DNA of 63,224 bases, the filler included, from Octopus bimaculoides (taxonomy: Eukaryota), in NCBI RefSeq assembly GCF_001194135.2. It is 5 parts of 5 records of this genome, joined end to end, with 100 filler letters (N's around TTAATTAATTAA, not from the genome) between each part and the next. Parts side by side here need not be neighbours in the genome. Positions count along the whole stretch, not along the records: positions 39,547 to 61,210 come from NC_068992.1; 4 more parts are not named here. The stretch is one strand, 5' to 3'. Both the position numbers and the translations under genes were made by a program. Below the pieces are notes generated by a model. That model did not search any database, was not told the origin of the DNA, and worked only from the letters and a program-made list of their open reading frames with translations. This document shows positions 1 through 63,224 of the stretch, one piece after another (position 1 is the first letter of the stretch; each line of letters opens with the position of its first letter).

Positions 1-472
1 ATCAAAACGTTAAGAACTGAAAGCGCTTGCACATCTATAAAGGCAAAGCCCACACAGATTTTGTGAAATCGCTTCCGAAAGGTTAGAGTCTTTCAACTTT
101 CTAAAAAGGTTCTTTTCTATTCACCGGGAAAACAGGGTAACTGGCCCTACAGGCTCGAGGGATCAAAACTGTAATGTCCAGGAGATTTACAACTATATTA
201 TGTTCTCGGAATATTCGACCACACTTAAAAAGAAATTGTCGCATATATTATGACACCGATTCCGTCTGAAAATTACGTTCTCGGTATATGTATCCGAGGA
301 GTACTCAGCCACTGGTCTCGTTAATGCAATGAAGAGTTAATTTCAGTTGATCAGATAACAGGAGAGTCATCGTCGAAACTGATGAAGATCCTTTGAATTT
401 CATTTCTCTCAAAGTATGGATATCCATGGCTGTTTGGGTGCATTTTATGTAAGCCTCCTCTGTGTGTATGTA

Positions 473-530
<58 letters not shown>

Positions 531-750
531 NNNNNNNNNNTCGGTCTCTTTCTCTCATTCCTTCTCTCTTTCTCTTTCTCTCTCTCTCTTGCTCTCTATC
601 TCTATCGCTACCTCTACCTCTGTGTCTATCTATCTCTATCTCTTTTCTCTTTCTCTCGCTCTCACTGCCTCTCTATCTATCTCTTTCCCTCCTTCGCATC
701 TTCTTATTATCACCGCCCACCTTTCCCTCTGTCTACCTCATTCTTCGTAG

Positions 751-799
<49 letters not shown>

Positions 800-1090
800 C
801 CGCACTCTCTCTCTCATACACACAAACGCATACACACACACACATTCTCACATGCATACACACACACTCTCTCTCACTCACACTCACTCTCCCACACTGT
901 TTGTCTATCTCCCCACCACACATACTCTCTCTCTCCCTCACACACACACACACACTATCTCTCTTTCTCTCTCACACACACACACACTCTCACGGACACA
1001 CATGCACACGCACTCTCTCACACACACACACTCAATCTCTCACACTCTTTGTCTATCTCTCCCCACACACACACTCACACACTCTCTCTA

Positions 1091-1134
<44 letters not shown>

Positions 1135-1688
1135 NNNNNNNNNNNNNNNNNNNNNNNNNNNNNNNNNNNNNNNNNNNNNNNNNNNNNNNNNNNNNNNNNN
1201 NNNNNNNNNNNNNNNNNNNNNNNNNNNNNNNNNNNNNNNNNNNNNNNNNNNNNNNNNNNNNNNNNNNNNNNNNNNNNNNNNNNNNNNNNNNNNNNNNNNN
1301 NNNNNNNNNNNNNNNNNNNNNNNNNNNNNNNNNNNNNNNNNNNNNNNNNNNNNNNNNTCCTTTCTTGTCTGTCTAGCGTTCTGTTTAATTGTTTACGCTT
1401 GCGTGTTTGTTTCTTTTTATGCATGTATGTATGTATGTATGTATGTATGTATGTACGTGTGTGTATATATGTGTGTATGAATGCGTACGTTTGTGTGTGT
1501 ATGTGTGTACGTGTGTGATTGTATTTCTTCGCTTATATGTATACGTATGTGTTTGTGTGTTTGCGTGTCTGTTTATGAGCTTATGTACAAATGTGTGTGT
1601 GTATTCATGTGTGTCTGTGTGTGTATGTGTATTTATTAGTTTACGTTATGTATTTGTGTACGTGTGCTTTCATGGATTTATCTGCTTA

Positions 1689-1721
<33 letters not shown>

Positions 1722-2372
1722 TTGTACTTGTCTGTGTGTGTGTTTCCGTCTATGTATGTGTGTATGTGTGTTTGCATATACGCCTGTGTGTCTATATGTA
1801 TTTTTGTGTGTGTATATGTGTTTGCGTGCAGGTGTGTGCGTTCATGCATTTATGCGCATGAATGTATGCGAATTTGTCTATGATTAAATGTGTGTGGATG
1901 TGTGTCTATGTATTCATCTACACATATGTTAGCATGTCTGTGGGGTAGATCCTTGTCATGTCGTAAGATTTGTTGTTGGGGTTATAGAAGACAGTATAGA
2001 GTCAAAACTATTGGAAAAGGTTGCGAGACGCATGGAAAATTTTAGAAAAATAAAAAAGAAATAAGTGGGAATTTTACCGGTGCATGTGATAAATTATAAG
2101 GCACCAAAACTGAATGACACTCCCCAGACACGACAGAATATGCTTCAACAAACAAACTTACATAAAGAATCTTGCAAACCAAATCCCAAAACGAAATCAA
2201 AAGAAGTAGTATATTGAAAAATAAACATATTTTTTAGGGGGACCATTTGTGATTTCAAGGGTCATGGGTTGAGAACCTTTGTTACAGAGCATCTCTTGAA
2301 GATGAAAATGGCTCATTGAGTTTTCCCATTCCAGTGAAAGAGCAATTATTCAAACTCAGAGAAAATAGCGAT

Positions 2373-2488
2373 AGCACGGTTCGGAACCTAATCGCCGGGT
2401 TTGAAAGAACTGGATCAGTCGGCGATCTTCCTGGGAAATGGTTCTAAGCGCACTGTGGACACTGATGCAGTGGTGGGAGTTCTACGAA
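2373..2488 (+). mobile_element. Tc1/mariner transposase N-terminal fragment (decayed)
   Basis: Translates STVRNLIAGFERTGSVGDLPGK, then after a frameshift GSKRTVDTDAVV. This matches the TVxxLxxKFxxTGSVxDxPxSGRxRT pattern after the HTH of Tc1/mariner transposases. It is cut by a SINE at about 2489. Confidence 0.55.
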
Positions 2489-2867
2489 AAGCTTAGTGGT
2501 ATTCCGGCTGTTGCAACGTTCTGAGTTCGAATTCCGCCGAGGTCGACTTTGCCTTTCATCCTTTCGGGGTCGCTTAAATAAGTTCCAGTTACGCACTGGA
2601 GTCGATATAATCGACTTAATCCCTTTGTCTGTCCTTGTTTGTCTCTTCTAGGTGTAACCCCTTGTGGGCAGTTAAAAAAATAAGAAATAAGCACGCCGGG
2701 CGAAATGGTTAGCGGTATTTCGTCTGTGTTTACGTTCTGAGTTCAAGTTCCACCAAGGTCGACTTTGCCTTTCATCCCTTCGAGATCGATAAATTAAGTA
2801 GCAGTTGCGTACTGGGGTTCGATCTAATCGACTGCCTCCTCCCCAAAAATTTCGGGCCTTGTGTCTA
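2489..2867 (+). mobile_element. Two tandem copies of SINE family A (tRNA-like head, GTCGACTTTGCCTTTCATCC core)
   Basis: Two head-to-tail copies of gttctgagttc(g/a)aattccgccgaggtcgactttgcctttcatcctttcggggtcg. The first has the tail ccctttgtctgtccttgtttg and the second has the tail ccccaaaaatttcgggccttgtg. Confidence 0.9.
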
Positions 2868-3723
2868 NNNNNNNNNNNNNNNNNNNNNNNNNNNNNNNNN
2901 NNNNNNNNNNNNNNNNNNNNNNNNNNNNNNNNNNNNNNNNNNNNNNNNNNNNNNNNNNNNNNNNNNNNNNNNNNNNNNNNNNNNNNNNNNNNNNNNNNNN
3001 NNNNNNNNNNNNNNNNNNNNNNNNNNNNNNNNNNNNNNNNNNNNNNNNNNNNNNNNNNNNNNNNNNNNNNNNNNNNNNNNNNNNNNNNNNNNNNNNNNNN
3101 NNNNNNNNNNNNNNNNNNNNNNNNNNNNNNNNNACCACCTCCACCACCCCTACCACCACCACCTCCACCACCCCTACCACCACCACCTCCACCACCATTA
3201 TATACGCCGTCATTATCAGACAATCTCAGCTACTTATAAAAGCCTTATCTGAAGTCTTTCAGAAAATAATAAATAACTTTTAGATTGTTTTGCTGTTGTT
3301 GTTGCTGTTGTTGAAGCTCCCAAGAGCCGACGTATTTACAATAGCCTAACACGCGCCCCTACCCCATCCCTGCACACACACAGATAATAAAATGCGCCAC
3401 CACCGCCTAGCTACCCGGCTCAAGTTCACACACCTGTATACTTTACTTATGCACCCTGGGTAGAAAGTATTCAAAGTTAAAACTTATATATGTATGTATG
3501 TGTCTGTCTGTGTGTATGTATGTGAATGCATATACATACGGATTGAAGTATGTATCTATATACGCATGTATGATATGCATGTGTTTACATAACTTATATA
3601 TGTATTATATACAAGTATATATATTTAGAAATGTTATATATATGTCTGTGTGTGCCTCTGCGTGTGTGTGTGTATGTATATATACATACTCATAGATAGA
3701 TAGACAGATACACGGATATATAC

Positions 3724-3755
<32 letters not shown>

Positions 3756-5778
3756 GGTGTACTAATATATATATCATCATCATCATCATCATCGTTAAAC
3801 GATGATGATGATGATGATGATATATATATATATTACTACACCATCGATTTTCAGGTATCCTTAATTCTAAAGCCATGAGGGACAATCCGTGATCAAGAAA
3901 TGATATTTCTTTACTAGTTATACACCTCTAATGTTACAGATAACACTCAGCTTTACACACTGAAATACTACACTCCACTTGTACTTCTATTTGCGGTGAC
4001 ATCCACCCGAGTTGGGTTGAGCTGGCTCCGACCAACGACTTCCCCAAGCCCCTCACGACGCTGATCACATCCGACGGTCGGCCCCAACATTCCAGCAGGT
4101 AAAATAATGCTTGTGTCTGCAACCCAAAATTCCAGCTTGCAAATTTAACAAATGCCCCTCTGCAGACAAAACGCCTCGGATAGCGCGGACACGGCAACCG
4201 CAGTTCGTCGTTCGCCCTTGAGGAATAGGGTTCATGTTTGGAGTTTCCGTAAGAGCACGAGTTCACATGTGATCCCTGGTCACGTGCATAAACACTTTGA
4301 GATAGCTTGATTCGTGGCAGCTCAACTTGCCGTCGATTGTCGACCGTTGCAGAGGAATCACTGACCAAATCCCTGCAGATTATGGAAACAGACGTGCCCT
4401 GAGTTTGAAGCGAGTGGTACCCGTGCTAGTTAACCCATAGCCGAGACCCTAAGAGAGGCTACTATTCTTGTTCAGAGCAGACCTGGGAACAATAGTGGTC
4501 AAGTTATTCCACGCTCCTCAGAACTTTGGGACTTTCCTACCAAGGCCCCCCACAAGTGGATGCAGCTTAAAGTCTTATCCACGATTCTACATTATCGATC
4601 GATATTAATTGATGTTTACCTTTGACATTGTTGCAGATGTTCTCAATTCTCTTCCCTGTAGTAGCCATAGATAAGGGTAACTTTATGCTAATAAGCTGAG
4701 GAACACTCGAAATTTTTATTTCGCCAATAACAAGCGCAGTGTAAATAATGGATGAGAACACACGACGCCACCTGTGGACGTGTAAAGAACTAGATTGCGG
4801 TCAGAGGAATTTCAATTTTCTGCTCGTATTACATCCGGATTAAAAGAGGCGCTGGGTCATCAGCTGCCGTGAAGTCAGTGGTGTTGTGTTATGCACTGCA
4901 GTCTATTATTACAAGTTATGGCGGCAAAAGAGGGAACGCGTAAACGAAGAATTAGGCAAATGAATATTTAGGATAGAAAAAAAAACGGAAAAGGGAAAGT
5001 AAAAATGAAAAAGGAGGAGAGGAAGAAGGGGAGGAGGATAAGGAGGAGGAGGATAAGGAGGAGGAGGAGGAGGAGGNNNNNNNNNNNNNNNNNNNNNNNN
5101 NNNNNNNNNNNNNNNNNNNNNNNNNNNNNNNNNNNNNNNNNNNNNNNNNNNNNNNNNNNNNNNNNNNNNNNNNNNNNNNNNNNNNNNNNNNNNNNNNNNN
5201 NNNNNNNNNNNNNNNNNNNNNNNNNNNNNNNNNNNNNNNNNNNNNNNNNNNNNNNNNNNNNNNNNNNNNNNNNNNNNNNNNNNNNNNNNNNNNNNNNNNN
5301 NNNNNNNNNNNNNNNNNNNNNNNNNNNNNNNNNNNNNNNNNNNNNNNNNNNNNNNNNNNNNNNNNNNNNNNNNNNNNNNNNNNNNNNNNNNNNNNNNNNN
5401 NNNNNNNNNNNNNNNNNNNNNNNNNNNNNNNNNNNNNNNNNNNNNNNNNNNNNNNNNNNNNNNNNNNNNNNNNNNNNNNNNNNNNNNNNNNNNNNNNNNN
5501 NNNNNNNNNNNNNNNNNNNNNNNNNNNNNNNNNNNNNNNNNNNNNNNNNNNNNNNNNNNNNNNNNNNNNNNNNNNNNNNNNNNNNNNNNNNNNNNNNNNN
5601 NNNNNNNNNNNNNNNNNNNNNNNNNNNNNNNNNNNNNNNNNNNNNNNNNNNNNNNNNNNNNNNNNNNNNNNNNNNNNNNNNNNNNNNNNNNNNNNNNNNN
5701 NNNNNNNNNNNNNNNNNNNNNNNNNNNNNNNNNNNNNNNNNNNNNNNNNNNNNNNNNNNNNNNNNNNNNNNNNNNNNN

Positions 5779-5844
<66 letters not shown>

Positions 5845-5934
5845 CCTCTCTGGCGACCGAACCAAACACAAAACAGACCACCCAGTGAGGTGACCCTGTT
5901 GGCTTCTTTTACATGTATTTATCTTAGAGGATTA

Positions 5935-5965
<31 letters not shown>

Positions 5966-6671
5966 GTAGTAGTGGTAATTTGTTGTTATTGTTGTTGTTG
6001 CTGCTGCTGCGGTTGTTGTTGCTGCTGCTGCTGTTGTTGTTGTTGCTGTTGTTCCATTAGACATATGTCTTACAATGTCGTTTACTAGAAACCAGCTGCA
6101 ACGCTTATTTTGACAAGTAGCATAAATTATCTATTTAGTAACATAAAGAGAAGGTAAGACCGGGAGACAGAGAGAGAGAGAGAGAGAGAGAATCATGTGT
6201 GTAGATAGATAGAGAAAGAGTGAGAGTGAAAGAGTGAGAGTGAGAGAGTGAGAGAGGGTTGTTTTAATACAAGTAGTTGCACACAAGACATAAGAATGAA
6301 ATCCTTAATGCAACAAGAGAAGGCGTAAAATATTTATCATCAGACGATGCAAAAGGTGAAACTCGGATTTAATGTATGTTTGTATGTATAGATAGATAGA
6401 TAGATAGATAGATAGGCAGACGGATAGACAGATAGATATCTTTTTATTATGGCCACACAAGGCTAAATACAGAAAGTGGACAAAATACAATGTAGAGTCT
6501 GCATGCTTCGTTCGACACCACTCCCGCGCAGCCTTGCTCCAAGTTTCTTGTTTATTATTTATTAATTTCATATATTTAATAGAAATGTTCAGCGTTTAAA
6601 TATTGATTTTTTAACTTTGGTATAACCCTCTCTATTATAGGAACAAAGACTTTTGGTGGTGGTGGTGGAGG

Positions 6672-6843
6672 AGGATAATTGATTACATTGACCCCAGTAC
6701 ATGACTGGTATTTATTTCCTCGACCCCCGAAAGGATGAAAGGTAAAGTCGACCTCAGCGGAATTTGAACTCAGAACATAAGGACAAATGAAATGTGCTAA
6801 CAAGCATTTTGTCCGACGCGCTACCGAATCTACCAGCTCACTG
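6672..6843 (-). mobile_element. SINE family A copy
   Basis: Reverse-complement core tcgacccccgaaaggatgaaaggtaaagtcgacctcagcggaatttgaactcagaac. Confidence 0.9.
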
Positions 6844-7164
6844 GCTCTGACTTTGGCCTCATGTCATGAATTAGATGTTGGGGCATAGAGCAATAAATCG
6901 ATACATCTATTTAACTGGTATTTCAATCTATCGAACTACGATTGGACATCAGATTGCTTGAGTTTCGTACAATTGATGACGTCAATGAGGAAGCGGGCAA
7001 GATACCAAACTTTATGTTCTGCGTTCAAATTTTGCCTCGGTCGTTTCTATCTTTCGGGTTTTGGAACCACCTGATGAAATAATTAACAAAGGAATTTTAC
7101 AGTTCTATATTTGAGAGATGAGGAATTACGTACATTATTTAAATTACAAAGGGCCAGCCTTGTA

Positions 7165-7302
7165 TTTCAAAGTATTTCAAAGGGCCAGCCTTGTCACACT
7201 CTGTGTCACGCTGAATCTCCCCAACGTTAAGGGTACACGTGTCTGTGGAGTGCTCAGCCAGATGCACGTTAATTTCACGAGCAGGCCGTTCCGTTGATCG
7301 TA
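7165..7302 (+). mobile_element. SINE family B, 3' part (cut by gap)
   Basis: gggccagccttgtcacactctgtgtcacgctg...gtgtctgtggagtgctcagcc...cacgagcaggc, collinear with the full copy at 50705-51085. Confidence 0.9.
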
Positions 7303-8132
7303 NNNNNNNNNNNNNNNNNNNNNNNNNNNNNNNNNNNNNNNNNNNNNNNNNNNNNNNNNNNNNNNNNNNNNNNNNNNNNNNNNNNNNNNNNNNNNNNNNN
7401 NNNNNNNNNNNNNNNNNNNNNNNNNNNNNNNNNNNNNNNNNNNNNNNNNNNNNNNNNNNNNNNNNNNNNNNNNNNNNNNNNNNNNNNNNNNNNNNNNNNN
7501 NNNNNNNNNNNNNNNNNNNNNNNNNNNNNNNNNNNNNNNNNNNNNNNNNNNNNNNNNNNNNNNNNNNNNNNNNNNNNNNNNNNNNNNNNNNNNNNNNNNN
7601 NNNNNNNNNNNNNNNNNNNNNNNNNNNNNNNNNNNNNNNNNNNNNNNNNNNNNNNNNNNNNNNNNNNNNNNNNNNNNNNNNNNNNNNNNNNNNNNNNNNN
7701 NNNNNNNNNNNNNNNNNNNNNNNNNNNNNNNNNNNNNNNNNNNNNNNNNNNNNNNNNNNNNNNNNNNNNNNNNNNNNNNNNNNNNNNNNNNNNNNNNNNN
7801 NNNNNNNNNNNNNNNNNNNNNNNNNNNNNNNNNNNNNNNNNNNNNNNNNNNNNNNNNNNNNNNNNNNNNNNNNNNNNNNNNNNNNNNNNNNNNNNNNNNN
7901 NNNNNNNNNNNNNNNNNNNNNNNNNNNNNNNNNNNNNNNNNNNNNNNNNNNNNNNNNNNNNNNNNNNNNNNNNNNTGTCACCGCAGGGAGGGAAGTGCTT
8001 AGGTGTGTGTGTGTGTGTATGGGCGTGTGCTTTGTAGTCCCTGGCAATTTTGGGGGCTGGACATTTATCTTTAGATATGGTATTGTTGTTCTTGTCGGCT
8101 TATGGAGCTGTTATCTTTCTGTTTGTCGACGA

Positions 8133-8309
8133 TGGTGATGACGATGATGATGATGATGATGACGATGATGACGATGATGATGACGGTAACGATGGTGATG
8201 ATGATAATGACGATGATGACAATGATAATGACGATGACGATGGTGATGATGAAGATGATGATGATGATGATGATGATGACAACGAAGATGACGATGATGG
8301 TGAAGATGG

Positions 8310-8351
<42 letters not shown>

Positions 8352-8360
8352 CGATGATGA
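8133..8360. repeat. (GAT/GAC)n trinucleotide microsatellite
   Basis: Direct. It explains the poly-D, poly-M, poly-S and poly-H ORFs at 8050-8559. Confidence 0.95.
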
Positions 8361-8435
8361 GTATAGTGGTACTTGTGGTGTTGGCAGTGGTTTTGGTGCT
8401 GGTGATTATGTTGACGCTTCATTGTTTTATCCTTT

Positions 8436-8650
8436 CGGCTGCGAACTGGCAGAACATTTAGCACACCGGACCAAATGCTTAACAGTATTTCGTCCGTCTT
8501 CACATTCCGAGTTCAAATTCCGCCGAGATCGACTTTGCCTTTCATCTTTTCAGAATTGATGAAATAAGTACCAGTTGTACTACTGGAGTCGATGTAATAG
8601 ACTAGTCCCCATCCCGCAAAATTTTCAGCCTCGTACCTAGAACTGAAAGG
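8436..8650 (+). mobile_element. SINE family A copy
   Basis: Head ggctgcgaactggcagaacatttagcacaccgg, B-box-like gagttcaaattcc, core gatcgactttgcctttcatc. Confidence 0.9.
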
Positions 8651-8711
8651 ATTAACATTGAGATGTCTATCTGAGTCAACGTAATATGTGCGCATACACG
8701 TATGTATAATG

Positions 8712-8907
8712 CTGTGTCGTAAGACCGCGGTTTCGATTCCCAGACCGGACGTTGTGAGTGCTTATTGAGCGAAAACACCTAAAGCTCCACGAAGCTCTGG
8801 CAGGGGGTGGTGGGGAACCCTGCTGTACTCTTTCGCCACAACTTTCTCTCACTCTTTCTTCCTGTGTCTGTTGTGCCTGTATTTCAAAGGGCCAGCCTTG
8901 TTACACT
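8712..8907 (+). mobile_element. SINE family B, 5' half
   Basis: cgcggtttcgattcccagaccggacgttgtgagtgcttattgagcgaaaacacctaaagctccacg matches 63032-63224. Confidence 0.9.
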
Positions 8908-9138
8908 CTTTACGAATGGTGGAGTTAAAGAGATAAAGGCTTGGAATTTTCTGTTTCAGTTTAGTCGCCTAAACATGGAGCACTTTCAAAAGGTAATTAA
9001 CATGTGGCGCCCCCTTCGTTTTCGATTTGGTGCGAGGTTTTCCACTTTTTTCTCGCGTTCTCTATCTTTTTTCACACACACATTATCACTGGCTNNNNNN
9101 NNNNNNNNNNNNNNNNNNNNNNNNNNNNNNNNNNNNNN

Positions 9139-9150
9139 TTAATTAATTAA
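9139..9150. other. Assembly spacer TTAATTAATTAA inside a 100-bp gap (also at 26144-26155, 39491-39502 and 61255-61266)
   Basis: The identical 12-mer is flanked by exactly 44 N on each side at four sites and gives stops in all six frames. It is not biological. Confidence 0.95.
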
Positions 9151-9321
9151 NNNNNNNNNNNNNNNNNNNNNNNNNNNNNNNNNNNNNNNNNNNNTATATA
9201 TATATATATATATATATACATACGTACACACATCCACACACACATATATACATACATACATACATACATACATACATACATACATTCACTTATGTTTAGT
9301 ATTCCAGGCATATGTAAGGCA

Positions 9322-9506
9322 GCAGCTAGCAGGATCGTTACTAAGTCGGACAAAATGATTTACGACATATCGTCCGTCTCTTCTTTCTGAGCTCAACTTC
9401 CACTGTGGTTGACTATGCCTTTCATCCTCTTGGGGTCGATGAAATAAGCAATCAACTAACGTCCACCCCTTAAATTTCAGGCCTTGTGCCTGTAGCAAAA
9501 GGTAGT
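9322..9506 (+). mobile_element. SINE family A copy (diverged)
   Basis: gttgactatgcctttcatcctcttggggtcgatgaaataag...aaatttcaggccttgtgcc. Confidence 0.8.
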
Positions 9507-9546
9507 ATCTAGACAAAATGCTTCCTGACAGTTGTTCCGATCTCAC

Positions 9547-9597
9547 GTTTCTGATGAAAGGATATAATAAATATCCTGAAAACAGCTGTAAGACCTT
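9547..9597 (+). ncRNA. Hammerhead ribozyme motif, type I, Penelope-like (slightly degenerate)
   Basis: CTGATGA at 9551-9557, a 7-bp stem II aggatat/atatcct, GAAA at 9580-9583, palindromic acagctgt, a GTA cleavage triplet, and stem I gttt/agac. There is one extra A after each core half. Confidence 0.6.
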
Positions 9598-9807
9598 CTA
9601 TTTATAAATGTTCTAAAATCTTCAGAGCCTTGGTTTTTTATCTCATTCTGAAGTTTTTTTTTATATATACACATGTTGATATATGACCTACGTTGAACTC
9701 CTTATTCGCATAATCACCGAACCTGGAGCTTAACTATAGTCTGTCCATAGCACTTACACAGCATTACCTGACACCTTTGGGTCTCATTGACAACATTACC
9801 TCACATA

Positions 9808-9846
<39 letters not shown>

Positions 9847-11456
9847 NNNNNNNNNNNNNNNNNNNNNNNNNNNNNNNNNNNNNNNNNNNNNNNNNNNNNN
9901 NNNNNNNNNNNNNNNNNNNNNNNNNNNNNNNNNNNNNNNNNNNNNNNNNNNNNNNNNNNNNNNNNNNNNNNNNNNNNNNNNNNNNNNNNNNNNNNNNNNN
10001 NNNNNNNNNNNNNNNNNNNNNNNNNNNNNNNNNNNNNNNNNNNNNNNNNNNNNNNNNNNNNNNNNNNNNNNNNNNNNNNNNNNNNNNNNNNNNNNNNNNN
10101 NNNNNNNNNNNNNNNNNNNNNNNNNNNNNNNNNNNNNNNNNNNNNNNNNNNNNNNNNNNNNNNNNNNNNNNNNNNNNNNNNNNNNNNNNNNNNNNNNNNN
10201 NNNNNNNNNNNNNNNNNNNNNNNNNNNNNNNNNNNNNNNNNNNNNNNNNNNNNNNNNNNNNNNNNNNNNNNNNNNNNNNNNNNNNNNNNNNNNNNNNNNN
10301 NNNNNNNNNNNNNNNNNNNNNNNNNNNNNNNNNNNNNNNNNNNNNNNNNNNNNNNNNNNNNNNNNNNNNNNNNNNNNNNNNNNNNNNNNNNNNNNNNNNN
10401 NNNNNNNNNNNNNNNNNNNNNNNNNNNNNNNNNNNNNNNTATATATATATATATATATTAAATATAAAAACATATAATCTACATACAGATTACGAAATTT
10501 CCCTTGAAATGTAATACTTCTTAAAATGTAATTCTTCTTTGAATCCAATAGTTTCTTAATATAGACGATTATAGTTAGTGAAGAATAATTCTGGAAATAG
10601 AACACTTATTCCCCTCCTTATCATATACTAAAAAATGTGTCTATACGAAGAATTAATATATTGATATAATGCTTTGGTTTTCCAACTATTTTCTCAGTGT
10701 TTTATTCGGCCACGATATGTGCTTAAAATATACGATTTTGTTATTAATATCCTTTTGAGTTTCTTGTAATTCAAAATTTATCAGACTGTAAAATTTACAG
10801 GTAATTTTTATTATTAGCAGAATCGAACCCTACTTCAAACTCATACGTTGTACCATTCAGAAAATTAATTTTATGACAAGTAACGCACCAAGGTTGGTGA
10901 AAACGCAACAGAAAAATTCCTATAGGCAACCACCACTCCTATCTTCCACATGGATGTTTATTTATTCCCATTTTGGAAGTGACTTCTACTACGCTTTCAT
11001 GCTAACCAATAATGTACGAGTAGAATTAGGTAGGTGAAATATGTCCAGAACTTTGTTATGTATACACTTACACTCACGCACAAATACTTATATATGACTA
11101 TAAGTATCCATTTTTTTTTTAAATTCAAGCAGACATAGGTCTAAAATCTAGTGCTATTGACTATTTTCTTTCCTTCTATATCCCAGGGACATAGAATGTT
11201 TGCTGAAAAGAGACAGATGAAGTAAGTGTCAGACTAAAAGAGTCACATGCGTCTGTATGATCAGTTAAAGACTAGGAAAATATTGTCCAAACTATCCACA
11301 GTCCAATGACTGAAACCAGTTAAAGAGTACAAAATAATATAATATAATATGATATAATATAGTATAATATGATATATTTTATTGTCTTATACTGTACTAA
11401 ACTACACCATCCTATACTGTACTATACTATATTATTCTATATTACATTATATCATA

Positions 11457-11890
11457 TGGCGGCGAGCTAAAAGAACTGTTAGCACGCCAGGCGAAATGCT
11501 TAGCGGCAATTTGGCCGTCTTTACGATCTGAGTTCACATTCCACCGAGGTCGACTTTGCCTTTCATTCTTAAAGAGTCGATAGTATAAGTACCACTTGAG
11601 CACTCGGATCGATGTAATTAACTTACCCTCTTCTCCCACCCTGAAGAGATGGACTTGTCCTAAAATATGAAATATTACAAGGCGGCGAGGTGGCAGTGTC
11701 GTTTGAACGCCGGGCAACATACTTAGCGGCATTTCGTCTGTCAGCACGTTAGAGTTCAAATTCACCTGAGGTTGACTTTGTTTTCATCCTTTCGAGATCG
11801 ATAAAATAAGTACCAGTTGAGTACACGTGTCGATGTAATTGACTTACCCACTTTCCCAAAGCAGCTGGTTATATGCCAAAATCTGAGACC
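11457..11890 (+). mobile_element. Two tandem SINE family A copies
   Basis: Heads ggcggcgagctaaaagaactgttagcacgccagg and ggcggcgaggtggcagtgtcgtttgaacgccggg, each followed by the family core. Confidence 0.9.
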
Positions 11891-12259
11891 TATATTAAAT
11901 TATATATTAGATAATATTATATATACATATATGTGTATGCGTCTGTGTGTGTAAGTATCTGTATCATGTATATAGATTGATAGATAGGTACACACATGCA
12001 TATGTAAATATATATATGTATGTGTGTGTATTTGTGTGTAAAGAAATATATACATGTATATATATACATTGAAACTCGGAGTTTTATAATGGCTACTAAA
12101 TAAGTGTCACACATTTTTACAGATAAATTCCTCTATTTACATGATATCGAGGTCTCTTTCTTTCTTTTGTTGCCCTTCCTGCCAAATATATATAAACAAT
12201 CTAACACTTTACACACACATGTATATATAAATATATGTATATATATACATATATATGTG

Positions 12260-12302
<43 letters not shown>

Positions 12303-12834
12303 TTGTACGCCTTAGCTTATTCTTAACACTACATGTAATATTTAACCAGGTACAAAACCTATCGCATGGACAGGCCGTGAGCGACTAAATCTACAACATT
12401 ACCATATTTACTTGGAAAGAAAGATGATTTTCGTTGACACCCTACGGCACGAAGACAAAACCTGTGAAAAAGCGAATAAACTTCGAAGTGTCAACGACCA
12501 TACAACAGCTGAGAGTGAAGGAACTCTAGTCTTTGTGTAAATATGTCTGTAGGAGAGAGAAACGTGGATTAGCTCTTCGTTTTAGGGCACAAGCATACGT
12601 TGTTCAGACAGTGGAAATAGTAATGTGCAGGGCTATTTTTCGCTTTAAAAATCCGCTGACACAGGTATCGTTAGATATTTAACATCTTTATTATTTGGCG
12701 TGTAATATGGCTGGTTGTAGCCGATAAAGGCGAAACGCGCGAAGAAACATTTCGTAATGGAATGAAACCATGTGTAGGCGTAACGGGTAACCTCTCCGTA
12801 TACGTATTGTAAAAGGTGAACATCGTTGCCTCAC

Positions 12835-12910
12835 CCGTGTAAAACAGTGAAAGACTTAGTATTGCCAGGGTTGTAGTCAAGAATATCAAATTGTTTTACA
12901 GGAAAACAGA
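12835..12910 (-). CDS. Candidate internal coding exon, unknown protein (xCFPVKQFDILDYNPGNTKSFTVLHG)
   Basis: Acceptor tttatttgatttatag|TC and donor CACGG|gtgagg. Only one of three frames is open. No homology recognised. Confidence 0.3.
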
Positions 12911-23311: not shown

Positions 23312-26062
23312 CTGATAAGGTGATCAGTTTTAGAACACCAAAGCTGCGCTACATGTCGTTAATCTAGTATGTTGCACCATGAAGGTGGCATCGACCCTGG
23401 GGTCGACGGTAACTCTGAGGTCCTTATGGTGACGCACGCTTTCTTCTAGTGCAATCACATTTCACTAGCTATAGGCTGATTGAACCAAAGTAGATATGTA
23501 TTCTTTAGAGATTTCAAATTAAATATATAGATTTTATAGATTCCGAAATAAATATATACACATTATTCGAGTTCTACCGCAAAATAAATGATATTAGATC
23601 CATGGTTAATTTATTCAGAAATTATGCCCCAAATTCACAATTTTAAAGCAAAGTATTCATGAATGACCCCTAAGAAGGGCGATTCTAATCCATCAAAACG
23701 AAGGGCAAAAATAAAAAAAGACAAAACAGGAAGATGCTGTAAAGAAATGATGCAACCAAGTTCTTTGTTCTTTTCTAAATCTTATCTTTGTTACATTTCA
23801 ATATATTCTCACTTGCTTCACAAAGTCCAATATTCCTAAAGAACTGTTTGTTATCATTTTGTAGAATCAATACTTATATATTATTGAAGTAGACCAAACA
23901 CTACGTTGATTTCTACTTGTTTTTTTTTTGTTTTGTTTTGTTTTGTATTTCCTATGATAAATGTTGTATTTTAAGTTTAATGAATATATTTCGATTAATA
24001 TATTTATTCAATTACTTCTGCGAATTTCAGTAGCTTCTCTTCTTTTTTTTATCCTTCTATTTTTTTCTTCTTCCTGCTGTATTCTTTTTCTTTATTTCTT
24101 TATCTTACTTTATCCACTTTTATTTAACAATACATTTATTAGTTTAGTTTTATATTATATTTTATTTATTCATTATTTATTGTTTAACACTCAAATAGGA
24201 TATCAAAGTCAGTCTTTGGAACAGAATGGAGCAAACCATTCGCCAAATGGCTTAATCAACTGACCATTTTTATGTGTCGTTTTGTTTGGAAGAGCGCCGT
24301 TAAAGAAACAATCCGTTAGGTGTTTCAATTGTATTTTATTAAAGTATTAACTCCTGTAATTGGAGTCAATAAATAAACTCTGCAATTGTCAATATATGAA
24401 ATCACATAACACATATTTGTTTACTGTTATTTTGTAGTTTCTTTCATTTTATTTATTAATTTTGTTCAATTTTATTTATTATTATCTTTTTTTTTTTCAT
24501 ATTATTCCTAAAAAATATAAAAAGTAAATAAATAATCTACCGGTATTTCTTTCTTTTCAATTTAATGTTATAAAATGTTATTTTATTTCCTTCCATCATT
24601 TATCAAATCATATACATATACACACATACAAACATATATNNNNNNNNNNNNNNNNNNNNNNNNNNNNNNNNNNNNNNNNNNNNNNNNNNNNNNNNNNNNN
24701 NNNNNNNNNNNNNNNNNNNNNNNNNNNNNNNNNNNNNNNNNNNNNNNNNNNNNNNNNNNNNNNNNNNNNNNNNNNNNNNNNNNNNNNNNNNNNNNNNNNN
24801 NNNNNNNNNNNNNNNNNNNNNNNNNNNNNNNNNNNNNNNNNNNNNCACATACATATTTATGTAAATATATATATAAATATAAATATAAATATAAATAAAT
24901 ATCCATATATATACATATATATATATATGTATATATATATATATGAATATATATATATTCATACATACATATATACGTATATCTGTGTGTATGTATGTAT
25001 ATAATTATACGTAGTTCTGTGTATATGAGTATAGATGTACTTTTGTATACATGTGTGTGTGTGTTTACATGTATTTATATAGGTTCCCGCGAGTTTATTC
25101 ATCTTTTCACACGCATAACATACAAGTAGCTACACACTATATGCTATAAGTTTTATATGTGTACGTATGTGTGTGTGTGTTTTGTGCGCGCACAACTGTG
25201 TATATATATATGTGTTACGTGCATATATTTGTATGTATATAAACACATATGTACTATATGCCGTATACACACACAGACACACACACACACACACACACAG
25301 ACATACACATATATATATACAGATATATATATGCATGCACAGTGTACTGCATGTATATGTCTTTCTATATTTTTTGCAATCTATATATATGAATGAATGT
25401 GTGTTTATGTATTTATGTATGTATGTATGTATGTATGTATATATATATGTGTATGTACGTATGTATGTATGTATAAGCATGNNNNNNNNNNATGCTCAGT
25501 GTACTGCATGTATATGTCTTTCTATATTTTTTGTAATCTATATACATACACACACATACACACACAATCGATCAAGCAAAACTTATAAATTTTTTTTCAC
25601 AACCACCCTAATGTTCCCGTCATCACACACCATTGTTGCGATATTCCACCACCGCCCCCAATTAGACTGCTCTAACTCCACCATAGCCGTACTGTCATAA
25701 GTATAACCGATACTGGGAAGACTATTAGTCACACTTCGAAAAAATTTAGTGGTATAGTCATCAGGAACGTGACAGCGATGGTGACTTACCTATTACAGCA
25801 GAGACATCATCAATATCATCAACACCAGATTCGCCATCATTACAATCAACATCATCATCATGATCAACAACAACACCCAAAGCATCAGTGTCGTCGTCAT
25901 CATAGTGGTTATCATGCATATCAAATCGTCATTATCATCATTATCATCATCATCAGCAGCATCAGTAGCGGCAGCGACAATAATAGCAACGGTAGCAACA
26001 ACAACAACGATGTTTATTTCTGAATTACAATACATATGCATACACACATATCTATATGTGCG

Positions 26063-26099
<37 letters not shown>

Positions 26100-26226
26100 N
26101 NNNNNNNNNNNNNNNNNNNNNNNNNNNNNNNNNNNNNNNNNNNTTAATTAATTAANNNNNNNNNNNNNNNNNNNNNNNNNNNNNNNNNNNNNNNNNNNNG
26201 AGAGAGAGAGAGAGAGAGAGAAAGAG

Positions 26227-26275
<49 letters not shown>

Positions 26276-26344
26276 GACAGAGATAGCAAAAGAAAACGTG
26301 TCGGGATTAATGGTTCTATATACACACGCTAGCTATCTCCATTG

Positions 26345-26650
26345 AAAGCAGCGTGGTCGATTGGTTAAGTTTGCCTTGCAATTTGGTAGACCCTGTTTCG
26401 CTTCAGAAGAGTCACATGTAGATCAACTTCTTTGTGTAGTAGCTTCGGACTGAACCAAGAAATGTGAGTGAAAGTAAATACAATTCCTCCGAACCTAGAC
26501 GGATGAATTTGCATCTGCTGTTCAGCGATCCAGCCTCGTCGCAGACTGTGTCACGCTAACTCTGTTGAAAGGGGATTACGTTAAGGGTATACATATACGT
26601 AAAAGTTAATTCAGGAGAAGTTAATTCAGTTGATGGAACAACTGTAAATG
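26345..26650 (+). mobile_element. Diverged SINE sharing the 3' region of family B
   Basis: tRNA-like head agcagcgtggtcgattggttaag; 3' part gcctcgtcgcagactgtgtcacgct...tacgttaagggtatac. Confidence 0.55.
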
Positions 26651-26689
26651 TATCATCAACGACATATGGCAATACGTATATATACATAT

Positions 26690-26800
26690 AAGCTCACTTC
26701 CTAACCACATGGCTCCGAGTTCAATCCCACTGCATGGCAACTTTGGGGCAAGTGTCTTCTACTCTAGCCTCGAGCTGATCAAAGTCGTGTGAGTAGATCT
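26690..26800 (+). mobile_element. SINE family C (CORE-like), cut by gap
   Basis: aaccacatggctccgagttcaatcccactgcatggcaactttggggcaagtgtcttctactctagcctcg. Reverse copies lie at 51150-51290 and 60355-60475. Confidence 0.75.
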
Positions 26801-27955
26801 NNNNNNNNNNNNNNNNNNNNNNNNNNNNNNNNNNNNNNNNNNNNNNNNNNNNNNNNNNNNNNNNNNNNNNNNNNNNNNNNNNNNNNNNNNNNNNNNNNNN
26901 NNNNNNNNNNNNNNNNNNNNNNNNNNNNNNNNNNNNNNNNNNNNNNNNNNNNNNNNNNNNNNNNNNNNNNNNNNNNNNNNNNNNNNNNNNNNNNNNNNNN
27001 NNNNNNNNNNNNNNNNNNNNNNNNNNNNNNNNNNNNNNNNNNNNNNNNNNNNNNNNNNNNNNNNNNNNNNNNNNNNNNNNNNNNNNNNNNNNNNNNNNNN
27101 NNNNNNNNNNNNNNNNNNNNNNNNNNNNNNNNNNNNNNNNNNNNNNNNNNNNNNNNNNNNNNNNNNNNNNNNNNNNNNNNNNNNNNNNNNNNNNNNNNNN
27201 NNNNNNNNNNNNNNNNNNNNNNNNNNNNNNNNNNNNNNNNNNNNNNNNNNNNNNNNNNNNNNNNNNNNNNNNNNNNNNNNNNNNNNNNNNNNNNNNNNNN
27301 NNNNNNNNNNNNNNNNNNNNNNNNNNNNNNNNNNNNNNNNNNNNNNNNNNNNNNNNNNNNNNNNNNNNNNNNNNNNNNNNNNNNNNNNNNNNNNNNNNNN
27401 NNNNNNNNNNNNNNNNNNNNNNNNNNNNNNNNNNNNNNNNNNNNNNATAAAAACAAAAGTAAATGAGTATATGCATATATACGTACAGGTATGTGCATAC
27501 CGACATCCACCTGTATGTATAGGTGCATATCTGGGTACAGGACATTGCAAACAAACGTAGACGAGAACACACGAGCCACATAGAGAACATTCTACTTCAT
27601 CAGCTACCCACGTTTTAACACCGGCGTTTCGACGAGCTTTATATATATATATATATATTGTTCTGCAATATTCAGATCAAGAAATCGGGAATAACAGAAA
27701 GAATACGAACAAGATTGCGGCGATCGAAAATTCCATGCCCACCCCACCACATAGAATTACAGGATTAAGTAAGTGTCAATGACGTCATAAAATAAAGACG
27801 ATAAAGACATGAGCAATATTAACATCAAATACAATAACAATAACAGCAAAAGAACAAAAAACATTACAACAAAAACAATGATTTTGAAAATTTTGCGGTG
27901 GGAGGGGAACTCTAGATGCTGTACATGTATGTGTGCGTGTGTGTGTATACACAGA

Positions 27956-27999
<44 letters not shown>

Positions 28000-28094
28000 C
28001 ACAAACGTATACATACGTACATACATACATGCAAACGTACGTGCACGCCACTTTCTCTTTTATCCACCTTTCAAATAAGAATGATAAAAGCAGC

Positions 28095-29300
28095 AATAGT
28101 TCCTTATTCTGGCACAAGGCCAGCAATTTTGATGGGAGCGAGAAGTCGATTACATCGACCCAGAGAGGTTGAAAGCAAAGTTGACTTAGGTGAAAACTGA
28201 ACACCGGACGTAATGAGTCCGAAGAGATACTAATTTCAAATTCTGGCAGAGGCCAGGCAGCTTTTGAAGGTCGGAGGCCCCGGTGCACCACTGGAACTTA
28301 TTTTATCGACCCTGGGTGAATGAAAGGCGAAGTCGATTTTAGTGCAGAGGGCGCTAGGCGATTACATTGACCTCAGTACTCAATTACTACTTATTTTATC
28401 GACCCTGAATGGATGAAAGGCAAAGTCGACTTCAACGGAATTTGAACTCAGAACGCAAAGACAGGCGAAATGCCACGAAGTATTTTGTTCGGCGTACTAA
28501 CGATTCTTATTTCTTTATTGTTCACAAGGGGATAAACATAGAGGAGACAAACAAGGACAAAGTGATTAAGTCGATTATATCGACCTCAGTGCGTAACTGG
28601 TACTCAATTTATCGACCACGAAGAGATGAAAGGCAAAGTCGACCTCGGCGAAATTTGAACTCAGAACGTAACGCAGACGAAATACCGCTAAGCATTTCAC
28701 CCGGCATGCTAACGATTCTGCCAGCTCGCCGCTTTAGCAACAATAATTTCAAATTTTGGCACAAAGCCAGCAAGCTAGGGGGAGGGGGTAAGTCGATTAC
28801 ATCGACCCCAGTGTTCAACTGGTACTTATTTTATCGACCCCGAATGGATGAAAAGCAAAGTGGACCTCAGCGGAAATTGAAATCAGAACGTAAAGACAGA
28901 AGAAATATCACCAAACAACTTCTCCAGCGTGCTAACGATTTTACCAGTTAGCAACCTTAATAATAATAAAAAGAATCGTTTCTACTCTAGGCACAAGGCC
29001 TGAAGTTTGACGGGGGAGGGGATAAATCGATTACATCAACCCTGATACTCAACTGGTACTTTTTTTATTAATCCCGAAAGAAAAAAAAAGAAAGATTAAG
29101 TCGACCGCAGCAGAATTTGAACTCAGAACGTATAGACGGACGAAATGCCGCTAACCATTTTGTACGGCCAGGTCGCCGCCTTAACAATAATGATAGTAAT
29201 CCTTTCTACTAAATGCACAAGGCCTGAAATTTGGGAAGAGGGGAGTTGTCGATTACATCGACCCCAGTGTTTCACTGGTACCTTCATTTATCGATACAAG
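28095..29300 (-). mobile_element. Cluster of about 7 co-oriented SINE family A copies and fragments
   Basis: Repeated aagtcgattacatcgacc...tggtactt...ttatcgacc and aaggcaaagtcgacc...gaatttgaactcagaacg blocks, separated by short (AAT)n tails. Confidence 0.95.
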
Positions 29301-29818
29301 CTGGGGATTGGGTGAATTTTTAAAAAAATGCAAAAACCAAGCAATTAAATTATAAATACTCACATATGGTTCAAGAGAGGACAGAAGAGTTGAACGCATT
29401 TATATATATTGAACTGTTTGTTATTGTTGTTGTTATGGTTGTTTAAGTCCTTAGTAAGCTCTGAAGGGGCAAACCTTATTATTGTCAATATTTAAAGGTA
29501 TTCCTTCGGTGACGATCCCATATTTAAGACAACAAGGTGTGGATTTAAGAAACATTTGACTGGTATTTCTAGCGTGTCAGGCGACCGAGTAGACGCCTGT
29601 CATCGTTGATAGTGTACATGTGTAATGTGCATATAACGTTTATGTGTATGTGCAATTGTTTGTGTATGTTGTATGCAAGTGTGCGTGTGTACGAGTTACA
29701 CGTGTGCCGAGGTCAGTGTGATCCAGGCCAGTCTGTGGCCTCTCCTCTCCATACACGGCATCATGTGTTGTTGTCATTTAGGTGTCACAACTCGTGTAGC
29801 AAGGTCAAGGTTACTGCC

Positions 29819-29819
<1 letters not shown>

Positions 29820-29853
<34 letters not shown>

Positions 29854-30089
29854 TCTCTCTCTCTCTCTCTTTCTCTCTATCTATCTCTCGCAGGGTTTCT
29901 CCCTCTTAGAATCTCTTTTGTACTGTCTCTCTCTCTATCTCTCCATCCATCACTCTCAGACTCACTGACTCTCACTGACTCCCTCCCTTCCTCCCCCTCC
30001 CTCTCTTTCATGCTTTTTTTCTCTCTCTCCATTTCTCTTTGACTCTGTCCTTTAGACTTTCTCCGAGGCTCTCTTTCTCTTTGACTCTT

Positions 30090-30145
<56 letters not shown>

Positions 30146-30349
30146 CCTGACTCGTAGGCTTTCATAATATATCGCTGCTTCACCCTTCTCTCTCTCTCTC
30201 TCTCTCTTTCTCTCTATCTCATGTCATCTTTCTCCCTCTCTCAATGACTCTTACTCTTAGATTCACTCTCTTTCTCCCTCTCTCTCTTTGACAATTAAGA
30301 CTTTCTCTCTAGGACACTCCTCTTTCACTTCAAATCTTTCTCTGAAACT

Positions 30350-30405
<56 letters not shown>

Positions 30406-30636
30406 CTCCCCTCTGGAACAATATCTCTCTCTCTGGTTCAGTCTCTCCCTCATTCTTCAAGTCAAACTTTTCCTCTCTGTCTCTTCTCTCACTCTTTCTC
30501 TCTCCTCTTTTTCTCTCCTCTTTCTCTGTCTCTCTCTCTCTCTCACTCTCTCTCCATTTCTCTCACCTCTCTCTTTCCCTCTCTCACACCCTCTCTTACT
30601 TTCTCCCTTTCTCTCTCTCTTTCTCTTTTCTAATTT
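29820..30636. repeat. (CT)n-rich polypyrimidine tract, about 0.8 kb
   Basis: Direct. Confidence 0.95.
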
Positions 30637-30639
30637 AAC

Positions 30640-32150
30640 CCCATGTAGTGGGAGCATGCCATCGTCACACGTGCGCCAAGTTCAAGGTACTTTATGCTAA
30701 TATGCTTTTCTTACCTTTGTACTTGCACCAATGTACTCCATAACGTAAAACTGCTGATGTCAGGGTAATCCATGCATTTGTACTCCCTCTCTCTCTTCCT
30801 CTTTCTCCTTTTCACTCTTGATGGTATTAAACTAATCCGTGTAGTGCCTCATTTGCTATTCTCAATGTAATCCACGAGATAGTACTCCTGTTTCTTCCTT
30901 GCTTCTAATTAGATAAACCATAGGGAGACACGTGCGACCGTTTCAAGGTAATGCACACAATTGGCCACACGTTATTTCTCTCTCATACTCCTCGTTTGGT
31001 TCCATTTAGTTACTCCATGTTGGTATCACATTTGCCAATATCTGGGTAGAATCCAGGAGGTCATACTCTTGTTTTTCTCTTGTTTTATACTTAGATAATC
31101 CATAAAGAAACATGTATCCGTATCAAGATAATCCACGATTTTAGTCACGCGTTATTTATCTCACATTCTCTCTCTCTATAGATTTACATATTTCTCAATA
31201 CCAGGGTAAAATCCACGCGATCATACTCCAAATTTTCGCCGGATTGTACTTAAATAAACCCAAGGGAGACACGTATGCCCAGGTAAAAGTAAACAATGCT
31301 TTTGGTCTCAGGTTATTTCTTCTCCATTTGTTGCATTTAGTTACTCCACGTGAGTGTAAAATTTGCCATAGGGTAAAATCCACGAGGCATTATGGCCGTT
31401 TTTTCTCCCTGTTGTATTTAGTTACATCATAGCGAGACGTTCTTCTGCAAATGCAGCTCATGTTTTGAGTCACACATTATTTATCTCATATTCTCTTTCT
31501 GTTTTCTTCTCCTTGCTGGTTACTCTTAGATACTCGTAGATGTCACATTTGTCAGTGTCAGAAGAAAAATTCATGAAATCGTAGTTCTATTTTTCTCTCT
31601 TGGTTGTACTTAAATATACCAAAGGGAAGCGCATGAGGTAAGGTAATCCACGCTTATGATCACAACTCTTTCTCTTTCTCTCTCTCTCTTTCTATTGGCT
31701 TTACTTATTTATTCGATGAACATCATGTTTGCCAATCCACAAGGTTGCACTTCTATTTCTCCTTTCATTATATTTAGTTATTCTATTGAGAGACGTGTGC
31801 CCATCTGAAGGTACTTTCAGTCACAAGTTATTTATCTCTCTTTCCCTCTCTCTCTATCTTTTCTTCTCTTTTCTATTGGTTGCATTTAGCTACTCCAAAT
31901 AATGTCATATTTGCCAATGCTAGAGCAAAAGCTATGGAATTGTGCTCTTGTTTCTCTCTTGGTTGTACTTAGATACTTCATGCGCTGACACCTGTGCCTA
32001 CCTGACTTGATTGTATTCAATTAATCCGTATGATGTTATAGTTACCTGCATCAAGGTAATCCATGAGACTGCGCGTCTTTTATTCTCTAGGTTGTACTCA
32101 GTTACTCCATGTCTCTGTTATGTTTGCCAGAATCAAGGTAAACTTCCATG
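30640..32150. repeat. Degenerate tandem array (old satellite), period about 160-190 bp, about 8 units
   Basis: Recurrent ttggttgtactta(g/a)at..cca..gggagacacgt, tcaaggtaatccac, atttagttactcca and tttgccaat blocks. Unit starts are near 30901, 31081, 31241, 31411, 31601, 31770 and 31961. Confidence 0.8.
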
Positions 32151-32219
32151 GATTCGAACTCACTGTATTACTACCATGATAAAAACTATTCTGTTTTATA
32201 TTTTCTTTCTGTTCACAAC

Positions 32220-32965
32220 GATCCTAGGTAGCACCACATGTTTGATGTCGAATATATATCTGTAATAACGAAAATACTTCCATATATTCTAGTGATTTTT
32301 CTGTCCACAGCTATTCCATGTTGCATCACGTGATTGAAAACACATATATCTGCTATGTTAACGAAGATAATTCAGTGTACATTAGAGATTTGTCTGTACT
32401 CTGAGATTCCACGTTGCATCACGTGACTTTGGTTGAAAATACATTCGCCATGATGACCATGTTCCTATGCAATCTATGAATTCTTCAGCACATAGACATT
32501 CCACAAAGCTCCACGTGGTTAAGAACCTGTTTACCAGAACGAAGGCAATATAAAGACCATTCGAATTTGAAGTTTCCTCCACCTGCAATTCAATATAAAT
32601 TCATATGGCTTCCAAGTTCAAGATACAGCAAGCTACTCCAAGGTACTTCATAGCTTTTGTCGTTCACAGTCGAAAGGCCATTTAAGTACATGCATGCGTA
32701 TGCGTATGGTATTGCGTGTGAGTGTGTGTGGGTGTAAGACAACGTATAGAAAATACGTTTAATCTTATTATTCATTAGGTTCTTAAGTTTAAGTTTACTG
32801 TTGTTAATAACCTCCAATGTACTCCATAGTCTTTCGTCGTCTGTAAGGAGCAATTCCATGTAGCATCACATAGTTGAAATGAAGACGTTTGCCACGAGGA
32901 AAACAATATGTTCTACATATTTTCTGTGCATAGAGATCTTATGTAGAATCACGTGGTTGAAGTTG
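32220..32965. repeat. Second degenerate tandem array with CACGTG-containing units
   Basis: attcca(t/c)gt(t/a)gcatcac(g/a)t..ttgaaa at about 32312, 32406 and 32853, plus related blocks at about 32510 and 32945. Confidence 0.65.
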
Positions 32966-33460
32966 AATGCTGTTGCTTTGTTTATTTTTTTTTTTTTTTG
33001 GGTTGGGGTCAGACTGTATTGAAAATGCAAACGTTGCTACTTTGCAGATACACTTTTCTGTAACAAATCCATTTAGTAATTTCTATTACTCTCATATGTA
33101 TTAAAACAAAAAATTGTTCTGTGGGATACTCCTTGTTTCGTAAATCCGTGCATATGAGAGAGAGTGTGGGTGAGAGAGGAAGAGAGATGGGAGAAAGAGA
33201 AAGAGAGAGAGACGAGGAGAGAGGGAGAGAGAGGGAGAGAGAGGGAGAGAGAGGGAGAATGGGGTATGATGTTTGAAACTGAAAGCAATGTTAATTTTCT
33301 TGCATCAACTGTTACATACTGTAAACATGCATATGTGTGAGTCTGTTGAACATGTCTTATATAGTTAAGTTATTCGACTGATATATTACAAACAAAAATT
33401 GCAAAAACGCATGTAGTGGTGACCTTGTATCATTTGCTATTTAGAAAAAAATCCATAGAA

Positions 33461-33793
33461 TTTAACCCTTTAAGGGGAAAAAGGGCTTGTATACTGCTCG
33501 TCTTACAGATAAAAACCGTGGTATCTGACATGTAAAGAAGGAAATACAGTGTTCAAAGTAGTATGTAAGTCCCTTGCATTGCCTACTGTATGTAGTAAAT
33601 CGATATTATGTGACCGTTAATGCTCTAACCCTTTAATGTTAACGAGGGCTTGTATACTGCTGGTCTTATAGAGAAAAACCTTGTTATCAGTCACAGAATG
33701 AACTACAATGTCCAAACAGATGTGTGAGTCCCTTGCATTGCCTATTGTATACAATAAGCCCAATAAACCCATATTGTGTGACCCTTTTAATGC
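33461..33793. repeat. Two-copy tandem duplication, unit about 165 bp
   Basis: taaccctttaa...gggcttgtatactgct.gtctta.aga.aaaaacc...gtcccttgcattgccta.tgtat...tgtgacc occurs twice. Confidence 0.85.
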
Positions 33794-33951
33794 TTATAGA
33801 ACTCATGTGTGTTTCGCAAATGTTATATAAGTAAGTCCATATGGTTTCATTGCTCGTTGTTTCATCGTTGATGACTCCCTTAACTGACCTCGTGGCCTCT
33901 CTTGCTATAATACTAAGCACGTCTCAGCCTTGCACTCTTTCACTTATGTAG

Positions 33952-34080
33952 CACTTCCGGGTCGCGGTGTTGTTGAGAGCTCAGTCATATCAACAAAGGG
34001 CAAGGGACACGACCATGCTGCTGCCTCTGCGGGTGATCAGGTTGTGTACAGAATGGCAGAAATTGCAGACAATGCTAAAG
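33952..34080 (+). CDS. Candidate exon (internal or first coding), unknown protein
   Basis: Acceptor ctctttcacttatgtag|C, strong donor AAAG|gtgaga, and GC-rich sequence. Two frames are open (..GDQVVYRMAEIADNAK and HFRVAVLL..EWQKLQTMLK). Confidence 0.3.
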
Positions 34081-34109
34081 GTGAGATGGGAGTAGCGGCG
34101 GTGGTCATG

Positions 34110-34177
<68 letters not shown>

Positions 34178-34186
34178 TTGTAGTCT

Positions 34187-34240
<54 letters not shown>

Positions 34241-35399
34241 ATAATAGTACTTGATGGTGGTGTTAACAGTGTGTCTATGAAGGTGGTAGTAGTTATGGTG
34301 TTGGTGATGGCGATGGTGATGATGATTGCGATTTTTTATGGAAAGTAGTGGTCGTGAATGTGGTGGTTGCAGTATTTATGGAATCGGTGTGGGGTGTAAG
34401 TGTTGTTGCGGAGGTAGCTGCGTCGATGGTAGGGACAATAATTGTGCTGATGTTGTTGGTAATAATGTGGTGGTGCTAGCGTTGTCAGTGGTGGTAGTGG
34501 TAGCAGCGGGAATGGTAACAGTTGTAGTGGTAATGATAGGTGGTGGTGGTAATGGTCATGGTGATGGCGGTGTTTGTGGTGGTCACGGTAGGTATTGGTG
34601 GTTCAATGGTGGTGATTGTGGTGGTAGAAGTGTTAGCAGTGACAAGGAAAGTGGTGGAGGTGATGGTAGTAGTGGTAGTGGTAGTGATGGTGTTGGTGTG
34701 GGTGGTTAGAAGTGGTACTGTGGTGGTGTTGTTGTTGATGGTGATGGTATTAGCAATGGTAGTAGAGAGAGTGGTGGTGTTGGTGGCGGTGGTGGCTATA
34801 AAGAATGTGACCAAGGTGATAATTTCTAGCAGCAACAACATTAACAACTACAACAATAGCAACAACAATAATAACAAAAGAAAGCAAACAAAACAATAGT
34901 TGATAGTTATCTCCCCTGTCGTTGATAAACACGAAATCCTGAAATATCTCTTGTAGAAATATGCATGACAGGTTCCATTGTATCCTTTGTTTCACAGACT
35001 GATGAAATATCTCCACACAAACATTAGTAATCCTTAGTTTTGATGTACTTCCCGTATCCATGAACGGTTCCTGAAATACAGCTGATCACTTCAAGAAATT
35101 GGTTACTTCCGGTGAAAATAAAAAGACACAGGTAGATAATCCAATGGCGTTTTTGAAAAACGAATATTATTAAAGAATTGGTAAAGCATTTCTTGGGGAG
35201 GGAAATATCTATTGAAGAATTTCCCGAGAAAATCTAATTCAACGAAAGATTTAGTAAAAGACTCCAGGCTCCTGCAATAGATTCGTTAAGGAACCAACAG
35301 ATGAAAACATTTTCTGGTAAATGGTTCTGCCGACAATATCAGTAATTGACCACAGAGGAATTTTAGCAAAGTTCCACTGGAAATATTCCCAGCGGAAGT

Positions 35400-35466
<67 letters not shown>

Positions 35467-35489
35467 GTACGTGCATATGTATGTATATA

Positions 35490-35524
<35 letters not shown>

Positions 35525-36042
35525 AAATCTCCAGTGGCATATTTATTGGAGATTCCGGCGAGAGACATTCATAGAAAGGTATCCGCAGAAAAATGTTACA
35601 ATAATTCACTTTCACATTCGCAAAGCAGAAAAACGATGTTCGAAATGGCTTTACAAGTAAAGAACCCACTGAATAATCTTGCTAAATAATCCACTGGCAT
35701 TAAAGAAATCCTCTGAAGAATTATTAGAATTATTTTTGGTGAAAGATTTCACAGAAGGAATATTTTTGGGTTTCAAAAAATAAATCCAGGATATTTCGCT
35801 TATTATATGCTGTTTTGGTTTTTACTTTACATTTTTATTTTTGATGTTGGTAGCAGAGGTTGATTTTCAAACCTTTGGAAGATTCCATTTTTTGCTTATG
35901 GTGTGTATATCTTAGACATACAAAATTTATGTTTAAGTTTGGTGTATTTGTATGACTTATTTTGGTGTTGTAAAACAAAATAAGTTGTGTATACGTATAT
36001 ATGTATGAATTTATATGTATGTCTGTGTGTGAGTATATATAA

Positions 36043-36080
<38 letters not shown>

Positions 36081-36082
36081 AC

Positions 36083-36140
<58 letters not shown>

Positions 36141-36553
36141 TGAGAGAAACGTAATTTGGTATTTCGGGTGTCATTATAAGTGTGGACTACAAACCGTAGT
36201 CTTCCATCGAGTCAGTTTGTCCAAGACAGAGAACGTTATACAAGGCACATAACACATCCGGGTTTGTCTTTTTTTTTTAAGAAATCCATCTTAAGAGTTT
36301 AAGCTACGATAATACATGCAGAATTCTTAAATTTTCTCCAGTCTGAAGTGACCATTGTAAAGCATCTCAAGGTTGTTTCATTTTGAAATATGGTTTCCAC
36401 TGTATATGCGTTTCCGCTGTATATGCGTGAAGAAATATAACGTCATTTTGAAGCCAGATAATCCAAGTTGAAAATGAACAAAACTTATTTTGTACGACAT
36501 ATTTTTTAAAATAGTTTCCGTGCGCTTGAGGTACATTAGACCTCACAACATAC

Positions 36554-36673
36554 CGCCATTCTTGTAAGAAGTGCTCCAGCCCCACGTTTCAAAACAGAGC
36601 TTCTGTCTGTTGTATCTGTCTTGGTTCTTACAGGTGCAGGCAGCTTGGAAACATCTTTGAAACGTTCTTGAAA
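36554..36673 (-). CDS. Candidate internal coding exon, 120 nt (FQERFKDVSKLPAPVRTKTDTTDRSSVLKRGAGALLTRMA in phase 0)
   Basis: Acceptor attttacaactgtccag|T and donor GCG|gtatgt. Phase-compatible with 39684-39726 upstream and with the acceptor at 35070 downstream. A second frame is also open. Confidence 0.35.
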
Positions 36674-37958
36674 CTGGACAGTTGTAAAATATCCATTGTC
36701 ATATCGACACAGGCAGTTTAGTAGTGTTTCCTCTGTTGTTGGGGGTGGGGTGGGATAGGGAGGGCTAGTCCAACATCTTGTCATGTCTGCTTTTCTTTCA
36801 TGAGATTCATGAATGAGGCACATTGACGCAGCGTGAAATTATATGCATTTACTCACAAACGTATACATGCATCAACACATATACATCATATATATACATA
36901 TGTATATACATATATACATACGTATATATATNNNNNNNNNNNNNNNNNNNNNNNNNNNNNNNNNNNNNNNNNNNNNNNNNNNNNNNNNNNNNNNNNNNNN
37001 NNNNNNNNNNNNNNNNNNNNNNNNNNNNNNNNNNNNNNNNNNNNNNNNNNNNNNNNNNNNNNNNNNNNNNNNNNNNNNNNNNNNNNNNNNNNNNNNNNNN
37101 NNNNNNNNNNNNNNNNNNNNNNNNNNNNNNNNNNNNNNNNNNNNNNNNNNNNNNNNNNNNNNNNNNNNNNNNNNNNNNNNNNNNNNNNNNNNNNNNNNNN
37201 NNNNNNNNNNNNNNNNNNNNNNNNNNNNNNNNNNNNNNNNNNNNNNNNNNNNNNNNNNNNNNNNNNNNNNNNNNNNNNNNNNNNNNNNNNNNNNNNNNNN
37301 NNNNNNNNNNNNNNNNNNNNNNNNNNNNNNNNNNNNNNNNNNNNNNNNNNNNNNNNNNNNNNNNNNNNNNNNNNNNNNNNNNNNNNNNNNNNNNNNNNNN
37401 NNNNNNNNNNNNNNNNNNNNNNNNNNNNNNNNNNNNNNNNNNNNNNNNNNNNNNNNNNNNNNNNNNNNNNNNNNNNNNNNNNNNNNNNNNNNNNNNNNNN
37501 NNNNNNNNNNNNNNNNNNNNNNNNNNNNNNNNNNTGGTGGTGGTGGTGGTGGTGGTGGTGCTAGTGGTTGGTTGGTTGGTTGATGGTAGTGGTGATGGTG
37601 GTGGTGGTGGTTGGGGGGAGTGTAGAATAGGGGTGAGGTGAGGGTAACAAGGTGGTGGGTGGTGGGGGGGTAGTGGCTGTGTTACGATTATGACATTTAA
37701 ACCTGTGAACGTCCTTGTCTTTTGCTCGGTCGGTCTGGTGTGGCGTCTGAAGGCCAAACTGAGTACAGAGTTGTCTTTAAAGGTTGTGACTTGATCAAAA
37801 TACCAAGTTGGCATTTGTCTCAGGCCCTGCCCCAGAACTTACACCTTGCAAGCCTCTGCTCCCACATTGGTGAAATTGAATTAAAAAAAAATAAAAATAG
37901 AAAAGAAGAAAAACGAAACAATAATAATAATAATAATAATTAAAATAATAATAATAAC

Positions 37959-38003
<45 letters not shown>

Positions 38004-38022
38004 TGTAGTAATAATATAAATG

Positions 38023-38061
<39 letters not shown>

Positions 38062-38144
38062 ATAAAATGATAATAATACCGAAAATAATAAAATCTATAT
38101 AAATAATAAGAACAATAATAATAATTGTTGTCGTTGTTTCTAAC

Positions 38145-38187
<43 letters not shown>

Positions 38188-38851
38188 TAATAATAATAAT
38201 AATGATGATGATGATAATAATAATAGTGATGGTAATAACGATAAAGGGTGGTGAGAGCGAAAATAAAACTAGTAATGTTAATAATAATAATAACACGAAA
38301 CAATATCTAAACAAATACAACAACAACAACAACAACAACGTTGCAACAGTGAAAAGGACAGAGAGATTAAAATAACCATTAATATGGATAACAAATAAAT
38401 AAATAAATATATAAATGTAAACACTCGCGTGCACACACAGATATATATATATATATTGATAGATAAATATAGATAGATAGATGGATAGATGGATAGTTAT
38501 ACACATGTAAAATATGGGGTGTGCGTGTGTTTATACACATGTGTTTAGAAAAGTTTGTGTTATTTCTAAATGCATGTGCGTGTATGCGTGCGCGCGTGTT
38601 TATACATACATATATGCATACATACATACATACATACATGGTTGCATGCATGCATGCATACATACACGTATAAACACGCGCTCGCTCGCGCGCGCGCTTG
38701 TAGTTAGAGGAATCTATAATCAACGTTGAACGATAAAAAAATATAAATGAACGGGTGAGCACTTTACGATAGAGATGATATCTATAATGATGATAATGAT
38801 GGTGATGATGATGATGATGATGATGGTGGTGGTGATGATGATGGTGATGAC

Positions 38852-38892
<41 letters not shown>

Positions 38893-38907
38893 CGTTGATG
38901 ATGATGA

Positions 38908-38938
<31 letters not shown>

Positions 38939-39400
38939 GGCGATGCTGTAGCTATTGATGATGATGATGGTGGTGATGGTGTGATTAGGAAGGTGGAGCA
39001 CGTAGAGAATGAGGAGTAGGAGGAGGAAAGGAGTAGGCGTAGGAGGAGGGTGGGGGGGCCGACAAGAACTCCGAGGTGCAAGAGAAACACGACGGGGGAG
39101 AGAAGGAGGAAGGGGTGAGAAGAGGAGGAGGAGGAGGAGGAGGAGGAGGAAAAAGACAGCGACAGAGACGAAGATGATGATGATGTTAATTGTGATGACG
39201 ATGATGAGGACGATGACGATGATGATGATGATGGTGCTTTTTCTTTTATCATCGTTAAAATGTTAACGTGTTTCACCTTTCAGAAAAATATAACAGAAAG
39301 ACACACACACACACATATCCATCTGTACATACATACATATATACATATATATGTGTATATGCATGTAGTATGTATGCATATATATATATATATATATGTA

Positions 39401-39446
<46 letters not shown>

Positions 39447-39683
39447 NNNNNNNNNNNNNNNNNNNNNNNNNNNNNNNNNNNNNNNNNNNNTTAATTAATT
39501 AANNNNNNNNNNNNNNNNNNNNNNNNNNNNNNNNNNNNNNNNNNNNCACACACACACACAAACAAAACGTAATGGAAGAAATGTTGTGACCGTTCGCTAT
39601 GCAACAATTGTCAGATTTCCTATATGTTATACTAAACCAGTTTTAAAATAAGACAAGGTGGCCATCTTCGGAATGTCATTTAC

Positions 39684-39726
39684 CGTAGATCTGCGTACAC
39701 GTAACTCGGTTAGTTTTGAATCACAT
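39684..39726 (-). CDS. Candidate 43-nt coding exon (RCDSKLTELRVRRST)
   Basis: Long pyrimidine acceptor ...cttttacatctgttgtag|A and donor ACG|gtaaat. The only open frame is the one that joins the two neighbouring candidates. Confidence 0.35.
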
Positions 39727-40333
39727 CTACAACAGATGTAAAAGCACGAACAGACAGAAATAAATATGCAGAGATTAATATATCTGAAGAAATGCGAATG
39801 GGAAATGCCTTCCGCCTCCACCGTCACAGTCAAAGTAGAATATCGCAAGAGAAAGCTGAACGCCGAAGTGACAGAACGAAATTTAAGTCGAGAAAAATTG
39901 CTAAGAGAATTATTTGAAATTTGGCACTCGAAAGTAAACACACACTCGCACGCACTCTCATAAATCTCTTTCACTACCACACTCTTTAAATATATATATA
40001 TGTATATATATACATATATAAAGATAGATACATACATACATACACATATACGTATACACACACATACACATACGAGATGAATTTGAAAGTACAGAGATAA
40101 CATATTAGAATCAATTTAAATTTAATTATATTTTAATATACATGAATAAACTTGACCGATTTCTCATTACCTTTTCGAAAGTGTATAGTGTATAGTGTAT
40201 AGTGTATGGAGCTATGTCACGAATTAAGTTCATTCTGGCCGTTGTTATAAAAGGGAATCAATGCAATGAAGACTACATTCGATAAACAATATTCACTTTA
40301 GGATGAGATTATATATTTATCGTCAACAAATAC

Positions 40334-40479
40334 CGGATCCCGAAACAGGACATATTCCAGTTTGTGAACAACTGGATATATTCGCGGAATCCAACTTTCT
40401 GAAATTTCTTGTCTTTCTCTTCAATCAATTTTCGGGCTCTACTCCGTTTACCAAAAATTACAAGCCACTGCAGAACAGG
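40334..40479 (-). CDS. Candidate 146-nt coding exon (PVLQWLVIFGKRSRARKLIEEKDKKFQKVGFREYIQLFTNWNMSCFGI)
   Basis: Acceptor atgtctttcatag|C with an in-frame stop at the boundary, and donor CCG|gtattt. One frame is open and the composition is protein-like. Confidence 0.35.
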
Positions 40480-40543
40480 CTATGAAAGACATGTGTAACA
40501 CACGATTCATTTTCGTGTAAATTAATATTGAAGAATGTCTACT

Positions 40544-40959
40544 TGGTTAGCAGTTATATGTTACGATTCAGTATTGCTACTGTTTACATATCGCTCAGGT
40601 ATTTAATATAGCTTATTTCTCCTTTTTCGAGATCAGCGACGGTCTGTCATCTTGAAGAGCATATAGTATTTTGCGAGTGGATTGAGTTTTCAATCACAAG
40701 CTGGTGATTAACACACGCTGAGGACGGGTAACCACCCAGAAATTTGAGTTAGTGTGCATCATGTAGGGCTAGGGATTGTAGCGAATACTAATTGGACACA
40801 GAATGTGTGTCGTTAGCCAGCTGGAGGAGGTGTCTTTCTGGGGCTATAAACATCAGTAACACTGTCCCGTATAGGACGCCACACCTGGTTGGCAATTATA
40901 TGTTACGATTCCGTATTGCTACTGTTTACATCTCGCTCAGAGATTTAATACAGCTTATT
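40544..40959 (+). mobile_element. 342-bp unit with 74-bp terminal direct repeats and an internal hammerhead motif (Penelope pLTR or non-LTR retrozyme-like)
   Basis: 40544-40617 versus 40886-40959 show 7 mismatches in 74 bp. The hammerhead is at 40712-40756. Confidence 0.6.
40712..40756 (+). ncRNA. Hammerhead ribozyme motif, type I, degenerate
   Basis: Stem I cacac/gtgtg, CTGAGGA at 40718-40724, stem II gggt-aacc-accc, GAAA at 40739-40742, a short stem III and a GTT triplet. Two junction pairs are mismatched. Confidence 0.55.
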
Positions 40960-41783
40960 GTTATATCACTTATTCATTCATATCTTTCTTTTCTATCTGT
41001 CATATGACATATTCAATGGAAAGAAGCTTTTTATTGGACCTTCTCATCCGCTTCTCACATTAGCGTAATAGATGGAAGCTGACCAATTAAGTTGCATGTT
41101 ACCGGATAGTATTCTAAACCGCATTCTTACTTTAAAAACAGACTTTCATAACAACGGCCAGAATACAACAATTCGTGACACATCTTTATACAATATACAT
41201 TTTGAAAATCTAATATGAGACCAGTCAAGTGTTTCCTGTATTTTAAAATATAATTAAATTATATTGTGAACGTCACGTGAATTTTATCAATATTAAAGTT
41301 AAAGTGAGGTGCTCACTTTTGAGAGCAGTGGATAACAGGAGATCATAAGTGCTATAAATGATAGTATGTAAATATCGGGATGAAAAGCATTTTTAGAATG
41401 AAAAGATGAGAAGGCAGCCATTAGAGGATTTCTATCATAAGCAGCGTTATATGTCTCGCAATCCACTGTTCCCTAAAAGATATATGTATCTACGTAGTTA
41501 TGTATATGTATATGTATGTATGTATGTATGCATGTACCTATATATAGATACACACATATATTATGTATGCTTATATGTGTGAATGCATGAATCTTTTGTG
41601 CCTGCATATGTCTGTACTTGTGTTTGAATGCGCATACGAACGCACACACATACATTCACAAGTGCGCGATTGTATATATTTTTATAAGAATGAACTGGAA
41701 ATCAATCGGAGCATACATTTTTAACATGCATTTCAATTTGGAAAAAAGGAAATGAATTTTTGGATAAAAATCACACACACACA

Positions 41784-41844
<61 letters not shown>

Positions 41845-42288
41845 GCACACCCACACACACACACACAGAGTCAATATGTGAGATCTAGTGAAGCTGAATA
41901 TGGAAAACACGTACTCATGCTCAGACGATTTTAACTTTATCACCGAAGTCTTTATCGAGGGTCTGGTACACAAAGTAAAGACAGGTTATAAGTGTAATCT
42001 TGTTGGGTTGTTATGGAGATAGTGATGTAGATAAACACGATTAAGCTTGATATATATAAATATACATGACTTTTGGATATTCTATTTCCCAATTATGAAC
42101 ATCACAAGCATGAGGTAAATCTGAACTCCCAGAAACAGCTGTTGAGTTAAAAATGCGTTTCTGCACTTAGTCGAGTGTATTGTTATACTCAATGGGAAAC
42201 TAACTTCATTTCTCAGTATATAAAAATATCTGTGCTTATACATGTGTGTTTATCTTGAATACGTTTAGTTCTCACTCTCTCTCTCTCG

Positions 42289-42340
<52 letters not shown>

Positions 42341-45300
42341 ATATATATATATATATATCCCTAGATAATATAAAGGGTTTACTTTCAAAACCAGATATAT
42401 GCATCGGAATGATTTTTGAGTAAGTTTAAACATTTTTTTAAAACAACGACTTGAATATACCTGATTTTGATTGGAAAACTAGTATTCACCTACGGTTTAT
42501 ATGGCATCTCTTCCAGTTTGACTGAAAATTTTTTAATGATTGTTATGAAATTGACCAAATAGACCCTTATACCTCACTTGAAAGTAATTTCCTTGGTGAA
42601 TATGTATGTATATTTATATTTATTATACCGTTTTATAGTACATTGAACATACTTTTATCTCTCCTAACGTCATGCTTATGTGCTCACCAGATAAGAAAAA
42701 AGGTCAATGCATGCACGTATAGAAGTGAAGAATGTATCTGTGTATAAGGGTGGCAGGGTTTGTAGAAGAACGTGAAACAAAGACGTTCGTTCCTGTGATT
42801 AATTCTTCCATTGGCAAAATATTTTTTGTCTTTTTCTTTCAGTTACATAGCATAATCTGTTATTTTTAAGAAATAAGTCTCCGCATTCTTACTGAACTTC
42901 CAATCTAATGTTATGAGTTTAGTCTTGTTTTACTGCGATTAAGAAATTATTTTTACTTCCACCGTGAAAGAGTTTATTATCCAGGATTAAAATCCTGAGA
43001 TAAATCCTTAAATCTGTTGGTCTCCTTGAATCCAGTCACTTCCGAAGGAAAATATCGAAGTTATTTCAGTAAATAGGAAGACATTTAAGAAAATTTTTAA
43101 AAAAAGAAAAAAAAAACGGCATATTTTCATGGAGACTCTGAAATATTCACTACCGAATTTTTCTAAGCGTATCAATTAATACTGTGTGACTTTGTATTAT
43201 GCAGCGTAAGAGACAGCTGCGCTCTGCTTGATAAAATGTCGTCTCTTTCGACAGCTTATTTTTAGATCTTCTCCCTCATCTAAGGGGTCTTATTTTGTTA
43301 AGTGTACGAAAACGAAGAGAACTAACGCAAGAAACCTACCAAAAGCGAAGTAGGTAATTTTATGTTTTACTAATGCTACATTCCTGTGTGAATTTTCTTC
43401 ATTCAATCATCTATGCAATACTTTCGCCACATTTATTTGGTTGTCTTTAATCAGTTAGGATGTAGATTAATTCAACATGACTGAAATAACTCGAGGTTAC
43501 ATAGAGAATATCAACATAAATTCAGGATAACGAATGACGATTAATTTTATTCTCTCAATATCAGTTGAAATCTTTTCCAGCCTAGCATTTCTATATCAAT
43601 CTTTAAAGCAGTTTGAATAAGTTTAATAGCTCTCACAAAACTAATCACTAGTATCGCTAGAAGTACACTACCTAACCAAAATAGGTGACGGCTTGCCCTA
43701 ATAAACGTCTTATTGCATTTCCTGTTTTACAGAAATACTCTTTATACAGAACAGATGTAATCTCTTTATAAATTATTATCTTTGCCTTATAAGATTTTCT
43801 TATCGATACATTTTATTCTCCTTCCAATCTAAAATTTCTGGTACATTCCCTAAATTGTTGTGTTATGGAAGATGTAACATGCGTGGTGGACAGATAAAAC
43901 ATTAATACAGAACCAGAAATATTTCCTATATTGTAGGTAATTCAATATATCTTAGTGAATATCAAATATTTCTATTATTGTGACAGGAATCAGCGTAAAA
44001 ATGTCAGCTTTAGCTGTTAATTTGAATACCTCAAATTACAGTTTCTATTTCTGTGTCTTTCTTCCCGTTTATCTGTATGTTTGTGTGTACATATATATGC
44101 ATATATAGATACACACACACTGCATACATTCACACAATCATGCGCACATACATACTGTGTGCATATATTCTGTAGAATCTGTGCATATATATATTTGTCT
44201 GCATATGTGCATGTATGCAGAAATGCGGGTTTTGAAGTTGTACGTTTGGAATTATTGTTTTCTGTAGTTATTTGATAGATAGTGGAATATTTAGGTTAAT
44301 TCATACAAAATTAAATAAGATAATCCAACATACACATGAAAAGATTCATTCAAGATTATTCGTGACGTATATATANNNNNNNNNNNNNNNNNNNNNNNNN
44401 NNNNNNNNNNNNNNNNNNNNNNNNNNNNNNNNNNNNNNNNNNNNNNNNNNNNNNNNNNNNNNNNNNNNNNNNNNNNNNNNNNNNNNNNNNNNNNNNNNNN
44501 NNNNNNNNNNNNNNNNNNNNNNNNNNNNNNNNNNNNNNNNNNNNNNNNNNNNNNNNNNNNNNNNNNNNNNNNNNNNNNNNNNNNNNNNNNNNNNNNNNNN
44601 NNNNNNNNNNNNNNNNNNNNNNNNNNNNNNNNNNNNNNNNNATAAATATATATAAAAGATACGAATAATGTCGAACTAATATAAATCTGATTATTCTAAA
44701 AAGCACTATGTTCCACAATCTGACGGTTGCTATTTCACTGAATGTGTAACGTGCCGGGCAACATAACCCACTGTATTTTGCTTCGTCGTAACCATTAACA
44801 TAAGTAAATGGTTCTCCGTCAGTTTCGACAATGAGTAGTGGGTCCTTCTACGAACTCTATTACTACTTGAATTAGCTTGCGAGTGACTTGGCAATCCATA
44901 ATCACGTGTAAATTTAGCTAATTTCTAAGAGACAACTCTTCATGTCAAGGTTGTAATATTAAATTGCTTTTACAATCTGTGCAACAGATCCCAACGGTTC
45001 CATCTCTTAAGTTTCACTCGCAAACTTGAGTCGATCTGAAGCTATGGTAAACGACATCTGCATCAATACTACGCTGTAGGATTGAACCTGTTAGCTCTTA
45101 AGTGCAAAGCAAACGTTTTAAACAAATGGCCATACCACATCGATAAAATTCGCACCAATCTACAAATGAGGTGGGATTTCTTTACTTTAATCAATACATG
45201 CAATGGTAGGCCCTACTATTTTGTTCTACTGTGCAGCTCTTTGTATTTTAAACAAGCGGGTAAATATTTAGGGGTTTTCCCCTAACGTATATTTTGCTAT

Positions 45301-46474
45301 TAAATAAAGGTCATCCACTCACGGTAATAATACGTTTGGTTGAAATACACTGAGCTGCAAACATTCTATCGAATCCCCATTCCCCTCACAGCTATTGTTT
45401 TTCAGTTGATCTGCATATAGCTTTAGCTGAGCAGTTTCATATACTTTATCCGTTTTGAAATAGCAGCAAACATCACAGAGTCTCTACTGTTCGCATGAAT
45501 AAATAAAACGTAAATTAATATCAAACTTCTGCTTTTAATGAAGGATTGAAACAGTGTCTTACACTTGAATTACTGATGGTTGACGGTTGATCTAGTATTG
45601 TTGGCTATTGCAATTATTTGTTATTATTATTGTTCTTGCAATGGTATGTTGAAATCAATTTCCATTTCGCTAATATTTAAATTAACAAATCCAATTAAAT
45701 TAGCAACATCAGTAAATCAATGAATGAAATATCTGCCTATATCTAAATGGACAGTATTTTGCTCTTGGAGTTACAGGCTTTCTAATCTGAATCCACTAAC
45801 AAACAAAAATCAATACGGTTCATTATAATCCTTTCTTTTTTCAAAGGTCAAATTATAAACATATAGACCATTTAAGTTTTCTGAAAGCTTATTCATTACT
45901 CATCGCAGAGAAGGGTTTTATTTTTCATCCAAGTATGCATTTAACATGTAACGCCATTCAGTGCTTACGCTTATAACCAATAACCATACTAGTACATCTA
46001 TGATCTAAGCAGTGCTTTGTAGTTGAGACCTGGTAGAAACTAAGCACATTCAAAACTCACACATTACAGCATTATATAATTGAATAAATTTAATTAACAT
46101 TAATTACGAGACTCAAATATGGAAGTGACTTTGAATATTTTTCAGTTATTAGAATTTTATCGTGAAGCATGAGCTTGATCAACGACACCTGTCAGTCAAA
46201 AAGGATGTTTTTCTTGCTTAACATCAAGTTTCTAAGTGCGGCAATGCGAAGGATGTTACCTGCTACACTCCAAAACAAATTAGGGTGCTTCATCCCAACC
46301 GGAAACTGTGCACTCATCAAAATCTCCGGGTTTGGAGTGCGAGGATTCTAGTTGTTGGCCAAATTTTAAACCGAATTTCATTCAATGCCGATATAAGAAC
46401 ATACGAGTGACTGAAGAAAATTCACTACAAAACGAACGCACTAATTATCATATCCCTTGTAATTCGTGTGAAAA

Positions 46475-47520
46475 GCATGTGGACCATATAAAAGCTTTGA
46501 TTAAGAAAATTAAAGAGCACGGATTCACTTTGACACTTAGCGCAAAGTAAAATGCGAATTCTTTTCGCCGCAAATTAGGTACTTAGGGCAAATATTTGAT
46601 AAAAATGGCAGACGGCTTGACCCGTCGATGGCAGACGGAATAAAGACTATGCCTGCTCATACAACTATACCAAAGTTACAATCGTTTCTTGGGCTGGCAA
46701 ACTACTGCCAAATCTACATTCCTAACATGCACAATCTAAGGGCTTGGGCGGTTAAATGCCAAAACGAGTTTGAAGAAATAAAAACATTGTTATAGCAGAT
46801 TTGTCTCTAGGGCATTTCGATCCTGAAATGGACATTGTTGTAGTGTCTCATACTTCGGAGTATGGAATAGGAGTAGTTTTGCTACACAAGCAGATAGCGG
46901 CGGAGAAAAAATACAGCCAGAAAGAAAAAGAAGCCTTATACATTATCTTTGTTGTGAAAACAATTCACATGTTTCTACATGGTAGAAGCTTTCTGTTACA
47001 AACAGATCATCGACCATTGCTATCAATTTATGGGTCAAAGAATGGGTTACCTACCCATACAGCGGACCGACTACAACGTTGGAGTATAACATTACTAAAT
47101 TACAATTGCAAAATGCAATATATTCCATCGAAAAAACAGGACATGTGGACTGTCTATCGAGACTAATTCCCCAAAATACAGAACCACTAAAGGATAACCG
47201 CACTGCAGGCAAAATATGATATAAGAAGTATTATGGCTAATGTTATCCAAGAAGTGCCAGTGACAGCACACAATATAAGAATGAAATCTGCAGGCAATGA
47301 GTGTATTACAAAAATGAAAGAAACTTTAAAAAATAAGCGGAATCAAAACACAAATTCGAGTAGTTTCTCAACATGCGACGATATTCTGATGTATGCGCAA
47401 ATAGTGGTAGTGCCGACTGCATTACAAAAACATGTGTTGGAGCAAATTCCGCAGCGGACACCTGGAAATGTCGAGGAAGAAAACTCTCATGAGGAACACC
47501 TTGAGATAAGGCCCAAATGA
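46475..47520 (+). mobile_element. Ty3/gypsy LTR retrotransposon pol remnant (RT thumb, RNase H, start of integrase; frameshifts and deletions)
   Basis: Peptides IKEHGFTL..CEFFSPQIRYLGQIFD, KLQSFLGLANYCQIYIPNM, AEKKYSQKEKEAL..FLLQTDHRPLLSIYGSK..TADRLQRWSITLLNY, and VVPTALQKHVL. Confidence 0.95.
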
Positions 47521-47599
47521 AAAAGATACTAATAAAAAAATAATAATAAATAAAATTTCTTTATTCCTTCTGAACACGAAATCTTAAAGGGCGGGATAT

Positions 47600-47895
47600 T
47601 GTGGCGCGAGTACAACACGCTCTGACGAGAATAGTCGGGATCACTACATATAAATAGTAGCAGTCTGACGTCGTCGGCAGTTTGTAGTTTGGTTTTCGAA
47701 GCCCTTATACAGTTTACAGTTCGAGTTAGTGTGTTGGAAATATTGATTGATGGTTCGTAAAAGAGTTTGTTCTTTAGGTGCTTGTTACTGTTGCTGTTTC
47801 TTTTTTGTATTGTTATAACACCGTTACAGTGTATTCTTTATCTATCGTTGACAATATCAACCGCGCTTCGATATTGGAGGTGTAAGGATATAACA
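47600..47895 (+). mobile_element. 3' LTR of the gypsy element, about 296 bp
   Basis: Polypurine tract aaagggcggga at 47586-47596, TG start, TATA-like tataaatag, and a tataaCA end. Confidence 0.7.
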
Positions 47896-48372
47896 ACTTT
47901 CCAAACTTCTATATATGTATTTATATACGTGTATTTATGTATGGAAAATATACAATATTCATGTTGAATGACATAGCATATATTTTGCAGACAAATCTCA
48001 TTTATGTGAAATTTACCAAGTACATTTGACTGTTCGGTTTTTTATATATATGGCATTGATCACGTGTTTTTTTTTTTTTGCTTAGGATATGTGTATGTTG
48101 TATACGCTGAGTGTTATTTCAGCACCATGCCGTATTGTGAGTAATGTTTGTTTTTCCTTAATAAAAGAGATATTTGCACAAACGAACACTACGATTCTTC
48201 CAACATATGACAATCTAGAAACCTTGATGCTGCATTCAGGAAGTTTATTGTTCCAAAGGAAATGCAAGTGGCTTAAACAAAAGCATTAAATACAAACCGA
48301 AATAAATAATGACAAAACCCAAACATAGTCGTGATACCATACGAACACACGCATGGATATATACATACATAC

Positions 48373-48414
<42 letters not shown>

Positions 48415-48905
48415 ATATATGAATTTATATGTGTGTGCGCGTCAGTGTGTTCATGTGTGTGCGACTCTGTATGTGTGTATATATTTATGTATGTCTGTGT
48501 GTGTGTCTGTGTACACATGGATATCACATTCACACGCAACGCTAGCAACTTTTATGCCCTATTGATTTTCGAATGCATTTCTTTTCATCACACTGTTATT
48601 TGATGTATACGACAATTACACAACTAAAATCAAATACTCTAGTTGTTGTATTATATTCAGTATGGCATTTTGACGTTAACTAACTGTTTACGTTCCATGT
48701 ATACTGTTCGGCATTCGTTTGCTTCTAGCTTCACAAAATGGAAAAAGACTAACGAGACAGAAAATTTATTGCAATGGGGGGAAAAATAACCGTTTATAAA
48801 TCAAGAGTTTCTGGACTGCTTCTGAAAGATTTTCACACAAATAATATTACTGCGGCGGCACGGTAAATATAAGCAATGTCGTATTCTATATACATCCGTA
48901 CATGT

Positions 48906-48957
<52 letters not shown>

Positions 48958-48967
48958 NNNNNNNNNN

Positions 48968-49013
<46 letters not shown>

Positions 49014-50232
49014 GTACATATATAATACATATATATAGATATGTATATAGATATAGATATATTTATACATATGTGTGTGTATGTATGCATGTATGTATGT
49101 ATGTATGTATGTAACTGACTCATACATAGACACATATGTGTGTGTGTTTACGTGTGTGTGTATGTGTGTTACGATTGGTAGCCAAAATCTCATTTTGCTG
49201 AAGCAACCTTTCTCCAGCCTATATGCTGAATTAGGAAATGCAATGTACACTAAGTAAATTAACATAATATGTAAGCAATCGGTGAATAACATACCAGAAG
49301 ATATTTAGGAAGCTTTTTTTCCTTTTTTTGCTCCGGAATACTACTTAAAATCGCATGTGAGAACACATACATATATATCAGGAAGATCTCTCTGCCAAAA
49401 TATGAACGTGTGAGAATGCTTCTTGTTATTTTGTCCTTTCTACCGTTCCATATGTCGCTGTATTACTAGTGTGTGGATATGTTCCAGCGTTAAAAAAAAG
49501 GATGGCTATAAGGTTTCTACTCATCTAAAAGGTATACACTAAACGCTAGCTTAACATCAATCATACACTTAAATGCCACGTTAATGAAATATTTCATAAA
49601 ATGGCCGCCTCCATCGCATTACCTATCAAATCTATTAATGTCTCATAAGTATAAATTTTACTTGAAATATAGCATTTTTACATGGCCTATTCTTTGCCGC
49701 AAAGGAACTGAAATACAGAAGCCAATGATATTTTATACCTAGTAATATAACACTTCAGAAAACATTTGAAGCTAGAATGTTTCCAACAAGAAGCGTATGT
49801 TACTTAAGAACATAAAATTGGTTGAAATTAAATAATACAAAATAGAAACAAGAGTTACACTAATGATACAAAGAAATTAGAAAATGATTTGCTTGTAACT
49901 TTAATTAAATACCGTCGCTAAAACATATATATTATGTGATTAAAATCAAGTGACAGTAAAATGTAACGCATATGACATATTCATTATGCATTTTAGCAAT
50001 ATAATTAGGATTTATGTTCCGAAATTTCTTTAGGTGTTTATAATAACATTTCAGTGAAAGGAAACAGTAATAGGTGTCGATAAATCTAATAGCATATCTA
50101 CTCCGTGACGGATGTAAAAAAACACACACACACAGTGTACGTGAGTTTGTGTGCAGTCTATCTTTTCTGCAGCAGTTTGCCTCTTTCTCTCTTTCTCTCT
50201 CTCTCTCTCTCTATCTATATATATATATATAT

Positions 50233-50363
50233 ACTATGTATTATTCATTAGAAATGCAGAGACGCCTATAATAGGACATCTACTCGCTAGAAATAGCAGC
50301 ATCTTCTAGCGAGTAGATGTCCTATTATAGGCGTCTCTGCATTTCTAATGAATAATACATAGT
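50233..50363. repeat. Perfect inverted repeat, 60-bp arms, 11-nt loop
   Basis: 50233-50292 is the exact reverse complement of 50304-50363. Confidence 0.97.
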
Positions 50364-50499
50364 CTATTGACTGTTTTTACTCTCGCTAGGCCACTGGTGG
50401 TAAATAAAATTTCTAAAATTTTCTTTGCCACCCTATAATTTATTAATATATATATATATATATGTATATATGTGTTTTATATATATCTTTATATATATT

Positions 50500-50538
<39 letters not shown>

Positions 50539-50704
50539 TACAGGGACGCAAACACACTTGTACCGGTTGTTAAGCGGGGGAGGGCCAAGCAGAAACGAAG
50601 TCAGAAAGACAGACAGGCAGAAACATATATTTACATACATACAAACATACATGCATACCATATATATATACACCAACACAAAGGCAAACACACACACATA
50701 GGTA

Positions 50705-51085
50705 TGTTGTTGGCACTCCGTCGCTTACGACGTCGAGGGTTTCAGTTGATCCGATCAACGGAACAGCCTGCTCGTGAAATTAAAGTGCAAGTGGCCGAGC
50801 ACTCCACAGACACGTGTACCCTTAACGTAGTTCTCAGGGATATTCAACGTGACACAATGTGACAAGACTGACCCTTTGAATTACAGGCACAACAGAAACA
50901 GGAAGTAAGAGTGAGAGAAAGTTGTGGTGAAAGAGTACAGCAGGGTTCGCACCATACCCTGCCTGAGCCTGGTGGAGCTGTAGGTGTTTTCGCTCAATAA
51001 ACACTCACAACGCCCGGTCTGGGAATCGAAACCGCGATCCTATGACCGCGAGTCCACTGCCCTAACTACTGGGCCATTGCGCTCC
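50705..51085 (-). mobile_element. Full-length SINE family B (tRNA-derived head, LINE-like stem-loop tail, (ACA)n end)
   Basis: Head ggagcgcaatggcccagtagttagggcag..gtttcgattccc; tail hairpin cgtcgtaagcgacg; flanking 11-bp direct repeat cacacataggt (50693-50703 and 51093-51103), a probable TSD. Confidence 0.95.
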
Positions 51086-51149
51086 ATTCCCGCACACATA
51101 GGTGTATACATATGTAAACGAATATCATCTTTTAGTTTCACACTACCAA

Positions 51150-51290
51150 ATTTCACTCCACTCACACGGCTTTGATCGCCCAGGGACATTATACGTTATT
51201 TACCCAAGGTGCTACGCAGTAGGACTAACTCCAGAACCATGTGGGTGGCAAGCAATTTAATTGCCATGCAGCCATGCATGCACATGCGAT
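51150..51290 (-). mobile_element. SINE family C copy (diverged)
   Basis: tttacccaaggtgctacgcagtaggactaactccagaaccatgtgg is the reverse complement of the 26690 type. Confidence 0.7.
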
Positions 51291-54200
51291 ATTATATTGA
51301 GCCTATTACTGAAACTAACTTTATTCAATTCGGAGTAACGAAAGAGAATCAATTTCGACCTGATTTGTATATTACCGGCTACAAATGAACATCTGTAGCA
51401 CATATTGACCTGGGTTAGCTTATACATAGAATATATTTCTTGTGTTAAACATTCCTCCTGTTTTCTTTTGACTCGATCCAGTTAAATTAGTAATTATAAT
51501 ATTGTGATTCATATCGACTGTGTCGTTAGAAACTTTGAAAAAAATGTATATGCCCTACACGTGTTAATTACAATGTTTCTAGCAAAAGTATTTTTTTTAT
51601 GAGAATGCCAGAAAGGGTGTCTCCAAGAATGTATAGACATATTGAAGATTTTAAAAGTTACGCTCAGGTAACCCACAAACAATTTTGCTTAAGTTGAATA
51701 TTTATATTTCACTCTATCCCTATCTTGGTTTGACCTTTACTCCAAAGTAGAAAAAAACTAAGTCTCAACCATTTATGAAAAATGTGTCATGCGCTCCTCT
51801 TTTATTTAGAAGCCATTATATAAAAGTGTATTTACTTATTTAGTAATGCTAGACACTTCCATTATTGGTATTTGGCTGACCTGAGCTTCAATTAATATTA
51901 TTATGAAATCAATGTTTCTCTCAGCTGCATATTGAAGTAGATATAAAATGTAATACCCATAAAATATTGGAAAAAAATATGATCTATTATTTATTAATTT
52001 TGATAACAATAATCTAAATGAATAATATAAAATGAACAGCGTTTTTTCTGGCTTACAGAATTACAAAATAAATCGACCGACCTTCAAGAAGCTGTTTATT
52101 ATTCATAAATATCTGGAAGTAATCTTTCCGTTGGTATTTTCCACTAGACATGAGCTATGGTATTTAATCATAAAGTTATTAAATTGTCTGTTGACATCAG
52201 GTGACATCAGCTGACAATCACTAAATTGTTAAAGCTTATATTCTGATGAGATTTATTTTGCCTTTTATAGACATAGTAATAATTTTCTCCGTAGTAGAGG
52301 GAAACTCTAATATGTCATTGTAAAACATCTGCAGTGCTTAATTTTATCTTTCTTAATTATAAAAATATACAAGTAATAACTGGTATAAATCAATCAACTA
52401 TATAAATTTATATATTTTCTTCATTACTGAATATAAAATATACAAAAAAACTTTGTTCTTACGGCGAAATAATTCAGTGTATTGCTTGTTTATTTTCATA
52501 TAAATCACAAAGTCAACTTTGTGATTCAGCTTTCTCAGTTTGGTAAAATAAATATGAATAAAAAATAAAGACCTGTATTCAAACAAGAAATCCATCTCAA
52601 TGCTCACGAAAAAGACATGAGTTGTCCATTATCCCATTTCCTTCATCCAAAACACGTGGAGTAATTTTTATACTCAAAAGAAGCAACAATGTTATGTTCT
52701 TGTGAAGGATAGTGGGACTATTTTAACGATGGAATGGCAATTATTGCTAAATGCAAAAACTACTGATTTGTTTTAACATGCCATCCAGATAATATATATG
52801 ATAAATATCAAGAAATCAAGTAGAGGGCCAATGTTATCGAATGAAGATCTGAGCAGATGGGGTTTGAAATGCCAATACGATCAGAATTGCTCTTTATAGC
52901 ATTAAACTGTAGGTATAATATTACACATGCAATTAGGATAAAGCTAAGCTGTAGCTGACATGCGCACTAGCGAAATGTTTTTTTTTTTCTAATTTGTACA
53001 CATAGGGCCATTATTAGGCAGTAAAGGTGAGCCATCTCTGATACATAATGTCATTTTCCAATTTAGACGAAAGATAAAATATTGTTTATACCCAAGGTAC
53101 CCTGATTACAGTTAAAAGTGCTCCTACCGATAATTGCTTGCCATTATTACCAGGACCAACACACCAGTGAATCCAAATACGTAGACATCAGTGACATTAC
53201 AATACAATTAAAATAATTACATTCGTGATTATATTGATAAAGTTGTAAACCTGATGTATCGCTTTTGTTAATCTGGGACCATATTTTATGTATTGAACAT
53301 TTATATATTATTGAATTTGCTGTAATCAACAACAGGCCCTGTCTATCATATTATAATATATGTACATACTAATATTCTTCCTTCATGAGATTTTTATGAA
53401 GTGTTAAATGATTGTATAGTATATATTTGATTCATATAATTTAGTTTCTGTGTTCGAAATATTTCAAATAAATGTTTCTATGATGTATTTGTTGCATTGT
53501 TTTTAACATAATCTTCCCAAAATAGGAAAATAATGGCTGTAAACGAACGTAAATTAACTCTGCATCTAACAAAAGTTATGAGTTGCTTTCCTCATACGTA
53601 AGCTGTGCCTTTAGACTCTATTTGTACCTATTACTCTCTTGTTGCAGCAGTCCGCAAAAAGTCTCTACATGACGTCATGTACTAACCGAGAAAGTAAAAG
53701 TGTGCAGCCTTAACAGGGAGCCAAATTTCGTGTTAAATGATATGCATACCCTGGATGCTATGGCGTTCGAGAAGATTTTCTTTATCACAGATATTTTGTC
53801 ACAGAAAACTGTTAACACAGTATACATGCATACACACACACAATTGCATGCAAGCAAATAAGCTAGTTCTAAAATCTCCGTAAGTAATGAACGCAGTAGC
53901 TGTACTGGCAATATTTCTTGCCACTTCAACATCGCTGTTCTGTTCAAACGGAACAGCCATGCTAAAGTGGCGTCAGACACACACACGTACGTATGTATGT
54001 ATGTATGTATGTATGTATGCATGTATGTATGTATGTATGTATGTATGTATGTATGTATGTGTACGTGCGTGCGTGTATGTGCGTGCGTCCGTATCTAGAC
54101 ATATTGTGCGCACCGAACGTCATATTTTAAAACAAGTTGCAAAACCACATTTCTGTACAAATATTCATCAACTGCAACTGGACATCAGCATTCCTTTCAG

Positions 54201-54344
54201 TACAATTACTCCATATCCAGCAAAAGAACAATTAGATACACAGATAGATACTTCATCTGTGCGTTTGGATGCCCGTATGTGGATAATATTGGATTCAAAA
54301 TTTGCCACAATGATACCAATTTCCAATCAGTGGGTTACTCGATA

Positions 54345-54784
54345 GTATCGACCTCAGTGCTCAACTGGTACTTATTTTATTAACCCTCAAATGACAAAGG
54401 ACGAAATTTGGATTCACAACGTAAAAAGAGACGAAATGCCGATAAGTTCTTTGCGGCGTGTTAACTATTCTGCCAATTCGCTGCGTTCCGTGTCTATATT
54501 AAAGAAGTTTTAAATTTTAGAACATGGCCAGCAGTTTTGCAGGAGGGAGTGAGTCAATTCAATTCACCCGAGTGTTCAACTGGTACTTATTTTATTGCTC
54601 CCGAAAGTGAGAGAAAGTTGTGGTGAAAGTGTACAGCAGGGTTCGCCACCATCCTCTGCCGGAGCCTCGTGGAGCTTTAGGTGTTTTCTCTCAATAAACA
54701 CTCACAACGCCCGGTCTGGGAATCGAAACCGCGATCCTATGACCGCGAGTCCTCTGCCGTAACCACTGGGCCATTGCGCCTCCA
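54345..54784 (-). mobile_element. Two diverged family A fragments fused to the 5' half of a young family B SINE
   Basis: The family A core runs to ...attgctcccgaaag, then family B gtgagagaaagttgtggtg...ccactgggccattgcgcctcc (54606-54784). Confidence 0.85.
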
Positions 54785-55719
54785 CATATCTTTCTGTACA
54801 AACATAAATACATACATACACATATACATACATCTTAAGGACTAAGAAACTTTAACATAACATGAAGAACGTATTTTTGGTGCCAGTGAAACTCGAAATA
54901 TATAAAGGTATAACAAATAACGTATAAATATTAGATATGAAAAGCCTTTTGGATAGGAAAATTCGATGGATGCCTCTATATGACACGCACAGACACACAC
55001 ACACACACGCACACACACACACACACACACTTCCCAACATATGTATGGATGTATGTTCACTTATACATGAATTTATATCCATAACTGTAGGTTATAAACC
55101 ATTCCAAAGATTTTGTAACTTGGTTAATATCAATCATAAAAGTATTAAACAACAAATATTTTTCTATGTCGATTATTTTGAATGTTTCTTAATATTACAT
55201 GAAAAATTATTTAAGAAACCTGGATAACTAAAAAAAAATCGCTCCCAGATAAATTTCCCTGTCCGTGTGCAGATCATACTTTGTCTGAATACCCAAACAG
55301 GGCATTATCTTTCGAACAATTTGTTGTGAAAAAAAGAACAAAACCAAATTACTGCAATATGAAATTGCTTTTGAAACCGACCAGCAGTGTCACGAGATTT
55401 CCAAATGAATCTATCGAATTGAACGGGATTTCGTTTTGGATGCATTTCATCTAACTCCTATATTACGCATCTCGATCCCACTCAATTGTTTTATAGATAA
55501 ATAGGCCTGGGAATATTCCTTTACAAAACTCGGTATATGCATGTGAAATTTAACGCATTGTCGTGAATTTGCAACTGAGGTAATATATGTTTCACAAGGA
55601 AACTCAATAAAAGATAATTTCTCATAAAAGGATATATAAAAAGTGACCACATTATCAGCGAATAAATATGCGCGCATGCCCCCACACAGTCGCCCCCCCC
55701 CCACGCATGCTTATATACA

Positions 55720-57046
55720 CAAGGTGTCCACAAAGACTTTCGACAATTTCAATATGGTGTTACGCAAAACCTAGAAGAGGTGGCACCTAAACTTTTGTTG
55801 CAGGTTAATATGTTATTAGTAAAGATCTTTTAATGACATTAGTAGTTTTGTCAATGTTATGTTTTTATGTTTAGGACCGCAATTAATGCTGGTTTTACAT
55901 TTTAGACAATGAATACACCTCAAGAAATGACACAAAGTGTGCCTTTGTTTATTGAAATAAAGTCAGATATTCAAACGTAAAGAAATTACACATCTAAATA
56001 TGGAAAACAATCTCCGGCAAGTCAGACGATTCACAGCTAGCATAAGCAATGAATGGAAACAAAGAGGGTACTACATAAACCGAAAGGCCAAGAACATCTG
56101 AAGAAGATATTGAGTGTTTTCGTCAGCCATATCCACATCTGCATAACGCTAAATTCATCCGAACACTTTCCGTTCAGCCATAATTACTGAGATCACCATT
56201 TCAGGGTAAACATTCATATAGCGCTCCATAGGAATTTGAAGATATACGCATATAAATTTAGTTATTGCAACCAGTGAAGTTAAATAACAAACTGCAACAA
56301 AACGAATTTACTATTAAAATCCTGCAAAATTCAAAAATGGCGACTTCCTTAATCGTATTTACTTTAGGGATGAAACAAACTTCTATGTGTCTGGAAAACT
56401 TAACTTGCCTAATGCGAGAATTTGGGGATCGAAAAATCTTCACATTACTAGGGGAATCGAACGTGGCAGCTCAACGGTTTATGTGTGGTGCACGATTTTA
56501 TGCAACAAAGTTATTGGTGAATTTGTTTTTGAAAACACAATAACAGTTGATGTATTCTTTGATGTTCTAGAAGAACACGTTGTGTCACAGCTAGAATAAC
56601 TCCATCCATGTGTCATCTTTCAACAAAATTGAGCACCGTTCATTGAGGAATAAACGTTCACGGATTTTTAAATAAAAACCATTCAGATTGCAGGATAGGA
56701 GGAGTTGATCCAATTCCTTGACACCCCTTTACCAGATATAACATCCACTGATTTTTCTTGTGGGTTGTACAAAAGATATTGTGTACCCCACTAAAATAAA
56801 GGAGTTAGGTTACCAAAGAATAACTGCCGCTATTACGACTGTTGATGAAGGTAAGTTAAGGAAGAAATGGACGGAAATTGAATGAAGACATTTTCATGCA
56901 ACGAATGGGGTACATATAGAAATCTATTAACTATTTTATATCAACTTCACTATTTACTTCATATTGTGTAACATGTGAACAGTATCCAGTTTTCATTGTA
57001 ATTGTAATAGATTTTCTGTCTGCATAATTACGTTGTGGACGCCCTA
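55720..57046 (+). mobile_element. Near full-length decayed Tc1/mariner DNA transposon, about 1.33 kb
   Basis: TIR-like caaggtgtccacaa and ttgtggacgcccta with TA flanks. The pseudo-ORF from ATG 55909 (MNTPQE..IKSDIQT*RNY..KYGK) continues SGKLNLPNARIWGSKN..VWC..IG, VIFQQN*AP and a decayed WPPRSPD..DFFLWG, ending near 56929. Confidence 0.92.
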
Positions 57047-57573
57047 TATACCTGCTTGTTGTTCATACAACTGTCTTCGTCTTTTGTTTTTCTATAAATT
57101 CCAACTATATATTNNNNNNNNNNNNNNNNNNNNNNNNNNNNNNNNNNNNNNNNNNNNNNNNNNNNNNNNNNNNNNNNNNNNNNNNNNNNNNNNNNNNNNN
57201 NNNNNNNNNNNNNNNNNNNNNNNNNNNNNNNNNNNNNNNNNNNNNNNNNNNNNNNNNNNNNNNNNNNNNNNNNNNNNNNNNNNNNNNNNNNNNNNNNNNN
57301 NATATATATATAGATAGATAGATAGATAGATAGATGTATCAAAATATGTATCAACATCTGTGTATATACATACTTACCAACAAAAAACATCTCACGATTG
57401 TTTCATCTTACTGTGTGGTCAATACTATGTCCCCTGCTATTGCTGGCATCCTATATATGTATATACACATGTACATATATAGAGAGATACATAGATGATA
57501 CGCATAGGCACATATTTACGTACATTCCGAAAGAAAAGCACATGTATGGAGATACACTCACATACACACACCT

Positions 57574-57623
<50 letters not shown>

Positions 57624-57654
57624 GTATACACGATAAACATACGTTCCCTCATCA

Positions 57655-57795
57655 TAGCAGTTCGGCATAGGTTACCGATAGAATGAGTACCATGCTTAGC
57701 AAAATTAATTACTGGGGTCGATTCATTTGGTTGAATATCCTTGTAGACAGCGCCCTAGAGTGGTCGTAGTCTAATCACCGAAACATGTAAAAGAT
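57655..57795 (+). mobile_element. SINE family D fragment (diverged)
   Basis: gcagttcggc..accgatagaatgagtacc..ctggggtcgatt..gtctaatcaccgaaacatgtaaaaga, related to 61312-61470. Confidence 0.7.
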
Positions 57796-58878
57796 AAAAA
57801 GAAAGTAGAAGATATCGCGACAGACAGATAATTGTAGATATAAGTATACATATAGACACAGAGTAGAACATATAGACATTGATACAGACACATAATTGAA
57901 GAGACTTCGGTGTATGTATAATAAATTCATTAACAACTTATGATAACTAATGTACGAATGAAAGCAGCTGTATTTATAAAGCAATGTCACCGAAAGTAAA
58001 AACATCTATTGAATACAACTTTATTGTCTAGACGCAATATTAGTAGCTAACACATCGAAATATTCTCATTTACGTAAATATACTCCTAAACAGAGAACTA
58101 GATTATGCTAGACTTTATTTAATCAGAACTTATTTCTATATTGTTTTAATTTGATTTACAAAATTTCATTTGTTACATTTATCTTGCCATCATAGCTTTC
58201 TTTCATATAATTATCTCCACCCCAACGTTTCCCCGCACGATTTGTCTTATCTCTTTTTTCATTTCGTCTATCAGATATCGTTCAAGATTTCCACTGCAGG
58301 AATCCTAATTGTACGTAAATCTGTATAAATAAACCTTTTCACCCCTTTCTTTCTATACACCTGCGGACATTTCTAAACAGTTCTGTTTCTATTAAGTTTT
58401 TATTATAATAATTTCCTCTGTATATAATTTTTTACACTTCCAGTTTCATAAAAGAGACACACTTTCTTTTCTTTATCATATCTGTCTGTTTGTTACGTTT
58501 TTCTTCTCTTGTAAAGGAAACCAGATTTACCACATAATTTTTTTCCCAAACAATTTCTGTATTTTCCCTTGCTTCTCCTGTATGCTCTGCGTTTTCACTA
58601 TGCCCATAGTGAATAATTGTATTCTCTCTACGTTAATATCGAATATTATGACACGTTTATGGAATGTTCCTAAAGTTCATTCAGATATAATCAATAAGTA
58701 TATATCACATTGTTTAACACAATTTTTGTTCCTGGGTAGAAACTGTTATTTCTTAATTTAGGATATAATAATTGCCTACCCTTAGAGAGTATGAAAAATG
58801 GTGAATATTTCCTTCAAATTTACTCTCCTCAAACTTGTCGCCACTTGAGCAGCTAGACTTTTAAGCATACGATTCCTG

Positions 58879-58962
58879 TATTTATACTGCCATATATGTT
58901 GCCAGAAACTTCTAGAAATTCTTGAAAGTTCTTGAAACTTCTAGAAAGTTCTAGAATATTCT
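58879..58962 (-). promoter_or_regulatory. Heat-shock-element array plus TATA box
   Basis: Nine contiguous perfect alternating nTTCn/nGAAn pentamers (58918-58962) plus three more (58904-58917, 1-nt offset). TATAAATA on the minus strand (58886-58879) lies 17 nt downstream. Confidence 0.75.
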
Positions 58963-59264
58963 GCTTCAGCAACACAGCGCTGAATCTGTTTGAAATGTGA
59001 TGGAAAACGAGTCAGTTTCAAAACAAGCTCCGGTAACAAAAGTATAATTTGAAGGGAGTGATAGTCATTTCCTTTGATTTCCAGATAGAAGCAAATAAGA
59101 AATAACACTTACTGTCCAAAGAGACAAAAAAAATTGTTACAGACTTTTATGATATAGGTTGCGAATATTCGTAGTTACCTCGACAATCTTGAATATCTCC
59201 CCATCACAATTTCAGCCAATATGATAATGTGCGTATTCGAAAATATTTCTTTCTAATTTAGGCA

Positions 59265-59460
59265 CAATGCCATAGGTGTGAGGTAAGGTGTAAGTCAATT
59301 ACATCCAGTCCATCACTCAAATGTTACTTCTTTTATCAATCCTCAAATAGGGAAAGGCAATTTCGACCTCAGCGTAATTTACACTCAGAACGTAAAGAGC
59401 TGAAAGAGATGCTGCTGCACATTCTTCCAGTACAGTATTGATTCTGCCATCTCACCGCCT
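59265..59460 (-). mobile_element. SINE family A copy (diverged)
   Basis: gggaaaggcaatttcgacctcagcgtaatttacactcagaacgtaaag...ttctgccatctcaccgcc. Confidence 0.75.
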
Positions 59461-59754
59461 TATGCATATCAAATATTGAGATTGTATAATTGCTACGTAT
59501 TTTCTTTTAGATATGTTACTACAACATTATAAGAATATTGCATTAAAACCTCCGCATTTATGAACTTGACAACATTGACTTTTGTTAGATGTATGTATTG
59601 TATATGCTATATATATATATATATATATATATATNNNNNNNNNNNNNNNNNNNNNNNNNNNNNNNNNNNNNNNNNNNNNNNNNNNNNNNNNNNNNNNNNN
59701 NNNNNNNNNNNNNNNNNNNNNNNNNNNNNNNNNNNNATATATATCATTCGCCAT

Positions 59755-59950
59755 GATAAATCGCTGACCACTACATTTATATTTTTCTCTCCTTGTTTTT
59801 CTCCTTATTTCTTTCTGTGTCCCTTTCTGTTGAAGAGCGTAGCTCGAAACGTTAAAGACTTTCTCTATTACCGAGCGTTAAACTAATACATCCTTTTGTT
59901 GTTTACACCACTTGTCCTCGTCTGTTGTTGTTTTTTTCGTAAATCCCCCC
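59755..59950 (+). mobile_element. Penelope-like pLTR-derived repeat with a minimal hammerhead-like motif (59823-59857), flanked by (TA)n
   Basis: cttt-CTGTTGA-a-gagc gta gctc-GAAA-c gt t-aaag. The 3' part resembles 57048-57113. Confidence 0.55.
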
Positions 59951-59952
59951 CC

Positions 59953-59987
<35 letters not shown>

Positions 59988-59989
59988 AA

Positions 59990-60044
59990 TAGATAGATAG
60001 ATAGCTAGCTAGATAGATAGATGTATAGATAGATAGATAAATAG

Positions 60045-60127
<83 letters not shown>

Positions 60128-60128
60128 T
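59990..60128. repeat. (AGAT)n tetranucleotide microsatellite
   Basis: Direct. Confidence 0.97.
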
Positions 60129-60557
60129 ACTTAATAGTAGAATCAGAAGAGAACGTATAGCGCCTTGTCCCATGTCACAGCCTCTAGAATTGGGATGACG
60201 AGAGGAATTTGTCCTTTCACCTGCTCAAAACTGGGACTTCGCTCAAATGCCTGTTACGGTGTGTCCTCCGCTAACCACATATGTCTTAAACAGAGTGATA
60301 AACTGAATCAAAGAACAAAAATGCTCACTCTGACAGTTACCGTCATATTGACACTCACAAGGATTGGTCCACACAAAGATTTGTTATAAGATACTTACCC
60401 AAAATGCTGTGCTTTGGAATCGAACATGGAGCCATTTAGTGGTGAAGCTAAATTTCATAACCTATTCTAGTTTGTAAGTTGCAGTCTCCTATTGATAGAG
60501 AGCTCTGATCAAAGATATTACAATCTTGATCAATTGATCTTCATTATCATTCGTGTT

Positions 60558-61027
60558 ATCTATATATATAAAAATGAGAATGTGTGTCTGTCTGTCTATC
60601 TGTCTGTCTGTCTGTCTGTCTGTGTGAATCCCTAAAACTCGAGAACTACGCAACCAATTTCATTCAAACTTTACACATGCCTTACTTAGGGTTCCAGTTG
60701 TGTTTTAGTCAAAAAAAAATATTAACTTCTTTCAGAGTTCGAGCACACGGCAACATAATATCTCCTCCACTATTTAAGTATTACGTGTCAAAAGTGAAAC
60801 AAAAACACTCATGTCAAATACTTTCACTTTAAAAATGAAACTATTCCACTAACTGAAACAATCACATTTCGATACTGTAGTGACAGATACTTTCACACAG
60901 AGAGAAAGAGAGAGAGACAGAAATAGAGAGAGAGAGAGAGAGAGATGTATATGTATACATATACATGTATATGTACACCATTTCGATACTGTAATGACAG
61001 ATACTTTCAGTGAGAGAGAGAGAGAAG

Positions 61028-61079
<52 letters not shown>

Positions 61080-61205
61080 TGTATATGTATACATATAGAT
61101 GTACACGTATACATACATGTATATGTATACATATGTGTAGATGTATATATCTATATATATAGATGTACATGTAATATGTACACATATATACATATATACA
61201 TGCAT
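60558..61205 (+). mobile_element. Non-autonomous Helitron-like element, 5' part, with internal tandem unit (3' end lost in gap)
   Basis: A|TCTATATATATAAAA 5' terminus, (TCTG)n, aaccaatttcattcaaactt, and repeated catttcgatactgta.tgacagatactttca at about 60865 and 60980. Confidence 0.6.
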
Positions 61206-61311
61206 ACATANNNNNNNNNNNNNNNNNNNNNNNNNNNNNNNNNNNNNNNNNNNNTTAATTAATTAANNNNNNNNNNNNNNNNNNNNNNNNNNNNNNNNNN
61301 NNNNNNNNNNT

Positions 61312-61470
61312 GCTTAGGTCCCCGTAATCTAGCGGTTCGGAATAAATGACCGATAGAATAAGTACTAGGCTTACAAATAATAAGTCCTGGGGTCGATTTC
61401 TCCGACTAAAAAACCCTTTAAGGTGGTGCTCCAGCATGGCCACAGTGTAATGGGTGAAATAAGTAAAAGA
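61312..61470 (+). mobile_element. SINE family D copy (5' end in gap)
   Basis: cccgtaatctagcggttcgg..gaccgatagaataagtactaggcttac..ctggggtcgatt..ggtggtgctccagcatggcc. Confidence 0.8.
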
Positions 61471-61645
61471 ATACACGCACACGCACACACACACACACAC
61501 ACATACATATATAAGATATAAATTATTCTCTAGAAGTCGATAAATACATGTTATATGAATGAACTGCGTCGCATGCCTTTCACTCCGATGTGTTGGAAAA
61601 AAATATAGTAATTCTTCATTGATATAAACTTGCTGACATAACATA

Positions 61646-61680
<35 letters not shown>

Positions 61681-62240
61681 CTGGTGGTGGTGGTGGTGGT
61701 GGTGGCAGTTCGTGTTAACAACACCACCACCAGTTCTCTACGAAGTAAATGATCAAACACCACAAAATATATCGTTTTTTTGTTTCTGTTTTCTTGTTTT
61801 TTATATATATATATATATATATATATTCGTTTACTTGATGGGCGAATCCAAGAAGGAAGAACTAAGTTGAGAGTCTGGGAAGGTACTTCCGGTGTGGGAG
61901 AGAGAGCGCAAAAACAGATAAGTCAACTAGATGCCATTAATGCTCTCATTATATTTTAGTTAGTAAGCCAGTTAGATGTTGGGTGTGTTGAAAATGTACA
62001 TATGTATATATATACATACACGTATGTATGTGTGTTTGTGTGTGTATGTAAACACGGGCAAATTTCCAGAAGTTTTGCTGTGCTCTGTGTAATGTATATG
62101 GAAGAAAGAGTGAAGCTGGTTGTTAAATAATGTGTTCTATGGATTGATATACGGGTGTGAAAAGTAGATTATCGAGTGCAGTAAGGATGTGAGATATCAG
62201 ACAGATATATATCTGTATTGAAGAGATATTGAAAGGAGAG

Positions 62241-62274
<34 letters not shown>

Positions 62275-62352
62275 AATATCTTCCCAAACCCTGTAGATTG
62301 TTAAAACAGCGATAAAAAGCAAACGAAACGAAATAAACACACGCACACGCAT

Positions 62353-62386
<34 letters not shown>

Positions 62387-63031
62387 GCACAAGCGCAGAC
62401 ACACACACATACACACACAAGCATACACACATATGTGTGTTAAAATATATGTTAAAATGGCGAAGTGGTAAATGACTGTACGCTGGATTACGAGTTAATG
62501 TTCTTTCATAAAAGAAAAAAAAAAGACTTAACCAATAATATATTGGAATGGCTATTCTCAGTATGTTAAACACTAACTAAGAGAAATACCAGTTCATGTG
62601 TGGAAACAATAAACTATAATCGTTACTATTTTTAATTTCAGCTTCAAATTTAGTATTACAATTGATATTTATAGCAAACTTTCTTAACAAGTACGTTTGT
62701 CTTATTGATCTTTGCGCGTCAGCTGTAGACATTTCCAGAATCTATAAGAAAAAGGCATTGTAAAATAACAGAAAGTACTTCAAGAGAAAGAAGGGTAGTG
62801 AAATGTATACGAGATATCTTTTTTGTTTGTTTGTTTGTTTTTGTTTCGAAGGCGTCAACAAATTTAATTCGATTTATTGATCAAAATCTATAGGATCTTC
62901 TTAGTATAAAAGAAAATGCATTTCTGCCAACGCTTTATAAAGTTTCAAGTGAAAAACCGAAGAAAACTGAAAAACAAAGAAAAGAAAAAAATAGCTTTGT
63001 TGTTGCTCGGGAGGGTCATAATCCAAATCGT

Positions 63032-63224
63032 GGAGGCGCAATGGCCCAGTGGTTAGGGCAGCGGACTCGCGGTCATAGGATCGCGGTTTCGATTCCCAGA
63101 CCGGGCGTTGTGAGTGCTTATTGAACGAAAACACCTAAAGCTCCACGAGGCTCCGGCAGAGGTTGGTGTCGAACCCTGCTGTACTCTTTCACCACAACTT
63201 TCTCTCACTCTTACTTCCTGTTTC
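63032..63224 (+). mobile_element. SINE family B, 5' half (runs off the window)
   Basis: ggaggcgcaatggcccagtggttagggcagcggactcgcggtcataggatcgcggtttcgattcccagaccgggcg. Confidence 0.95.

What the first reader, a model, noticed from the sequence alone, without database searches (positions are those of the whole stretch)
58850..58965. Textbook heat-shock promoter (12 HSE pentamers plus TATA) with no hsp gene behind it
Seen: attct tgaaa gttct tgaaa cttct agaaa gttct agaat attct (9 perfect alternating pentamers) plus 3 more. On the minus strand TATAAATA follows 17 nt later, placing a start near 58855-58860. Established: HSF1 trimers bind inverted nGAAn arrays cooperatively, hsp70 promoters have this HSE-TATA layout, and Caenorhabditis Helitrons spread HSE arrays. 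Seen: the downstream 58040-58800 region is purine-rich with broken ORF-like stretches (e.g. IHYGHSENAEHTGEARENTEIVWEKNYVVNL) and no HSP motif. Inference: this is a stress-inducible promoter of a decayed mobile or viral element, or of a non-coding RNA, that could put intronic transcription under heat control.
Basis: partly seen in the sequence, partly recalled or inferred. Interest (0 to 1): 0.75.

Follow-up and report, generated by a model that had tools for sequence, protein, structure and literature searches.

The report
Orphan heat-shock promoter without a gene
A compact, near-perfect binding array for the heat-shock transcription factor sits next to a TATA box in repeat-rich animal DNA with no chaperone gene behind it; it is most likely a promoter carried or left behind by a small mobile element, which is a known phenomenon.

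Summary
At 58904-58962 there are 12 perfect nGAAn/nTTCn pentamers: 9 contiguous plus 3, separated by a one-base register slip. This is the only HSE cluster in the 21.6-kb piece (8 trimer hits against 0.18 expected). TATAAATA lies 17 nt away on the minus strand (58886-58879).

All 9 differences between units fall on the two positions HSF does not read (P about 9e-5). It is therefore not a drifting minisatellite.

No HSP70, HSP20, HSP90 or DnaJ domain lies on either strand of the piece. The only real Pfam hit is a decayed retroelement RNase H 12 kb away. Downstream ORFs are at most 33 aa and the stretches tested have no homologues. The downstream 0.75 kb is purine-rich and ends at AATAAA signals.

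The promoter sits in the middle of a ~458-bp unit bounded by diverged ~60-nt inverted repeats (foldback z = -3.3).

In metagenomes the same layout (at least 6 pentamers plus TATA) occurred at 34 loci. None had an hsp domain downstream; 9 were Tc1/mariner elements.

Best reading: an orphan, mobile-element-borne heat-shock promoter giving non-coding read-through transcripts. HSEs on Helitrons, LTRs and mariner are already known. Copy number, taxon and expression could not be tested.

The parts
58904..58962 (.). HSE array of 12 perfect nGAAn/nTTCn pentamers: 9 contiguous at 58918-58962 and 3 at 58904-58918, with a one-base register slip at 58918. This is room for about four HSF trimers.
   Evidence: GAA/TTC cores are 36/36 invariant. 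Position 1 is A in 10 of 12 units. Position 5 is free (A5 T3 G2 C2).
58879..58886 (-). TATA box (TATAAATA on the minus strand), 17 nt downstream of the proximal pentamer.
   Evidence: background frequency.
58846..58858 (-). Inferred transcription start zone, 28-40 nt after the first T of the TATA box. Candidate start bases are A 58854 and the TCA at 58848-58846.
   Evidence: Inference from the usual TATA-to-start spacing applied to the sequence. There are no expression data.
58095..58855 (-). Inferred non-coding transcribed region. It is A- and purine-rich, with ORFs of at most 33 aa. AATAAA signals lie at 58404-58399, 58119-58114 and 58025-58020. A candidate 5' splice donor AAGG|GTAGGC has its GT at 58779-58778.
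   Evidence: No homologues were found for the 58435-58632(-) or 58396-58758(+) translations. There is no Pfam hit in any frame.
58699..58758 (.). Left arm of the diverged inverted repeat that brackets the promoter. It pairs with 59093-59156. A second, weaker block at 58796-58820 pairs with 59046-59070.
   Evidence: I5 26 nt at 81%; I9 25 nt at 72%. (60-nt local alignment). (banded score 22; 189 microsatellite-free controls have mean 10.2, maximum 19.5, none as high). (arms pair in both the MFE and the centroid DNA fold; z = -3.29).
59093..59156 (.). Right arm of the inverted repeat. The whole bracketed unit is 58699-59156 (about 458 bp). TA dinucleotides at both outer ends are compatible with a TA target duplication but are uninformative in this AT-rich context.
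   Evidence: sequence read.
58965..58984 (.). Short G+C hairpin (TTCAGC ... GCTGAA) abutting the distal end of the array. Its significance is unknown.

Best explanation
The array is a real, selection-shaped HSF binding site. It offers room for four trimers and is coupled to a TATA core promoter that fires leftwards on the minus strand from about 58854.

It is an orphan. It drives no chaperone gene, only a short, purine-rich, non-coding or read-through transcript of about 0.45-0.85 kb, running to one of three AATAAA signals.

Its most likely origin is a small non-autonomous mobile element. The promoter lies in the centre of a ~458-bp unit bounded by diverged ~60-nt inverted repeats, which is MITE- or foldback-like. 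This is the layout expected of an internally deleted DNA transposon whose transposase gene had a built-in heat-shock promoter.

Shown here: the motif, its statistics, the pattern of constraint, the absence of coding sequence, the inverted-repeat flanks, and that such promoters ride on transposons elsewhere.

Inferred: HSF binding in vivo, the start site, the transcript, and the mobile origin of this particular copy.
For: - Motif: 8 trimer cores against 0.18 expected, all in this array. It is the only cluster in the piece, even allowing one mismatch.
- Constraint: 9 of 9 differences between units fall on positions 1 and 5, and none on the 36 core positions, P = 8.8e-5. Seven of the 9 are on position 5, P = 6e-5. 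This matches the known AGAAn preference of HSF.
- TATAAATA is at 17 nt and correctly oriented.
- No coding gene: six-frame Pfam scans of the whole piece give only RT_RNaseH at 46774-47163. Local ORFs are at most 33 aa on the sense strand. Neither of the two translated stretches that were searched has homologues, in 1.84 billion representatives or in the word-indexed protein search.
- Strand asymmetry: the cumulative purine skew turns at 58967 and 58002, so the purine-rich domain starts at the array and ends at the AATAAA signals.
- Inverted-repeat bracket.
- Comparators: 34 metagenome loci have at least 6 pentamers plus TATA. Eight of these are one mariner family, laid out as TA + 34-44-nt TIR + 7 pentamers + TATA + ATG of a 337-345-aa Mos1-type transposase. 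Homology between copies stops at the element ends, and the cores are conserved across copies with 77-98% identical transposases.
- One further locus is Tc1-type. Four share only a ~200-bp HSE-bearing repeat. None has an HSP domain in up to 2.5 kb downstream.
- Literature: HSE clusters on Helitrons (PMC6927752), HSE-bearing LTRs that are heat-induced more than 250-fold (PMC12801592), and an HSE in Drosophila mariner (PMC9777735).
Against: - Only one copy could be examined. There is no second copy in the piece, and none in metagenome, viral or prokaryote contigs.
- The source genome is not in the protein collections, so mobility is unproven.
- The inverted repeat is weak, at about 70% identity. 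Without the symmetry constraint it is only marginally above background: 7 of 214 natural controls score as high.
- There is no transposase remnant and no homology to the metagenomic HSE-mariner family beyond the motif.
- The purine-rich stretch lies outside the bracketed unit and is unexplained.
- Many metagenome contigs are short, so the finding that no hsp domain was found downstream rests on about 18 loci with at least 1 kb of downstream sequence.
Confidence: 0.5

Rival explanations
1. This is a host-gene promoter whose body is not recognisable here. The segment 58854-58780 would be a non-coding first exon with donor AAGG|GTAGGC. The rest of a heat-inducible gene would lie beyond a very long intron of more than 19 kb, or rightwards beyond the piece edge, or consist of exons without Pfam domains. 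That gene could be an hsp, a lineage-specific gene, or a host lncRNA of the hsr-omega type.
For: The HSE-to-TATA geometry is that of classical hsp promoters. A plausible splice donor lies about 75 nt after the inferred start. The array is only 2.2 kb from the right edge of the piece. The piece is a draft assembly with four N runs.
Against: No HSP70, HSP20, HSP90 or DnaJ domain, or any other host-gene domain, was found in 19.3 kb downstream or 2.2 kb upstream. Heat-shock genes are typically intronless or have short introns (established knowledge). The N runs are 266, 10, 188 and 102 nt, which look like estimated sizes too small to hide a gene (inference). None of the comparator loci with equally long arrays had an HSP domain within the downstream sequence scanned.
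Confidence: 0.2
2. This is a solo LTR, or the 5' LTR remnant, of a heat-responsive LTR retrotransposon. The HSE array and TATA would be U3, and the AATAAA would lie in R. This is the pattern seen in ONSEN in plants and in Ty3/Mdg4 families in the flatworm Macrostomum.
For: HSE-bearing LTRs exist in animals and are strongly heat-induced (PMC12801592). An AATAAA follows the TATA box. A decayed Ty3-type pol fragment is present in the piece, so such elements live in this genome.
Against: No convincing TG...CA termini with a target duplication were found: 10 candidates, about the chance number, with terminal inverted repeats of at most 3 nt. There is no second LTR, no PBS followed by gag-pol, and no internal domains nearby. 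The pol fragment is 12 kb away on the other strand. TGG at 58844-58842 lies only about 40 nt after the TATA box, too close to leave room for R-U5 of normal size.
Confidence: 0.1
3. This is a relic of a divergent (bidirectional) heat-shock gene pair made by inverted duplication. The symmetric flanks would be the two diverged 5' leaders, and the genes themselves have since been lost or rearranged away.
For: The flanks are inverted repeats centred on the array. One block lies at almost identical distances from the two array ends (82 and 81 nt).
Against: There is no TATA box on the plus-strand side at a comparable distance. No coding remnant exists on either side. The global flank alignment is only 65% identical, with many gaps.
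Confidence: 0.07
4. This is a chance HSE look-alike: a 10-bp palindromic minisatellite produced by slippage in a genome overloaded with simple repeats, sitting next to a chance TATAAA. It has no function.
For: The piece has 68 TRF rows in 21.6 kb. TATAAA is common, with about 0.075 chance of one correctly placed. A multi-gigabase genome could hold some GAAnnTTC-type period-10 arrays by chance (inference).
Against: Unit-to-unit differences avoid all 36 core positions (P = 8.8e-5) and reproduce the HSF preference: A at position 1, anything at position 5. The full 8-mer TATAAATA at 17 nt has a chance of about 0.014.
Confidence: 0.08

Closest known systems
Classical HSF-dependent hsp promoter (Drosophila hsp70 type)
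   Same: Inverted nGAAn units in contiguous register. The proximal HSE lies 15-20 nt upstream of a TATA box. The downstream leader is A-rich.
   Different: Here 12 units are packed into one 59-nt array instead of several separate 3-5-unit HSEs. No chaperone ORF follows.
Helitron-borne HSE clusters of Caenorhabditis (Garrigues et al. 2019, PMC6927752)
   Same: Dense tandem HSEs sit outside hsp genes, where they can confer heat inducibility on neighbouring transcription. That paper states that high-density HSE clusters are a signature of the mobile element.
   Different: No Rep/helicase domain and no definable Helitron termini are present here. The flanks are inverted repeats, which Helitrons lack. 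The source appears to be a different, unidentified animal lineage.
HSE-bearing LTR retrotransposons (ONSEN in Arabidopsis; Ty3/Mdg4 families in Macrostomum lignano, PMC12801592)
   Same: Canonical HSEs lie upstream of an element-borne TATA and start site, giving heat-driven transcription of a mobile element.
   Different: Those have 1-4 HSEs in an LTR with gag-pol behind it. Here no LTR ends, partner LTR or internal genes were found.
mariner/Tc1 transposons with an internal HSE-TATA promoter (the metagenome family found here, L008/L010/L012/L013/L017/L022/L028/L036; an HSE in Drosophila mariner is mentioned in PMC9777735)
   Same: A contiguous array of at least 6-7 pentamers is followed after 14-17 nt by TATA, all inside inverted-repeat ends.
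   Different: Those carry an intact 337-345-aa transposase starting about 40 nt after the TATA box, and the array starts 3 nt after the TIR. The window unit has no transposase remnant, has 130 nt between the right inverted-repeat arm and the array, and shares no homology beyond the motif.
Heat-inducible non-coding loci (Drosophila hsr-omega)
   Same: An HSE plus TATA promoter in front of a transcript without a meaningful ORF.
   Different: hsr-omega is a conserved single-copy host locus with long tandem-repeat transcripts. Nothing comparable can be shown here.

Membership tests
HSF-dependent heat-shock promoter | At least three contiguous alternating nGAAn units | tested here: met
   12 units: 9 contiguous plus 3
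HSF-dependent heat-shock promoter | Core promoter (TATA) a short distance downstream of the proximal HSE, in a defined orientation | tested here: met
   TATAAATA at 58886-58879 (minus strand), 17 nt from the array; chance 0.014-0.075
HSF-dependent heat-shock promoter | Chaperone or other stress gene downstream | tested here: not met
   No HSP70/HSP20/HSP90/DnaJ or other host domain in any frame of 39547-61210
HSF-dependent heat-shock promoter | Heat-induced HSF occupancy and transcription | not testable with these tools
   No expression or binding data for the unknown source organism
Helitron-borne HSE cluster | Helitron termini (5' TC, 3' hairpin + CTRR) or Rep/helicase gene | tested here: inconclusive
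   No Rep/helicase domain in the piece. A short hairpin at 58965-58984 is not followed by a definable end. Termini cannot be set from one copy.
Helitron-borne HSE cluster | Many dispersed copies in the genome | not testable with these tools
   The source genome is not in any searchable collection
Tc1/mariner element or MITE with internal heat-shock promoter | Transposase (HTH_48 / Transposase_1 / DDE_3) or its remnant | tested here: not met
   No Pfam hit. tblastn with the metagenomic HSE-mariner transposases gives nothing better than E = 0.65.
Tc1/mariner element or MITE with internal heat-shock promoter | Terminal inverted repeats flanked by a TA duplication | tested here: inconclusive
   Arms 58699-58758 and 59093-59156 are about 70% identical. 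The result is significant only with the symmetry constraint, and the DNA fold gives z = -3.29. TA at both ends is uninformative in AT-rich DNA.
HSE-bearing LTR / solo LTR | TG...CA termini with a 4-6-bp target duplication; partner LTR or gag-pol | tested here: inconclusive
   10 candidate TG...CA/TSD pairs, about the chance number, none with terminal inverted repeats above 3 nt. No partner repeat.
Neutral minisatellite | Differences between units spread evenly over the unit | tested here: not met
   9 of 9 differences are on the 24 n positions and 0 on the 36 core positions, P = 8.8e-5
Heat-inducible lncRNA locus | No meaningful ORF in the transcribed region | tested here: met
   The first ATGs give ORFs of 1-26 aa, and the longest sense ORF is 33 aa. 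No homologues.

The most novel reading that the evidence does not exclude
The 458-bp inverted-repeat-bounded unit is one copy of a family of non-autonomous DNA transposons that carry a four-trimer HSF array plus TATA. The family would scatter ready-made heat-shock promoters through this animal's genome. That would be a counterpart of the Caenorhabditis Helitron story, but in a different transposon class and a different animal lineage, producing heat-inducible intronic, antisense or read-through transcripts.
Probability: 0.2. Interest if true: 0.65.

Novelty: new member of a known kind. Interest (0 to 1): 0.4.

Why it matters
If the unit proves to be multi-copy, it would show that transposons other than Helitrons and LTR elements distribute complete heat-shock promoters in animal genomes. 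Here the promoter includes a TATA box as well as the binding sites. Each copy would be a candidate switch that places neighbouring or host-intron transcription under heat control.

If it is single-copy, it is an orphan promoter or an unannotated heat-inducible non-coding RNA. That would be a useful annotation but not surprising.

The comparator scan adds a general point. In environmental eukaryote DNA, very long perfect HSE arrays next to a TATA box mark mobile elements, especially one mariner family, more often than chaperone genes.

Tried and rejected
1. An hsp gene nearby. Whole-frame and stop-free-segment Pfam scans of both strands of 39547-61210 found none.
2. The quoted ORF-like stretch as a decayed protein. 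The 66-aa stop-free segment 58435-58632(-) has one hit in 1.84 billion representatives. That hit is a repetitive junk protein with 29-33% identity over 31 aa. The antisense 121-aa stretch has none. Rejected as coding.
3. A fragment that looked mariner-like by eye at 56318-56596(+). It has no Pfam hit, no homologues and no tblastn match to real mariner transposases. Rejected.
4. A second TATAAATACAG at 57978 as a sign of a 908-nt duplication or paired LTRs. The local alignment is no better than shuffles, with 63 of 300 as good. Chance.
5. A solo LTR. Candidate termini occur at the chance number.
6. A viral or Polinton origin. There are no viral domains, the specific 22-mer is absent from viral contigs, and the generic layout is absent too.
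7. Structured RNA. Rfam gives only sub-threshold microsatellite-derived miRNA look-alikes, and ARAGORN finds no tRNA.
8. Finding further copies or the source organism. The following all came back empty or uninformative, so the taxon is not established:
   - exact ORF look-ups;
   - specific DNA words in metagenome, viral and prokaryote contigs;
   - the nearest RNase H relatives, which are at most 67% identical and sit on unnamed Logan/ENA contigs.
9. The bacterial promoter/terminator scan is irrelevant here.

Full report
**What is there**

The piece (39547-61210) is AT-rich animal-type DNA of about 33% G+C. It is crowded with microsatellites, with 68 TRF rows, and has four N runs of 266, 10, 188 and 102 nt.

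At 58904-58962 the plus strand reads AGAAA CTTCT AGAA[A]TTCT TGAAA GTTCT TGAAA CTTCT AGAAA GTTCT AGAAT ATTCT. That is nine contiguous alternating nGAAn/nTTCn pentamers (58918-58962) and three more (58904-58918). The two blocks share one A, so there is a one-base register slip between them.

The trimeric HSE core TTCnnGAAnnTTC occurs eight times in the window, all here; shuffles give 0.18. Allowing one mismatch, the piece has no other cluster. The only addition nearby is a two-unit remnant at 58657-58674.

On the minus strand TATAAATA occupies 58886-58879, 17 nt after the last pentamer. Given the background frequency of TATA words in the piece, a correctly oriented box 10-35 nt from either end is expected with a probability of about 0.075 (TATAAA) or 0.014 (TATAAATA).

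**Is the array constrained or a drifting minisatellite?**

No homologous copies could be obtained, so I used the array's own units. Written as nGAAn, the twelve units are invariant at positions 2-4 (36 of 36). They have A at position 1 in 10 of 12 and are free at position 5 (A5, T3, G2, C2).

All nine departures from the per-position majority fall on the 24 n positions, P = 8.8e-5. Seven of the nine fall on position 5, P = 6e-5.

This reproduces the known HSF preference (AGAAn; established knowledge). It is not what replication slippage followed by neutral decay would give.

**What lies behind it**

Pfam scans covered the whole piece: whole-frame scans (stops marked X) of 52001-58900(-), 55501-61210(+) and 58901-61210(-), and scans of every non-low-complexity stop-free segment of at least 30 aa in the rest, on both strands. 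They returned one real hit, RT_RNaseH at 46774-47163(+), E = 1e-15. There is no HSP70, HSP20, HSP90, DnaJ or transposase domain, and no viral domain.

From the inferred start (about 58854, 32 nt after the first T of the TATA box) the first ATGs open ORFs of 1, 7 and 26 codons. The longest sense ORF is 33 aa.

The longest antisense stretch has none either.

The minus strand is 62-75% purine from 58680 to 58140, and A is 42% over 58095-58855. The cumulative purine skew turns at 58967 and 58002, so the asymmetric domain begins at the array and ends where AATAAA signals lie (58404, 58119, 58025).

A possible splice donor, AAGG|GTAGGC, has its GT at 58779-58778. The N runs have irregular small sizes, which suggests estimated gaps too short to hide a gene (inference).

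**The flanks**

The sequences on the two sides of the array are diverged inverted copies of each other:
- 58733-58758 pairs with 59093-59118 (26 nt, 81%).
- 58796-58820 pairs with 59046-59070 (25 nt, 72%).
- The first pair extends to 58699-58758 against 59093-59156.

Without a positional constraint this is only marginal: 7 of 214 natural controls and 8 of 500 shuffles score as well. When the two arms are required to lie at similar distances from the centre (band of 20 nt either way), the score of 22 exceeds all 189 microsatellite-free control centres in the piece (mean 10.2, sd 2.6, maximum 19.5).

Folded as single-stranded DNA, 58690-59165 gives -50.3 kcal/mol against -38.65 +/- 3.54 for shuffles (z = -3.29, 0 of 100 as good). 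The outer arms pair in both the MFE and the centroid structure.

The promoter therefore sits in the middle of a ~458-bp foldback- or MITE-like unit. The arms are old or imperfect (about 70% identity), and the TA dinucleotides at the ends are not informative in this sequence context. The purine-rich stretch lies just outside the left arm.

**What the same layout marks elsewhere**

I scanned the metagenome collection for AGAAnnTTCnnGAAnnTTCnnGAAnnTTC followed after 5-35 nt by TATAAA. By my rough estimate about 0.03 matches are expected by chance. Thirty-four loci matched, and none was found in viral contigs.

- Eight loci (L008, L010, L012, L013, L017, L022, L028, L036) are one mariner family. 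Its layout is TA, a 34-44-nt terminal inverted repeat, seven pentamers, 14 nt, TATATAAA, about 40 nt, then the ATG of a 337-345-aa Mos1-type transposase (HTH_48 plus Transposase_1, E down to 1e-28).
- In that family, homology between loci stops exactly at the element ends. The transposases are 77-98% identical, and the GAA/TTC cores are kept in all eight.
- L032 has a Tc1-type ORF 77 nt after the TATA box.
- Four loci (L005, L009, L015, L020) share only a 200-300-bp repeat that contains the array and the TATA box.
- Among all stop-free segments of at least 45 aa in up to 2.5 kb downstream of the 34 loci, none hit an HSP family.

Caveats: only about 18 loci have at least 1 kb of downstream sequence. 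Multi-copy elements are over-sampled in metagenomes. Some bona fide hsp genes, such as plant small hsp genes, do have long arrays (from my own knowledge).

The window unit has no homology to these elements beyond the motif.

**Literature**

- Dense HSE clusters in Caenorhabditis reside in Helitrons and confer heat inducibility on neighbours (PMC6927752).
- Ty3/Mdg4 LTR families of Macrostomum lignano independently acquired canonical HSEs and are induced more than 250-fold by heat. ONSEN does the same in plants (PMC12801592).
- The Drosophila mariner element is said to contain an HSE (PMC9777735).

Element-borne heat-shock promoters are thus an established kind.

**Most likely mechanism**

On heat shock, HSF trimers would bind cooperatively to the array, which has room for three adjacent trimers plus one next to the TATA box. 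They would recruit the transcription machinery to the TATA box 17 nt away. Transcription would start near 58854 on the minus strand, run through the left inverted-repeat arm into the purine-rich flank, and end at one of the AATAAA signals. No protein would be made.

Binding, start site and transcript are all inferred. The sequence features, their statistics and the absence of coding sequence are shown.

I put 0.5 on an element-borne or element-derived orphan promoter, with the inverted-repeat-bounded DNA element as the favoured class. The rivals:
- 0.2: a host-gene or host-lncRNA promoter whose body is outside the piece or unrecognisable.
- 0.1: a solo LTR. Termini were tested and candidates occur at the chance number.
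- 0.07: a relic of a divergent hsp gene pair.
- 0.08: a chance array.

**Comparison and verdict**

It works like a classical hsp promoter, but it fails the membership feature of having a stress gene behind it. It resembles Helitron, LTR and mariner HSE carriers in function, but it cannot be filed in any of those families. Transposase, Rep/helicase and LTR features are either absent or undecidable from one copy.

Novelty: a new member of a known kind. Interest is moderate at 0.4. The motif is striking and clearly non-random. The phenomenon is known, however, and the decisive facts (copy number, synteny, heat-induced transcription) lie outside what these tools can reach, because the source genome is not in any searchable collection.

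Noticed in passing
Loci L008, L010, L012, L013, L017, L022, L028, L036 (e.g. L012:688-1933): A family of about 1.25-kb mariner elements from environmental metagenomes carries a built-in heat-shock promoter. Seven contiguous HSE pentamers start 3 nt after the 5' terminal inverted repeat. TATATAAA follows 14 nt later, and the ATG of an intact 337-345-aa Mos1-type transposase about 40 nt after that. The HSE cores are conserved across copies whose transposases are 77-98% identical, and the flanks differ between loci. The held literature mentions an HSE in Drosophila mariner only in passing (PMC9777735).
   Followed up: partly
Loci L005, L009, L015, L020 (e.g. L009:1600-2100, minus strand): A 200-300-bp repeated unit containing an HSE array, TATAAA and a conserved leader, ending in a microsatellite. 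It occurs in different flanking contexts within the same assemblies and has no recognisable ORF. It is a second example of a small repeat that carries a complete heat-shock promoter.
   Followed up: partly
window 46550-47494 (+): A decayed Ty3-type retroelement pol fragment, consisting of the end of RT, RNase H and the first ~35 residues of integrase. It is truncated at both ends, with 2 in-frame stops and at least 2 frame changes. The nearest relatives are at most 67% identical.
   Followed up: partly
window 50910-51086 and 54606-54784: Two copies (93-98% identical) of a ~175-nt G+C-rich SINE-like repeat. They account for the two G+C peaks in the composition profile. ARAGORN calls no tRNA in them. 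From memory it resembles tRNA-derived SINEs of cephalopods; this is an untested lead, and the taxon of the piece remains unknown.
   Followed up: partly
window 50229-50367: A near-perfect palindrome with 64-nt arms (98% complementary) separated by 11 nt, lying next to (CT)n/(TA)n repeats. It may be a hairpin-forming MITE or an assembly artefact.
   Followed up: no
window 40541-40617 and 40883-40959: A 77-nt direct repeat at 90% identity, 342 nt apart.
   Followed up: no
window 58657-58674: An isolated two-unit HSE remnant (GGAATGTTCC) about 190 nt downstream of the inferred start site, on the edge of the purine-rich stretch.
   Followed up: no
window 58140-58680 (minus strand): A 540-nt stretch with 62-75% purine on one strand. 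It has no tandem structure, no ORF and no homologue, and lies immediately outside the left inverted-repeat arm. Its origin is unexplained.
   Followed up: partly
window 60865-61112: A 114-nt unit repeated in tandem (72-78% identity), embedded in (GA)n and (TATG)n-type repeats at the right edge of the piece.
   Followed up: no
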